Positions 1 to 64,000 of a stretch of 64,000 bases of DNA are shown piece by piece (positions within the stretch are counted from its first letter, which is position 1; each line of letters opens with the position of its first letter). Source of the stretch: an uncultured Lentimicrobium sp. (lineage in GTDB: Bacteria; Bacteroidota; Bacteroidia; Bacteroidales; Lentimicrobiaceae); the NCBI GenBank assembly GCA_964547915.1, contig CAZJPP010000014.1, positions 1,426 to 65,425 of the forward strand, given 5' to 3'. Under the pieces are notes generated by a model, which had not been told where the DNA came from, did not search any database, and saw nothing but the letters and a program-made list of their open reading frames with translations. A program made the translations under genes and the position numbers.

Positions 1-1
1 C

Positions 2-817
2 GTGGACTTTGAACTTGGTAATAAAGTTACCGGCGCAGGATTCCCTTTCTATAAAGGTAAAGGTGCCCGTCTGCAGCGTGCTCTTATCAATTTCTTTCTG
101 GATGAAGCCATTAAAGCCGGATATCTCGAAATTCAACCTCCTTTGGTTGTAAATGAGGCTTCAGGCTACGGTACAGGTCAGCTTCCCGATAAGGATGGCC
201 AGATGTATTTCTGCCAGACTGATAAGCTGTATCTTATTCCAACCGCCGAAGTGCCGGTTACCAATATTTACCGTGATGTTATTGTCAAGGCTTCCGATTT
301 CCCTATAAAGAATGTAGCCTATTCAAATTGTTTCCGCCGCGAAGCAGGTTCTTACGGAAAGGATGTGCGTGGTCTTAACAGGCTTCATCAGTTCGACAAG
401 GTGGAGATTGTTCAGATTCAGCATCCCGACAATTCCTATCAAACACTGGAGGAAATGCGTAACCATGTTGCTTCACTGTTGCGGAAGCTTGAACTGCCAT
501 TCAGAATTGTTAAACTTTGCGGTGGCGATATGAGTTTTACCTCCGCTCTGACTTACGACTTCGAAGTGTACTCGGCTGCCCAGGATAAATGGCTTGAAGT
601 AAGTTCAGTCTCAAATTTCGAATCATTCCAGTCGAACCGTATGAAATTACGCTTCAAGGATGAAACGGGTAAAACACGTCTCTGTCACACCCTTAACGGA
701 AGTGCACTTGCCTTACCCCGTATTGTTGCTGCTCTTCTTGAAAACAATCAGACCGATGAGGGTATAAGAATTCCAGCAGTTCTTTCAACCTATACCGGCT
801 TTGATCTGTTGACCTGA
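2..817 (+). CDS. serS: Seryl-tRNA synthetase, C-terminal part (5' end lies upstream of the window)
   Basis: Class II aaRS motifs LIPTAEVP, FRREAGSYGKDVRGLNRLHQFDKVE, EVSSVSN, HTLNGSALALPR. Confidence 0.98.
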   Translation: MDFELGNKVTGAGFPFYKGKGARLQRALINFFLDEAIKAGYLEIQPPLVVNEASGYGTGQLPDKDGQMYFCQTDKLYLIPTAEVPVTNIYRDVIVKASDFPIKNVAYSNCFRREAGSYGKDVRGLNRLHQFDKVEIVQIQHPDNSYQTLEEMRNHVASLLRKLELPFRIVKLCGGDMSFTSALTYDFEVYSAAQDKWLEVSSVSNFESFQSNRMKLRFKDETGKTRLCHTLNGSALALPRIVAALLENNQTDEGIRIPAVLSTYTGFDLLT

Positions 818-843
818 GGATACATTTTGTAATTGTTACCTGT

Positions 844-2721
844 ATGAAGAAGTTGCTGCTTTTTATTGCCCTGTTTGCCATATTGCTGCTACCACAGGTT
901 GTAAAGGCCCAGTCTGACAATGATCAGCAGCTGGGACTTCAGTTCTACAATCAGCGGGAATATCAAAAGGCAGCTGAAGTTTTTGAGCGGTTATACTCTA
1001 AAAAGCCCGACCAATTCTCCTACACATATTACCTGCAGTCGTTGCTCGAACTTAATAACATTAAAGAAGCCGAACGCCTGGTAAAGCAACAAATTAAACG
1101 TTTCCCGTCCGACGCTAAATACCTGGTTGACCAGGGGTATATTTATATCCGTGACAACCAGGCAACCAAAGCTCAGAAATTATATGAAGACCTGATAAAG
1201 AATCTGGAGCCCGACCAGCGTACTGTTATTGAGATGGCAAATGCTTTCACCCTGAGAAGAGAGTACGAGCTGGCTATAAAGACTTATCAGAAGGGAAGGC
1301 AGATGCTGGCACCCGATTTTCACTTCGGATTTGAGTTGGCAAACTTGTACGAAATGCTGGGTCAATACGATAATATGGTAAAGGAATACCTCAGCATACT
1401 TACTATCGACCCAATGAATTCATTGCAGGTTCAGAACCGCCTGCAACACTCTCTTAGTAACGATCCGGAAAACCTTAAGACCGAGGCTCTGAGAAAAGGT
1501 CTTATTATGCAGGTTCAGAAAAATCCTGATGATATAGCAACTACCGAAATGCTGGTATGGCTCTCACTTCAGCTGAAAGATTTTGAGTCGGCTCTGATTC
1601 AGGCAAAGGCTCTTGACAGAAGACTCAGTGAAGATGGTCAGCGGGTTTTTGCTTTAGGACAAATGAGTGTGGGAAATGGCGATTATAAAACTGCCAATGA
1701 TGCTTTTACATATGTGATGGAACGTACTTCCGATCCTTCACTCCGGATTATTGCTGAGGTTGAATTGCTGAAGTCAGAATACGAGCTTCTGAGCAGTGCA
1801 TGGCCCGTGGACGAAAATAAAATGAACCGGCTTGCTGAGAAGTACCGTGTATCAATCAAAACAGGAGAAGGTAACGCTCTTACATGGCCCCTGATACGGA
1901 ATCTGGCACATATTGAGGCATTCTATCTCAATAACACGGCCACTGCTATTGAACTACTCGAAGATCTGGTTTCACGCACCGCTTCCAACCCTCAGCTTCA
2001 GGCACAGTCGAAGCTTGAACTTGCCGATATTTTGCTTTTTAGTGGTGAACCGTGGGAAGCAACACTTTTGTATTCTCAGGTCGACAAAGCCTTTAAGAAT
2101 GATCCTTTGGGACATGAGGCACGGTTCAGAAACGCGCGGTTATCTTTCTACATTGGTGAATTTGACTGGGCCAGAGCTCAGCTCGATGTTCTTAAAGCTG
2201 CTACATCAAAACTTATTGCCAATGATGCCATGCAGATGTCGCTATTGATAACCGATAATATAGATTATGATAGCTCAACCCTGGCAATTGAATCGTATGC
2301 CCGGGCCGATTTGTTGCTCTTCAGAAATAAGCCGGAAATGGCTTATGCCGTACTTGATTCTGTTATCGCAGCTTTCCCGGGACATCCGGTACAGGATGAT
2401 GCCCTGATGAAACAAGCAGAAATCAGAATGAAACAGGGCAATTTTGTAGCTGCCGAATCTCTGCTGAAAAAGGTTATTGATGAATACCCTGATGATATCC
2501 TGGCTGATGATGCAATGTTTGACCTCGCTAATCTTTACAATAACCGGTTAAATGATTCAACAAAAGCAATGGAATACTATAATCAGTTAATGACGAGCTA
2601 TCCCGGCAGTTTATTTGTCGTTGAAGCGCGAAAACAGTATCGTACGCTTCGTGGCGATTTCCAGGGCGAGGGTGAGATGCCGGCCGTACTGCCCGATGGG
2701 ATGAATATGCCGATGAATTAG
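844..2721 (+). CDS. Secreted/periplasmic tetratricopeptide-repeat protein
   Basis: Signal peptide (MKKLLLFIALFAILLLPQVVKA) followed by many helical TPR-like repeats, e.g. DDALMKQAEIRMKQGNFVAAESLLKKVIDEYP and DDAMFDLANLY. Confidence 0.85.
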   Translation: MKKLLLFIALFAILLLPQVVKAQSDNDQQLGLQFYNQREYQKAAEVFERLYSKKPDQFSYTYYLQSLLELNNIKEAERLVKQQIKRFPSDAKYLVDQGYIYIRDNQATKAQKLYEDLIKNLEPDQRTVIEMANAFTLRREYELAIKTYQKGRQMLAPDFHFGFELANLYEMLGQYDNMVKEYLSILTIDPMNSLQVQNRLQHSLSNDPENLKTEALRKGLIMQVQKNPDDIATTEMLVWLSLQLKDFESALIQAKALDRRLSEDGQRVFALGQMSVGNGDYKTANDAFTYVMERTSDPSLRIIAEVELLKSEYELLSSAWPVDENKMNRLAEKYRVSIKTGEGNALTWPLIRNLAHIEAFYLNNTATAIELLEDLVSRTASNPQLQAQSKLELADILLFSGEPWEATLLYSQVDKAFKNDPLGHEARFRNARLSFYIGEFDWARAQLDVLKAATSKLIANDAMQMSLLITDNIDYDSSTLAIESYARADLLLFRNKPEMAYAVLDSVIAAFPGHPVQDDALMKQAEIRMKQGNFVAAESLLKKVIDEYPDDILADDAMFDLANLYNNRLNDSTKAMEYYNQLMTSYPGSLFVVEARKQYRTLRGDFQGEGEMPAVLPDGMNMPMN

Positions 2722-2729
2722 GCAGATAG

Positions 2730-3524
2730 TTAAGTACTGACTGAGTTTGTGAGTAATACAAAGTCCTTTACCGATAGTTGTTCAGCACGCTTTGTCAGCA
2801 GAGTCCCGATTTCTTCACTGTCAATAAACTTATAGCTTTTCAGTCCGTTGCGAAGTGTCTTTCTTCGCTGGTTGAAGGCTGTTTTAACAACTGCTTTAAA
2901 TAGAGCAGGATTACAACCCAGTTCCGTTGAAGTATTGCGGCGTAATCGTATTACAGCCGATTTAACTTTAGGTGGTGGAATGAAAACATGTTCGCTTACA
3001 GTAAAAAGATACTCGATATCATACCATGCCTGCAATAGCACACTGAGTATTCCATAAGTCTTGCTCCCCGGAGGAGCTGCCAGTCGCTCAGCAACCTCTT
3101 TCTGAAGCATGCATACTACCTCTGGTATCCTGTCAATGTGATCGAGCACTTTAAAGAAGATCTGGCTTGAGATGTTATAGGGGAAGTTTCCTATAACTGT
3201 AAAACATCCTTCAAAATAGTCATCAGGATTGAGTTTCAGGAAATCAGCTTCTATGAATTTATCCTTATGGTCCGGATAATTTTCCTTTAACCAGGCCACA
3301 CTTTCCCTGTCAACATCAAGTGCCACAAACTTCTTTAGCTTAACTGACGAAGAGCCTTCTTCACTCAGCAGCTTAAGAATATGCTTAGTCAGAACCCCTG
3401 TGCCAGGGCCTACTTCCAACAGAGCATCGCACGGAAGACTGATGCTCTGTGTTATTTTAAGTGCAATGTTCTCATCATTGAGAAAATGCTGTCCTAAATG
3501 TTTCTTTGCTCTAACCGGATACAT
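2730..3524 (-). CDS. rsmA: 16S rRNA adenine dimethyltransferase RsmA/KsgA
   Basis: KKHLGQHFL, EVGPGTGVLT, GNFPYNIS, QKEVAERL, PPPKVKSAV, AFNQRRKTLRN. Confidence 0.98.
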   Translation of the reverse strand: MYPVRAKKHLGQHFLNDENIALKITQSISLPCDALLEVGPGTGVLTKHILKLLSEEGSSSVKLKKFVALDVDRESVAWLKENYPDHKDKFIEADFLKLNPDDYFEGCFTVIGNFPYNISSQIFFKVLDHIDRIPEVVCMLQKEVAERLAAPPGSKTYGILSVLLQAWYDIEYLFTVSEHVFIPPPKVKSAVIRLRRNTSTELGCNPALFKAVVKTAFNQRRKTLRNGLKSYKFIDSEEIGTLLTKRAEQLSVKDFVLLTNSVST

Positions 3525-3544
3525 CTTTCAGGTTTGTAAATCAG

Positions 3545-4915
3545 TTATTTAACACTGATTTTGCCTGTTCTGATGCTGTTACCGCTTTTAATGGTGTATA
3601 TGTACATTCCCGGAAGCATATTGCCGGTTTCAACCTCGGTACGTGAACCGTTGATTTCAGCAATTTTACATTCTCTTCCCTGCAAATCGCTGATTACAAT
3701 ACTTCCTTTAATATTTTCAGGTGTCTGGAATACAACAACTGATGTTGCCGGATTGGGATAAACGGATACAGGAAGTTGTTCTCTGCTAGTCTCTATTCCA
3801 AGATGGCTGTAGTTTCCTGCTGCATCTGTTTTGATAAAATAGGGACGTGCAGTTCCATTGTCATCAATTGATGCACTTATGAGGTAACCTCCGTCTGAGT
3901 CAGGTTGTATATCGTATGCTATGGTTTTTCCCGGTCCGCCCAGTAATTTTGTCCACAAACTGTCACCTGCAACATTTGAAGCGTAAAGCATAATTTGTTC
4001 AGGTGATGATTCAGTTTCTTTAGCTGTTGCAAGGGTTATCAGGTTAACACTGCTATTTGCAAAAAATTTAATAACATCAATGTCATAATAGTCGAATGTG
4101 CGTTTGCTCTCATTTGCCACAATTCCTGTGGGACTGTGTTCAATGATGAATAAACGGTTATTATTGGCAGCAAGATTTGCAGGTGTTGCCAGGCTGATAA
4201 TCTTTTTACCTGATAAATAGATATCATTCATCATCATTGGTTCAGAAGCCTGAAGGTTACTGGTTGAAATAATTTGTCCGGTTGCAGAGTAATAGTAAAG
4301 CGAAGAGTTGGCTGGTATTTGCAGGTTGTTACTTACTGCAAGGAGTATATTTCCGTTGCCCAGGGCATTCAGTGCAGTTGGTATTTGTCCTTCGGGAGCC
4401 GGGTTCAGTATTTCTTCTGAAATCCATACCTGATTACCTTCGCGGTCAAGTTTCAACAGGTAAGTCATGTTACTCTGGTTGTAAGCAATGAGAAGGTTGT
4501 TATCGGGAGCAATTCTTAAAGAATATATATCGGAACTGGCACTTACTTCCTTTGCCCATAAAACAGCACCTTCAGGAGAAACTTTGATAATGTCATTGGT
4601 TCCCTGAGTGGTGGTCAGGTATATATTATTCTGATAATCAACTACAGATAAAACTTTGCTGAATCCGGTAACAGGAACATTAAGCTTTTTGGTCCATAAT
4701 GAATCACCATACTGATTGGTTTTTATGAGGAAGATTCCATATTCTCCGGTGTTGTAAGTTCCTGCAAGCAGGTAGCCATCGGTCAGTTCAAGTACCGAGT
4801 TAATGCGGGCATTACCATCGTAGTATTTGTATACTTTTTCGAAGGTTTCTTGTGCAGAAACTCCAGCTAACGTAAATAAAATCAATAGGGTAAAACAGAT
4901 TTTTTTCATTTGCAC
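3545..4915 (-). CDS. T9SS-secreted protein with repeated beta-propeller-like blades
   Basis: Signal peptide; repeats LIKTNQYGDSLWTK / LLKLDREGNQVW / YASNVAGDSLWTK / FIKTDAAGN; C-terminal domain VYPNPA...GMYIYTI...GKISVK. Confidence 0.85.
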   Translation of the reverse strand: MQMKKICFTLLILFTLAGVSAQETFEKVYKYYDGNARINSVLELTDGYLLAGTYNTGEYGIFLIKTNQYGDSLWTKKLNVPVTGFSKVLSVVDYQNNIYLTTTQGTNDIIKVSPEGAVLWAKEVSASSDIYSLRIAPDNNLLIAYNQSNMTYLLKLDREGNQVWISEEILNPAPEGQIPTALNALGNGNILLAVSNNLQIPANSSLYYYSATGQIISTSNLQASEPMMMNDIYLSGKKIISLATPANLAANNNRLFIIEHSPTGIVANESKRTFDYYDIDVIKFFANSSVNLITLATAKETESSPEQIMLYASNVAGDSLWTKLLGGPGKTIAYDIQPDSDGGYLISASIDDNGTARPYFIKTDAAGNYSHLGIETSREQLPVSVYPNPATSVVVFQTPENIKGSIVISDLQGRECKIAEINGSRTEVETGNMLPGMYIYTIKSGNSIRTGKISVK

Positions 4916-5032
4916 GGATTTTTTAGATGGATTGTGACTAAGCCTTCAAACTTATGAATTATAGACATATCAGACAAGTGTTTGTTCATTTTTTATTCAT
5001 AAAATGATTAAATTGCATCAAAAATCAATCCT

Positions 5033-5611
5033 ATGGAAATGAAAAAGTATACATTGGCATATCGCCTTATACACTGGGCCATAGCCATTAGTTTCATCTT
5101 ATTGTTCCTGACCATTTTCTTACGACTTACATGGCTTAATAAGTCAAATGTGGCCGGTATTATAGGAAACTTCATTCAGGGTACTGCTGGAAACCTCACG
5201 GATGACGAGATGATATCGTTGGCTAAAAAAATCAGGGAGCCTATGTGGAACTGGCATATCTACTTAGGTTATATTCTAACTGTCCTCTTTGCTGTCCGCT
5301 TCATTCTGGCAGGTATCGGAACAATGAAGTTCCAGAATCCGGCAGACAAAGACCTTACCATAAAAGGTAAATTCCAGAAATGGATTTACCTTGTTTTCTA
5401 TGTTATGGTTGTAGTTTCTCTGGTAACCGGTATAATGATCAAAAAAGGACCGGTTGATCTAAAGACCCTGATGGAAGGGATTCATAAGCTAAGCATATAC
5501 TATCTTATTGCCTTTTTGGTACTTCATTTTGGAGGAATTATTTTAGCAGAATTTACCGATCAGCAGGGAATTGTCTCCCGCATTATCAATGGCTCGGGCA
5601 AGAAGGAATAA
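5033..5611 (+). CDS. Cytochrome b/b6-domain membrane protein (CybB / hydrogenase cytochrome b family)
   Basis: Four hydrophobic helices with heme-ligand His: IHWAIA, WHIYLG, GIHKL, LHFGG. Confidence 0.8.
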   Translation: MEMKKYTLAYRLIHWAIAISFILLFLTIFLRLTWLNKSNVAGIIGNFIQGTAGNLTDDEMISLAKKIREPMWNWHIYLGYILTVLFAVRFILAGIGTMKFQNPADKDLTIKGKFQKWIYLVFYVMVVVSLVTGIMIKKGPVDLKTLMEGIHKLSIYYLIAFLVLHFGGIILAEFTDQQGIVSRIINGSGKKE

Positions 5612-5693
5612 TCAGCCAACTGTTCCCGGATTTGATGGGTTTTAATATGTTTTGCAAATGAATGACAGCACTCACGGGTGAGGATAGATTTTG

Positions 5694-5701
5694 TATCTTT
5701 G
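5694..5701 (+). promoter_or_regulatory. Bacteroidota primary-sigma -7 element (TATCTTTG) for thiL-uvrC-ppk2
   Basis: Exact TAnnTTTG match 22 nt before the ATG at 5724. Confidence 0.65.
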
Positions 5702-5723
5702 CAGATTCACTAAATCGCACTAC

Positions 5724-6764
5724 ATGATAAAGGACGAAAAGCCCTCACGGACAGAACTTTCTGAACTCGGAGAATTTGGACTGATCGACAGGCTTACAAA
5801 AGATATCAGGCTTATTAACAAGAGTACACTTAAGGCAGTGGGTGATGATGCAGCCGTTATTGACCATTCGGGTAAATACACGCTTGTTACCAAGGATCTG
5901 CTTATTGAAGGAATTCATTTTGATTTGTCGTACACCCCATTGAAGCATCTGGGTTACAAAGCTGCCGTGGTAAATATTTCGGATATAGCAGCTATGAATG
6001 GTAAGGCAACCCAACTGTTTGTCGGCATATCAGTGTCAAATCGTTTTTCAGTTGAAGCTCTCGATGAACTATATTCCGGTATACGACTTGCGTGTGAACG
6101 TTTTGGCGTTGATTTGGCAGGTGGTGACACCACTGCTTCACCATCCGGACTATTCTTATCGATTACTGTTATCGGGGAAGCCGATCCCGGCAAGGTAGTA
6201 TACCGTAATACAGCCCGTGAAAACGATCTTATCTGTGTTACCGGAGATCTGGGAGCTGCATACATGGGTTTGCTTGTGTTGCAGCGCGAAAAAGAGGTCT
6301 TTAAGGCTAATCCGAAAATGCAGCCCGAACTGGAAGGGAATGACTATGTCCTTGAACGGCAGCTTAAGCCCGAACCACGTACCGATATAATTGAAAAGCT
6401 TGCCGAAGCAGGTGTCCTTCCTACTGCCATGATTGATATCAGCGACGGACTTGCCAGCGAAATTCTGCATATATCCAGAGATTCAAAGCTTGGCTGCAGA
6501 ATATTTGAGGAAAAGATACCTGTAGACGTGGTTACCGGCGATATAGCCACCGAATTCAGAATCGACCCTACTGTGGCTGCACTTAACGGCGGTGAGGATT
6601 ATGAACTTCTCTTTACCGTGGCTCTTTCCGATCTTGTAAAAGTTCAGAGTATTCAAGGTGTGACCGTTATAGGCCACATGACATCACAAAGTGAAGGTGA
6701 GTACCTGGTAAGCAGGGGCGGAAGTTTATACCCCATAGAAGCTCAGGGTTTTAAGCATATGTAA
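5724..6764 (+). CDS. thiL: Thiamine-monophosphate kinase (start moved from the TTG at 5691 to the ATG at 5724)
   Basis: GEFGLID, VGDDAAV, KAAVVNISDIAAMNG, GGDTT, MIDISDGLASE, GGEDYELLFT. Confidence 0.96.
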   Translation: MIKDEKPSRTELSELGEFGLIDRLTKDIRLINKSTLKAVGDDAAVIDHSGKYTLVTKDLLIEGIHFDLSYTPLKHLGYKAAVVNISDIAAMNGKATQLFVGISVSNRFSVEALDELYSGIRLACERFGVDLAGGDTTASPSGLFLSITVIGEADPGKVVYRNTARENDLICVTGDLGAAYMGLLVLQREKEVFKANPKMQPELEGNDYVLERQLKPEPRTDIIEKLAEAGVLPTAMIDISDGLASEILHISRDSKLGCRIFEEKIPVDVVTGDIATEFRIDPTVAALNGGEDYELLFTVALSDLVKVQSIQGVTVIGHMTSQSEGEYLVSRGGSLYPIEAQGFKHM

Positions 6765-6767
6765 GAA

Positions 6768-8567
6768 ATGAACTCAACACTCGGCCTGAAACTTAAGACT
6801 TTGCCCGACTCTCCCGGCGTATATCAGTATTACGACAAGGAGGATAACCTCATTTATGTGGGGAAGGCAAAGAATTTACGTAAAAGGGTGTTGTCATATT
6901 TCAATAAGGACCTGTCATTGAGCGGCAAGGTGCGCGTGATGGTTTCGAAAATAACCGACCTTAAATGGATTGTGGTTGCTACGGAATTTGATGCACTGCT
7001 GCTTGAAAATAATCTCATAAAGGAATATAAGCCCAGGTATAACATAATGCTGAAAGATGACAAGACCTACCCATGGATTGTCATAAAGAATGAGCCTTTC
7101 CCCAGAATTTTTTCCACACGTAATGTTATAAGGGACGGTAGTGAGTATTTCGGTCCGTATGCTTCGGGAAGAATGATGCACACTCTCCTCGATCTTATCA
7201 GGCAGCTATATCCCCGCCGCACATGCAATCTGGCATTGACCGAAAAGAACATTAAAGCAGGGAAATTTAAGGTTTGCCTTGAGTATCATATTGGCAACTG
7301 CCTGGCACCTTGCGTAGGCAAACAAACTGCTGAAGATTATAACCAGAACATCAGAAATATAAGAGAACTGATAAAAGGGAACATCAATCAGGTGAGAGGG
7401 CAGCTTAATCAGCGAATGAAAGAGTATGCCGCGGAGTTCAATTTTGAGAAGGCTCAGATTCTTAAGGAAAAAATAGAGCTGCTCGATCGTTACCAGAGCA
7501 AATCAATTGTGGTGAATCCTACCATAAATAATGTTGATGTCTATTCGCTTTCGCAGGATGACCAGTCGGCGTATGTTAATTTTCTCAAGGTGGTGAACGG
7601 TGCTGTTATTCAATCGCATACAATTGAATTGAAAAAGAAGCTGGATGAGACCCCCGAGGAATTGTTATCAATTGCTATTGCCGATTTATATACCAGGTTT
7701 GAATCAGGTGCACGCGAAATCATTGTCCCGGTAAAGCCTGAATTTGAAATTCCGGGAGTAAGTATTACCATTCCTCAGCGCGGCGATAAAAAGCAGCTGC
7801 TTGAATTGTCGGAACGGAATGCCAAATTTTATCAGCTCGACAAGCTGAAACAGCGTGAATTGGTTGATCCCGAAAGGCGCACTAACCGGATACTCGAAAC
7901 AATTAAAAAGGATCTGCGCTTAAAGAACCTTCCCGTGCACATGGAATGTTTCGATAACTCAAATATTCAGGGAGCTTACCCTGTGGCAGCAATGGTTGTT
8001 TTTAAGAATGCCCGGCCCGACAAGAAGGAATACCGGCATTTCAATATAAAGACCGTGGAAGGCCCAAATGACTTTGCATCGATGGAAGAAGTGCTTTACA
8101 GACGCTATAAAAGATTGCTTGATGAGGGTACTGAACTTCCGCAACTGGTAATAATTGACGGTGGTAAAGGGCAGCTCAGTTCTGCAATGTCGAGCATCTT
8201 TAAGCTTGGACTGCAAAATAAGATTCAGCTTGTGGGTATTGCCAAACGACTTGAGGAATTGTATTTCCCCGGCGACTCGATACCTCTGCATCTCGACAAA
8301 AAGTCGGAAACTTTGAAAATAATTCAGCAGATGCGCGATGAGGCCCACAGGTTTGGGATAACTCATCACCGCAAACGGAGAGAAAAAGGTACAATTAAGA
8401 CTGCACTAAGTGATATACCCGGAATTGGCCCGGCTACGGCACAAACCCTGTTAAGTACATTTAAATCTGTTAAGAAAATAAAAGAGGCTGGTTTTGAGGA
8501 ACTGGCCGCAAGTATTGGTAAAGCAAAAGCTACTTTAGTGCTTAATCATTTCAAAAAAGAGGAATAA
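6768..8567 (+). CDS. uvrC: Excinuclease ABC subunit C
   Basis: GIY-YIG domain (PGVYQY...YVGKAKNLRKRV), UVR coil, RNase H-like domain (ECFDNSN, IDGGKGQL, MRDEAHRF), C-terminal HhH (IPGIGPATA). Confidence 0.98.
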   Translation: MNSTLGLKLKTLPDSPGVYQYYDKEDNLIYVGKAKNLRKRVLSYFNKDLSLSGKVRVMVSKITDLKWIVVATEFDALLLENNLIKEYKPRYNIMLKDDKTYPWIVIKNEPFPRIFSTRNVIRDGSEYFGPYASGRMMHTLLDLIRQLYPRRTCNLALTEKNIKAGKFKVCLEYHIGNCLAPCVGKQTAEDYNQNIRNIRELIKGNINQVRGQLNQRMKEYAAEFNFEKAQILKEKIELLDRYQSKSIVVNPTINNVDVYSLSQDDQSAYVNFLKVVNGAVIQSHTIELKKKLDETPEELLSIAIADLYTRFESGAREIIVPVKPEFEIPGVSITIPQRGDKKQLLELSERNAKFYQLDKLKQRELVDPERRTNRILETIKKDLRLKNLPVHMECFDNSNIQGAYPVAAMVVFKNARPDKKEYRHFNIKTVEGPNDFASMEEVLYRRYKRLLDEGTELPQLVIIDGGKGQLSSAMSSIFKLGLQNKIQLVGIAKRLEELYFPGDSIPLHLDKKSETLKIIQQMRDEAHRFGITHHRKRREKGTIKTALSDIPGIGPATAQTLLSTFKSVKKIKEAGFEELAASIGKAKATLVLNHFKKEE

Positions 8568-8574
8568 AGAAAAG

Positions 8575-9333
8575 ATGAGCGATTATTTAGATCATAGTCC
8601 CCGGTATAATAGGGAATATATTCAGCTTCAGATAGAACTGCTTAAATTACAGAAATATATCTACGATCACAATATGAGAGTGGTTATTCTTTTCGAAGGT
8701 CGTGATACTGCAGGTAAAGGTGGCGCCATTTATCGGTTTACCCGATACCTTAATCCCCGGTTTGTCAGGGTTATTGCACTGCCAAAACCTACTGAGCTTG
8801 AAAAAGGCCAGTGGTATTTTCAAAGATATATTAATGAACTCCCCAATCCGGGAGAAATGGTATTTTTTGACCGCAGCTGGTATAACAGGGCCGTTGTTGA
8901 ACCTGTAATGGGATTCTGTACAAAGAAACAATACGACCTTTTTCTGAAACAGGTGCCTCTGCTCGAACAGATGCTGCTTGAGGACGGCATGATTTTGATA
9001 AAATTCTGGTTCTCTATTGACATCACCGAGCAGAAAGTACGACTGGAAGATAGAATTAAAAATCCGCTGAAGCGATGGAAATTAAGTACTGTTGACCTTA
9101 AGGCCCAGCAGATGTGGGATGAATATACTGAATATAAAAACCGAATGTTCGCAGCCACTCACACTGATAAGAGCCCATGGGTAATAGTGAGGGGTAATAA
9201 TAAATCAGTAGCAAGAATGGAAGCTATGAGGTACGTTCTTTCTTGTATCGATTATCCTGAAAAGAAAAAATCAAAAATTTCATTTACTCCCGATCCTGAC
9301 ATCATTTCACTGTATAATCCCGAAAATTCTTAA
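8575..9333 (+). CDS. ppk2: Polyphosphate kinase 2 (single domain)
   Basis: Walker A EGRDTAGKGG, FDRSWYNR, IKFWFSI, PLKRWKLS. Confidence 0.95.
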   Translation: MSDYLDHSPRYNREYIQLQIELLKLQKYIYDHNMRVVILFEGRDTAGKGGAIYRFTRYLNPRFVRVIALPKPTELEKGQWYFQRYINELPNPGEMVFFDRSWYNRAVVEPVMGFCTKKQYDLFLKQVPLLEQMLLEDGMILIKFWFSIDITEQKVRLEDRIKNPLKRWKLSTVDLKAQQMWDEYTEYKNRMFAATHTDKSPWVIVRGNNKSVARMEAMRYVLSCIDYPEKKKSKISFTPDPDIISLYNPENS

Positions 9334-9373
9334 TTTAAAGTCCCGCACCTTACCATTTTAGTCATTTTGTATG

Positions 9374-9381
9374 TAAATTTG
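9374..9381 (+). promoter_or_regulatory. -7 element (TAAATTTG) upstream of a small ORF
   Basis: TAnnTTTG match 26 nt before the ATG at 9408. Confidence 0.55.
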
Positions 9382-9407
9382 TTTTTACTAACCTAATCAT
9401 CACAACT

Positions 9408-9515
9408 ATGGCTAAAGGTAAAGAACCCAGAAAGGAAAATAAAAAGGAGCCTACTAAGTCTCTGAAGGAAAAAAGATTGGAGAAAAAGGAGAAGAAATCC
9501 AAAACTTCGTCTTAG
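9408..9515 (+). CDS. 35-aa Lys/Glu-rich small protein (not in the ORF track)
   Basis: MAKGKEPRKENKKEPTKSLKEKRLEKKEKKSKTSS*; AT-rich leader (caact ATG), its own -7 element and a downstream hairpin. Confidence 0.7.
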   Translation: MAKGKEPRKENKKEPTKSLKEKRLEKKEKKSKTSS

Positions 9516-9545
9516 CCTTAATTATATAGTGAGACCCTTTTAATT

Positions 9546-9580
9546 GTTGATAGAAGATCTATTCTTCTATCAACTTTAAT
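9546..9580 (+). terminator. Intrinsic-terminator-like hairpin after the small ORF
   Basis: Perfect 12-bp inverted repeat GTTGATAGAAGA-tctat-TCTTCTATCAAC followed by TTTAAT. Confidence 0.6.
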
Positions 9581-9609
9581 TTGTTTTTAACGCTTTTCCC
9601 GTCATACTA

Positions 9610-9963
9610 ATGGATAAATTTTGTCTTGATTGCGGTGAACCTATACTTGGGCGTTCTGATAAGAAATTTTGCAATGACCAGTGCCGTAATAACTATAACA
9701 ACAGAATAAACAGTTCCGGGACGGAATCCGTAAGAAAGGTCAACAATTATCTGAAGAAGAATCGAAAAATTCTGCTTGATCTTAATCCCACTGGTAAAGT
9801 TACAGTTCATAAGGATAAGCTGACAAACCTTGGGTTTAACTTCAATTATTTTACCCATTTGTATGTTACTCAGAAAGGGTCAACGTACAAATTTGTTTAT
9901 GACTACGGATACCTGCCTCTCGATAATGACTTCTTCATGCTCGTTTACCGGGAAGTAAAATGA
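9610..9963 (+). CDS. Zn-ribbon (DUF2116-like) conserved hypothetical protein
   Basis: CLDCGEPILGRSDKKFCNDQCRNNYNN: CxxC...CxxxC zinc-finger pattern typical of a Bacteroidota family. Confidence 0.8.
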   Translation: MDKFCLDCGEPILGRSDKKFCNDQCRNNYNNRINSSGTESVRKVNNYLKKNRKILLDLNPTGKVTVHKDKLTNLGFNFNYFTHLYVTQKGSTYKFVYDYGYLPLDNDFFMLVYREVK

Positions 9964-9985
9964 ACTTTAACATAATAAACACAAT

Positions 9986-12778
9986 ATGCCCGAAAAGAAG
10001 GGAAAAGTATTTCTGCTAGATGCAATGGCACTTATTTACAGGGCCTATTACGCATTAAACAAAAATCCCCGAATTACTTCAAAAGGACTAAACACCTCTG
10101 CTATCCTTGGTTTCGCCAATACGCTCTATGAGATCATAAAAAATGAAAAGCCCGACCTGATAGGGGTTGCTTTTGATACTCATGCACCCACTCAGCGACA
10201 TATTGATTATGAGATGTATAAAGGTACCCGTGAGTCGGTGCCCGAAGATATCCTAAAATCCATTCCTTATATTGTGCGCCTCATTGAGGCTTTCAATATC
10301 CCTGTGCTTGTTCTTGATGGTTATGAGGCCGATGATATAATAGGAACTCTTTCAGTTAAAGCCGAAAAAGCAGGATACCAAGTGTTTATGATGACTCCCG
10401 ATAAAGACTTTGCACAGCTGGTTACCGATAATATCTTTATCTATAAACCCGGGAAACCGGGTGAAAAAGCAACTGTTATGGGTGTACAGGATGTTTGCAC
10501 CCGTTACAGTATCAAGCATCCTTCGCAGGTAAAAGATTTACTTGGATTATGGGGAGACGCTTCCGATAACATCCCGGGTGTACCGGGTGTGGGCGAAGTT
10601 ACAGCACGCAAGCTTATTGAGCAGTTCAGCAGTGTTGAGAATCTTATTGAAAATGCAATCAATATTGCTAATGAGAAACTGCGGCTTAAGGTAGTGGAGT
10701 TTAGCCAGCAGGCTTTACTCTCTAAACAGTTAGCCACAATCCTCCTCGATGTGCCCATTGAATTCAATGAAGATGAACTGCGACTTAAAACACCTGATTT
10801 TGACATATTGCAGCCATTGCTGGAGGAAATTGAATTCAGAACTTTTGGCGAGAGGATAAAAAAAGATTATCAGAAAGCCGGTGTTGCTGTTCAACAGAAT
10901 AATGATAATTACCCTGACCTTTTCAGTGCTGAAGGTGCCGAATTAGAGACTCCTTCACACAGGTTTGATGATATTATCACTACCGTTCATTCTTATTTTC
11001 TGGTCGACACTCCCGAAAAAAGAAAAGAATTGGTTTCTCAGTTATTGCAGTCAAAAGTCATCAGTATAGATACCGAGACTACAGGAAGCGACCCTAACTC
11101 GGTGGAACTTGTGGGATTAACATTCTCAACTATTCCCGGTAACGGATGGTATGTACCGGTACCTGATAACTATAATGATGCCCTGAATATTGTTAAGGAG
11201 TTTTCGCTTGTTTATTCCGATACGGGTATTGAGAAAATTGGTCATAACCTGAAATATGACATGGCAGTTTTGAGCTGGTATGATACCAAAATAAAGGGAC
11301 CTTTATTCGACACAATGATTGCCCACTATCTCATTGAGCCTGAATTACGTCACAATATTGAATATATAGCAGCTACATGCCTTAATTATAAGCTTATTGA
11401 AATTGAGGAACTTATTGGCAAGAAAAGCAAGAATCAGATTTCGCTTAAAGATCTGCCCCCTGTAGCAGTTAAGGACTATTCTTGTGAAGACGCAGATATT
11501 ACGCTAAAGCTCAGAAACCATCTTGAGCCCCTGTTACATAAATCAGGCCTTACTGATTTGTTCTATAAGCTCGAAATGCCTCTTGTACCTGTTCTTGCTG
11601 ATATGGAAGCCGAGGGCGTGAAGGTGGATGTTGGTGTGCTTAATGCATACTCCGGCCAGTTATCGCAAGAAATTGAAACTGTTGAGAAAGAAATATACAA
11701 ACTGGCAGGTTGCGAATTCAATATTGGTTCACCAAAACAGCTGGGGGAGATTTTATTTGATAAACTGAAAATTTCAGAACATACAAAGAAGACCAAGACC
11801 AAACAGCATTCAACGGGTGAAGAGATTCTGATTAAGCTTGTTAATAAGCACCCCATCATCAATTTGATTCTTGACTATCGTTCACTTGCCAAACTCAAAT
11901 CAACTTATATTGATGCATTACCCTGCCTGGTGAATCCACGAACAGGCAGAATTCATACAACATATAACCAGGCAGTTGCAGCAACAGGAAGATTAAGTTC
12001 CAATAATCCCAATTTGCAGAATATACCAATTCGCACCGAAAGAGGACGTGAAATACGAAAAGCATTTGTCCCGCGAAATGAGAACTTCGTGCTTCTTTCG
12101 GCCGACTATTCACAAATTGAGTTAAGGATAATTGCTGATTTGAGTGGGGACCCGGTGATGCTTGATGCGTTTAATTATGGTTTGGACATTCACACGGCAA
12201 CAGCAGCCAGAATTTATAATGTTGAAATAGCCCAGGTTACCCGCGATATGAGGCGTAATGCCAAGACAGTGAATTTTGGTATAATATATGGCATTTCTGC
12301 ATTTGGATTGTCGGAACGCTTGAATATACCACGAAAGGAGGCGACTGATATAATAGGGCAGTATTTCAACAGATTCAGCGGCATTAAAGAGTACATTGAT
12401 AAGACTATTGAAAAGGCGCGCAAAAACGGATATGTTGAAACCCTGATGAAAAGGAGAAGATATTTGCGGGATATCAATTCGGGCAACGCCGTGATCAGGA
12501 ATTTTGCTGAAAGAAATGCTATAAATGCACCTGTGCAGGGATCATCGGCCGATATGATTAAGGTTGCCATGATTTGTATCTATAATGCGCTTGAAGATCA
12601 GGGATTACATACTAAAATGATAATGCAGGTTCACGATGAACTTATTTTTGAGGTACCCGTTGAGGAAGTGGAACTTGTAAAGCCCCTTATTGAAAACTGT
12701 ATGAAGAATGCGCTTCCGTTGAAAGTTCCTGTGGAAGTAGAATTAAGTACCGGATCTAACTGGCTAGAAGCACATTAA
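9986..12778 (+). CDS. polA: DNA polymerase I
   Basis: 5'-3' exonuclease (LLDAMALIYRAYY, YEADDIIGT, GDASDNIPG), 3'-5' exonuclease (IDTETT), polymerase motifs A (SADYSQIELR), B (RRNAKTVNFGIIYG) and C (QVHDEL). Confidence 0.99.
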   Translation: MPEKKGKVFLLDAMALIYRAYYALNKNPRITSKGLNTSAILGFANTLYEIIKNEKPDLIGVAFDTHAPTQRHIDYEMYKGTRESVPEDILKSIPYIVRLIEAFNIPVLVLDGYEADDIIGTLSVKAEKAGYQVFMMTPDKDFAQLVTDNIFIYKPGKPGEKATVMGVQDVCTRYSIKHPSQVKDLLGLWGDASDNIPGVPGVGEVTARKLIEQFSSVENLIENAINIANEKLRLKVVEFSQQALLSKQLATILLDVPIEFNEDELRLKTPDFDILQPLLEEIEFRTFGERIKKDYQKAGVAVQQNNDNYPDLFSAEGAELETPSHRFDDIITTVHSYFLVDTPEKRKELVSQLLQSKVISIDTETTGSDPNSVELVGLTFSTIPGNGWYVPVPDNYNDALNIVKEFSLVYSDTGIEKIGHNLKYDMAVLSWYDTKIKGPLFDTMIAHYLIEPELRHNIEYIAATCLNYKLIEIEELIGKKSKNQISLKDLPPVAVKDYSCEDADITLKLRNHLEPLLHKSGLTDLFYKLEMPLVPVLADMEAEGVKVDVGVLNAYSGQLSQEIETVEKEIYKLAGCEFNIGSPKQLGEILFDKLKISEHTKKTKTKQHSTGEEILIKLVNKHPIINLILDYRSLAKLKSTYIDALPCLVNPRTGRIHTTYNQAVAATGRLSSNNPNLQNIPIRTERGREIRKAFVPRNENFVLLSADYSQIELRIIADLSGDPVMLDAFNYGLDIHTATAARIYNVEIAQVTRDMRRNAKTVNFGIIYGISAFGLSERLNIPRKEATDIIGQYFNRFSGIKEYIDKTIEKARKNGYVETLMKRRRYLRDINSGNAVIRNFAERNAINAPVQGSSADMIKVAMICIYNALEDQGLHTKMIMQVHDELIFEVPVEEVELVKPLIENCMKNALPLKVPVEVELSTGSNWLEAH

Positions 12779-12819
12779 TTTATTTGCTCACGCCTTGAAA
12801 TACAGAAAACTAAATAACT

Positions 12820-12827
12820 TAACTTTG
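12820..12827 (+). promoter_or_regulatory. -7 element (TAACTTTG) for the ROK gene
   Basis: TAnnTTTG match 30 nt before the ATG at 12858; TTG about 22 nt further upstream. Confidence 0.55.
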
Positions 12828-12857
12828 GGACTCTAATTTTATAAAAAACAGAAAAAG

Positions 12858-13964
12858 ATGCGTTTTCAGAATGACAACCGTATAGTAATGGTGCTGGATG
12901 CAGGCGGTACCAATTTCGTGTTTTCCGCTGTTCAGTCCAACGTTGAAATTATAGATCCTATTGTAATACCCGCCGATGGTCAGACACTCGAAGTTGTTCT
13001 GAGTAAAATTATTCAGGGTTTTGAAGAAGTAAAAGCCAAACTTAAGAAAGATCCCGTAGCAATTAGTTTCTGTTTTCCCGGGCCGGCAGAATATGAACTG
13101 GGTATAATTGGTGATCTCGAAAACCTGCCTACTTTCAGAGGAGGTGTGGCTATTGGACCTATGCTTGAAGAGAAATTCAACATCCCTGTCTTTATTAATA
13201 ATGATGGCGACCTCTTTACTTATGGGGAAGCAATTGCAGGTTTATTGCCCGAAATAAACGAAAGAATTAAAAGCAGTAATAGTCCTAAAACTTTCCAGAA
13301 TCTTCTTGGTGTTACATTTGGTACAGGTTATGGAGCAGGAATTGTAACAAGAGGCGAACTCTTTGTAGGTGATAATTCAGCTCAAGCCGAGATAAACCGT
13401 ATGCGCAACAAAATGCACACTAATTCGAGCGTGGAAGAGAGTGTGAGTATTCGTGGAATAAAGAGAGTTTATTGCCGTGAAGCTAACATGCCTGCCGGAC
13501 AATGTCCTGAACCACGCGAAATATTCGAAATCGGTATGGGAAGAAAAGAAGGCAACAAGGAAGCCGCCATAAAAGCTTTCCACAAAATGGCAGAGGTTGC
13601 CGGTGATTCCATTGCAAATGCTTCTACTCTTGTTGACGGACTAGTCGTAATTGGTGGTGGACTGGCAGGTGCTCATCCCCTTTTCCTGCAACGACTGGTT
13701 GATGAAATGAATGCCAACTTTACAACTATGATTGGCACGGCTCTCGACCGCCTGGAGATAAAGGTGTTTAATCTGGAAGACGAGAAAGATTTTGCCAAAT
13801 TTTACGAAGGAAATACTACCGAAATTAAGGTACCATTCAGTTCAAGACGTATAAAGTATGATTCACTGAAAAGAATTGGTGTGGGAATTAGCCGCCTTGG
13901 CACTTCTCAAGCAGTGGCAATCGGTGCTTATGCATTTGCATTGAACTCATTAGACAAAAAGTAG
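12858..13964 (+). CDS. ROK-family sugar kinase
   Basis: LDAGGTN, FINNDGD, GVTFGTGYGAG, VVIGGGLA; no N-terminal HTH and no CxCGxxGC zinc motif. Confidence 0.9.
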   Translation: MRFQNDNRIVMVLDAGGTNFVFSAVQSNVEIIDPIVIPADGQTLEVVLSKIIQGFEEVKAKLKKDPVAISFCFPGPAEYELGIIGDLENLPTFRGGVAIGPMLEEKFNIPVFINNDGDLFTYGEAIAGLLPEINERIKSSNSPKTFQNLLGVTFGTGYGAGIVTRGELFVGDNSAQAEINRMRNKMHTNSSVEESVSIRGIKRVYCREANMPAGQCPEPREIFEIGMGRKEGNKEAAIKAFHKMAEVAGDSIANASTLVDGLVVIGGGLAGAHPLFLQRLVDEMNANFTTMIGTALDRLEIKVFNLEDEKDFAKFYEGNTTEIKVPFSSRRIKYDSLKRIGVGISRLGTSQAVAIGAYAFALNSLDKK

Positions 13965-14105
13965 TTCAGCCTACAGAGACTTTTCAATAGCAGGATGGCT
14001 GAGAATCCTGCCATATTCTATTAGTACCATAAATCCGAGGCTCCAAATCAGACTAGTAAGATAGTTTTTTTTGTCAAATTCATGAGATTAATACACTTAA
14101 TAATA

Positions 14106-14113
14106 TACATTTG
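14106..14113 (+). promoter_or_regulatory. -7 element (TACATTTG) upstream of the first C25 gene
   Basis: TAnnTTTG match 59 nt before the ATG at 14173. Confidence 0.5.
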
Positions 14114-14172
14114 CAATTCGGGTTGATTTTTTTTAAATACACACAATAAAACACACACAAAATCAGAGTTTA

Positions 14173-16494
14173 ATGAAAAAATTTTTTACTTTGTTTTTTG
14201 TATTGCTCCTTGCTGCTTACACACAGGCTGAAACAATTACAAAAACCTACAATGTAACCAATCTCACGGTTACAACAAAAGATGGTTTTCAGACAATTAA
14301 TTTTGATGATATGGTATTGAGTGGACCGGTTGGTGAGCCTGCTTTACCATATTATGCAGTTAAGCTTATGCTGCCTCCTGGACATGAGGCGGTTAGTATT
14401 TCATTTCATGGCGAAGATCTTACATCTGTGCAGGGATACCATAAACTGTATCCAATGCAGCCATCACGACCTTTATCACAGGGGGGAAGCAATTCTCCTT
14501 TTAGCATTAACTCAGCAGTTTATTCTTCTGCCAATGCTTATCCTCAATCGCAAACAGGAAGACTTTCAACTCATTTTATGAATGGATATGCCTATGCCTT
14601 GGCAACATTCACTCCTCTGCAGTATGTGCCTGAATCAGGCGAGATCAAGTGGTTTCAGACTGTTACTATAGTTATTGAGACTCGTGAATCAGAAAGAGCA
14701 ATGCAAGCACTTGCCAACCTTCCAATGAATGATGAGACAGCTGCAAGGTGCAGAGCTTATGCACAAAATACTGAAATGGCCGATAATTATAGTAATTCTC
14801 AACGATCAGCCAATAGCTACGATGTCCTTATAATAACCCCTCAGACCTTTGAAACCAATATGGAGGGTTTGAAGAATTTATACATGAATCAGGGAATGAA
14901 GGTAAATGTCAGTACAACAGAATTCATTGCCTCGAATTCAACCGGTATTGATATGCCCGAAAAGATTAGAAATCATATCATTAGCGAATATCAGAATAAT
15001 GACATATCACAAGTTATTCTTGGTGGAGATGTTGAACTGGTTGCTTACCGCGGGTTCTACTGTCATGTTCAATCTTCTTCGGTTTATGAGGACGATGGTA
15101 TTCCTGCCGATCTTTATTATTCAGCTCTCGATGGCAACTGGAACACCAATGGCAACAGTAAATGGGGTGAAATTGGCGAAGATGACCTTTTACCTGATAT
15201 TTCTGTAGGCCGTATTTCTTTCAGTAATATTGCTGAACTGTCTGCTATAATAAACAAGACATTAAAATACCAGACCCAACCGGTTGAAGGTGAACTGAAT
15301 GATCACCTTCTGGCAGGTGAAAATCTTTATTATGGTCCGGATACATGGGGATCAGATTATCTGGAGTTGTTGATTGGATACAGGACTGATAATGGATATA
15401 CGACTAACGGAATACCTGAATCCTATCCCATTTTAAAGATGTACGATGAATTCGGCGACTGGTCGCCACAGGATCTTATTAATACTATTAATACGGGTCG
15501 CTCATTCATTAGTCATGTGGGACATGCAAATGAAAACTACACGATGAAGCTCTATAACTCCGATATAACCAACAGCAATTTCTTTGGTGTTAACGGAGTT
15601 GATCATAATTTCCCATTAGTATACACTCATGGCTGTATCTGCGGATCTTTTGATGCAAACGACTGTATTGGGGAAAGAATGATTTGCATTGATAATTTTG
15701 CTTCAGTGTTTGTAGGTAATTCGAGATACGGGTGGTTTAATGAGGGACAAACTGAAGGTCCTTCTGCTCACTTACACAGAGAGTTTATGGATGCACTGTT
15801 TACCGATAGCCTTCAGCGCGTAGGGAGTGCTCACATGGAATCAAAAATCGCCACAGCTCCCTGGGTAAATGCTCCCGGTCAATGGGAAGAAGGCGCCTTG
15901 AGATGGTGTTTCTATGACTGTAATGTATTGGGTGATCCTGCAATGGCAATCTGGGCAAATGAACCCAGAGATATCAGCACTACTTACCCGGCATCTATTG
16001 CTCTTGAAGCCGGTTCATTCTACGTTGTGGTAACTGAAGATGGTTTACCCGCTAAAAATCTTACAGTAGCAGCAATTAAAGATAACGTCCTCGTTGGCAG
16101 AGGTATTACTGATAATGAGGGAATAGCCGAGGTTGTTTTTGATGTAGCAATTGGCGAAACAGGTCCACTACAGATTATTGTATCAGGATATAACTGCAAA
16201 CCAACATCATACACCACACAGATTGCTTCTAATGTTGGTGTAGCAGATCAGGAAACTGCGCGGATACAGGTTGTTCCAAATCCCGCAAGCGAACAAATAC
16301 AGGTTACTCTGGATGAGAATCTGACTACCGGTACATTTATCCTGACAGATTTGTCGGGCAGAATTGTAAAAGAGTTTAAATTTCAACCACAAAGAAGTGT
16401 TACGATTCCATTAACGGGTATTGAGAAGGGAGTTTATCTTTTACAGATACCTGGTAGTAAATCAAAAGCACTCACAAAAATAATTGTCCAATAA
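14173..16494 (+). CDS. C25 (gingipain-family) cysteine peptidase with propeptide, Ig-like domain and T9SS CTD
   Basis: Signal peptide; propeptide (GEPALP, FTPLQYVP); VILGGD, SVGRIS; catalytic His (HVGHA, 15523) and Cys (THGCIC, 15634); VLGDPAM; CTD VVPNPA...GVYLLQI...KIIVQ. Confidence 0.92.
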   Translation: MKKFFTLFFVLLLAAYTQAETITKTYNVTNLTVTTKDGFQTINFDDMVLSGPVGEPALPYYAVKLMLPPGHEAVSISFHGEDLTSVQGYHKLYPMQPSRPLSQGGSNSPFSINSAVYSSANAYPQSQTGRLSTHFMNGYAYALATFTPLQYVPESGEIKWFQTVTIVIETRESERAMQALANLPMNDETAARCRAYAQNTEMADNYSNSQRSANSYDVLIITPQTFETNMEGLKNLYMNQGMKVNVSTTEFIASNSTGIDMPEKIRNHIISEYQNNDISQVILGGDVELVAYRGFYCHVQSSSVYEDDGIPADLYYSALDGNWNTNGNSKWGEIGEDDLLPDISVGRISFSNIAELSAIINKTLKYQTQPVEGELNDHLLAGENLYYGPDTWGSDYLELLIGYRTDNGYTTNGIPESYPILKMYDEFGDWSPQDLINTINTGRSFISHVGHANENYTMKLYNSDITNSNFFGVNGVDHNFPLVYTHGCICGSFDANDCIGERMICIDNFASVFVGNSRYGWFNEGQTEGPSAHLHREFMDALFTDSLQRVGSAHMESKIATAPWVNAPGQWEEGALRWCFYDCNVLGDPAMAIWANEPRDISTTYPASIALEAGSFYVVVTEDGLPAKNLTVAAIKDNVLVGRGITDNEGIAEVVFDVAIGETGPLQIIVSGYNCKPTSYTTQIASNVGVADQETARIQVVPNPASEQIQVTLDENLTTGTFILTDLSGRIVKEFKFQPQRSVTIPLTGIEKGVYLLQIPGSKSKALTKIIVQ

Positions 16495-16526
16495 ATAAAT
16501 CAAGTTTCACTTAAAAATTACAAATC

Positions 16527-19500
16527 GTGATCAGAAAACTACTCATCTCGCTCGCAATATCATTATTGATAGTGCCAATGGCTGATGCTCAAAAGCCCAA
16601 AAAGCAGATGTATACACCAAACACTCCGGTTGCACCTAAGTATGTTCCCGACCAACGAATCGACAATATGTCGTATTGGAGAAGGATGGCTTCACTGGGT
16701 CTGGTACCGGTACAACAAACTATGCCGCTACCTGCTGCAGAGTATGGTACATCCAAGCTTACAGGTAAGGGCATTGCAACTGATGACTCCCCGGACGTTC
16801 CGGTTACTACACAAAATTCAACTCAGAGTGAAAACTCAATTTTTGTACATCCAACAAATCCTCAGGCACTTCTCCAATCAAACAACAGTACACAAAATCC
16901 TGTTGGTGGTCTGTATGGTGCTAACTCTTTCCTATCTTCCGATGCAGGCACAACCTGGGGAGGTAGTGTTCAGGGCGCAGGCGGTAATAATAGCGGTGAC
17001 CCGACTACCTGTATAGGATTAAACGGAAGGTATTATGTTGGCTATATTCACATTAATGGTGGACAAGGAATATCATACAGCGATGATCAGGGACTTACCT
17101 GGACTGCAGTACTTGTTGCTGACGCTCCCGGTGGATGGGGTTCTATGCTCGACAAAAACCATATGTGGATTGATAACAGTCCGGTTAGCCCGTATGAAGG
17201 CAATCTCTATGATGCATGGACCAATTTCGGAGGCAGCAATAATAATGAAATCGAAATCAGCCGTTCAACTGATGACGGGGCTACATGGTCAACACCGATA
17301 AATATAAGTAGCGCTATTAACGCAGGTAGCCATAATCAGGGTGTAAACATTCAAACCGGTCCAAATGGTGAAGTTTATGCTATATGGGCTGTTTATGATT
17401 CATGGCCACAGGATGAGAAATCAATAGGAATGGCAAAATCTCTTGATGGAGGTGTTACATGGGAGCCTGCAACAAGAATCATAACCAATATCCGGGGTAT
17501 TCGTAGTTCTGAAACCGGTAAGAATATGAGGGTTAATGCATTCCCTACTATGGCAGTTGACATCAGCACCAGCGTACACAGTGGTACTATTTACGTAACA
17601 TGGCCAAATATCGGTGTTCCGGGAGAAAATACCGGCAACGATATGGACATCTATATGATTAAATCAACTGACGGTGGCGCTACATGGTCTACTCCAATAA
17701 GAGTAAATCAGGATCCTGCCGGTCAGGGCAAAGAGCATTATTTCCCATGGACTACATGCGATCCTGTTAACGGAAACCTGAGTGTTGTATATTATGATGA
17801 CCGCAATGTTTCTTCAACACAATGCGAGGTTTATACTTCTAATTCTACTGATGGAGGTGAAACCTGGGAAGACCTAAAGGTGAGTGATGTTTCTTTCACT
17901 CCTTCACCAATACCCGGTTTAGCTGATAGATATATGGGTGACTACCTTGGTAACCATGCTCGTGATCGCTGGGTTTATCCGGTATGGACCGACAACAGGT
18001 CGGGTATTTCAATGACCTATGTTTCTCCATTCCAAACAGGTCCTCCACCTAACCAACCATGGATTGTTTATGCCGGAAGCAGTCTTAATGACGCTGAAGG
18101 TAATGGCAATGGTTTACTCGACTTTGGCGAATCTACATTTATTAATGTTTCTTTGGAAAATGAAGGTGATACTCCTGCAACAGACGTTGTTGCAACACTT
18201 GCTACGGAGAATCCTTTCATCACAATAGTAAATGGTGAAGCACAGTTTGGAAACCTGGCAGTTGGTGAAATCGTTGAAGAATCCGATGCATACTCAATTG
18301 GAGTTGCAGAAAATATTCCCGACGGTGAAAAGATTACTTTCACTCTTACAATCACTGATGCTAATGACAGTACTTTCGTAAGCAATTTTATACTCGAAGC
18401 ACATGCTCCTGCATTCTCTTCGGGCTCTCCTGTTTTGACAGAAATCACCGGAAATGGTAACAACCGTCTCGATGCAGGCGAAACAGCTGAATTGGCAATC
18501 CCAACAATCAATATCGGAGATTATGATGCTACAGATATCACCGGTACATTAACTTCTACAAGTCCGTTTATTACTATTACCAATCCAACCCACACATGGG
18601 AAACATTGCTTCCGGGTACTCTGAACCAGGTTGTTCCCGTATTTGAAATTTCAGTTTCTCCTGAAACTCCTGTTGGACATCTTGCTATTTTCAATTACAC
18701 TATCAGCAATGCCAACACCCAATTTACAAAAGAATTTAAGTACCCTGTAGGACTAATTCTTGAAGATTGGGAAACAGGTGATTTCACAAACTTTGATTGG
18801 GAATTTGCCGGTGGAGCCAACTGGAGCCTGACTACTGAGAATGTTTACGAAGGTGAATATTCAGCTAAATCAGGTGATATTTCCGATAACGGTTCTTCAG
18901 AAATAAAACTTCAGTACGATGTAATGACAACTGATTCTATTTCATTCTATTACAGGGTTTCTTCCGAGGCTGATTATGACTGGTTGAAATTCTATATCAA
19001 CAATGAAATGGTTGCACAATGGTCGGGTGCACAAGAATGGACAAGGGTAGCATTCCCGATTTCTGAAGGACTCCAGACTTTCCGCTGGGTTTATACCAAG
19101 GATATGAGTCAGTCAAATGGAGATGATGCAGCATATATTGATTATATCGTTTTACCTGCTGAAAGAACAACTGTTGCTTTTGCAGGACAAGATGGTGAAA
19201 CTTGTGGAAGCACTTCTTATATGCTGAACGGTTTGGCATCGAATTATGTTACCTCAGAATGGACAACTTCAGGAGATGGTACATTTGATGATGTTGCCAG
19301 CCTAAATGCATTCTACACTCCCGGTGCCGGTGACATTACAGCAGGAAACGCTGTATTGACACTTACTGTTGAAGGTCCGGAAGGTGAAGTTAAATCCGAT
19401 AACATGACACTTACTATTTCTGCACCGGTCGAAGTAATGGCACTTGAAAATATGGAGACATGTGTTGGCAGCATAATCAGTCTGGAAGCTATAGCTTCTA

Positions 19501-20456
19501 ACTATTCTGAATTAAGCTGGACTACAACAGGAACAGGAACATTCATGGATCCCACTTCTTTATTTATAGTGTATATGCCTTCGGAAGAAGATTACAACTC
19601 AGGAAGTGTTACATTATCTCTCGAGGCTATATCAGGCGGTGCTTGTGAAAACATCATTGTAAGTTCAACAATAACCTTTATACCCAAACCAACTCTCGCA
19701 CTTTCATTGACTGAAGCTGAAATTTGTTCGGGTGAACAGGTTACTTCACAAGTTACTTTCACAGGTGTAGGTCCATTTACGTTTGAAGTTGACAACGGTA
19801 TTGGAACAATTATGACAAGTGATAATCCATACACAATACAACTTTCACCGTCAACTACAACAGCTTACCACTTCTCCTTCTTAGCTGATGCTAATTGCTT
19901 TAACGTACTGAGCGACAGTATTAAGGTTATTGTCAACGAGGCTCCTGTTATTACTCTGGCTTCAGATTCTACTCTGTGTGCAGGTGATAATATTACTCTT
20001 GATGCAACTGTAGCCGGTGATGTTAATTATTTGTGGGCTCCGGGTGGTCAGGTATCTCCTTCAATCACAATTGACACCACAGGTATTGGAATTGGTACTC
20101 ATAATTATTCAGTAACAGTTACCGATAATACTACAAATTGTTCAGCTACAGCTTCAACCGATGTAATCTTTGAAGATTGTACAGGTTTTGGTGAAATCAA
20201 TAGCAGTCTGTTATCTATCTATCCAAATCCATCCAAGGGTTCATTTAACCTGAGGTTGAATTCAAAGGCCAATGACAGTTACACACTTGAGATCTATGAT
20301 TTAAATAATAAGATGGTTTACAGCCTTCAAAATGTTGCTATAAAAGCTTCATCAACATATGCAGTTAACACACCGCAGCTGGCTGACGGAGTTTATTCCG
20401 TTTATTTAAAGAAAGGCAACGACGTTTTCGTCACTAAGCTGATAATCAGAAAATAA
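16527..20456 (+). CDS. Large T9SS-secreted protein: Asp-box (BNR) beta-propeller, tandem Ig-like domains, adhesin/MAM-like domain and CTD
   Basis: Six Asp-boxes (SSDAGTTW, SDDQGLTW, STDDGATW, SLDGGVTW, STDGGATW, STDGGETW); two GNGN.LD.GE repeats; EDWETGD...AYIDYI module; CTD IYPNPS...GVYSVYL...KLIIRK; GTG start. Confidence 0.85.
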   Translation: MIRKLLISLAISLLIVPMADAQKPKKQMYTPNTPVAPKYVPDQRIDNMSYWRRMASLGLVPVQQTMPLPAAEYGTSKLTGKGIATDDSPDVPVTTQNSTQSENSIFVHPTNPQALLQSNNSTQNPVGGLYGANSFLSSDAGTTWGGSVQGAGGNNSGDPTTCIGLNGRYYVGYIHINGGQGISYSDDQGLTWTAVLVADAPGGWGSMLDKNHMWIDNSPVSPYEGNLYDAWTNFGGSNNNEIEISRSTDDGATWSTPINISSAINAGSHNQGVNIQTGPNGEVYAIWAVYDSWPQDEKSIGMAKSLDGGVTWEPATRIITNIRGIRSSETGKNMRVNAFPTMAVDISTSVHSGTIYVTWPNIGVPGENTGNDMDIYMIKSTDGGATWSTPIRVNQDPAGQGKEHYFPWTTCDPVNGNLSVVYYDDRNVSSTQCEVYTSNSTDGGETWEDLKVSDVSFTPSPIPGLADRYMGDYLGNHARDRWVYPVWTDNRSGISMTYVSPFQTGPPPNQPWIVYAGSSLNDAEGNGNGLLDFGESTFINVSLENEGDTPATDVVATLATENPFITIVNGEAQFGNLAVGEIVEESDAYSIGVAENIPDGEKITFTLTITDANDSTFVSNFILEAHAPAFSSGSPVLTEITGNGNNRLDAGETAELAIPTINIGDYDATDITGTLTSTSPFITITNPTHTWETLLPGTLNQVVPVFEISVSPETPVGHLAIFNYTISNANTQFTKEFKYPVGLILEDWETGDFTNFDWEFAGGANWSLTTENVYEGEYSAKSGDISDNGSSEIKLQYDVMTTDSISFYYRVSSEADYDWLKFYINNEMVAQWSGAQEWTRVAFPISEGLQTFRWVYTKDMSQSNGDDAAYIDYIVLPAERTTVAFAGQDGETCGSTSYMLNGLASNYVTSEWTTSGDGTFDDVASLNAFYTPGAGDITAGNAVLTLTVEGPEGEVKSDNMTLTISAPVEVMALENMETCVGSIISLEAIASNYSELSWTTTGTGTFMDPTSLFIVYMPSEEDYNSGSVTLSLEAISGGACENIIVSSTITFIPKPTLALSLTEAEICSGEQVTSQVTFTGVGPFTFEVDNGIGTIMTSDNPYTIQLSPSTTTAYHFSFLADANCFNVLSDSIKVIVNEAPVITLASDSTLCAGDNITLDATVAGDVNYLWAPGGQVSPSITIDTTGIGIGTHNYSVTVTDNTTNCSATASTDVIFEDCTGFGEINSSLLSIYPNPSKGSFNLRLNSKANDSYTLEIYDLNNKMVYSLQNVAIKASSTYAVNTPQLADGVYSVYLKKGNDVFVTKLIIRK

Positions 20457-20474
20457 TTAACTTATTTTTGACAT

Positions 20475-20508
20475 AAAAAAGGAATCCTTAACAGGGTTCC
20501 TTTTTTTT
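20475..20508 (+). terminator. Intrinsic terminator after the propeller gene
   Basis: AAAAAAGGAATCCT-taac-AGGGTTCC followed by T8. Confidence 0.8.
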
Positions 20509-20509
20509 A

Positions 20510-20517
20510 TATATTTG
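20510..20517 (+). promoter_or_regulatory. -7 element (TATATTTG) for the second C25 gene
   Basis: TAnnTTTG match overlapping the track's TTG start at 20515, which supports the ATG at 20545 as the real start. Confidence 0.5.
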
Positions 20518-20544
20518 TCATCACACAATCAATCATTTCCAATT

Positions 20545-23500
20545 ATGGGTAATTTTTTACGAAACCGCAACCGGTCCGTAGTATCATTACGGATTGTATT
20601 ATCATTTGTAGCAATACTAATTTCATCGGTAATCGTTGCACAAGAATTCCGTTATCAGGAAAGCTGGGGCCCACAGGGTCTCACCAAAGTCAGAGAGTCA
20701 AATGATGGGCTTTCACTAAATTTTTCTCTTCAGAATTTCAGTATGGAGGATGTTGATATCAACGGTGTCCGTATGAAAAACATTCTTTTTTCTGAATCAC
20801 TGCTTCCGGGTGAAGAAGGATACCCCGACCTTCCATCAATGGCTAGGTACATTGCAATTCCCCAGGGTTCAGTTCCGATTGTTGAAGTAACTGATATCAG
20901 GGTAGAAAAAATCTCTAATGTCCTTATAGCACCCGCTCCAAGGATTCCTCTTGACACTGAAACAGGTCCGCTTCGTTATTCAAAAAATGAATCAGCTTAT
21001 TCCAGAAATGCAGTTTATCCTTCTCAAATAGTCACATTGGGTGATTTTTCCCAGATCAGAGGAGTTGATGTTTGCATGCTGAGCATAAATCCTTATCAAT
21101 ATAATCCTGTTACTAAAGAACTTGTAGTCGTTAGAGATATTAAGTTCAGCGTAAAATTTGAAGGCGGTTCAAAACAGTTTGGTGATAATAAATACAGAAA
21201 TCCTTACTGGGATCAAATATTGGAAGATGTTATCTACAACTACACCTCACTGCCAAAAGTTGATTATAATAACAGATATCACGACAGGGATTTATTAACC
21301 GGTTATGAGTATCTGATAGTTGTTCCCAACGATCCTATATTCAGCCAGTATGCTGACTCAATAAAGAAATTCCGCAATGAACAGGGTATTTACACAGGGA
21401 TTGTAAAACTCTCTGATATCGGCACCAGTGTCAATGCAGCCACGCTTAGAACATACTTTTCCACAGCCTATAACACATGGGATATACCACCAGTTGCCGT
21501 TCTGCTTCTGGGCGACTACGGATCAAACAATGCCAATACAATAACATCTCCTATATACGACAACTATTGTGTGTCGGACAACATTCTTTCTGACATAAAC
21601 AATGATGACATGCCTGAGATCATTTTTGCAAGAATGACAGCGCAAAATGAGCAGCATTTAAAGACTATGACAGAAAAGTTTATGAACTACGAGCGCAAGC
21701 CGCCTGTGAATCCCGACTTTTATTCAAAACCGATTACAGCGTTGGGATGGCAGACAGAAAGATGGTTTCAGCTATGCTCGGAAGTTGTTGGAGGATTCTG
21801 GAGAAGTTCACTTGGTAAAACACCGGTGAGAATCAATGAGGTTTACAGCGGTTCCCCTGGTTCTGTATGGTCTACTGCAACAAATACGAATACGGTAGTG
21901 GGAGTTTTCGGACCTAATGGAATGGGTTATATTCCACAAACCCCTGCCTTAATGAATGGTTGGACCGGAGGCAATGCCACTCAGATCAATAATGCAATGA
22001 ACGCCGGATCATTCATGTTAATGCACCGCGACCACGGAATGGAAACCGGTTGGGGTGAACCATACTATACTAATTCGAATATCAGTGGTCTAACCAACAC
22101 TGACCTCACATGGGTGTTATCCATCAATTGCCTGACAGGTAAATACAACTGGAATCAAGAATGCTTTACTGAGAAATTTCACCGTTACACTTATAATGGA
22201 AATCCTGCCGGTGCTCTTGGTTTAACAGCTGCATCCGAAACATCATATTCCTTTGTGAATGACGTATTTGTATGGGGTATGATGGATAATATGTGGCCGG
22301 AATTTATGACCTATGGTTCGCAGGTTGAAGAAAGAGGTATTCTCCCTTCATTCGGACAAGCAGCAGGTAAATTCTTCCTGAAGCAGTCAAACTGGCCTTA
22401 TAATGTCAGCAATAAGCAGGTTACCTATAATCTGTTCCATCATCATGGTGATGCATTTGTAAGAATCTGTACAGAAGTTCCCGACACAATTATTGCAGCA
22501 CACGATAATGAAATATACGAAAGTGCTACCGGCATGTCGGTTACTACCGCACTCAATTCAACAATCTGTATTTCATCAGACGGAGTTATTCTTGGTACTG
22601 CTATATCGACTGAATCAGAAACTGTAGAACTTCAGTTTGATCCTCAACCAGTGGGTACGATACTTAAATTGACTATCACCCGCCAAAACAGCAACCGATA
22701 TGAAGCCTATATCACTGTGGTTGCAGATGTAACTGCTGCTAATGCAGGTGAAGATGCTATTTCATGCGATAATAATGTAGTGCCATTGATCGGATTAGCT
22801 ACAAATTACGAATCTGTGGAATGGCAGACTTCGGGTACCGGTACTTTTGATGATCCTACCATTTTAAATACACTCTATACACCTGGTGCTGAAGATGTTG
22901 CTGCAGGAATGGTTACTTTATCATTAACTGCTTTCAATCCTGCATTGGGAGATTCAACCGACTATGTGCAGATTACATTCCTGCCTGAACCTCAGATTAC
23001 TGCCATAAATGGTCAGGTTTGTGCAGGCGATACATACACAACCGAAACACTGGCCGAAGATTATACATATCTGTCATGGTCAACCAATGGCACAGGAACA
23101 TTTGAGAATTCAAGTGTTCAGGAAGCAATCTATACACCGGGGCCTGAGGATATTGAGGCCGGACAGGCAGTACTTGTACTAACAATTGGTAATGGAGTTT
23201 GCGAGGATAAATCAGCTGATATTACACTGCAAATCAATCCACTTCCCGTTGTCAGCATCAACGGGCCTGCCGAACTTTGTCAGTTCGACCAAACGGCTTC
23301 CTACTCAGCATCGGGCAACGAAAACACATATGTATGGATTGCTGACGGAGGTACAATTACTTCAGGTGAAACTGAAGCAGAAGTTTGGGTAAACTGGACT
23401 ATTGCAGATACAGTTTCTATTAGCTTATCAGAAACCAATCAATTTGGATGTGTTGCCAATTCTTCAATGGAAGTTGTTGTTAAAGCATCACCTGAGCCTG

Positions 23501-24243
23501 TAATCACCGGAGGTGACATTGCCTGTGCCAATTCAGCAGAAAATATTTATACTGCTCAGATTACTGAAGGAAACACTTACACATGGAATGTTACAGGAGG
23601 TTCAATAGTGAGTGGTGAGAATACACAGGAAATTACTGTTCAGTGGAATGAAAACGGAACCGGAGTTGTAGCAATTACCGAGGTAAATGCAGAGAATATG
23701 TGCTCAAACGAAGTTTCACACGAAGTGGCCATACAATCTCCGATAATTAACCTGGTGTCAGATACTACAATTTGTATTAATCATAATATTAATATTGGAG
23801 TAGAACCAGGATATGCTTCTTACAACTGGTCATCAGGGGAAACAGAACCACAGATTGCTGTTAGTGGTGAAGCCATTGGAGCAGGTAACTCAATGAATTA
23901 TGAGTTAACAGTAACTGATACCGAAGGATGTGCAACCACAGCCGGTATACTTGTTATTGTTGAAGCCTGTACTTCTATTCCCGAAGGCCTCTCAGAAAGT
24001 GTTGTGATTTATCCAAATCCAAATGCCGGTGAATTCAACATTGCATTTAAAGAAGCTCTGAAAGGCAATGCTACCATTAAAATCTATCATGCCACGGGAG
24101 CCGAAATATACAGGAGCGTAATTTCCGTTCAATCAAACGAACAAACAGAAACCTTTAGTTTAGGGAAGCTTCAGGCAGGCATCTACTACATAAGTATCGA
24201 GACGCAAAATGGCCACATAACGCAAAAGTTAATGATTAAATAA
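20545..24243 (+). CDS. C25 (gingipain-family) cysteine peptidase with long Ig/PKD-like stalk and T9SS CTD
   Basis: Propeptide (GYPDLP, NPYQYNPVTKEL); LLLGD, IFARMT; catalytic His (HRDHG, 22033) and Cys (SINCLTG, 22129); HHHGDAF in place of GDP; CTD IYPNPN...GIYYISI...KLMIK. Confidence 0.92.
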   Translation: MGNFLRNRNRSVVSLRIVLSFVAILISSVIVAQEFRYQESWGPQGLTKVRESNDGLSLNFSLQNFSMEDVDINGVRMKNILFSESLLPGEEGYPDLPSMARYIAIPQGSVPIVEVTDIRVEKISNVLIAPAPRIPLDTETGPLRYSKNESAYSRNAVYPSQIVTLGDFSQIRGVDVCMLSINPYQYNPVTKELVVVRDIKFSVKFEGGSKQFGDNKYRNPYWDQILEDVIYNYTSLPKVDYNNRYHDRDLLTGYEYLIVVPNDPIFSQYADSIKKFRNEQGIYTGIVKLSDIGTSVNAATLRTYFSTAYNTWDIPPVAVLLLGDYGSNNANTITSPIYDNYCVSDNILSDINNDDMPEIIFARMTAQNEQHLKTMTEKFMNYERKPPVNPDFYSKPITALGWQTERWFQLCSEVVGGFWRSSLGKTPVRINEVYSGSPGSVWSTATNTNTVVGVFGPNGMGYIPQTPALMNGWTGGNATQINNAMNAGSFMLMHRDHGMETGWGEPYYTNSNISGLTNTDLTWVLSINCLTGKYNWNQECFTEKFHRYTYNGNPAGALGLTAASETSYSFVNDVFVWGMMDNMWPEFMTYGSQVEERGILPSFGQAAGKFFLKQSNWPYNVSNKQVTYNLFHHHGDAFVRICTEVPDTIIAAHDNEIYESATGMSVTTALNSTICISSDGVILGTAISTESETVELQFDPQPVGTILKLTITRQNSNRYEAYITVVADVTAANAGEDAISCDNNVVPLIGLATNYESVEWQTSGTGTFDDPTILNTLYTPGAEDVAAGMVTLSLTAFNPALGDSTDYVQITFLPEPQITAINGQVCAGDTYTTETLAEDYTYLSWSTNGTGTFENSSVQEAIYTPGPEDIEAGQAVLVLTIGNGVCEDKSADITLQINPLPVVSINGPAELCQFDQTASYSASGNENTYVWIADGGTITSGETEAEVWVNWTIADTVSISLSETNQFGCVANSSMEVVVKASPEPVITGGDIACANSAENIYTAQITEGNTYTWNVTGGSIVSGENTQEITVQWNENGTGVVAITEVNAENMCSNEVSHEVAIQSPIINLVSDTTICINHNINIGVEPGYASYNWSSGETEPQIAVSGEAIGAGNSMNYELTVTDTEGCATTAGILVIVEACTSIPEGLSESVVIYPNPNAGEFNIAFKEALKGNATIKIYHATGAEIYRSVISVQSNEQTETFSLGKLQAGIYYISIETQNGHITQKLMIK

Positions 24244-24247
24244 AAGA

Positions 24248-24280
24248 AAAGGATGGCCTGAGGCCATCCTTTCTTCTTTA
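24248..24280 (+). terminator. Intrinsic terminator after the second C25 gene
   Basis: AAAGGATGGCC-tga-GGCCATCCTTT followed by CTTCTTT. Confidence 0.8.
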
Positions 24281-24403
24281 TTCCTGTTTATAGAGTGACT
24301 TTTGGTCTTTATAGGTATTAATTAACAAAGATTAAACTTGTCAATAAAAAACTAGCTTATTGACGAGATTATTATTATTTTTAGTTCGGGAAACTAATAC
24401 ACA

Positions 24404-26548
24404 ATGACAATCAACTTACCTAAGGTTCTGCTTGTAGATGATATAGAAGTTAACCTGATTCTGCTTGAAACCGCACTGAGAAAAGAGCAGGCACAGATGT
24501 ATAAGGCTACCAGTGGTGCAGAAGCTCTGAAAATAACAGAGACCACTGAATTTGCGCTAATTATCCTCGATGTTTCTATGCCGGGAATGAATGGCTTCGA
24601 ACTTGCAGAACGAATAAGAAAACAGGAATTAAATACAGTTACCCCCATAATCTTCATTTCAGCAATTCACTTTGATGAATTCAGCGTATCGCAGGGCTAT
24701 AGGTCGGGTGCTGTTGATTATATTTCAAAACCATATCACCATGAGATACTTCTTAGTAAAGTAAGAGTATTTCTGCAGTTATATAATCAAAAACAGGAGC
24801 TGTTTGAGCAGAGCAAGTTCCTCCAGGAAAGCAACAACAGGTATAAAGCTATCCAGGAAACTCTTAAACTCCGTCTCGAACATCAGAAAGCAGTCTCTCT
24901 CGCTTCAGCAAGATTCTCAGGTAATTTCGACCTGATCAATTCTATCCATTTTATGCTGAGAGATATAGCTAATGCTTGTGGTGCGACCTCAGGGCTGTTT
25001 ATATCTTCGGGGAATATTCAGCCTATAATCTATGATGAAAATCAGCTCAATAAGCCACATTTAGAAGAACAGATCTACTTTAAACCCAATATTTCAAAGA
25101 AAGAGCTCACAACACTGAAGCTTATTCTGAAAAACGAGTTTGAACGACATAACGAATCGGTTGTCAAGCTCGAAAAGGAAAGACTATCTGACAAATTGAA
25201 GATGCCATTCCTGCATGACCAGACTACCATTCAACAGAATGAAGCTAATCCCTCTGTTTCAATCAATGTTACATCCGGTGAAAAGCACTACGGCTACATT
25301 GTCATTCTTAACTGCGCCGGTATTATTGGTTGGGAAGCATTTGAACTTAAAGCACTTTCTGTCTTTGGAACAATCACCGGTAATGCACTGGAGAGAGAGG
25401 ACACAAGACAAAACCTGGTAGATAGCGAATTACGTTACCGCAGTTATATTGAAAATGCACCTGAAGGTATCGTCGTTACAACCTCAAAAGGTGCAATTCT
25501 GGAATACAATAAAGCTTTCACCAGAATGTTTCCTGAATTTGTAGTAAAAAAAGGCACTTTAAACATTAATAACCTTCTTAACAAGCAAGATTTATCCGGG
25601 CATAACCCTGTTAATCATACTCTATTGAATGGCAGGATAACCAGGGCAGAATTCTCCATAAAGATTGGCCATAAAGATATGCTGGTTAAAGCCGAAAGTG
25701 TAAGGCTGTCGGCCCAAAAGTATTTAATACTCTGTACTGATATCACCAAGGAAAGAGAGCTTGAAAAACATCTTATACAGACTGAGAGGATGGTTGCAAT
25801 CGGGGAAATGGCAACAGGCATTGCTCACGAAATTAATCAGCCCTTAAATACAATTTCTTTTGGTATTGATAACTTATTCCAGGCATTGAATGCCGGAAAA
25901 GCAGATTCAGCGTATATCAAAGAAAAATCAAGAAAGATATTCGAAGGTATTCACAGAATGCGAAACATTATTGACCATGTAAGGAATTTTGCCCGTGGAA
26001 ACGATGATGTGCTTTTAGCATCTTTCAGTGTGACAGAACCTGTCGAAAACGCTCTGTCTTTCTATACTGAGCAATTTAAGAACCATGGAATAAATGTTGT
26101 AAAAAATATTGAAAGTGCTGCAGGTGCTGTAATCCATGGCAATACTTTCAAGATGGAACAGGTTATATTAAACCTTCTGTCAAACTCACGCGATTCACTA
26201 CTCGATAAGATAAATTCATCAGGCCACGATTATCAGCCTGAAGTCAGGATTGGAATTACCCTGAAGGATTCAACAGCCAGGATAGACGTTACAGATAACG
26301 GGCTAGGCATTGACCGCGAACAACTTAAGGATGTCATTAAGCCATTTGTTACAGGCAAAGCGCCGGGCAAGGGTACGGGCCTCGGACTAGCTATTTCGCA
26401 AAAAATAGTTAACGAACATAACGGCACACTATCTATTGACAGTGTAAAAGGTGAGGGCACCACGGTATCAATCCATTTGCCCGTTAACCTCAAACAGAAT
26501 CCACCTTCAAATTTACCTCTATCGAATCAAACATCTTCAAATGAATAA
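24404..26548 (+). CDS. Cytoplasmic hybrid sensor kinase (receiver, GAF-like, PAS, HisKA, HATPase)
   Basis: N-terminal receiver (LLVDD, ILDVSMPGMNGF, DYISKP); PAS (IENAPEGI); H-box AHEINQPL; N-box QVILNLLSNSRD; G boxes DNGLGI and GTGLGL; no TM helix seen. Confidence 0.93.
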   Translation: MTINLPKVLLVDDIEVNLILLETALRKEQAQMYKATSGAEALKITETTEFALIILDVSMPGMNGFELAERIRKQELNTVTPIIFISAIHFDEFSVSQGYRSGAVDYISKPYHHEILLSKVRVFLQLYNQKQELFEQSKFLQESNNRYKAIQETLKLRLEHQKAVSLASARFSGNFDLINSIHFMLRDIANACGATSGLFISSGNIQPIIYDENQLNKPHLEEQIYFKPNISKKELTTLKLILKNEFERHNESVVKLEKERLSDKLKMPFLHDQTTIQQNEANPSVSINVTSGEKHYGYIVILNCAGIIGWEAFELKALSVFGTITGNALEREDTRQNLVDSELRYRSYIENAPEGIVVTTSKGAILEYNKAFTRMFPEFVVKKGTLNINNLLNKQDLSGHNPVNHTLLNGRITRAEFSIKIGHKDMLVKAESVRLSAQKYLILCTDITKERELEKHLIQTERMVAIGEMATGIAHEINQPLNTISFGIDNLFQALNAGKADSAYIKEKSRKIFEGIHRMRNIIDHVRNFARGNDDVLLASFSVTEPVENALSFYTEQFKNHGINVVKNIESAAGAVIHGNTFKMEQVILNLLSNSRDSLLDKINSSGHDYQPEVRIGITLKDSTARIDVTDNGLGIDREQLKDVIKPFVTGKAPGKGTGLGLAISQKIVNEHNGTLSIDSVKGEGTTVSIHLPVNLKQNPPSNLPLSNQTSSNE

Positions 26549-27923
26549 AAAGCTAACAGTTCTTATTCTGGACGATGAGACCGATTTTGCACTTGAATTA
26601 CAGGAATATCTGCAATTAAGAAATTTCGATGTTTATACGGCTGCGACTCCGGGAGACGGATTTGCCAGTATGCGCAGACGCCCTTATGATTTGCTTATAC
26701 TCGATGTGAGACTTACCGGTATGAGCGGAATTGACATTTTAAAGCAGGTTAGAAAGCTTTACCCTTCAATGGAGGTCATAATTATTTCCGGTCACGGTGA
26801 TATTGACACTGTTATTGAGGCCCTGAGAGAAGGAGCAATAGACTACCTCAGAAAACCATTCAGGCATATTGATATACAGCTGGCAATTGAAAGAACGGAA
26901 AAATTCCTCCACATGTATCGGCAGTTTAAGGAAATGGAGAACCGCAATTCTCTTATATCCTCAGAACTGGAGCGACTTATTGACCGCACTTTTATTGGCG
27001 AAAGTCATGCTATCAAACAGGTACTCGATCTCGCAAATACAGCATCACGATACAACAATACCAACGTTTTAATCACCGGCGAAAGCGGTACCGGCAAAGA
27101 AATAATTGCCCGTATAATTCATTACGCCAGCGATCAGAAGTACAATCCTTTTATTCCGGTCAACAGTAGTGCAGTCACCGATTCACTTCTCGAAAGTGAA
27201 TTCTTCGGGCATGTAAAGGGCAGCTTCACAGGTGCTGTAGCTGATAAAAAGGGGTATTTTGAGATGGCAAACAGTGGCACCCTTTTCCTCGATGAAATAG
27301 CCGATATGCCATTTGCCCTGCAAGCCAAACTACTTAGGGCAATTGAAGAAAAAAGGATCAAAAGAGTCGGAGGCTCGGAAGAGATACAGGTTGATTTCAG
27401 AATTATCTCTGCCACTAATCATGATGTTGACAACCTGATACAAAACAAACTATTCAGGCTCGACCTATTCCACAGGCTTAATACCATCACCATTAATATT
27501 CCTCCCTTGCGGGAAAGAAAAGAGGACATAGAACCATTACTAAAGTACTATGTAGGATATTTTGCCGAAAGACTTAAAAAGCCGGTTCCCAAGATAAGTG
27601 CACAACTCGTTGAAGCACTTTGCGGATATGATTTCTCAGGCAACGTTAGAGAACTGAGAAATATGATTGAGCGTGCAATGATATTTTGCAGTACATCAAC
27701 CCTGAGTACCATCGACTTCCAGCTTTTACCAACAACCAAGAAGTCAGGGCCCACCCCTATCGCGCTAAACCTTGATGAACAGGAGCAGAATCTCATACTG
27801 CATGCTTTGAATGAGTGCAACTATAACCAGATGCTCACAGCCAAAATGCTTGGCATCTCACGCGATTCACTAATAAGGAGAATGAAAAAGTACAACATAA
27901 AGATTGTTAAAGACCAGGTATAA
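26541..27923 (+). CDS. Sigma-54-dependent response regulator (NtrC/AtoC type); start moved from 26451 to the ATG at 26541
   Basis: Receiver (ILDDE, ILDVRL); Walker A GESGTGKE; GSFTGA loop; FLDEI; RLDLFHRL; GNVRELRN; Fis-type HTH (TAKMLGISRDSLIRRMKKY); overlaps the kinase stop by 8 nt. Confidence 0.96.
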   Translation: MNKKLTVLILDDETDFALELQEYLQLRNFDVYTAATPGDGFASMRRRPYDLLILDVRLTGMSGIDILKQVRKLYPSMEVIIISGHGDIDTVIEALREGAIDYLRKPFRHIDIQLAIERTEKFLHMYRQFKEMENRNSLISSELERLIDRTFIGESHAIKQVLDLANTASRYNNTNVLITGESGTGKEIIARIIHYASDQKYNPFIPVNSSAVTDSLLESEFFGHVKGSFTGAVADKKGYFEMANSGTLFLDEIADMPFALQAKLLRAIEEKRIKRVGGSEEIQVDFRIISATNHDVDNLIQNKLFRLDLFHRLNTITINIPPLRERKEDIEPLLKYYVGYFAERLKKPVPKISAQLVEALCGYDFSGNVRELRNMIERAMIFCSTSTLSTIDFQLLPTTKKSGPTPIALNLDEQEQNLILHALNECNYNQMLTAKMLGISRDSLIRRMKKYNIKIVKDQV

Positions 27924-27949
27924 TTTTGGGTAACCTGTTAATTAAAATA

Positions 27950-27971
27950 GCGCACATTTGTGCGCTTTTTT
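27950..27971 (+). promoter_or_regulatory. Palindrome GCGCAC-ATTT-GTGCGC plus T6: terminator of the two-component operon and/or activator-binding site
   Basis: Perfect 6-bp inverted repeat followed by six T; lies about 135-150 bp upstream of the sigma-54 -24 element. Confidence 0.5.
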
Positions 27972-28096
27972 GTTGGTTTTCAAGTTCGCATTTTCCTGTC
28001 CCGAAAAAATAAGCAATTAATTTACAATGTCTTTATTACTGATTTACAGTATGTTATAACACCATTTGTTTACCACTCCATCCTATAATCTTCTAT

Positions 28097-28113
28097 AAGG
28101 CATACCACTTGCC
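28097..28113 (+). promoter_or_regulatory. Sigma-54 (-24/-12) promoter for the Rgp-like gene
   Basis: AAGGCATACCACTTGCC: GG at 28099-28100, exactly 10 nt spacer, TTGC ending at 28112; 33 nt before the ATG at 28146. Confidence 0.7.
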
Positions 28114-28145
28114 TTGGCCCGATCAGAACACAATAGATCAGGCGT

Positions 28146-31100
28146 ATGAAGAATTTATTACTTACAATCTGCGTATTATTTCAGGCTTTAATCACTATCC
28201 CCGCTTTAGCGCAGGACAGGCAGGTTTATATACTGAATAATTCAGAGGTACAGGAGCCACAGTTTGTTGTTACCGAAGTAGAGAACCAGATCCTCATCGA
28301 TCTCACATTAGGAAGCTTCACCTCCATCACAGAAGAGGGACAATCAGACTCACGCATACTGCTAACCGAAGGAATTAATGTAATTGAAAAAGGACAACCT
28401 GATATTCAACACCTCGCTGTAAGTATAGCTATCCCATCAATGGGAAAAACAAATGCTGTAATAACCTCAACCAAATATACCGACTATCAGCTGTTTTCTG
28501 TAAAAGCTTCAAAGGGTGACCCGGGAATTTACAATGATAACGATAACACACCTGCATACGACCAGTCAATCTATCAAAATAACGCCTTCTGGCCATCTCA
28601 GAATGTTGTCGCATCCGATCCTTATATCTGGGCAGGAATACGCGGACAATCATTACATTTCTACCCTGTACAATACAATCCAGTAACCAAAACTTTAAGG
28701 GTTCACCATAAAATATCAGTAAAGCTTGAGCTAACTTCCGAGAAAGGCATAAATGAATTGAGCTATGACTTCATTCCAAATAAACTACAATCGCTTGCTG
28801 AATCACATTTCAGAAACCAGGTAAACAGCTCATATTTTGCCGCTTCACAATCTGACAGATACATGGCACCTGTTGAAGCAGGCAACATGCTGGTAATTGC
28901 CCACCCCGATTTTATTAAAGAACTTCAGCCGTTCATTGAATGGAAAAATCAAAAAGGCATTCCAACTGAATTAGTCGATGTGACTACGATTACAAACGGA
29001 ACGGCCAATGATGCACAAACAATAAAGGATTTTGTAAGAGATTATTACCTGACAAATGGCCTTACTTACCTGGTACTTGCCGGTGATGCAGCGTTTGTAC
29101 CTACCTGCCATGCAGAAAAGGGAGCCAGTGATAATATGTATGGATACATTTTAGGCGATGACTCATACCCTGAAGTTTTAGTTGGAAGATTCCCCTGCTC
29201 GAATGCTTCTGAATGCAAGGTTATGGTTGAAAAGACCGTTCAATATGAGAAAAACCCTGTTGTCAGCGATGCATATTCCAGGTTCGTTGGTATTGCAAGT
29301 GGTTTAGGCCCCGGAGATGATGGTGAAATGGATTATGAGCACATCAGAAACATCACTGAAGATTTAACAAACACAGTTTATAAGTCAGTCTCTGAGCTTT
29401 ATGATGGAAACAGGGAAGGTAATGACCTTTCGGGAAATCCTACAGCCCAAATGGTATCAGGTGAATTTACAAGTGGTGCCGGAGCTATCATGTATATCGG
29501 TCATGGTTCATCAGGAAGCTGGGTTACCAGTGGATTTTCAAGTGCCGATGCAAAAAATCTTACAAACACAATTCACCCCTTCATCTGGTCTGCCGGCTGT
29601 AATAACGGCGACTTTGAATTTACCAATTGTCTGGCTGAGGCCCTTCTTAAATCAGAATCAGATGGAAAGCCGACAGGTGCAATTGCTACCTTAATGTCAT
29701 CAGCTTCACAAACATGGTATCCACCGATGGAAGCACAGGATGAAATAGCATTGGTTCTTGGAGGACAAAGAAGTCTTAATCAGGTCAACACATTTGGCGG
29801 GGTATCAATGAGTGGATGTATGCAAATGAATGATACATATGGCCTGGCCGGTGCCAGAAACACTGATATATGGGTACTGTTTGGTGATCCGTCACTTGAA
29901 CTCCGTACTGCTTTCCCCGGAACTCTGGCTCCTGTTCATTCTGAAAACACAGGCAGTGATGCAACTTCTTTCACTATTACCAATATTGTCCCGGGAACAA
30001 CCATTTGTGCTTCCTCAAAAGGGAAAATCATTGCTTCCGTTGTATCAGAAGAATCAGCAGCTACTATTGAACTATCGGGATTAGACCAGATTACCTGGTT
30101 CACCCTGACTCTTACTGCAAAAAACCGCATTCCTTATATTGCAGAGGTTAAAGTTACCGACATGCCTGCCAGAGCAATTAATCCTGTTCCGGGCAGCAAC
30201 ACTTACAAAATATCAAAGAATACCGGTTTTACCTGGAGCTTATCAGATGGATGCACTCCTCATGAATACACTTTCAGGCTTCGTCAGAAAGGAACTGAGC
30301 AGTGGCAGGATCAGTCGGTTACATCAGCCGATGAAATTGAAGCAGCCAATCTGCAGTACAACACAGCTTATGAATGGAAAGTAATCTCGAAAAACGAAAA
30401 AGGCACTGCTGAAAGTGAAGTCTTCAATTTCACAACTATTGATGCACCCGATGAAGATTTTGAACAGAATAGTTTCCCCAGGAATGCATGGGAGAATCTT
30501 AACAACTGGTATGTAGATGATTCAGAAGCTTTTGAAGGCACATATTCAATCCATTCAGGCAGCACAACCGCCAATTCAACCAGCTCTCTCATCTATTCTT
30601 GTGAAACCTTATCATGCGACTATATCTCCTTTGCATTCAAAACAAATATCCACTCAACAGGAAGTAAGCTTGAGTTTTTCATCGACGATTTTATGGTTGC
30701 CGAATGGGATTACACAAACAATTGGAACACTTTCATCTATCAGGTAGAAGCAGGGCTACATCAGCTTGAATGGAGATTCACTTCCACAGATACCACTGAC
30801 AGTGAGTCTGCTGCATGGCTCGATAACATTTATCTTCCTGTAAATACACCGCTTGAGATATCATCACTCGAACAATCTGTTTGTCCAACAAACTTTGTTA
30901 TGGTTGATACCGAGATCACAAACTACTCATCAATACGTTGGGAAACAACCGGCACCGGTAGCTTTGACGACATGACCCGGTCGAATCCGGTCTATTTCCC
31001 TTCAACCGAAGACCTGCAGAATGAAACCATTATTCTCAGGGCTAACATCATTGCTAATGAAACCTGTGGCATTGAAGTTTACGACTATGTAATCAACGTT

Positions 31101-38679: not shown

Positions 38680-40080
38680 TTGTTTTTAAATGCTGACGAC
38701 TTGAAAATAGACAGAAAAAATTTCATTATTCACAAGGGTGATAAGAAAGTTATAAGGGGCTGGGTCATGTATGATTGGGCCAATTCCGTTTATCAACTTA
38801 CCATAGCTTCGGCTATTTTCCCGGTGTATTACAGCCAGATGACAAGTGGCAATAATTTCATTGTCAATTTCTTTGGGCATGATATTATAAATTCGGTGCT
38901 ATACTCCTGGTCAATTGCCATCGCCTACCTTGTGGTTGCCGGTTTAACACCGTTGCTTTCATCACTTGCGGATTATACAGGTCGTAGGAAAGCATTTATG
39001 AGAGCATTCACATGGCTTGGTGCTTTATCGTGCGGTGCATTATTCTGGTTCGATGCACAACACGTGGAACTAGGAATCATTGCTTTTACCCTCGGCACCT
39101 TAGGCTATGGGGGCAGCCTTGTTTACTACAACTCATTTCTTCCGGTTATTGCCGAAGAAAAAGACCAGGACAGGATAAGTGCAAGAGGATACTCCATGGG
39201 TTATCTCGGTGGAGTCGTTTTGTTGCTTTTTAACCTTTTAATGATCCTTCAGCCCAATCTGTTCGGTCTGGAAAAAGGTGACATGCCTGCCAGAATATCA
39301 TTCCTCACAGTATTTATTTGGTGGATATTCTTTTCACATCTCACTTTCAGGCGACTTCCCAAATACACTTACAGAAAAAGAAGGAAAGACCAGGAAACCA
39401 ACATATTCTTAGAAGGCTACAAGGAACTGAACAAAGTATTCCAAAAGGTAATAAAATCGCGCAAGCTTAAATTTTACCTTATTGGATTTTTCTTTGTAAT
39501 GATGGGACTGCTAACAACTATGTTTATGGCGGCAGCCTATGGAGAAAAGGAACTTGGTATCGGCGAAGAACTTTTAATTGGCACTGTTCTGGCAATACAG
39601 CTTGTGGGAATGGTGGGAGCATGGTTTTTCTCCTGGCTATCGGGCAAAGTTGGCAATCTAAAAGCACTTATAGTCTCAGTATCTGCCTGGATTCTCATCG
39701 TTACAGCGGCATCTACTATCGTAAGTGCCACACAATTCGTAATAATTGCAGGCCTCATTGGATTAGTAATGGGTGGTAGTCAGGCGCTTGCCAGATCCAC
39801 CTACAGTAAGATGATTCCGGCAGGCACTACCGAACACACCAGTTTCTTTAGCTTTTACGATGTAATGGAAAAGATGGCTGCCGTATTCGGGACTTTCAGC
39901 TTCGGACTAATTGAAGCTGTTACAGGAAGCATGCGTTTTTCTGTTGCTGCAATCGGCATCTTCTTCGTCATCGGAATTGCTTTCCTTGGATTAACTCTCT
40001 ATAGCGAAATTCTTGAGCAACGTGCAATGGCTAAAGCCGTAAAACAACAGAAGGTTCTTCCCGACGAAATATTACCCTAA
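38680..40080 (+). CDS. MFS transporter, UMF1/Atg22 family (start uncertain; no ATG before the conserved N-terminus)
   Basis: GWVMYDWANSVY, LSSLADYTGRRK, YYNSFLP, ISARGYSMGYLGG, GGSQALARS, FFSFYDV; about 12 TM helices. Confidence 0.9.
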   Translation: MFLNADDLKIDRKNFIIHKGDKKVIRGWVMYDWANSVYQLTIASAIFPVYYSQMTSGNNFIVNFFGHDIINSVLYSWSIAIAYLVVAGLTPLLSSLADYTGRRKAFMRAFTWLGALSCGALFWFDAQHVELGIIAFTLGTLGYGGSLVYYNSFLPVIAEEKDQDRISARGYSMGYLGGVVLLLFNLLMILQPNLFGLEKGDMPARISFLTVFIWWIFFSHLTFRRLPKYTYRKRRKDQETNIFLEGYKELNKVFQKVIKSRKLKFYLIGFFFVMMGLLTTMFMAAAYGEKELGIGEELLIGTVLAIQLVGMVGAWFFSWLSGKVGNLKALIVSVSAWILIVTAASTIVSATQFVIIAGLIGLVMGGSQALARSTYSKMIPAGTTEHTSFFSFYDVMEKMAAVFGTFSFGLIEAVTGSMRFSVAAIGIFFVIGIAFLGLTLYSEILEQRAMAKAVKQQKVLPDEILP

Positions 40081-40181
40081 CACCGGCTTTTTTGGAGCAG
40101 ACAGGTTCAAAACATATACCCTGCCAAACAGCCAACAGGATGTTTTTAACTTCATAATATATTAATATTCTACATTTTACT

Positions 40182-40189
40182 TACTTTTG
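40182..40189 (+). promoter_or_regulatory. -7 element (TACTTTTG) for the M3 peptidase
   Basis: TAnnTTTG match 51 nt before the ATG at 40241. Confidence 0.5.
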
Positions 40190-40240
40190 TTCCAATTAAT
40201 CGTGCAACACTACCGTTACAAAACAAAACCTATTCATTAG

Positions 40241-42349
40241 ATGAAAAAATTAATTTATTTGGTTATGCTGGCATTACCGGCATTCATTTCATGCAAGCAG
40301 TCCCCAAAGACTGACAACCCTTTCTTTGCAAAGTACGATACTCCATTCGAAGTTCCGCCGTTCGATAAGATCGACACTTCGCACTACATGCCAGCATTCA
40401 TTGAAGGCATGAAACTTCACAACGAAGAAATCAACGCAATCGTTGAGAACAAAAATGCGCCTGATTTTGAAAATACCATTTTAGCCTTCGACAAATCGGG
40501 CAAACTACTTACCAAAGTTAGCAGCGTATTTTTCAATATTAAAAGCGCAAACACCAACGAAAAAATGCAGGAGATTGCAGTTAAAGTATCTCCACTCCTT
40601 TCTGAGCATTACGACAATATCGCGATGAATGCCCGGTTGTTTGAAAAAATCAAAGCAGTTTATGAATCACGTGAAAGTGCCGGCCTCGATGACCAACAAA
40701 AACGTGTTGTTGAAAAGTACTATAACGACTTTGTACGTGATGGTGCCAACCTGCCAAAAGACAAACAGGACAGACTACGTCAGATTAATGGCGAATTATC
40801 AACCCTGTCACTGAAATTCGGCGAAAACCAGCTTAAAGAAACCAACGATAATTTCAGCCTTGTTGTTGAAAACAAAGAAGACCTTGCAGGCCTTCCCGAA
40901 AGCTCCATAAATGCTGCAGCCGAAGCTGCAAAAGCTGAAGGTAAAGATGGCAAGTGGGTATTTAAACTTAATAAGCCCAGCATGCTCCCATTCCTCCAAT
41001 ATGCACAGAACCGCGATCTCCGTCAGCAGCTTTATATGGGATATGTTAACCGTGGCAATAACAACAATGCAAACGACAACAAACAGGTAGTAAGCGACAT
41101 GGTAAGACTGCGTGCTGAAAAAGCTGCTTTACTCGGTTATGCCAACTACGCATCATACGTTATTGAGGAGAACATGGCCAAAACCACTCAGGCAGTTGAT
41201 GAATTCCTTATAAAGCTCAACAATGCATCACTTTCAGTTGCAGGTAACGAGCTAAAAGAGATGCAGGCAATCTCTGACGCCGAAGGTAACAACTTTAAGC
41301 TCGAATCATGGGATTGGTGGTACTATGCCGAAAAACTCAGAAAGGCCAAATATAACCTCGATGAAAACGAATTAAGACCGTACTTCAGCCTTGAAAAAGT
41401 CCGCAATGGTATGTTTGCTGTTGCAACTCGTCTCTATGGTATATCTTTCACAAGAGTTGACAATCTTCCTGTGTATCACAAAGATGTTGAAACATATCAG
41501 GTTAAAGACACAGATGGATCGCACCTGGGTGTTTTATATCTCGATTATTTCCCACGCCCATCAAAAGATGGCGGAGCATGGTGTACCGATTTCCAATCAT
41601 CAGGTTGGGAAGATGGAAAGAAAGTTGATGCTATCGTTTCAATAGTTTCCAACTTCACACCTCCTCACGGAGATACCCCTTCACTTTTAAGCTGGGATGA
41701 AACACTTACATTATTCCACGAATTCGGGCATTCATTACATGCTCTCTTCACACAGGGTAAATATTCACGCACTGCCGGTATTGTTCCAAGAGACTATGTT
41801 GAATTACCTTCTCAAATTATGGAAAACTGGGCAAGTGAACCCGAAGTACTACGTATGTTTGCAAAACATTATCAAACAGGAGAAGTGATTCCCGAAACAC
41901 TTATTGAGAAGATCCAGAACAGCAGTCTGTTTAATCAGGGATTTGACAATGCTGAAATTATGGCAGCATCTATTCTTGATATGGAATATCACAAACTCAG
42001 CGCACCGGCCGAAATTAAGGATGTAAACGAATTTGAGCAGCAGGCAATGAATAAGATTGGTTTGATTAAGGAGATTTATCCCCGATACAGATCAACATAC
42101 TTTGCACACATATTCGATGGCGGATATGCTGCAGGTTATTACGTATACTCATGGGCTGCCGTGCTTGATGCAGATGCTTTTGACTATTTCAAACAGTCGG
42201 GCGATATCTTCAATCCGGAACTGGCTGCTTCATTCCGTAAAAACTGTTTAACAGAATGTGGTAATGACGAAGGAATGGTTCAGTATATTAAATTCCGCGG
42301 TCAGGAGCCATCTATTAATCCACTCCTTCAAAAGAGAGGCCTTAACTAA
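40241..42349 (+). CDS. dcp: M3-family metallopeptidase (peptidyl-dipeptidase Dcp-like), lipoprotein
   Basis: Lipobox FISC; PFEVPPFDKI; KDGGAWC; zinc motif FHEFGHSLH; VELPSQIMENW; GYAAGYYVYSWA. Confidence 0.9.
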   Translation: MKKLIYLVMLALPAFISCKQSPKTDNPFFAKYDTPFEVPPFDKIDTSHYMPAFIEGMKLHNEEINAIVENKNAPDFENTILAFDKSGKLLTKVSSVFFNIKSANTNEKMQEIAVKVSPLLSEHYDNIAMNARLFEKIKAVYESRESAGLDDQQKRVVEKYYNDFVRDGANLPKDKQDRLRQINGELSTLSLKFGENQLKETNDNFSLVVENKEDLAGLPESSINAAAEAAKAEGKDGKWVFKLNKPSMLPFLQYAQNRDLRQQLYMGYVNRGNNNNANDNKQVVSDMVRLRAEKAALLGYANYASYVIEENMAKTTQAVDEFLIKLNNASLSVAGNELKEMQAISDAEGNNFKLESWDWWYYAEKLRKAKYNLDENELRPYFSLEKVRNGMFAVATRLYGISFTRVDNLPVYHKDVETYQVKDTDGSHLGVLYLDYFPRPSKDGGAWCTDFQSSGWEDGKKVDAIVSIVSNFTPPHGDTPSLLSWDETLTLFHEFGHSLHALFTQGKYSRTAGIVPRDYVELPSQIMENWASEPEVLRMFAKHYQTGEVIPETLIEKIQNSSLFNQGFDNAEIMAASILDMEYHKLSAPAEIKDVNEFEQQAMNKIGLIKEIYPRYRSTYFAHIFDGGYAAGYYVYSWAAVLDADAFDYFKQSGDIFNPELAASFRKNCLTECGNDEGMVQYIKFRGQEPSINPLLQKRGLN

Positions 42350-42369
42350 GATTAAAACAACGAAACCAC

Positions 42370-42398
42370 AAAAAAGCCGGCCAAAAGCCGGCTTTTTT
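42370..42398. terminator. Bidirectional intrinsic terminator
   Basis: AAAAAAGCCGGC-caaaa-GCCGGCTTTTTT between convergent genes. Confidence 0.85.
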
Positions 42399-42399
42399 A

Positions 42400-43134
42400 C
42401 TATTTCCTCTCTGGCTTATTTGCAACGTATGAATTAATGACCTGATAGTATCCGTTTCGTATTGCAAAGAGCTTTTCCTTATCCAAACCCTCCCTGTAAA
42501 TTCTTACCATATCTATTATGCTGTGGTTCTCATAGAAGAAAGCATTTGCAGCATCAAAATACAGTAAATTAATATCATACTGCACTTCCATAGTAAGCTC
42601 CTTAAACTGAGCCCATGAAAAATGATTAGGGATAATGAAATACCCGTGATGAGGTTCAAAAACATCCAGGTACATTAAATCACCAATCGGCTCAAGGAAG
42701 AACGACTTTTCCAGCCTGACAATACCTGTTTCACCTTTAATTTTTCTTAACCTCTTATGGTATTCCAGTCCCTCGTCGGCAAAAAGTCGCTGTAGAATAG
42801 CAATATGGTCATACATTTCGAGGTTTCTTACTCTGATAATCTGATGTTTCATTCCAAAAATTTCAAGAAAACCGGGAACAGCATCAAACTTGTGAGGAAA
42901 ATTCTTTCTAACCTTTATTATTATCCTCCACATTTTTTCAAGAGAATAGGTTTGTCCGAGTACAAGATAGAAGTACAACGGCTTAGTTTGAACAGTAAAC
43001 CGCTCATAATAGCCTCTGAAAGGATATTCCGATTCAAGAAGACAGGCATTTGGCATGAAAATTTCACCGTCTATGCAACTAAGGGTTTCCTCTTTTTCGA
43101 GGCAGCCGAATCTTTCAATAGTGGTATGTTCCAT
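42400..43134 (-). CDS. Hypothetical cytoplasmic protein with an apparent internal duplication
   Basis: 244-aa ORF with ATG start and a terminator at its 3' end; two similar halves (FDAVPGF...IIRV and FDAANAF...MVRI). Confidence 0.75.
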   Translation of the reverse strand: MEHTTIERFGCLEKEETLSCIDGEIFMPNACLLESEYPFRGYYERFTVQTKPLYFYLVLGQTYSLEKMWRIIIKVRKNFPHKFDAVPGFLEIFGMKHQIIRVRNLEMYDHIAILQRLFADEGLEYHKRLRKIKGETGIVRLEKSFFLEPIGDLMYLDVFEPHHGYFIIPNHFSWAQFKELTMEVQYDINLLYFDAANAFFYENHSIIDMVRIYREGLDKEKLFAIRNGYYQVINSYVANKPERK

Positions 43135-43317
43135 GGCTAAAGAATTTTTCTTATAAACTCATAGCTAAAGATACAATATTATACTGATTTTTTAAAGTTT
43201 AATGCAAGAAATTATGAAGTTAAGTGACTAATTAATACCGATTAGAACTCATAGACCTTTCTCAGTTTATAGTGATTCTAATTGGAACCTTCACTCAGGT
43301 AGTGAGTGATTTTAAAG

Positions 43318-43325
43318 TAACTTTG
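43318..43325 (+). promoter_or_regulatory. -7 element (TAACTTTG) for the TonB-dependent receptor
   Basis: TAnnTTTG match inside the track's extended N-terminus, supporting the ATG at 43350. Confidence 0.6.
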
Positions 43326-43349
43326 CACGTTTTTGTAAACTATTTAACA

Positions 43350-45842
43350 ATGTCATCTCAGGTTCTCAAATCAATTACTCTTTTTACTCTTGTCTTCGCA
43401 TCAGTTTTATCATTCGGACAAAACGGCCGTACTCAAAACCGCCCCAATGGAAATGGTGGTGAACCATATGGTATAATCACCGGTGTTGTGCTCGATGAAT
43501 CAACCGGTCAAAATGTAGAATATGCCAATATAGTACTGTTCCGTACTAAAGACTCTACAATGGTAACCGGCACAATCACCGATGGAAAAGGAAAATTCAT
43601 ACTCAACAAACTAAACGCCGGTAAATACTATTTAAGGATTCAGTTTATAGGATATGAAAACCGTGAAGTATCCGACATTACAATTTCACCCCGCAGTGCC
43701 GATGTAAAACTGGGCAACATATCAATACAGCCTAAGACATCAGCCCTCCAGGGTGTAGAAATTACATCCGAAAGATCAATGATTACTACTAACCTTGATA
43801 AAAAGGTTATCACTGTCGATAAAACGATGGCACTTGGTGGAGGCACTGCAACAGATATTATGGAAAATGTACCTTCTGTTGAGGTTGACGCCGAGGGAAA
43901 TGTAAGTCTCAGAGGCAATTCCAACATTACACTATTGGTTGATGGTAAACCTGCCAGTCAGGCAGGGCTTGCAGCAAGCGACCTGCTTAATCAGATACCT
44001 GCTTCGGCAATTGAAAGTGTGGAAGTAATAACCAACCCTTCTGTAAGATACGACCCGGATGGTACATCAGGTATCATAAATATAGTTCTCAAAAAGAAAA
44101 CACTGCAGGGATTCAACGGTATGGTCTCCGCAAATGCAGGCACCGGCGACAAGTACAATGGTTCTGTCGTGCTTAATTACAGACACGATAAGTTTAATGC
44201 CTCTCTTAATTTCGACGGCAGAAAGAATAACATGAACAGATCCTCTATAAGTACCCGTACATCAAACTATGGTGATTTCATAAACGTGCTCAATCAGAAC
44301 AATACCGGCAATATGTCAAGAAATATGAGTAATATCAGTGCCGGGTTCGATTATTTTATTGACACACGAAACAACATCACACTGAGTGTAGCTAAAAGAG
44401 ATATGAATTTTGGCATGGAAGGCGACCTGTTTAACAGATCAGTCTCCAATAATGAGGTTGACAGATTATTTAACCGCAGCAGCATTGATGATCGTGCAAT
44501 TGATTCCTGGTCATATACCCTGTCATATAAACACCTCTATCCTGAAAAAGGCCGTGAGTTTACCAATGACATCATATTTCTTGATAATGCTATGAACAGC
44601 GACTCACGGATTACCCAACAGAATTATGACATCTTTAATCCCGAAAATATAACCTCAACCAGTGATCAGTGGAATATTTCGAAAAATGACAACAAAATGA
44701 TCACTGTTCAGGGTAATTATGTATATCCAATGGCAACCGGAAGTCGCATCGAAGCCGGATATAAGGCCAGTATTCTCGACATGGGGACGGAATACGACTA
44801 TCAGAACTTAATTGGCGACGAGTGGCTGAGTCAGGAAAATCTCCTTAATAAGTATGATTACAACGAACAGATATATGCAGTTTACGGTATCTATGCAAAT
44901 TCATGGAAGAAATTCAGGTATCAGGCCGGATTAAGATTCGAACAAGTATTTACAGAATCGAATGTTGGTGTTAATTCAGTCAAACTTACAACTCAATATT
45001 CAAGTTTCTATCCATCATTCCATACCCAGTATGATATTGCTGATAAAAAGGAACTTCAGCTTAGTTACAGCCGACGTGTAAGAAGGCCATCTCCGCATGA
45101 TATGAATCCATATGTTGATTACGCTGACTCGCTAAATCTTCGTACAGGAAATCCTGAAATCAGGCCCGAATTTACCAATTCCGTTGAGCTTGGCTTGTTG
45201 CAGTACTTTAATACCGGCTCCCTCACAACCACTCTCTTTTACAGATATACCAATGATGAGGTAGAAATGATAACACAATTGATTGACACAATCAACGGAC
45301 AGGGTGTTACATTGTCAACTCCATATAATATCAGTAAAGAAACTAATTACGGTCTTGAAGTCGTTGGAACACTTAATCCGGCAAAATGGATGAGAATAAA
45401 CGGCAACGTTTCCTTCTACAGGGCTCTTATGGCCGAAGTCCCCGAATACAATATTGAAGGAACCGACAGGTTTACATGGAGAGCACGATTAAACATGACT
45501 TTTATGCCATGGAAAGACGGATCATTCCAACTGATAGGAAACTACCATTCACCACGTCGTTCCGTTCAGGATTACAGAGATGCACGTTATTATGCCGACA
45601 TCGCTTTCCGACAGGACTTACTTGACAAGAGATTATCGATTTCGTTGCGTCTTACTGACATCTTCAAATCGAGCAGATTTAATGGTTCAACTTACGGAGA
45701 AGGCTTTACTATTGATTCAGAACGGAATCATGACTCCAGAATTCTGTTCCTGGGAATATCCTACCAGTTCAATAATTTCAAGAAAAAAGCCACTCAGGAT
45801 ATGAACCAGGGAATGGAGGATATGGAAATAGAAGGATTCTGA
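43350..45842 (+). CDS. TonB-dependent receptor / outer-membrane beta-barrel with N-terminal carboxypeptidase-regulatory-like domain
   Basis: Signal peptide from MSSQVLK; VEYANIVL...GTITDGKG; plug (DIMENVPSVEVD, LVDGK, IESVEVITNPS..YDPDG..GIINI); SYSRRVRRP, GNPEIRPE; C-terminal GISYQF. Confidence 0.9.
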   Translation: MSSQVLKSITLFTLVFASVLSFGQNGRTQNRPNGNGGEPYGIITGVVLDESTGQNVEYANIVLFRTKDSTMVTGTITDGKGKFILNKLNAGKYYLRIQFIGYENREVSDITISPRSADVKLGNISIQPKTSALQGVEITSERSMITTNLDKKVITVDKTMALGGGTATDIMENVPSVEVDAEGNVSLRGNSNITLLVDGKPASQAGLAASDLLNQIPASAIESVEVITNPSVRYDPDGTSGIINIVLKKKTLQGFNGMVSANAGTGDKYNGSVVLNYRHDKFNASLNFDGRKNNMNRSSISTRTSNYGDFINVLNQNNTGNMSRNMSNISAGFDYFIDTRNNITLSVAKRDMNFGMEGDLFNRSVSNNEVDRLFNRSSIDDRAIDSWSYTLSYKHLYPEKGREFTNDIIFLDNAMNSDSRITQQNYDIFNPENITSTSDQWNISKNDNKMITVQGNYVYPMATGSRIEAGYKASILDMGTEYDYQNLIGDEWLSQENLLNKYDYNEQIYAVYGIYANSWKKFRYQAGLRFEQVFTESNVGVNSVKLTTQYSSFYPSFHTQYDIADKKELQLSYSRRVRRPSPHDMNPYVDYADSLNLRTGNPEIRPEFTNSVELGLLQYFNTGSLTTTLFYRYTNDEVEMITQLIDTINGQGVTLSTPYNISKETNYGLEVVGTLNPAKWMRINGNVSFYRALMAEVPEYNIEGTDRFTWRARLNMTFMPWKDGSFQLIGNYHSPRRSVQDYRDARYYADIAFRQDLLDKRLSISLRLTDIFKSSRFNGSTYGEGFTIDSERNHDSRILFLGISYQFNNFKKKATQDMNQGMEDMEIEGF

Positions 45843-45854
45843 CGATAACGGGAA

Positions 45855-46604
45855 TTATTTCCTGCCCAGAAAATCAAGAATCGCATTAATAAAAGTAAGA
45901 GGATGCACAGGGTTGCCCGGAATATACAGGTCAACCCTGTACTTTTTCAGAAAACTCCTGTCAATTGCCTCGCTATCAGCAAAAACCCCACCGCTGATTG
46001 CATCAGTTCCGGCAAGTACAATAATCTTAGGCTCAGGAATTGCCTTATAAGTAAGCTCAAGTGCCCGGGCCATATTTTCAGAAACCGGACCCGTAATCAC
46101 AATACCATCAGCATGCCTGGGCGAGGCCACAAAGTCAATCCCAAACCTGCTCATATCAAACTGGACATTATTACTTGCGTTCAACTCCCATTCAGTGCTG
46201 TTATCACCTGCAGCCGAAACCTGTCTGAATTTAATAGAACGGCCAAGAATACGGTGAATCTCTTTCCTAACCAGATCAGGGTTCATCAGAATAGGCATGT
46301 CTTCATTCTCCCTTACAATCAAGCGCTCTCTTTCATTAGACGCCAACTTGTAATCGGGCGTGAATCTTACCTTTTCGGGATATCTTAATGCACATTCGCC
46401 GCAGAAAACACACTTACCGAGATCAATTGTCACAGGATTAATCCCTATAGCCTGCGTGGGACAAACATCTTTCAACTTCTCTTCATTCACTTCAACGGCT
46501 GAAATAACAGGCCTTCCCCTGAATATTCCCGGTACTTTGGCATTCCGGATATCAGGAATATACTGTTTCCCCTGGTGCCACAATATCTTTAAGTTTTCGA
46601 GCAT
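45855..46604 (-). CDS. Ehr complex ferredoxin (NuoI-like) and small-subunit (NuoB/HycG-like) fusion with degenerate Fe-S ligands
   Basis: DVCP...CVFCGECALRYP; SPRHADGIVITGPV; ligand positions read GDNST, GTDAISGG, PGNPVHP. Confidence 0.85.
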   Translation of the reverse strand: MLENLKILWHQGKQYIPDIRNAKVPGIFRGRPVISAVEVNEEKLKDVCPTQAIGINPVTIDLGKCVFCGECALRYPEKVRFTPDYKLASNERERLIVRENEDMPILMNPDLVRKEIHRILGRSIKFRQVSAAGDNSTEWELNASNNVQFDMSRFGIDFVASPRHADGIVITGPVSENMARALELTYKAIPEPKIIVLAGTDAISGGVFADSEAIDRSFLKKYRVDLYIPGNPVHPLTFINAILDFLGRK

Positions 46605-46612
46605 AGCATTAA

Positions 46613-48208
46613 TTATAAATCATGACCACAGTACGACAAATTGAAACTCTTATTACAAACAGGGAAATCAGAAATTCCATTATCTCTGACTGCCTGAGCC
46701 AGCGCCATCCAGTTATGGAATGACGGATCCTTAATTTTATACAGCAGCAGCTCACCCTGATTTCCTGTTATAGCACAATGACATATCTCACCCCTCCATC
46801 CTTCTGCCAGAGAAACAATGAATGCATTAGCCATCGGTGTCATCTTATCCCATGCTTCATAAGAAAAGGAACCATCACGCTCTTCAGGCAGATGATTCAT
46901 CAGTTCACGGAGATAACCTATTGATTGCTTAATTTCTTCTTTACGTATCTGCACTCTCGAATAAACATCGCCGTGATGCTTGATTACAGGCTTATGGTCA
47001 ATCAGTTTTCCATAAAGGTTATAAGGATGAGATGCCCTGATATCCCTGTTAAGCCCACTCATGCGTGCAGACATACCAACAGTCCCGATTTCGAGCACTC
47101 GGTCATAGTTTACAACTCCGGTTTTTTCCATTCGCGACAGAGTGCTTGGAAGGCTTGTAAACTTCTCGGTAATTTCATCAAAGTCCTTTTCATAAGCCTT
47201 AAGAATATCAAGCAGCCTATTCTTAAGTGCCGGAGTAAAGGGATAATTTATTCTTGCAGGCCTTATCAGACCTTTACCCAATCTGTTTCCTCCCCATTCC
47301 TGCAAAAAATTGACCATAGGAGTCCTTAGACGACCATACACAGCATTTCCGAGCTGATAGGCAATATCTGCACATACTGCAGCAAGGTCGCCTGTATGAA
47401 TCGCCAAACGCTCAATTTCAGCAGCAACAGTCTTTCCGAAATCAAGCTCGTAATCTGCCTTAACTCCACAAAGACTCTCCCATAAATTGGCGAACACAGA
47501 TGTATGTCCTGCAACAGTATCACCCGCAATCTGTTCAGCAAGAACAGACCTTTCAATCAGTTTTTTCTTCTTTAGGAACAACTTCTCAACACCCCTGTGC
47601 TGATATCCCAGCTGAATTTCAAGGTGCATAATTTGCTCGCCATTACAAAGAAATCTGAAATGCCCGGGCTCAATCACACCGGCATGAACAGGCCCCACTC
47701 CCACTTCATGTAACTCCTCTCCGCTCGCTCTCAAAAAAGGATGGTCACCTATCCGAACCTCCGGATTATGGCGGTCATGCGAATACCTTAATGGCTTAAG
47801 CCAGGGATGATCATTATATTGTATTCCAAAGTTCTCGTGAAGTTCCCTCTCAAAACCTTCAAAGTTGTGATTAACAGCCGTAAGCGATGCGTATGACTCA
47901 TTTGATTTAACCCGTGTTGAAGAAATAAGGATTTTATGAAGCTCATCATCAGCAATACAGCAAAAGAGAGCTATTTCATCACCCCCTGCAGGTATTACTT
48001 TTGAATCCCCCGTTAAAGCTGTTCCTGCATGTTCCCTGCTCCCGAAAAGATTAACACAATGGCGGTGAGTGGCATCACGCAGAAGCCCTGTATTTAAATT
48101 AAGGAACTCCTCATAACCAACTACCGGTATTTTCGCAATCTCAACAGGTTGGTTATTCTCTGCTGATATAAATAAACTCTTGTCAAATGCTGATAACTGG
48201 TCCATCAA
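46613..48208 (-). CDS. Ehr complex large subunit (NuoC+NuoD / HycE-like) without Ni-binding motifs
   Basis: VGPVHAGVIEPGHFRF, LGYQHRGVEK, EIERLAIH, HGDVYSRVQIR, EGWRGE, KIKDPSF; L1 reads EQIAGDTVAGH and L2 reads DFPVCNKSFNLSYCGHDL. Confidence 0.88.
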   Translation of the reverse strand: MMDQLSAFDKSLFISAENNQPVEIAKIPVVGYEEFLNLNTGLLRDATHRHCVNLFGSREHAGTALTGDSKVIPAGGDEIALFCCIADDELHKILISSTRVKSNESYASLTAVNHNFEGFERELHENFGIQYNDHPWLKPLRYSHDRHNPEVRIGDHPFLRASGEELHEVGVGPVHAGVIEPGHFRFLCNGEQIMHLEIQLGYQHRGVEKLFLKKKKLIERSVLAEQIAGDTVAGHTSVFANLWESLCGVKADYELDFGKTVAAEIERLAIHTGDLAAVCADIAYQLGNAVYGRLRTPMVNFLQEWGGNRLGKGLIRPARINYPFTPALKNRLLDILKAYEKDFDEITEKFTSLPSTLSRMEKTGVVNYDRVLEIGTVGMSARMSGLNRDIRASHPYNLYGKLIDHKPVIKHHGDVYSRVQIRKEEIKQSIGYLRELMNHLPEERDGSFSYEAWDKMTPMANAFIVSLAEGWRGEICHCAITGNQGELLLYKIKDPSFHNWMALAQAVRDNGISDFPVCNKSFNLSYCGHDL

Positions 48209-49635
48209 TGAATAAGTTTAACTGATTCTTCAATCATTGAAATAAATTCATACGGCGGAGCATATGCAAGCCATATTGCAAGTATTAGCAAAACGTACTG
48301 ACTCAGAGATTCCCATGGACTTATTTTAGGAATCCGCGATTCATCTATTTTAACCGGAGGAGTAAACAACACTTTAAAAACATTGGTACCAAACCCCCAG
48401 ATAATTATTGTTAATAAAATCAGCACGGCCAGCAGAATCACGAAGTGATGTCCTTCGAACAGAGCCTGAAAAATCATAAGTTCGCTAATAAACAATCCTG
48501 ATGGAGGCATTGCGGTAGCCGAAATAAAACCGAGTAACAGCACAATAGCTCCCGCTTTATAATACTTAAAGTAGTTGCCCATATCGTAAACGCTCTTGCT
48601 CTCATAAACTCTGTATACCATACTAAACTGGAAAAACAAGCCCGGTTTAACAAAAGTATGTAGCACTATATGGAGGATGGCGGCATAAACACCAACACCT
48701 CCGGCTGCCAAACCAAGCATCACCAGTCCCATATGCTCAATACCTGAATACGCAAGAATACGCTTGAAATTCTTAACACGTGTCATATAAACCGCTGCAA
48801 CAAATATTGTAAGGATAGCAGCAATAAGAATTACAGCATTTGCCCAGCCTTTCAGTTCACTATGAGCCATAATAGCATACACCCTGTAAACTCCAACAAA
48901 TCCAACGTTCATTAAAACGCTTGCCAGCAAAGCGGCAGCCGGAGCAGGTGCTTTATCCTTTGCATCAATACCTGCGGTATACATTGGTACTAATCCCAGT
49001 TTCACGGTAAATCCGGTGAAAATGAAAAGAAACGCAAGCTTAAGCCAGAATGGATTTAACTGAGCACTGTGTTCATACAGCGATTTGAAAGTCATTGAAT
49101 CTATACCTGCCTGCTTCAGCGACAGGCTCAGGAAAAGGATGCCTACATAAATAAAAGTAATGCTGATTGCACAAAGGAACACATATTTCCACACTCCCTC
49201 GAGCGCTCTCATATTCCTGTGATGATATATCAGCACTGATGCACTCAGAGTCGTTATTTCAACAAAAATCCAGTTAACGGCAATGTGATTCGATATGTAT
49301 GCCATTGAACATGCCGTGATCAGTAAAATCATTGCTCCGAAGAACAGACCCCTTGAACCCGGTGTTTCTTCCTTTCTGTTTACGATATACCTGTACCCGT
49401 GCCATAATGCAGGAACTGTAACAATGGCCAGTGATGCAATCATTAATAAACCCAGTGAATCAGGCTGAAAATAATGCAATTCAGTCACACCTTTGTTAAA
49501 GAATGAGTATACACCATAACCCACCAGAAGCAAAGCATATAGAATAACCAGCGTGTAGTTGATCCGGGTATTTCTATTATAAATGAGCAATCCGCAGATA
49601 AGCAAAGAAGCTGCCAGAAAAATCCCTGTTCCCAT
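48205..49635 (-). CDS. hyfF: Ehr complex antiporter-like membrane subunit (HyfF-like)
   Basis: WIFVEITTL, ALEGVWKY, GFTVKLGL, KRILAYSGIEHMG, MPPSGLFISE; about 14 TM helices. Confidence 0.8.
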   Translation of the reverse strand: MGTGIFLAASLLICGLLIYNRNTRINYTLVILYALLLVGYGVYSFFNKGVTELHYFQPDSLGLLMIASLAIVTVPALWHGYRYIVNRKEETPGSRGLFFGAMILLITACSMAYISNHIAVNWIFVEITTLSASVLIYHHRNMRALEGVWKYVFLCAISITFIYVGILFLSLSLKQAGIDSMTFKSLYEHSAQLNPFWLKLAFLFIFTGFTVKLGLVPMYTAGIDAKDKAPAPAAALLASVLMNVGFVGVYRVYAIMAHSELKGWANAVILIAAILTIFVAAVYMTRVKNFKRILAYSGIEHMGLVMLGLAAGGVGVYAAILHIVLHTFVKPGLFFQFSMVYRVYESKSVYDMGNYFKYYKAGAIVLLLGFISATAMPPSGLFISELMIFQALFEGHHFVILLAVLILLTIIIWGFGTNVFKVLFTPPVKIDESRIPKISPWESLSQYVLLILAIWLAYAPPYEFISMIEESVKLIH

Positions 49636-49638
49636 CTC

Positions 49639-50268
49639 TTAATCCTTTAAATTTCTTAAAAGTTCAACATCAGGATCTTTAATGACATCACCAATTTTAT
49701 TAAAGAACACTCCCAAAATCAGCACACTGGCAAATATGTCGAGCATTATACCCAGATTCACCATCATGGGCATCTCATTTCCAACAGCGAGCGACAATAT
49801 AAAAACTCCATTCTCAATGATTAGATACCCGATAACATGAGTAATAATCTTCTTTCTCGAAACAATAAGATATAGCCCTGTAAACAATGTAGAAAGGGCC
49901 ACCACGAAAAAGGTTTTATCAAGATTAGGATCATCAATAGATCCCGAGATAATTATGGTAAGCACAATTATAAGTGTTACTATAATAAGCGACACAAAAT
50001 AAGGCACATAAGGTTCTGTTTCACGTGTAATCTTATTCCTCTTGATAATGTAGTTCATGAAATAAGGCACTGCAATAGCTTTAAATACAATAGTTTCGAG
50101 CATAATAAACAGCAGGTTCACCGTATTTACGTCTTTAAGAGTAAGATACGTCGTACCAAACAGAATCAATCCCTGTATTACAAGGATTCTCAGGTATGTA
50201 TATAACCTGTTGGCAATGCTCAGATAAAGCAGTGTCATGGCCAGGGCTATAAGTAGTATATCTGTCAT
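49639..50268 (-). CDS. hyfE: Ehr complex membrane subunit (HyfE-like)
   Basis: IVFKAIAVPYF, IITHVIGYLIIENGV, LGIMLDIF. Confidence 0.78.
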   Translation of the reverse strand: MTDILLIALAMTLLYLSIANRLYTYLRILVIQGLILFGTTYLTLKDVNTVNLLFIMLETIVFKAIAVPYFMNYIIKRNKITRETEPYVPYFVSLIIVTLIIVLTIIISGSIDDPNLDKTFFVVALSTLFTGLYLIVSRKKIITHVIGYLIIENGVFILSLAVGNEMPMMVNLGIMLDIFASVLILGVFFNKIGDVIKDPDVELLRNLKD

Positions 50269-50277
50269 GTTAGTGAT

Positions 50278-51183
50278 TTAAATGAATTTGCCCAATATTA
50301 AAAGCACTCCAAAAAACAGCAGTAATGAGAGTGACGTAAGTGTAAATATGAATTCAGGATTATGGCTCATCCTGAATCTTGCCGTAAACGATTCAATAAC
50401 ACCTACAACCGCGGCAAGTAAGACCTGTATACCAAGGAACGCGGGAATGCTAACGATAAGCGGTGATGCAGCAATATAAAAGTTAGCGATCAGGGCACCA
50501 TACATAGCAAACTTCAGGTTCGAAGTATACATAATCAAGCCAAGGTCAAAACCGCTATGGTCAAGTATCATAACTTCATGAACCATAGTAAGCTCAAGAT
50601 GTGTTTTAGGATCATCAACAGGCATTCGGCTATTTTCAATCATAGCAATCATAATCAGCAGATATGTTGCAAGGATACCTAGCATATAAGAGATATGAGA
50701 ACCAAAGTGCAGGCTGCTGAAAATTGAAGCAAAAGAAGTATTGCCGGTATATAAAGCGAATGAGCCCATTATAATAAAGAAAGCAGGCTCCACAAGCATT
50801 GCAAAAAGCGCTTCTCTTGCCGATCCCATTCCCTCAAAGCTGCTGCCGGTATCCAGGGCCGCAATAATCATCATAAAGCGTCCTAATGCCAACAGGTAGG
50901 CAAACATCACGAAATCGCCGTTAAACGAGATAAATCCCGGTTTGCTGCCATGAGGAATCATAAGTATGGCCATTACAACCGAAGAGAAATATATTACCGG
51001 TGCAATACGGAAAATCAAGCTGCTTGTGGAACTGTAAACCGATCCCTTTTTCCAGAGCCTGATAATATCTTTCATAGACTGCATTATCCCGGGGCCCTTT
51101 CTTCCCGAAGCAATACTCTTTGTCCGGTTCACTATCCCGGTAAAGTAAAAGCTGGCAAGTAAGATTAACACGAAACTCAACAT
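50278..51183 (-). CDS. hyfC: Ehr complex membrane subunit (HyfC/HycD/NuoH-like)
   Basis: GRKGPGIMQ..KDIIRLWKK, ALDTGSSFEGMGSARE, ENSRMPVDDPKTHLELTMVHE, IESFTARFR. Confidence 0.85.
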   Translation of the reverse strand: MLSFVLILLASFYFTGIVNRTKSIASGRKGPGIMQSMKDIIRLWKKGSVYSSTSSLIFRIAPVIYFSSVVMAILMIPHGSKPGFISFNGDFVMFAYLLALGRFMMIIAALDTGSSFEGMGSAREALFAMLVEPAFFIIMGSFALYTGNTSFASIFSSLHFGSHISYMLGILATYLLIMIAMIENSRMPVDDPKTHLELTMVHEVMILDHSGFDLGLIMYTSNLKFAMYGALIANFYIAASPLIVSIPAFLGIQVLLAAVVGVIESFTARFRMSHNPEFIFTLTSLSLLLFFGVLLILGKFI

Positions 51184-51184
51184 A

Positions 51185-53221
51185 CTACCACTGATTTATA
51201 AATTGTATCAACTCAATTACCTTGTCATAGAGCACAGGAACAATCACAGTTAAACCAATGAAGATGAAACCGTATAAAATATATGCCTGAATATTACCAT
51301 TCTGAAGAAATACAAACCTGTTTAGAAACTTCCGCATAAGGCGCAGAGGTTTATCAATCAACCATTTCTCAACCTTATCATATGGATGTGTCTCCTGATA
51401 TACCTTTTCGGGATACAACAATCCGGGTTCATGCTTATGACGTTTCACTAAAAGAACCGGCTCAGCAAGTTTACGGTAAGTTCTTATAAAAGATGAGGCT
51501 GTATATTGCATCTTACCTGCATCACCGGTATAACCGCAACCCCATGTTGATTCTTCCGTAATACTCCGGTTAGCTGTTAATAAGCGCCTTATAGCAAAGA
51601 CCACCAGTGTAAGCAAAACAAAAATGAGTGAATACCAACCAACAGAAGTTAAAATACCTGTAATCCCTTCAACTGATTGATACACATGCAAACTACTGCC
51701 CGAACCGCTGTATAAACCAACTACATTAGATAATACTGAAGTAAACAGGGTTGGAAACAATCCAATAAGCAAGATCAATCCTGCTATAATGTACAGAGGT
51801 CCCATTCTCCCGGCGTCTTCTTTAAGTTGAATATCCTCGATCCGGCTTCTGGGGGTGCCAAGAAAAACAACACCAAAAGCCTTGGTAAAACATATTAATG
51901 CAAGTCCGCCAATCAGCACCAATCCCAATATTGAAAAAAGAATGAATAAAATGAAGAGGAAATGATTTGATAAAAGACCATGAAACAGGCCACTGTATAT
52001 GAAAAACTCCGAAACAAATCCGTTAAAGGGTGGCAATCCACAAATAGCCAGTGAGGCTATAAGAAAGAGAAAAGCGGTCTTGGGCATCCTCTTAATAAGT
52101 CCACCCAGTTTCTCCACATCCATTGTGTGAGTAGCTTGGTAAACATTCCCGGCAGTATAAAACAACAATGATTTGAATAATGAATGATTTAGTGTATGCA
52201 ACATGGCCCCACCAAAGCCACCTGCTATTAACAGCGGATTATTATAGGCTACCCCGATACATCCAACACCGATACCAATTCCAATTATTCCAATATTCTC
52301 AATGCTATGATAAGCCAGCAGCTTCTTAAGGTTATGCTGTACAATTGCCAGCATAACGCCATATACTCCGGTAATAACTGAAATTGAAAGAATAATATAT
52401 CCAATTATCAGCATATCACTCTTAATTAGCAGCAGCGTTCTCAGTATACCATATATTCCAATCTTAATGATAACGCCCGACATAACACCTGATATATGGG
52501 CAGGCGCTGCAGGGTGTGCCAGAGGTAGCCATGTATGGAAAGGAACAAAACCTGCTTTAATGGCAAAACCCACAAAAAACAAAAGGAAAAGAGTAATTCC
52601 CGTAACCGCAGGCTCTGAATAAGTATAAGCTGCGATTGCCGACATATCGAATGTTCCCGTTCTCACGCGTGCAACAATAAATGCTATTGTGAGGAAAAGA
52701 ATCGATATATGCGATTGTATCAGAAAATTAATACCGGCTTTAAGCGTATCCCTTTTCTGATGTTCATAGATTATGAGAATAAACGAGCTTAGTGCCATAA
52801 TCTCCCATAAAACCAGAAAAACAATTCCATTTCCGGTAATACATATGTCGACCAGTGACGTAAAGGCTAATAAAAATGCAATTGAATGAAGTGCAAGCCC
52901 TGCTTTATCTTCAATGTAGCTCTTCATATACTTCATGCCATACCATGCGCCGGTAACAAAACCAAAGCTTATAATAAGAATAAACCAGGCAGAAAGGAAG
53001 TCAACCTTAACAGGTATTGTACCTGTGGTGAAAGAACCGGCATATGAAAAATTCACGGCCCCGTTAATAAATACCGAAACGGCAATAAACGAAGCAATAA
53101 TAGCCTGAACAGCAACAGCCACAAAGGTTATCTTGGCTCTGTTTCGGGTACTTAACACCGGGAAAGTCAGGAATGCAATAAATGGCAGAATATTGAATAA
53201 CTCAATCAACAGTTTATTCAT
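51185..53221 (-). CDS. hyfB: Ehr complex antiporter-like membrane subunit (HyfB/NuoL-like)
   Basis: LWEIMALSSF, FAIKAGFVPFHTWLPLAHPAAP, KKLLAYHSIENIG, NHSLFKSLLF, GLPPFNGFVSE, TWGCGY, YTASSF. Confidence 0.85.
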   Translation of the reverse strand: MNKLLIELFNILPFIAFLTFPVLSTRNRAKITFVAVAVQAIIASFIAVSVFINGAVNFSYAGSFTTGTIPVKVDFLSAWFILIISFGFVTGAWYGMKYMKSYIEDKAGLALHSIAFLLAFTSLVDICITGNGIVFLVLWEIMALSSFILIIYEHQKRDTLKAGINFLIQSHISILFLTIAFIVARVRTGTFDMSAIAAYTYSEPAVTGITLFLLFFVGFAIKAGFVPFHTWLPLAHPAAPAHISGVMSGVIIKIGIYGILRTLLLIKSDMLIIGYIILSISVITGVYGVMLAIVQHNLKKLLAYHSIENIGIIGIGIGVGCIGVAYNNPLLIAGGFGGAMLHTLNHSLFKSLLFYTAGNVYQATHTMDVEKLGGLIKRMPKTAFLFLIASLAICGLPPFNGFVSEFFIYSGLFHGLLSNHFLFILFILFSILGLVLIGGLALICFTKAFGVVFLGTPRSRIEDIQLKEDAGRMGPLYIIAGLILLIGLFPTLFTSVLSNVVGLYSGSGSSLHVYQSVEGITGILTSVGWYSLIFVLLTLVVFAIRRLLTANRSITEESTWGCGYTGDAGKMQYTASSFIRTYRKLAEPVLLVKRHKHEPGLLYPEKVYQETHPYDKVEKWLIDKPLRLMRKFLNRFVFLQNGNIQAYILYGFIFIGLTVIVPVLYDKVIELIQFINQW

Positions 53222-53258
53222 GATTCATTGATTAATAGTAATGAAATGAAGGCGTTAA

Positions 53259-54989
53259 TCAGGCCTCGTGCTCAATCCAGCTTTTAATAACTTCAATTTT
53301 AAGCGCCGGTATGTCAAGTTTCATTTTCTTACGCAGCCCACCCAAATCATTTAATAACTTGTTCGGGTTAGCTTCTTTAAGCTGAGCAATAGTCTTAATA
53401 CCATACTTTCTTAACACTTCAACCCATTCTTCAGGCACGCCTAATTGCACGAAAGCTTCGTCACTGTCGCCGGTAGGAGCTTTTTTCTCGGGTCGCATTT
53501 GTGGAAACAGCAATACATCCTGAATAGAAGGCTGATTCGTCATGAACATTGTCAGTCTGTCAATTCCTATACCTAAACCTGAGCAGGTAGGCATACCATA
53601 TTCCAGAGCCCTCACAAAATCAAGGTCAATGAACATTGCTTCGTCATCTCCTTTTTGTGAAAGCTTTAATTGATCCTGGAAACGATTCATCTGATCAATA
53701 GGATCATTAAGTTCAGAATACGCATTACACAATTCCTTGCCATTCACAAAGAGCTCAAACCTTTCGGTTAGTTCAGGATTGGTGCGGTGCCTCTTACATA
53801 ATGGCGACATTTCAATGGGATAATCCATAATGAAAGTAGGCTGTATAAGATGATGCTCACACATTTCTCCAAAGATGGCATCAATAAGTTTTCCAACACC
53901 CATTGACGGGTCGGTTTGTATATTCAGATCCTTACAGATTTTAACCAGATCTTGTTCAGTCTTCCCGGTAATATCAACACCGGCATACTCCTTAATGGCA
54001 TCTGTCATGGTTAATCGTCTGAAAGGCTTTTTAAAGTCAATCTCCTTATCTTCGAGCTTTAACTTTGTTTGCTTATGTAAACCCACAGCAACCCTTTCGA
54101 GCATTTCCTCAACATACTCCATCATCCAGAAGTAGTCCTTATATGCCACATAAATCTCAAGAACAGTAAATTCGGGATTGTGTGTACGATCCATTCCCTC
54201 ATTTCTGAAATCTTTGGCGAATTCATAAACACCATCAAAACCACCAACAATCAGCTTTTTCAGATAAAGCTCATTGGCAATTCGCAGGTACAGAGGAATG
54301 TCGAGTGCATTATGATGAGTGACGAATGGTCTGGCTGCAGCACCACCGGGTATTGGTTGCAGAATTGGAGTTTCAACTTCAAGATAATTGCTCTCGTTGA
54401 AGAAATCCCTCATAATAGAAATAATCTTGTTGCGCTTCACAAATACATCGCGCACTTCAGGATTCACAATCAAATCAACATAGCGCATCCTGTAGCGGGC
54501 TTCCGGATCACTGAATGCATCAAAAACCTGGTCATCCTTCTCTTTTACAACCGGAAGTGGTCGTAAGGACTTACTGAGCAGGGTAAGCGACTTAACATGT
54601 ATTGAAATTTCACCCATCTGGGTAATAAATACAAAGCCAGTAACACCTATGATGTCACCAATATCAAGTAACCGTTTAAATACAGTATTATAAAGGGTTT
54701 TATCTTCACCGGGGCAAATATCATCCCGCTTAATATAAAGCTGAATACGACCAAAACTATCCTGCAGATCCACAAAAGATGCAGCACCCATAATACGACG
54801 GGTCATTATTCTGCCTGCAATGCTTATATCCTGATATTGTGAATTATCCTTATTAAAATTAGCTTGAATTTCAGCTGTATTAATATTCACATTGTATGCT
54901 TTCGCAGGATACGGATCTATTCCCAGTTGCCTGAGTTCATTTAACGAATTACGACGAATTGCTTCTTGTTCACTGATCTCCTGATACAT
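53259..54989 (-). CDS. lysS: Lysyl-tRNA synthetase (class II) with a C-terminal DUF4332-like extension
   Basis: [66 protein letters not shown]. Confidence 0.98.
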
Positions 54990-55005
54990 CACTAAAAAAT
55001 TTCGG

Positions 55006-55013
55006 CAAAGATA
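55006..55013 (-). promoter_or_regulatory. -7 element (TATCTTTG on the minus strand) for lysS
   Basis: CAAAGATA on the + strand, 16 nt upstream of the lysS ATG. Confidence 0.6.
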
Positions 55014-55019
55014 GTGGTT

Positions 55020-55745
55020 TTATCCTAAAATCTCATGCAGGACTTTTATCGACTTAAGGCGGCTCATTTCGGGGATATGAATCGACAAGAAGTCAGCCAA
55101 TCTGTTTAAGAGGTCCAGTCTTACATTACGTGATGCAATACAGGTATGCAGATCAGCATAGTCAATCAGCGACAAATTCCTCAGCAATAAAAGACTTGTG
55201 CCTGAAACAGAATAAGAATGGCCGGGATCCCTTACAACCGACTGACCGGTTAACATATCAAAATGTTCTTCATTACCGGCGAGGGAAAGCACAGGTCCAA
55301 ATCCGAGAATTTCCGATAACCGGATAAGGAACAGCAATGGGAAACCATTTACCTCTACCTCTGAACTATTAAGTGAGTCGAGAGAATGTTCAATAAAATC
55401 AAACAGTGTACTGTTTGCCTCCTCCTCTTTAACCGACTTGTACAGAACCTCGTTCATAAAAAGCAAAATACTGCTTCTCAGCATACTGTCGGTAATATTA
55501 TAAAAGGTTTTAGGAATTACAGCGTCTCTAATATAATTAAGACTACGTCCCGGCTTACGGTCAACAACCAGTGTTAGTAATGAAAGATGTCCGAACAAAG
55601 CAGGTTTTATCCTGGCGTTTCTGCTATATAATGATTTAATGACGTATGATTCCATACCCCATTCCTCGGTAAACACTTTAACTATTGCTGAGCTTTCCGA
55701 ATAACGGGCAACATGGAAGACAAAACCTCTTGAATTCTGAAGCAT
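55020..55745 (-). CDS. recO: DNA repair protein RecO
   Basis: YSESSAIVKVFTEEWG, LFMNEVLYK, EEEAN..LFDFI, LKSIKVLHEILG. Confidence 0.92.
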   Translation of the reverse strand: MLQNSRGFVFHVARYSESSAIVKVFTEEWGMESYVIKSLYSRNARIKPALFGHLSLLTLVVDRKPGRSLNYIRDAVIPKTFYNITDSMLRSSILLFMNEVLYKSVKEEEANSTLFDFIEHSLDSLNSSEVEVNGFPLLFLIRLSEILGFGPVLSLAGNEEHFDMLTGQSVVRDPGHSYSVSGTSLLLLRNLSLIDYADLHTCIASRNVRLDLLNRLADFLSIHIPEMSRLKSIKVLHEILG

Positions 55746-55751
55746 TAAGCA

Positions 55752-58082
55752 TCAATTAATCATCATTATTTTGGCCACTTCTGTTTTTGAACCATCCTTG
55801 TTACTGATAAATACCAGATATACTCCTGTTTTCGCTCTTTTTCCGTCGAAGTTATATCCACTCCAGAGGGCCTGGCCTCCAATAGCGTCAGTAGAGTAAA
55901 CCAAATTTCCGGCGATATCGGTAATTTTAATGTTAGACCCTTCAACAAGTCCTTTAATAGCAATATTTCCGGTAAAATTCTTATAAACCGGATTTGGGAA
56001 TACAATAACATCAGTTAGTTCTTCTTTCGGAGGAACAGCTTCCGATCTGTAAGAAACAGTTCCACGCGGAGTTGAAATAAAAAGTTCACCTGCATCAGTA
56101 ATTGTAAGGTCTGTAATAGTGTTCGACAACAATGGGCTGTTATCCTCTGTAAAATGGAGAATTTGCTCTGTTCCGTCGGCCGACATCAGGAAAAGACCGG
56201 CTCTTTCAGTGCCAAACCACTTTCTGTTGGAACCGTCAACCGCAATTGCTGTAACAGTTTCTGTTTCCAGGAGATATTGGCCATAACCGTCCTGTTCTAT
56301 CAGAATCTTCTGAGCATCAAAATTCTGACCATTGAAAACATTATAAGGAGAATAGAACACCACTACACCTTCGTCAGTTCCCAGCCAAACGAGCCCTTCG
56401 CGGTCAACAGCAATACTCCTTACAAATGAACCGGGTATAGCACCTAATCCGGCTGCCCCCGACAATCTTTTTGTTTTATCGTCGGAATTATCATCAGGTG
56501 TCCCATTATCATTATAAACGAATAAATTGAGTCTTCTGCCAAGAATCCATTTCTGATTCAGTTTATCAATTACAATTCTGTCGCCTTCAATACCGGAACC
56601 TGATGCACCAAGCGAAAACGACTGCCACTCGCCCGAGGGAGTCATTCGTGAAAGCATTTCAGGAGCATAGGAGTTAACAACCCACAGGTTATTTTCAGTA
56701 TCAAATGATAATCCTGTAATGTCTATCCTATTGGGCTGTAATGCATGATCCTGCAACGAGCTGTTCTCGTCTGTGTATCTTCTCACAAAGGTACCATCGT
56801 TGTATTCAAGCAATCCATTTCCCATAGTACCTATAAATACACTCTTAGGATTAGCCGGATTAACGGCAACGGATAAGGCATCACGATATTCGACTAAGAA
56901 AGGATCCTGTTTTTCGTCAATTGTTTTCCATGATCCATCAACGAAGCCCGAGAATTTAACATTCCTGTATAGTGGTTCAAATGATGTATTGCGTCCTCCC
57001 GGCACCATCCAAACATCATTCTGTGCTGATGCAATGGCAAAAGCATCGGGGAAACCGGGCCCATTCAGACTAAACCGCTCCGAAGTCCATATTTTGGTGA
57101 CTTTTACCAATCCTTCTAAATCATCGCCTATCCATATAACATCATTATTCACCATAACAGCATCGCGTGGACTAACCTTACCCGGATTGTATGAGTAAAT
57201 ACGATAATCTCTGATACCATCAGGTTTTATAACATCGAGAGCCAGGTTAAGCGAAACCAAAAGCTTGTTGTTATGTACTTCCAGACTGGTAACATCAGAT
57301 GCGTTTTCATGATAAAAAGGCTGCCATTTCTCACCAATCTTCACATACATCCTATCATCGGCGTAATTATTCCCGTATTTGTTAACATATATTCTGTCGT
57401 TAAAAGCAGCAATGTGATTAAACTGACCTTCGGGCAGTCCCTCATTGTTGTTTGAAGACCATTCAGCAAAATTTGCAAGATTTGCGGTAATATAATTAGC
57501 TGAATACACCCCTGCATCAGTAGCTGCATAAACAAGCGAATCGACAGAATTAAACGTTAAGTCTCTTACATTTATGGCAGAACCTTCGGGACCTATGTAA
57601 TAAATAGGCTCAGGAAACTCCTCTTTCTCAATGTCGAGCACAACCACACCAAAACCGCATGATAAATATGCCTTGTTACCAAGAAATTCTATGCTGTTAA
57701 TTGATTTATCACCAAGTATAGCTTTTCTTTTTATGTCGGACAAATTCACTATCTCATCACCTTTCAGTAAATCGATATTAGCATTAGAGTAAGCTATAAT
57801 CAATGTATTGTAAGTTTTGTTGTATTCAATACTGCTGATACCAACATCACTCAGACCATTGATTTTTGTTACTCTTACAAGGCTCATATCACTCTGGTCG
57901 AGGAAAAAGAGTGCATAAGGAGTAGCAGCATAAATTCTGTTACCGGCTTCAGCCACTGCAATTACCTTGCTGTAAGGAAGATGGTCACGCCAGTGGCCTA
58001 TACCCACCTCTTGCGCGGTTGATGAGAAATCAGATAAAACTATCAGAGAAAAAAGTATTGTAAAGAACCTGCGCATAGCCAT
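55752..58082 (-). CDS. porZ: T9SS surface component PorZ (start moved from 58196 to MAMRRFF at 58082)
   Basis: IGHWRDHL, KINGLSD, LIIAYSNANIDL, GTDEG, IAVDGSNRKWFGT, FTEDNSPLLSN; CTD VFPNPV...TGVYLVF; recO directly downstream. Confidence 0.88.
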   Translation of the reverse strand: MAMRRFFTILFSLIVLSDFSSTAQEVGIGHWRDHLPYSKVIAVAEAGNRIYAATPYALFFLDQSDMSLVRVTKINGLSDVGISSIEYNKTYNTLIIAYSNANIDLLKGDEIVNLSDIKRKAILGDKSINSIEFLGNKAYLSCGFGVVVLDIEKEEFPEPIYYIGPEGSAINVRDLTFNSVDSLVYAATDAGVYSANYITANLANFAEWSSNNNEGLPEGQFNHIAAFNDRIYVNKYGNNYADDRMYVKIGEKWQPFYHENASDVTSLEVHNNKLLVSLNLALDVIKPDGIRDYRIYSYNPGKVSPRDAVMVNNDVIWIGDDLEGLVKVTKIWTSERFSLNGPGFPDAFAIASAQNDVWMVPGGRNTSFEPLYRNVKFSGFVDGSWKTIDEKQDPFLVEYRDALSVAVNPANPKSVFIGTMGNGLLEYNDGTFVRRYTDENSSLQDHALQPNRIDITGLSFDTENNLWVVNSYAPEMLSRMTPSGEWQSFSLGASGSGIEGDRIVIDKLNQKWILGRRLNLFVYNDNGTPDDNSDDKTKRLSGAAGLGAIPGSFVRSIAVDREGLVWLGTDEGVVVFYSPYNVFNGQNFDAQKILIEQDGYGQYLLETETVTAIAVDGSNRKWFGTERAGLFLMSADGTEQILHFTEDNSPLLSNTITDLTITDAGELFISTPRGTVSYRSEAVPPKEELTDVIVFPNPVYKNFTGNIAIKGLVEGSNIKITDIAGNLVYSTDAIGGQALWSGYNFDGKRAKTGVYLVFISNKDGSKTEVAKIMMIN

Positions 58083-58268
58083 TGAATATTTACAAATAAA
58101 CTGCAATTTTAACAATTTATTGCAGGCAGATAACGGGATGATTAAAAAACTGAAACTTGCGGGTTGAAAAAAACTGTTTAATTTTGTAAAAAGCATTTGA
58201 TTTTATACTTTTAGCATAAATTAAGTTTAATAAGCACGAAAGCCGTAACAGCAATTAATAACTATGTG

Positions 58269-58844
58269 ATGATACACTATTCTGACAGCGCCATCATTGA
58301 AGGATTGAAGCTCAATAGTGACTACATCATAAAGCACGTCTACAAAGAATTCTTTCCCACAATAAAATTTCTGATTAAAAAGAACACCGGTAATGAAGAA
58401 GATGCTGAAGATATCTTTCAGGAGTCATTACTTGTAATTCTAAAAAACGTGCAAAAGGACGAGTTCCTTCTTTCATGCTCATTTCTCACCTATTTATATT
58501 CAATCAGCCGCAATCTTTGGATGCAGAAACTTAAATCCAAGAGGAAAACAGGAGGCGATAAGCTTGAACTGCTGGAAAAATTTATGGAAATACCGGAATC
58601 ATCAGGTATTGAAATGGCTGAAATGGAGCAATTAAGATATAAAATTTACCGTGACCACTTCCATGCCATGGAAAAGGACTGCCAAAGAATACTGCTTCTG
58701 TCACTTCAAAAGTTCAGCTCAAAAGAGATTGCCGATACCATGGGCTATGGGTCAGAAAATTACGCAAAAACCAAAAAGTACAACTGTAAAGAAAGACTGA
58801 AGAAAGCCATAATGGATGATCCCCGCATGGCAGAAACTTTTTAA
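58269..58844 (+). CDS. ECF-type sigma-70 factor
   Basis: Region 2 EEDAEDIFQES...FLTYLYSISRNLW; region 4 SSKEIADTMGYGSENYAKTKKYNCKERL. Confidence 0.9.
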   Translation: MIHYSDSAIIEGLKLNSDYIIKHVYKEFFPTIKFLIKKNTGNEEDAEDIFQESLLVILKNVQKDEFLLSCSFLTYLYSISRNLWMQKLKSKRKTGGDKLELLEKFMEIPESSGIEMAEMEQLRYKIYRDHFHAMEKDCQRILLLSLQKFSSKEIADTMGYGSENYAKTKKYNCKERLKKAIMDDPRMAETF

Positions 58845-58852
58845 TTAGATAC

Positions 58853-58885
58853 AAAAAAAGCTCCGTTTACCACGGAGCTTTTTTT
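58853..58885. terminator. Bidirectional intrinsic terminator
   Basis: A7-GCTCCGT-ttacc-ACGGAGC-T7 between the convergent sigma and rbr genes. Confidence 0.88.
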
Positions 58886-58919
58886 CAGCTTTTCTTTTTG
58901 AATGCTTACAAAGTAACTC

Positions 58920-64000: not shown

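Follow-up and report, generated by a model that had tools for sequence, protein, structure and literature searches.

Asp and Asn residues replace proximal iron–sulfur cluster cysteines in the Ehr small subunit of a Bacteroidota clade

Results

An ehrABCDLS operon encodes a ferredoxin/NuoB-like fusion protein

The window analysed here, a 64,000-nucleotide stretch of an uncultured Lentimicrobium sp. contig, carries an Ehr operon on its reverse strand, in which Pfam and NCBIfam profiles identify two genes for antiporter-like subunits, one for a NuoH-like and one for a HyfE-like membrane subunit, and the genes for a large and a small subunit (Table 1). The small-subunit gene, ehrS, is the sixth and final gene of the operon, and the order ehrA-B-C-D-L-S, together with a large subunit that lacks its four NiFe cysteines, bears out the original prediction that the gene encodes an Ehr small subunit. 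Among solved structures the best relative of EhrB is HycD (7z0s_D, 3.5e-22). The ehrL reading frame opens with TTG, and its orthologs are called from an ATG one codon downstream.

Table 1. The ehr operon and the cofactor-site motifs of EhrL and EhrS, with positions in the window
Feature	Positions	Strand	Description
ehrA	51185..53221	-	HyfB/NuoL-type antiporter-like; 678 aa; PF00361 3.3e-51; NF005086 'hydrogenase 4 subunit B' 2.1e-145
ehrB	50278..51183	-	NuoH/HycD-like membrane anchor; 301 aa; PF00146 2e-31
ehrC	49639..50268	-	HyfE-like membrane subunit; 209 aa; NF008556 'hydrogenase 4 membrane subunit' 1.7e-17; weak PF00420
ehrD	48205..49635	-	HyfF/NuoN-type antiporter-like; 476 aa; PF00361 2.3e-40; NF006427 1.5e-62
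ehrL	46613..48208	-	fused NuoC + NuoD/HycE-like; 531 aa; PF00346 2.8e-31; PF00329 1e-5
IAGDTVAGH in EhrL	47504-47530	-	in place of CGxCxxxH; Cys to A228 and Cys to T231
NLSYCGHDL in EhrL	46616-46642	-	in place of DPCxxCxxR; Cys to S525 and Cys to G528
ehrS	45855..46604	-	249 aa, reading frame intact; half-ferredoxin fused to a NuoB-like domain predicted to be cluster-less
Ferredoxin domain of EhrS	46305..46532	-	NuoI/HycF-like, residues 25-100; one cluster site left
C48(P49)...C65-x2-C68-x2-C71	46392..46463	-	four retained ligands, one [4Fe-4S] site
G133-D134-N135-S136-T137	46194..46208	-	in place of GCNGC, proximal ligands 1 and 2
G199-T-D201-A-I-S-G-G	45987..46010	-	in place of GxCAxSGG, ligand 3
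P229-G-N231-P	45909..45920	-	in place of PGCP, ligand 4

By sequence, EhrS is a member of the 20-kDa NuoB/HycG/MbhJ subunit family, matching PF01058 with 68.3 bits at a cut-off of 27, while the NCBIfam NuoB models stay below threshold (79.8, cut-off 116). The Fer4 profile passes at the borderline (21.2 bits, cut-off 21.1) and Fer4_7 falls under its cut-off. Structure prediction with AF2 gave a confident fold (pLDDT 93.7, pTM 0.90), which Foldseek superimposed on MbhJ (6cfw_J) with an rmsd of 1.8 Å over 130 columns and a TM(target) of 0.84; the rmsd to HycG/MbhJ/NuoB-type subunits ranges from 1.8 to 2.4 Å. A canonical NuoB is also encoded in the same genome, on a separate contig.

At least three of the four proximal cluster ligands are replaced throughout the clade

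The ligand positions were set by pairwise HMMER alignment of EhrS to the solved MbhJ (6cfw_J) and HycG (7z0s_G), and the motifs were verified by translating the DNA coordinates. In both alignments the paired Cys of GSCNGC/GGCNGC are matched by D134 and T137, that of GAC by D201 and that of PGCP by N231, leaving EhrS with Asp, Thr, Asp and Asn instead of the four Cys that hold a proximal [4Fe-4S] cluster. Translation returned GDNST and PGNP at the coordinates originally assigned to them; the third motif, GTDAISGG, had been read correctly as well, but the interval then given for it, 45999-46010, covers GTDA alone.

D134, D201 and N231 are near-invariant, with D134 and N231 present in 120 of 120 homologs (~70% identity) and D201 in 119. 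S136, whose position is occupied by Gly in cluster-bearing relatives, is likewise found in 119 of the 120. Position 137, in contrast, is Cys in 103 of these homologs and Thr in only 6, and it varies freely among relatives (C/N/T/A/S/V/I/G/H). The proximal site is free of Cys in the ehrS product here and in its nearest relatives (L015, L017 and L027). The predicted loss of four cysteines therefore stands for this gene and these relatives as a local variant, whereas the family rule is that three are lost and one Cys is kept. Thr137, which had been counted among the residues that might bind an ion or ligand, drops out of that set, since its position varies freely. The Alistipes/Rikenellaceae branch carries D-[IV]-E-A, with D201 changed to Glu and N231 to Ala, and a further D-x-D-S/D group is present among distant representatives.

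With the proximal, N2-equivalent ligands missing, EhrS would hold no such cluster and the usual electron path would be cut. Other proteins provide examples of [4Fe-4S] clusters with one Asp or His ligand, and most family members keep Cys137, so one could imagine a metal centre of an uncommon type persisting at the proximal site, such as an Fe-S cluster ligated by carboxylates. We consider this very unlikely, given that the EhrS site described here offers no Cys at all, that close relatives exchange residue 137 freely, and that a cluster with two Asp and an Asn as its ligands is not known.

The fused ferredoxin domain retains the ligands of one cluster

Half of the ligands have also disappeared from the ferredoxin part of EhrS. 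The eight Cys of a 2[4Fe-4S] ferredoxin come as two CxxCxxCxxxCP motifs, the first of which has E38, E41 and L44 at ligand positions 38, 41 and 44, with C48 (CP) as its sole survivor, while the second retains C65, C68 and C71 but has Y75-P76 where its final CP would be. In 2[4Fe-4S] ferredoxins the last Cys of one motif and three of the other ligate one cluster. The four surviving residues, each of which is invariant as Cys among the 120 homologs and is kept across 80 species loci, make up precisely such a set, in agreement with the original prediction that exactly one ferredoxin cluster site is retained.

The distal ferredoxin cluster would accordingly be the one absent from EhrS and the retained cluster is probably the medial one, equivalent to N6b. 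This assignment draws on known ferredoxin topology and on an alignment of the second motif with the second CxxCxxCxxxCP of E. coli NuoI (residues 94-138). It also draws on a published environment table, which places E. coli NuoI Cys74 near N6b and Phe92 near N6a (PMC8357420); a literature search for an explicit cysteine-to-cluster list for N6a and N6b returned none.

The large subunit lacks the NiFe site and the membrane arm is unchanged

The NiFe positions of EhrL were read from alignments to MbhL (6cfw_L) and HycE (7z0s_E). The NiFe cysteines are missing from all 68 species copies of EhrL, each of which carries G229-D230-[TS]231 and LSYxGxDL, and this sets EhrL apart from the group 4 [NiFe] hydrogenases. 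Neither the NiFe large subunit profile (PF00374) nor HypD (PF01924) has a match in the 94%-complete source genome, so that the NiFe maturation (Hyp) expected of a hydrogenase is likewise missing there as judged by the HypD profile. Gly229 of EhrL aligns with the quinone-headgroup Tyr of the LDY motif in the 49-kDa subunit; with this Tyr missing and EhrS devoid of N2 ligands, the complex does not qualify as a quinone-reducing complex I either. EhrL C476 was looked at as a compensating change, being present in 100% of the cluster-less clade and mostly V/A elsewhere, and was dropped on finding that cluster-bearing planctomycete and acidobacterial relatives carry it too.

The membrane arm presents the same picture whether or not a clade has the proximal cluster. 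In both groups, conservation reaches at least 90% for the EhrA motifs WE, KAGxxPxHxWLPxAH, KxG, LAYxSxENxG, HxxNHxxFK and PPxNGFxSE, and the EhrB loop motif RxPxDDPxTHLELTMxHEVMxLDxSGxD is identical between them. EhrD retains the TM5 Glu and the TM7 Lys and has Asn at the position of the TM8 Lys.

Among 80 species loci from ~10 phyla, drawn from at least 600 matching stretches, almost every one that is long enough to display it preserves the order of the six genes. The operon is accessory: ~5% of the genomes sampled from the phylum carry it, as do 9 of 24 genomes of the same genus. Among the 80 loci there is no conserved neighbour beyond the six ehr genes, the largest flanking gene cluster being common to 6 of them, and formate dehydrogenase, carbonic anhydrase and ATP synthase, each considered as an operon partner, are not conserved alongside ehr at these loci.

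These observations bear on the possibility that electrons take another route, in which the retained [4Fe-4S] cluster would be reduced by ferredoxin or by a partner not linked to the operon and would hand the electrons straight on to a nearby substrate or redox partner. The invariance of the four Cys of the retained site agrees with such a route, and G. sulfurreducens Ehr subunits increase with formate (PMC7894505). Moreover, the three-cluster chain is complete in relatives whose membrane arm is the same, so redox chemistry may have a role in the family, and electrons may enter the complex of the Bacteroidota clade at a point that is not visible here. Nevertheless, we find this route doubtful: no conserved partner gene adjoins the operon, EhrL has neither the NiFe Cys nor the quinone-binding Tyr, and with both neighbouring clusters gone the putative medial cluster would have no wired acceptor.

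The replaced site is under purifying selection and arose at least twice

For ehrS we obtained dN/dS values of 0.11 and 0.08, compared with 0.02-0.09 for the other five ehr genes and 0.02-0.04 for the adjoining lysS. Of the 249 positions of EhrS, 101 are identical in at least 118 of 120 homologs. EhrS is the most conserved subunit of the Ehr complex. Every classical cofactor ligand but four is gone and the operon is patchily distributed, as one might expect of a decaying remnant of a hydrogenase operon. The low dN/dS, which argues against neutral evolution as a pseudogene, the exceptional conservation, the confidently predicted fold and the integrity of the six-gene operon across the loci surveyed refute such decay, to which we assign next to no likelihood. 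The original prediction of selection rather than decay is thereby upheld, all the more as the replacement arose independently twice.

Of 68 species operons, ~26 keep three clusters and 41 lack the proximal and distal ones. A tree of concatenated EhrS and EhrL, computed without the ligand columns, groups the 41 cluster-less Bacteroidota rows in a single clade (SH-aLRT 100%). A tree of the NuoB domain only (135 columns, 101 rows) lacked the resolution needed for counting losses, and the concatenated tree was used instead. One planctomycete, an Isosphaeraceae member (L103), has GDNSSE / GADAISGG / PGNP and lies nested among relatives with the CCCC pattern; constraining all cluster-less rows to one clade is 201 lnL worse (p-AU 9e-60). 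The proximal loss in the planctomycete is thus independent and has converged on the same D-N-S-x / D / N residues. Cys to Asp and Cys to Asn each take at least two nucleotide changes.

Discussion

In complex I, the membrane-bound hydrogenases and their relatives, redox chemistry at the interface of the large and small subunits is thought to drive ion pumping, and the coupling mechanism is debated. We propose that EhrS descends from a fused HyfH/HyfI-type subunit with three [4Fe-4S] clusters, the distal and medial ones in the ferredoxin part and a proximal, N2-like one in the NuoB part, and that two of these were removed in a single Bacteroidota-wide clade that includes the ehrS studied here. 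The proximal ligands would have become Asp, a variable residue (Thr in this case), Asp and Asn, and the ferredoxin would have lost the three leading Cys of its first motif and the final one of its second, so that a single four-Cys site was left. With the proximal and distal clusters presumably gone, and the NiFe site of EhrL gone as well, electrons from a donor at the arm's tip should be unable to reach the pocket between the large and small subunits.

Because the ion-pathway residues and the coupling loop of the membrane arm are unchanged, an ion-translocating device is the most likely working mode, possibly a cation/proton exchanger or a device driven by a gradient, and the peripheral arm would then act as a structural or regulatory cap rather than as an electron-transfer module. 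The two Asp and the Asn, with Ser136, would occupy the place of the cluster. Two Asp contribute a charge of -2, the same net charge as that of an oxidised [4Fe-4S](Cys)4 cluster, which leads us to suggest that the electrostatics and packing of the pocket are preserved by charge mimicry, while the remaining cluster may be structural or may sense redox state or O2. With the ion-translocating role read from conserved motifs, we think that EhrS probably belongs to an ion-translocating complex whose small subunit has ceased to carry electrons, a view we hold with moderate confidence.

A more far-reaching idea is that Asp134, Ser136, Asp201 and Asn231 constitute a new functional pocket, either for a cation (Na+, Mg2+, Ca2+ or Mn2+) or as a protonatable pair, which replaces cluster reduction as the drive or gate of coupling. 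The near-complete invariance of these residues points in this direction, as do their independent appearance in the planctomycete through multi-nucleotide codon changes, the D-x-D-S/D group of the distant representatives and the unaltered coupling-loop and ion-pathway motifs. Invariance and convergence of the D/S/D/N set fit a specific ion or proton site at least as well as passive filling. On the other hand, the Alistipes/Rikenellaceae motif implies that the Asn is dispensable, and the precedent of cluster N7 cautions that Asp or Ser residues and water can merely fill the site of a lost cluster: ovine complex I has Asp/Asp/Ser/Ser at the positions of the E. coli NuoG N7 cysteines, and waters are listed as replacing N7 (PMC8357420). 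We can thus only tentatively entertain such a functional pocket, and equally tentatively the specific form of it in which a site converted at least twice to the same residues (Asp-Asn-Ser-x / Asp / Asn) triggers coupling through its protonation or cation occupancy instead of through reduction of a cluster. If a trigger of this kind operates, the Bacteroidota Ehr would be a naturally occurring relative of complex I that functions without redox chemistry, either as a gated exchanger of cations and protons or as a device powered by a gradient, and its single remaining [4Fe-4S] cluster would be a redox sensor.

Under our preferred reading of an ion-translocating complex with an interrupted electron path, the clade appears to have preserved the coupling and pumping apparatus in full, with a conserved pocket of carboxylates swapped in for the terminal cluster, and it does so widely and under strong selection. 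These properties make it a natural experiment that could show which tasks the machine performs when no electrons are transferred. A practical consequence is that routine annotation labels ehrS-type genes 'Ni,Fe-hydrogenase III small subunit' or 'NADH:ubiquinone oxidoreductase', and such labels mislead metabolic reconstructions of Bacteroidota, gut Alistipes included.

Ehr stands for Ech-/energy-converting-hydrogenase-related, and the complex was first named in Geobacter sulfurreducens (GSU0739-0745) according to the papers that cite Coppi 2005 and Marreiros et al. 2013 for it (PMC4758237, PMC6349859, PMC6688271); its function is described as unknown (PMC7894505, PMC12342949). The operon analysed here shares with these complexes the A-B-C-D-L-S order, the NiFe-less group-4-like large subunit, the two antiporter-like subunits and the NuoH-like and HyfE-like ones. 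In the literature covered, which comprises works other than Coppi 2005 and Marreiros 2013 themselves, Ehr is defined by the loss of NiFe ligands alone, whereas the small subunit here would additionally be without the proximal and distal clusters, and other members of the operon family keep three.

With HycG, MbhJ and NuoB, EhrS has in common the fold, the motifs around the ligands and the location beside the large subunit, but its ligand positions hold D/T/D/N rather than Cys and a ferredoxin domain is fused to its N-terminus. That domain resembles NuoI, HycF, HyfH and MbhN in its second CxxCxxC and the strand that follows it (as in E. coli NuoI), with C48-P49 representing the last Cys of the first motif; unlike these separate subunits, it is fused, lacks half of the ligands and could hold one cluster. 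The loss of N7 from the 75-kDa subunit of mitochondrial complex I is similar in that a [4Fe-4S] site has been eliminated with the fold kept. N7 lies off the pathway and its loss leaves electron transfer uninterrupted, whereas EhrS would have lost a cluster on the pathway. Finally, EhrA and EhrD are of the MrpA/MrpD type with conserved Glu, Lys and His, and as in the Mrp antiporters an action free of redox chemistry is conceivable; none of the six ehr genes is annotated as MrpE/F/G-like, and in contrast to Mrp, Ehr still has a NuoH-like subunit, and its peripheral arm (NuoB/C/D/I-like) is complete.

The Ehr operon and the ligands of its small subunit

The ehrS gene closes a tightly packed six-gene operon on the minus strand of the window, the order of which is the ehrABCDLS arrangement known for Ech-/energy-converting-hydrogenase-related complexes (PMC6688271, PMC7894505). 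The longest ehrL reading frame begins with TTG (48203-48208), and orthologs are called from an ATG one codon later that shares one base with the ehrD stop, an overlap suggesting translational coupling. Two genes downstream of the operon lies a 244-residue ORF (42400-43134, minus strand) whose synteny is kept in the closest relatives (L015-L018) and whose orthologs have no Pfam match on record; across loci, the operon's neighbours include no conserved partner gene, and in the Bacteroidota-type loci no association with genes for CO2 handling or ATP synthase was seen. One metagenome contig, at locus L016, is elsewhere nearly identical to the window and shares its gene order, but its HyfE-like gene is split in the gene calls into parts of 164 and 44 aa (L016:6347-6966); a frameshift or a sequencing error could explain the split.

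Genes of the Ehr operon and EhrL residues located in the window
Feature	Position	Strand
HyfB/NuoL-like	51185-53221	-
NuoH/HycD-like	50278-51183	-
HyfE-like	49639-50268	-
HyfF/NuoN-like	48205-49635	-
Large subunit (ehrL), fused NuoC + NuoD/HycE-like	46613-48208	-
Small subunit (ehrS), 249 aa	45855-46604	-
EhrL C476-H477-C478	46773-46781	
EhrL H50-C51	48056-48061	

HMMER alignment of EhrS with the solved MbhJ (6cfw_J) and HycG (7z0s_G) places D134 and T137 on the two cysteines of GxCNGC, D201 on the cysteine of GAC and N231 on that of PGCP. Translation of the coordinates given reproduces the motifs GDNST, GTDAISGG and PGNP, the range originally given for the second spanning its first four residues only, and together with the alignment confirms that the proximal ligands are replaced and the ferredoxin is halved. 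The N-terminal 100 residues are a remnant of a NuoI/HycF-type ferredoxin, in which C65-x2-C68-x2-C71 of the second motif lines up with C99/C102/C105 of E. coli NuoI and closes with Y75-P76, while C48-P49 is the sole survivor of the first motif (E/E/L at positions 38/41/44). As 2[4Fe-4S] ferredoxins bind one cluster through three cysteines of one motif and the CP-cysteine of the other, the four surviving cysteines form exactly one site, in line with the original prediction. In the structure of E. coli complex I, NuoI Cys74, four residues past the first-motif CP-cysteine C70, is listed near N6b, and Phe92, seven residues before the second motif, near N6a (PMC8357420). These environments and the ferredoxin topology point to NuoI C70 and C99/C102/C105 as the N6b site, the medial one next to N2. 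We therefore infer that Ehr retains the medial cluster and has lost both its neighbours, with moderate confidence because we found no explicit cluster-ligand list in the literature. An AlphaFold2 model of EhrS from 61 sequences is confident (pLDDT 93.7, pTM 0.90); superposition of its NuoB-like half gives 1.8 A for MbhJ and about 2.3 A for complex I PSST/NuoB.

Selection on the altered site

Against two syntenic orthologs (94% and 90% amino acid identity), the NG86 dN/dS of ehrS was 0.11 and 0.08, compared with 0.02-0.09 for the five other ehr genes and 0.02-0.04 for the adjacent lysS. In the 120 nearest database homologs, most of which share about 70% identity, D134, N231, C48, C65, C68 and C71 are each present in all 120 and D201 and S136 in 119, and 101 of the 249 positions are identical in at least 118. 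The low dN/dS and the near-invariant D134, D201 and N231 bear out the predicted selection; neutral evolution was not seen, and decay is extremely improbable. Position 137 is Cys in 103 homologs, Asn in 10, Thr in 6 and Ala in 1, with Thr carried by the window, its two syntenic orthologs and one Prolixibacteraceae MAG. The complete absence of proximal cysteines in the window thus represents a recent departure from a family pattern with one leftover cysteine, and the position carries no constraint. The original reading is supported overall; in its D/T/D/N pattern, D134, D201 and N231 are conserved and Thr137 falls outside the conserved site.

The large subunit and its host genome

Alignment with MbhL and HycE revealed that EhrL has lost all four NiFe cysteines, the N-terminal CGxC reading A-G-D-T and the C-terminal CxxC S-Y-C-G; Gly229 occupies the place of the complex I quinone-binding Tyr, and EhrL retains the conserved His/Arg residues (QHRG, WRGE) that surround the proximal cluster. 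All 68 family large subunits compared are NiFe-less. Neither a [NiFe] large subunit nor HypD was found in the window's own genome (2.96 Mb, 94% complete), which encodes a canonical NuoB, separate from EhrS, on another contig. The Bacteroidota clade has additional conserved EhrL Cys/His residues (H50 98%, C51 80%, C279 83%, C476 100%), which might form a new metal site; C476 was considered as a residue specific to cluster loss and rejected as not specific.

Family spread and order of losses

Scanning one genome per species returned at least 600 matching stretches, the best 80 of which were analysed. These come from Bacteroidota (Bacteroidales, Prolixibacteraceae, Rikenellaceae/Alistipes, Paludibacter, Lentimicrobiaceae, Flavobacteriales, Saprospiraceae, Roseivirgaceae) and from Ignavibacteriota, Melainabacteria, Aminicenantes, Spirochaetota, Myxococcota, Planctomycetota, Omnitrophota and Acidobacteriota. 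Within the 80, nearly all sufficiently long loci retain the A-B-C-D-L-S order, and EhrS is the best-conserved subunit (44-73% identity; the others drop to 30-40%). Twenty-nine small subunits, from non-Bacteroidia phyla, keep all four proximal cysteines (CCCC), most alongside a complete eight-Cys ferredoxin; about 50, in Bacteroidia, Flavobacteriia, Saprospiria and Cytophagia, combine D-x-D/E-N/A with a one-cluster ferredoxin, Alistipes reading D-[IV]-E-A. A third group, some Melainabacteria, has kept the proximal cluster and lost the distal one.

The operon is accessory, occurring in about 5% of an even phylum sample (19 of 401 genomes, the window's own included) and, within the genus, in 9 of 24 genomes. 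Three loci (L048:8986-9741 from a Flavobacteriaceae MAG, L047 and L053) have an EhrS-like gene of DCDN or DADN type, and a BLAST scan of these loci found no other ehr genes, so in a few genomes the small subunit is an orphan or has been relocated; in L048 the two genes upstream are on the opposite strand. L086 has several additional matches for EhrB, C, D and L and may hold a second, more divergent Ehr operon beside the first, and L046 has many EhrA-like fragments.

In a tree of concatenated EhrS and EhrL (617 columns, ligand columns removed), a single long-stemmed clade with an SH-aLRT support of 100% unites the 41 cluster-less Bacteroidota rows. Given this tree and the uniformly NiFe-less large subunits, NiFe loss came first and is common to all; the two Fe-S clusters were lost later, on a single occasion, in the Bacteroidota-type lineage. 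The Melainabacteria/Gastranaerophilales branch (L065-L077) retains the first NiFe cysteine C228, with Ser231 and Tyr235, and the proximal cluster; the distal ferredoxin cluster is missing from several of its members, so the order in which the wire was taken apart differs between lineages.

The same residues arose a second time. L103, an Isosphaeraceae locus, nests in the starred clade of Planctomycetota and Acidobacteriota CCCC sequences and reads SAGGDNSSE, GADAISGG and PGNP, whereas its relatives read AGCNACE, GACAISGG and PGCP; all eight of its ferredoxin cysteines are kept. Constraining all rows without the cluster to a single clade lowers the log-likelihood by 201 units (p-AU 9e-60). The codon changes, TGC to GAT, GAC or AAC, take at least two nucleotide changes each. 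Another D-x-D-S/D group, at about 35% identity, occurs among distant representatives. This convergence and the distant group mark Asp at ligands 1 and 3, Ser136 and Asn/Ser at ligand 4 as a preferred solution and not a chance product of relaxed constraint.

Membrane arm and proposed working mode

The characteristic residues of EhrA (the TM5 Glu, the TM7 and TM8 Lys, a His/Lys pair and PPxNGFxSE) and EhrB (DTGSSFEGMG, EP and RxPxDDPxTHLELTMxHEVMxLDxSGxD) are at least 90% conserved, equally with and without the proximal cluster. Judged from these residues, the membrane arm looks fully functional. The peripheral arm lacks the NiFe site and, going by its ligands, the proximal cluster and the distal entry cluster. 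The complex thus probably still translocates ions although EhrS no longer provides an electron wire; that electrons take some hidden route instead is unlikely. The peripheral arm would then act as a cap, structural or regulatory, and the lone remaining cluster as a structural element or redox/O2 sensor, and the Asp/Asn pocket may mimic the charge and volume of the lost cluster. An oxidised [4Fe-4S] cluster with four thiolates has a net charge of -2, equal to two aspartates; the large-subunit His/Arg residues around the site persist, and the loss of cluster N7 in ovine complex I supplies a precedent.

Published accounts define the Ehr family by its missing NiFe ligands, describe its function as unknown or as never having been investigated, and do not mention cluster loss in the small subunit (PMC6349859, PMC10284858, PMC7304191, PMC7894505, PMC12342949), of which the founding papers (Coppi 2005, Marreiros 2013) may hold an earlier mention. 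The present analysis adds the sequence in which features were lost inside a single family of orthologous operons, one common origin for the cluster-less Bacteroidota clade, the independent second origin with identical residues and a membrane arm unchanged despite cluster loss.

In the main rival reading, the work is done at the carboxylate pocket, which would bind a cation or protons and gate or drive the machine. The invariance of the pocket and the convergence in L103 speak for such a role, which the D-[IV]-E-A of Alistipes and the precedent of ovine complex I weaken, leaving it possible yet doubtful; an exotic carboxylate-ligated cluster is highly improbable. In ovine complex I, Asp/Asp/Ser/Ser and waters replace cluster N7 (PMC8357420), so that there, too, a lost [4Fe-4S] site is filled with residues of the Asp/Ser type.

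Follow-up and report, generated by a model that had tools for sequence, protein, structure and literature searches.

An intact ehrABCDLS operon in an uncultured Lentimicrobium encodes an Ehr complex of a derived, Fe-S-depleted subclade

The mechanism by which the peripheral arm of a complex-I-like machine drives its distant antiporter modules is debated. Ehr (Ech-/energy-converting-hydrogenase-related) complexes, relatives of membrane hydrogenases and of respiratory complex I, have been catalogued in genomes since 2005, and we know of no member with an assigned function. HydDB explicitly leaves Ehr out as non-H2-metabolising. An ehrABCDLS set is described in Methylacidiphilum, and GSU0739-45 of Geobacter sulfurreducens correspond to EhrA-1, A-2, B, C, D, L and S (Coppi 2005; Marreiros et al. 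2013); Geobacter Ehr subunits are reported to increase on formate. The window analysed here, a 64,000-nt stretch of DNA from an uncultured Lentimicrobium sp., contains an intact, expressed-looking ehrABCDLS operon that encodes an Ehr complex of a derived Fe-S-depleted subclade. The complex type was known; we add a subclade reduced to a single EhrS cluster and define its 4-Cys site.

Operon layout and identity of the six subunits

The operon occupies positions 45855-53221 on the minus strand, where six translationally coupled genes, all with intact ORFs, follow one another in the order ehrA-B-C-D-L-S. Intergenic gaps of 1, 9, 3 and 8 nt and a single overlap of 4 nt, reduced to 1 nt by an EhrL start at the ATG, bear out an earlier note, made from the sequence, that had seen six tightly packed genes with one overlap. 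From A to S, the Pfam families are Proton_antipo_M, NADHdh, Oxidored_q2, Proton_antipo_M, Complex1_30kDa plus 49kDa, and a Fer4 remnant plus Oxidored_q6. Every NCBIfam match of the ehr proteins lies under its equivalog cut-off.

Four genes, all on the minus strand, encode the membrane arm. The product of ehrA (51185..53221) is a HycC/HyfB/NuoL-like antiporter-type subunit of 678 aa (PF00361, 3e-51), with a C-terminal extension bearing a WGCGY motif and best PDB matches to HycC (7z0s_C, 4e-61) and MbhH (6cfw_H, 1e-55). ehrB (50278..51183) encodes a NuoH/HycD-like subunit of 301 aa (PF00146, 2e-31), ehrC (49639..50268) a HyfE-like, NuoK-type small membrane subunit of 209 aa that matches NF008556, 'hydrogenase 4 membrane subunit', under its cut-off (1.7e-17), and ehrD (48205..49635) a HyfF/NuoN-like antiporter-type subunit of 476 aa (PF00361, 2e-40).

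The peripheral arm is encoded by ehrL and ehrS, on the same strand. ehrL (46613..48208, with the ATG at 48205 as the probable start) specifies a 531-aa large subunit in which a NuoC-like and a HycE/NuoD-like part are fused (PF00329 and PF00346); it terminates directly after its C-terminal motif, without a protease-cleaved extension. EhrL matches MbhL (4e-34) and HycE (1e-32) among PDB sequences, and the top Foldseek match of its AF2 model (pTM 0.82) is HycE (7z0s_E, TM 0.76). ehrS (45855..46604) joins a NuoI/HycF-type ferredoxin remnant (about residues 30-115) to a NuoB/HycG-like domain (about 116-249), detected as a Fer4 remnant and PF01058 (7e-19). Sequence matches to MbhJ (8e-19), HycG (3e-16) and NuoI (8e-4) agree in kind with the Foldseek matches of the AF2 model (pLDDT 81.5, pTM 0.82) to HycG, NDUFS7 and MbhJ.

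The overall architecture is that of hydrogenase-4 and complex I. Gene set and order are those of Ehr, and the order A-B-C-D-L-S recurs unchanged in more than 130 loci, 75 of them from genomes and about 60, more distant, from metagenomes. A maximum-likelihood tree of the large subunit, built without curated HydDB references, splits an Ehr side from a NiFe-Cys side at 100/100; the closest hydrogenases that carry the Cys ligands fall on a branch of their own, also at 100/100. Together with the GD[ST] signature described below, gene order and this split uphold the earlier assignment to an Ehr-type complex rather than hydrogenase-4. The Fe-S-stripped form is one derived monophyletic clade (support 100/100). 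This Fe-S-depleted subclade is widespread in Bacteroidota. More than 8000 protein clusters lie at 62-66% identity, the distribution within the class is patchy (11 of 301 genomes), and cultured carriers include Petrimonas sulfuriphila DSM 16547 and Chryseolinea serpens DSM 24574.

Cofactor sites of the peripheral arm

Where the N-terminal NiFe motif CGxC would be expected, EhrL has AGDT (residues 228-231; 47516..47527, minus strand), and in place of the C-terminal CxxC it has SYCG (residues 525-528; 46625..46636, minus strand), with one Cys replaced by Ser and the other by Gly. HMMER alignments of EhrL with MbhL (6cfw_L) and HycE (7z0s_E) pair CGIC with AGDT and DPCYSC with NLSYCG. All four NiFe cysteines are missing, as in Ehr large subunits and not as in group 4 [NiFe] enzymes. 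The strings EQIAGDTVAGH and CNKSFNLSYC, from which the earlier note had read the loss of CxxC at both Ni-binding positions, lie exactly here.

What replaces the metal site is conserved. Relatives at 27-46% identity share the signature [AS]-G-D-[ST] / L-S-Y-[CSA]-G-x-D-L, and D230, at the centre of the former NiFe site, is invariant throughout the wider Ehr family, as are S/T231, S525, Y526, R472, E180 and H175 with it. Gly229 aligns with the quinone-binding Tyr (DY motif) of complex I. Seven positions of EhrL carry Cys mainly in this clade (C51, C83, C84, C279 and C476 at 94% or more; C478 at 86%; C247 at 77%), and these could provide a candidate new metal site.

Such a pocket might host gradient-driven chemistry of a non-redox kind, a reaction or a binding and release event analogous to vectorial CO2 hydration by cyanobacterial NDH-1/CupA or DAB. 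The conservation of D230 and the six residues around it at 27-46% identity would fit, as would strong purifying selection on the cap. However, the profile searches recognised neither a known catalytic motif nor a set of metal ligands, for instance His/Cys for Zn, and no conserved substrate-related neighbour accompanies the operon. Canonical Ehr, whose Fe-S chain is complete, share the pocket signature, which is therefore not specific to the stripped form. We regard this chemistry as improbable.

EhrS retains one cluster site (46392..46463, minus strand), made up of C48-P, the last Cys of ferredoxin motif 1, and C65-x2-C68-x2-C71, the first three of motif 2. These four cysteines are present in 70/70 relatives and are predicted to form exactly one ferredoxin-type [4Fe-4S] site, probably the medial, N6b-equivalent one. 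The suggestion that the complex has 'no recognisable redox chemistry' is overstated, because this complete 4-Cys site is invariant in all 70. Motif-1 Cys1-3 and motif-2 Cys4 (F/Y75) are absent from the whole clade, whereas distant Ehr retain them; there, EhrS carries CxxCxxCxxxCP, CxxCxxCxxxC and the proximal-cluster cysteines (GGCNxCE, GxCAIS, PGCPxH), all 12 in number.

The former proximal (N2-type) site lies in the NuoB-like domain (45912..46205, minus strand), where D134, T137, D201 and N231 align with the four proximal-cluster cysteines of MbhJ and HycG. Across 70 sequences D134, D201 and N231 do not vary; at position 137, 61/70 relatives have Cys and the window has Thr. Both C137 and C185 have become Thr in the window lineage, and the loop 133-147 has pLDDT below 50 in the AF2 model. 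That the small-subunit cluster is gone had been recognised earlier, and the D/T/D/N replacement sets this clade apart from canonical Ehr. Only C48/C65/C68/C71 is left of the complete relay of canonical Ehr (two NuoI-type clusters and the proximal one), and we therefore file the complex as a variant of Ehr, not the canonical form. Judged by its residues, the complex no longer has the NiFe ligands, its proximal N2-type cluster or one of the two NuoI-type clusters, and it has kept one 4-Cys [4Fe-4S] site.

These losses bear directly on whether the operon encodes a genuine hydrogenase-4/FHL-type [NiFe] hydrogenase or a complex-I-type ferredoxin/NADH:quinone oxidoreductase. Its best profile names ('hydrogenase 4 subunit B/F', 'NADH-quinone oxidoreductase subunit D/B') and its fold matches to HycE and NuoCD point that way, but the profile matches are all under their equivalog cut-offs, four NiFe and four proximal cysteines are missing, Gly229 stands at the quinone Tyr position, and HydDB leaves Ehr out. 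Nor is there hyp machinery: HypD and the NiFeSe_Hases large subunit have no match in the Lentimicrobium genome (94% complete), which settles the genome search that the earlier note had proposed, and HypD is missing from 42/50 other genomes with the operon. A separate, complete NUO11 operon is present on contig C8. We give this identity hardly any credence, since the sequence by itself refutes it. The warning that a 'hydrogenase-4' annotation would be wrong holds, given the absent NiFe cysteines, the sub-threshold NCBIfam matches and the absent HypD. Thousands of entries named 'hydrogenase-4', 'Ni,Fe-hydrogenase III large subunit' or 'NADH dehydrogenase subunit' mislead surveys of H2 metabolism.

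Ion path, selection and possible modes of action

The membrane arm retains its charged residues. E140, K222, K253, H342/H346/K350 and E405 of EhrA are invariant across 58 sequences, as are E126, K212, K330 and E385 of EhrD across 70. Of the charged or His residues of EhrB, 24 are invariant, among them E117, E124, E132, E183, D190, D191, E197 and E203; E58, E85, E152 and E165 are invariant in EhrC, the most conserved subunit (median identity 82%). The TM5 Glu and TM7 Lys earlier noticed in both antiporter-like subunits are indeed there (LWEIM/FAIKAG and FVEIT/FTVKLG). With the canonical Glu/Lys/His of EhrA and EhrD and the acidic residues of EhrB and EhrC all invariant, the ion path is predicted to be intact. 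A complex that has lost its NiFe site and two of three clusters and kept its ion-pumping parts is, on these grounds, not a hydrogenase.

Selection acts on the whole machine. Against the closest relative, dN/dS is 0.025-0.088 across all six genes (EhrB 0.025, EhrL 0.088, EhrS 0.086), indicating strong purifying selection, and the median identity of EhrL and EhrS (65-69%) matches that of the membrane subunits. On these values the peripheral arm cannot be called vestigial, as the earlier note had suggested it might be; its many invariant pocket residues also contradict that view. A functionless relic on its way to loss could account for the stepwise loss of cofactor sites, the replacement of C137 and C185 by Thr in the window lineage and the patchy occurrence in 11/301 genomes. 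Six intact ORFs, the low dN/dS, an order kept in more than 130 loci and thousands of homologues at 62-66% identity make it scarcely believable.

No conserved redox partner gene was found beside the operon in the neighbourhoods of 61 loci. Just two neighbours recur: a second ehrA copy (26/61 loci; the window operon has a single copy) and a divergent Crp-family regulator (15/61). The window has no hyp, formate dehydrogenase or NuoEFG genes, in agreement with the earlier survey; NuoF-like and molybdopterin enzymes sit on other contigs. Pfam and NCBIfam searches of the six proteins found no flavin, NAD(P)-binding motif or acceptor site and no MrpE/F/G-type subunit, and PF03334 has no match in the genome. 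Whether a genome has the operon showed no dependence on its hyp, Mrp or [FeFe]-hydrogenase genes, and carriers include fermenters as well as genomes with haem-copper oxidases.

A redox-driven pump would need electrons from elsewhere: reduced ferredoxin, or a docking oxidoreductase encoded at another locus, would feed the retained cluster, a substrate would be reduced there or in the EhrL pocket, and ions would move as in Mbh, FHL and complex I. The 4-Cys site is invariant although neighbouring cluster ligands are lost, which suggests that the cluster itself matters, and the pocket residues are conserved. The Lentimicrobium genome makes low-potential ferredoxin (Rnf, two HydABC-type [FeFe]-hydrogenase clusters), [FeFe] hydrogenases occur in 48/51 close-relative genomes, and the increase on formate reported for Geobacter would fit. 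Yet the loss of the proximal cluster leaves no relay to the pocket, the profile searches gave no acceptor site, flavin or NAD(P) motif, and the 61 neighbourhoods no conserved partner gene. Moreover, [FeFe] hydrogenase is missing from 8 of the 11 carriers found in the class, most of these having haem-copper oxidases, and if the retained cluster is, as we presume, the medial one, the lost one is the usual ferredoxin entry point. We hold such a pump to be rather unlikely.

Our preferred reading, put forward tentatively, is that the complex may be an ion translocator that needs no electron wire and whose cap serves as a coupling or gating module. One isolated cluster with no catalytic metal and no conserved partner could hardly sustain electron transfer to the pocket, so that redox-free ion movement would be the likeliest mode. 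H+, perhaps Na+, would pass the intact antiporter-type channels without redox drive, either down a gradient or under gating. The EhrL/EhrS cap would couple or gate this flux, with the polar pocket of D230, S/T231, S525, R472 and E180 in place of the NiFe site and the remaining EhrS cluster acting as a structural element or redox sensor. However, a plain secondary transporter would leave selection on the cap, pocket and Fe-S site, as strong as on the membrane subunits, unexplained; the Na+ subunits of Mrp and Mbh (MrpE/F/G/B-like) are absent, and a soluble partner could be encoded elsewhere.

A more specific reading, which we consider unlikely, makes the complex a complex-I-type converter without an electron chain, in which the retained, probably medial cluster would be a redox/O2 sensor that acts by way of the remodelled EhrL pocket with its Asp to gate H+/Na+ flux in the antiporter-like subunits. 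Should this hold, a force other than substrate reduction could drive or control the conformational coupling machinery of complex I. With the catalytic site removed, the electron wire cut and the coupling apparatus kept under strong selection, the subclade offers a clean test case for whether the membrane arm is a stand-alone ion translocator and what the cap contributes. Cultured carriers exist, and the question is therefore directly testable.

Comparison with known systems

Ehr is the closest system: GSU0739-45 (ehrABCDLS) has the same subunit set, order and GD[ST] / LSY[CSA]GxDL signature, likewise lacks the NiFe cysteines and has a NuoI-NuoB fusion as EhrS. Distant Ehr have three complete EhrS cluster sites and the window clade one; Geobacter has two ehrA copies and the window one. 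E. coli hydrogenase-4 (Hyf) and formate hydrogenlyase-1 (Hyc; 7Z0S) provide the best structural and sequence matches for EhrA (HycC), EhrL (HycE, TM 0.76) and EhrS (HycG), EhrC resembles HyfE and EhrD resembles HyfF, but the NiFe site, the HycE C-terminal extension, HycB/HycF-type cluster chains, FdhF, hyp genes and the proximal cluster are missing here.

Complex I, including the genome's own NUO11, has homologous counterparts in NuoB/C/D/H/K/L/M/N, and the antiporter Glu/Lys relay is intact in the window complex. Unlike complex I, it has no N2 cluster, quinone-site Tyr, NuoA or NuoJ, and its NuoI part, joined to NuoB, is down to a single cluster. Mrp (Mnh/Pha) shares two MrpA/D-type subunits and a NuoK/MrpC-like subunit, and redox-independent action is plausible. 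Mrp, however, needs MrpE/F/G and has no peripheral arm, whereas the window complex has the arm and no MrpE/F/G-type subunits; 'Mrp-like', as the complex had been suggested to be, is an analogy only. Mbh (6CFW) and Mbs (6U8Y) of Pyrococcus furiosus likewise set a hydrogenase-type peripheral module on a NuoH-like subunit and an antiporter-like arm. Unlike the window complex, both possess the full set of three [4Fe-4S] clusters as well as Na+ modules of the Mrp type (MbhA-C, F and others). Mbs shows by precedent that a member of the family can lose its NiFe site and still function.

Operon layout and neighbourhood

Six genes on the minus strand of the window (45855-53221) form the operon ehrA-B-C-D-L-S, in an order that is invariant across 75 species genomes. 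The membrane arm comprises the antiporter-like EhrA (51185-53221, 678 aa) and EhrD (48205-49635, 476 aa), both matching Pfam Proton_antipo_M, NuoH-like EhrB (50278-51183, 301 aa; NADHdh) and HyfE-like EhrC (49639-50268, 209 aa; weak Oxidored_q2). The peripheral cap comprises the large subunit EhrL (46613-48208, 531 aa; Complex1_30kDa and Complex1_49kDa) and the small subunit EhrS (45855-46604, 249 aa; a Fer4 remnant with Oxidored_q6). The tight packing described in the earlier note holds, with gaps of 1, 9, 3 and 8 nt and one overlap, which spans 4 nt if the fifth gene, ehrL, starts at TTG and 1 nt if it starts at the ATG one codon on. The best NCBIfam names for these subunits are hydrogenase-4 subunits B, E and F, NuoD, NuoB and NuoI, all from matches far under the curated equivalog cut-offs (HyfB, 486 versus 667 bits; NuoD, 132 versus 360).

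The operon lies downstream of recO and lysS and faces a convergent TonB-dependent receptor gene, a neighbourhood common to the closest relatives only. The lysS-ehrA spacer is 37 nt long (53222-53258) and contains no terminator-like hairpin, an arrangement also found in four related loci (L003, L005, L020 and L066). From this short gap and the missing hairpin, the operon in the window lineage may be co-transcribed by read-through from lysS, the lysyl-tRNA synthetase gene. A promoter and terminator scan yielded no more sites than shuffled controls. L005 (JBLMZZ010000193.1) is labelled 'Omnitrophica WOR_2' but shares the window's recO-lysS-ehr-TonB receptor gene order at 60-85% identity, suggesting a mis-binned or mislabelled contig. 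Further upstream, genes for a PorZ-like protein of type IX secretion that bears a C-terminal sorting domain (55752-58196), an ECF-type sigma factor (58266-58844) and rubrerythrin (58920-59534) are spread over both strands.

Several relatives carry unrelated genes between ehrL and ehrS (L016:11513-14904, L023:11589-14673, and loci L010, L015, L022 and L012), so co-transcription of ehrS with ehrL is not obligatory. These insertions include outer-membrane/lipoprotein-like ORFs, an IS200-like transposase and a four-helix 'S23 ribosomal-like' protein. In two further loci, a malic-enzyme gene (PF00390 and PF03949) occupies this position, perhaps incidentally (L044:11512-12789; L067:11574-12767).

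Metal sites of the cap

EhrL matched the solved structures of MbhL (6cfw_L, 4e-34) and HycE (7z0s_E, 1e-32) in HMMER searches. In these alignments, 'iAGDT' stands opposite the MbhL motif 'mCGIC' and 'NLSYCG' opposite the HycE motif 'DPCYSC', bearing out the earlier report that the Ni-binding cysteines are missing, with AGDT and SYCG in place of CGIC and CYSC. Among 1.8 billion representative proteins, 446 clusters matched at E <= 1e-30, of which 70 were aligned (27-46% identity). Across these, [AS]-G-D-[ST] replaces CGxC, with D230 invariant, and L-S-Y-[CSA]-G-x-D-L replaces LCYSCxDR. The family also preserves R472, the segment N519-K520-S521 and, as its beta1-beta2 loop, GPxHAGxIEPGHFRF; the quinone-type Tyr is absent from EhrL. 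The few relatives with CGVC or CGAC together with ELCYSC are true hydrogenases.

EhrS is a fusion of a NuoI/HycF-type ferredoxin remnant (residues ~30-115) and a NuoB-like domain (116-249). C48, which is followed by Pro, and C65, C68 and C71 are found in 70 of 70 relatives; motif 1 has lost its first three cysteines and motif 2 its fourth, where F/Y75 now stands. In the 2x[4Fe-4S] ferredoxin fold, one cluster is ligated by the last cysteine of motif 1 together with cysteines one to three of motif 2, so the four residues kept in EhrS amount to a single complete [4Fe-4S] site. Opposite the proximal-cluster cysteines of MbhJ and HycG, four in number, EhrS has D134, T137, D201 and N231, positions that read D, C/T, D and N in the stripped clade sampled here, that is, the Bacteroidota-type Ehr with a single [4Fe-4S] site. 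Cysteine occupies position 137 (window 46194-46205) in 61 of the 70 sequences and the non-ligand position 185 in 60; both positions hold Thr in the window lineage, leaving its NuoB-like domain without any cysteine. The earlier note saw no recognisable redox chemistry in this complex, which stands for the NiFe site and the proximal cluster, both gone, and fails for the conserved four-cysteine site, which it overlooked. That the complex is a true hydrogenase or a quinone reductase is hardly credible: it lacks the NiFe site, the proximal cluster and the quinone-type Tyr.

AlphaFold modelled EhrL and EhrS with good overall confidence, each at a pTM of 0.82. Foldseek placed HycE first for EhrL (TM 0.76), followed by NuoCD and MbhL, and retrieved HycG, NDUFS7 and MbhJ for EhrS. 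The ferredoxin-like domain of EhrS is modelled at pLDDT 86-95, and values below 50 occur in its former proximal-cluster loop (133-147) and in the beta1-beta2 region (156-204) and C-terminal motif (511-531) of EhrL, parts that pack onto partner subunits in homologues. Seven EhrL positions are mainly Cys in the stripped clade (C51, C83, C84, C279 and C476, at least 94%; C478, 86%; C247, 77%) and V, L, I, A or S in full-cluster Ehr, the distant operons with three clusters, and in true hydrogenases; a minority of full-cluster Ehr also has Cys at 476 and 478. Since the clade-specific cysteines fall mid-strand or in a long helix of the predicted structure, and V, L, I or A occupies the equivalent positions in other Ehr, a packing role for C51, C83, C84, C279 and C476 would fit better than a metal site.

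Clade, selection and distribution

Database homologues of EhrL number more than 8000 clusters at 62-66% identity, from Bacteroidales, Prolixibacteraceae and Lentimicrobium, annotated as 'Ni,Fe-hydrogenase III large subunit' or 'NADH dehydrogenase subunit'. The 70-cluster alignment also recovered 80 metagenome loci, in which gene order is unchanged down to 37% identity and EhrS is of two types, full-cluster versus Bacteroidota-type. The distant EhrS carry CxxCxxCxxxCP, CxxCxxCxxxC and GGCNxCE / GxCAIS / PGCPxH, amounting to three complete clusters; the Bacteroidota type keeps only C48, C65, C68 and C71. In a maximum-likelihood EhrL tree, the stripped forms make up one clade (100/100, stem length 0.69) nested within full-cluster Ehr, with Cys-bearing hydrogenases as a 100/100 outgroup. 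The loss of the small-subunit cluster thus marks a special variant, as the earlier note had proposed.

In the membrane arm, the antiporter motifs quoted previously are present, and their key residues (EhrA E140, K222, K253, K350 and E405; EhrD E126, K212, K330 and E385) are invariant in 58-70 relatives, as are 24 EhrB residues, all charged or His. The proton-relay residues are intact. Against L003, the nearest relative (87-97% protein identity), dN/dS is 0.066 for EhrA, 0.025 for EhrB, 0.029 for EhrC, 0.046 for EhrD, 0.088 for EhrL and 0.086 for EhrS. Across Bacteroidota, the membrane subunits have median identities to the window of 62-82%, and EhrL and EhrS of 65-69%. Because conservation of the cap matches that of the membrane arm, the cap is not vestigial, contrary to the peripheral-arm reading offered earlier, and we regard a decaying relic as scarcely plausible.

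Only two neighbours recur over 61 loci: a second, upstream ehrA-like gene (26/61), which gives the seven-gene Geobacter-like form, and a divergent Crp-family regulator (15/61). Genes for formate dehydrogenase, NuoE/F, Hyp proteins or ferredoxin are not conserved beside the operon in these loci. We rejected the literature pairing of formate dehydrogenase with Ehr, as no formate dehydrogenase or NuoE/F gene adjoins the operon in any of the 61. The chief rival explanation, a redox-driven pump whose donor and acceptor are encoded elsewhere, would face the same lack of a conserved partner gene, as well as the loss of the proximal cluster that its relay would need; we consider it unlikely, at perhaps one chance in a handful.

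The host genome (2.96 Mb, 94% complete) yielded no match to HypD, the outcome of the genome-wide hyp search proposed in the earlier note, nor to NiFeSe_Hases, and contains no Mrp-type antiporter-like genes. The window itself was correctly said to contain no hyp, formate dehydrogenase or NuoEFG genes: contigs C12 and C15 carry the NuoF-like genes, and C17, C8 and C3 the molybdopterin enzymes, one of them NarG-like, all away from the ehr operon and its contig. The genome also encodes a complete NUO11 complex I, Rnf, two HydABC-type [FeFe]-hydrogenase clusters and a haem-copper-oxidase-family gene (energy-metabolism loci at C12:65086-77485, C15:49584-54665, C8:70416-80427, C17:25113-27296 and C13:65071-66402). 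Such a gene set describes an energy metabolism that is versatile and facultative and includes no [NiFe] hydrogenase.

Across the host's class, the operon occurs in 11 of 301 sampled genomes (9 of 170 genera). Among the genomes carrying it are those of Petrimonas sulfuriphila DSM 16547, Chryseolinea serpens DSM 24574, Bacteroidales bacterium CF and Flavisolibacter. Of 50 carriers, 42 lack HypD, and COX1-family oxidases are present in 14 of 16 (the 11 of the class sample and 5 reached via loci). [FeFe] hydrogenase occurs in 48 of 51 close relatives and in 3 of the 11 class-sample carriers, against a background of 4/301; as an Ehr partner (association p = 1.4e-4) we rejected it as confounded by phylogeny and lifestyle. 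The complex is thus tied to neither H2 metabolism nor strict anaerobiosis. MnhG, a marker of Mrp, is rare in carriers (2/51) and in the class background (16/301; Fisher p = 1), and lies close to hyp genes in both positive carriers. In these two genomes (G338:C1:633122-655201; G341:C64:4589-28188), the MnhG-like gene is within ~15 kb of HypD and an [FeFe]-hydrogenase gene, which suggests an Mbh/Mrp-type hydrogenase island, not a plain Mrp antiporter.

Coupling and relation to known Ehr

How might such a complex work? Because a normal relay needs the proximal cluster, the single EhrS cluster could not wire electrons to the EhrL pocket, and a redox drive of the kind that powers Mbh, FHL or complex I is therefore unlikely for stripped Ehr. 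We tentatively favour, at somewhat under even odds, an ion translocator without an electron chain, in which ions would pass through the membrane arm, the EhrL/EhrS cap would couple or gate their movement and the retained cluster would be structural or a sensor. In standard [NiFe] hydrogenases, the residue between the two L1-motif cysteines is a gas-channel gate beside Ni; if this holds at the equivalent site, D230 would point into the former active-site cavity as a possible protonatable trigger. The main weakness of a translocator free of electron transfer is that it leaves the strong cap conservation unexplained. A gradient-driven reaction in the EhrL pocket is an improbable alternative account of the complex. 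As for the earlier note as a whole, its observation is confirmed and its interpretation partly supported.

Stripped Ehr offers a natural experiment on complex-I-type coupling, of moderate interest, and cultured carriers exist. Ehr entered the literature as the 'Ech-hydrogenase-related' complex of Geobacter sulfurreducens, GSU0739-45, made up of EhrA-1, A-2, B, C, D, L and S; 'ehrABCDLS' is used for the gene set in Methylacidiphilum, and 'energy-converting hydrogenase-related' comes, according to papers citing it, from Marreiros et al. 2013. Every literature source cited gives the function as unknown, and the HydDB classifier is trained to leave Ehr out as a family without H2 metabolism. GSU0739-45 has two EhrA, as do 26 of the 61 related loci, whereas the window has a single ehrA. 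By its sequence, the window operon is assigned to Ehr, as a member of a cofactor-stripped subclade.
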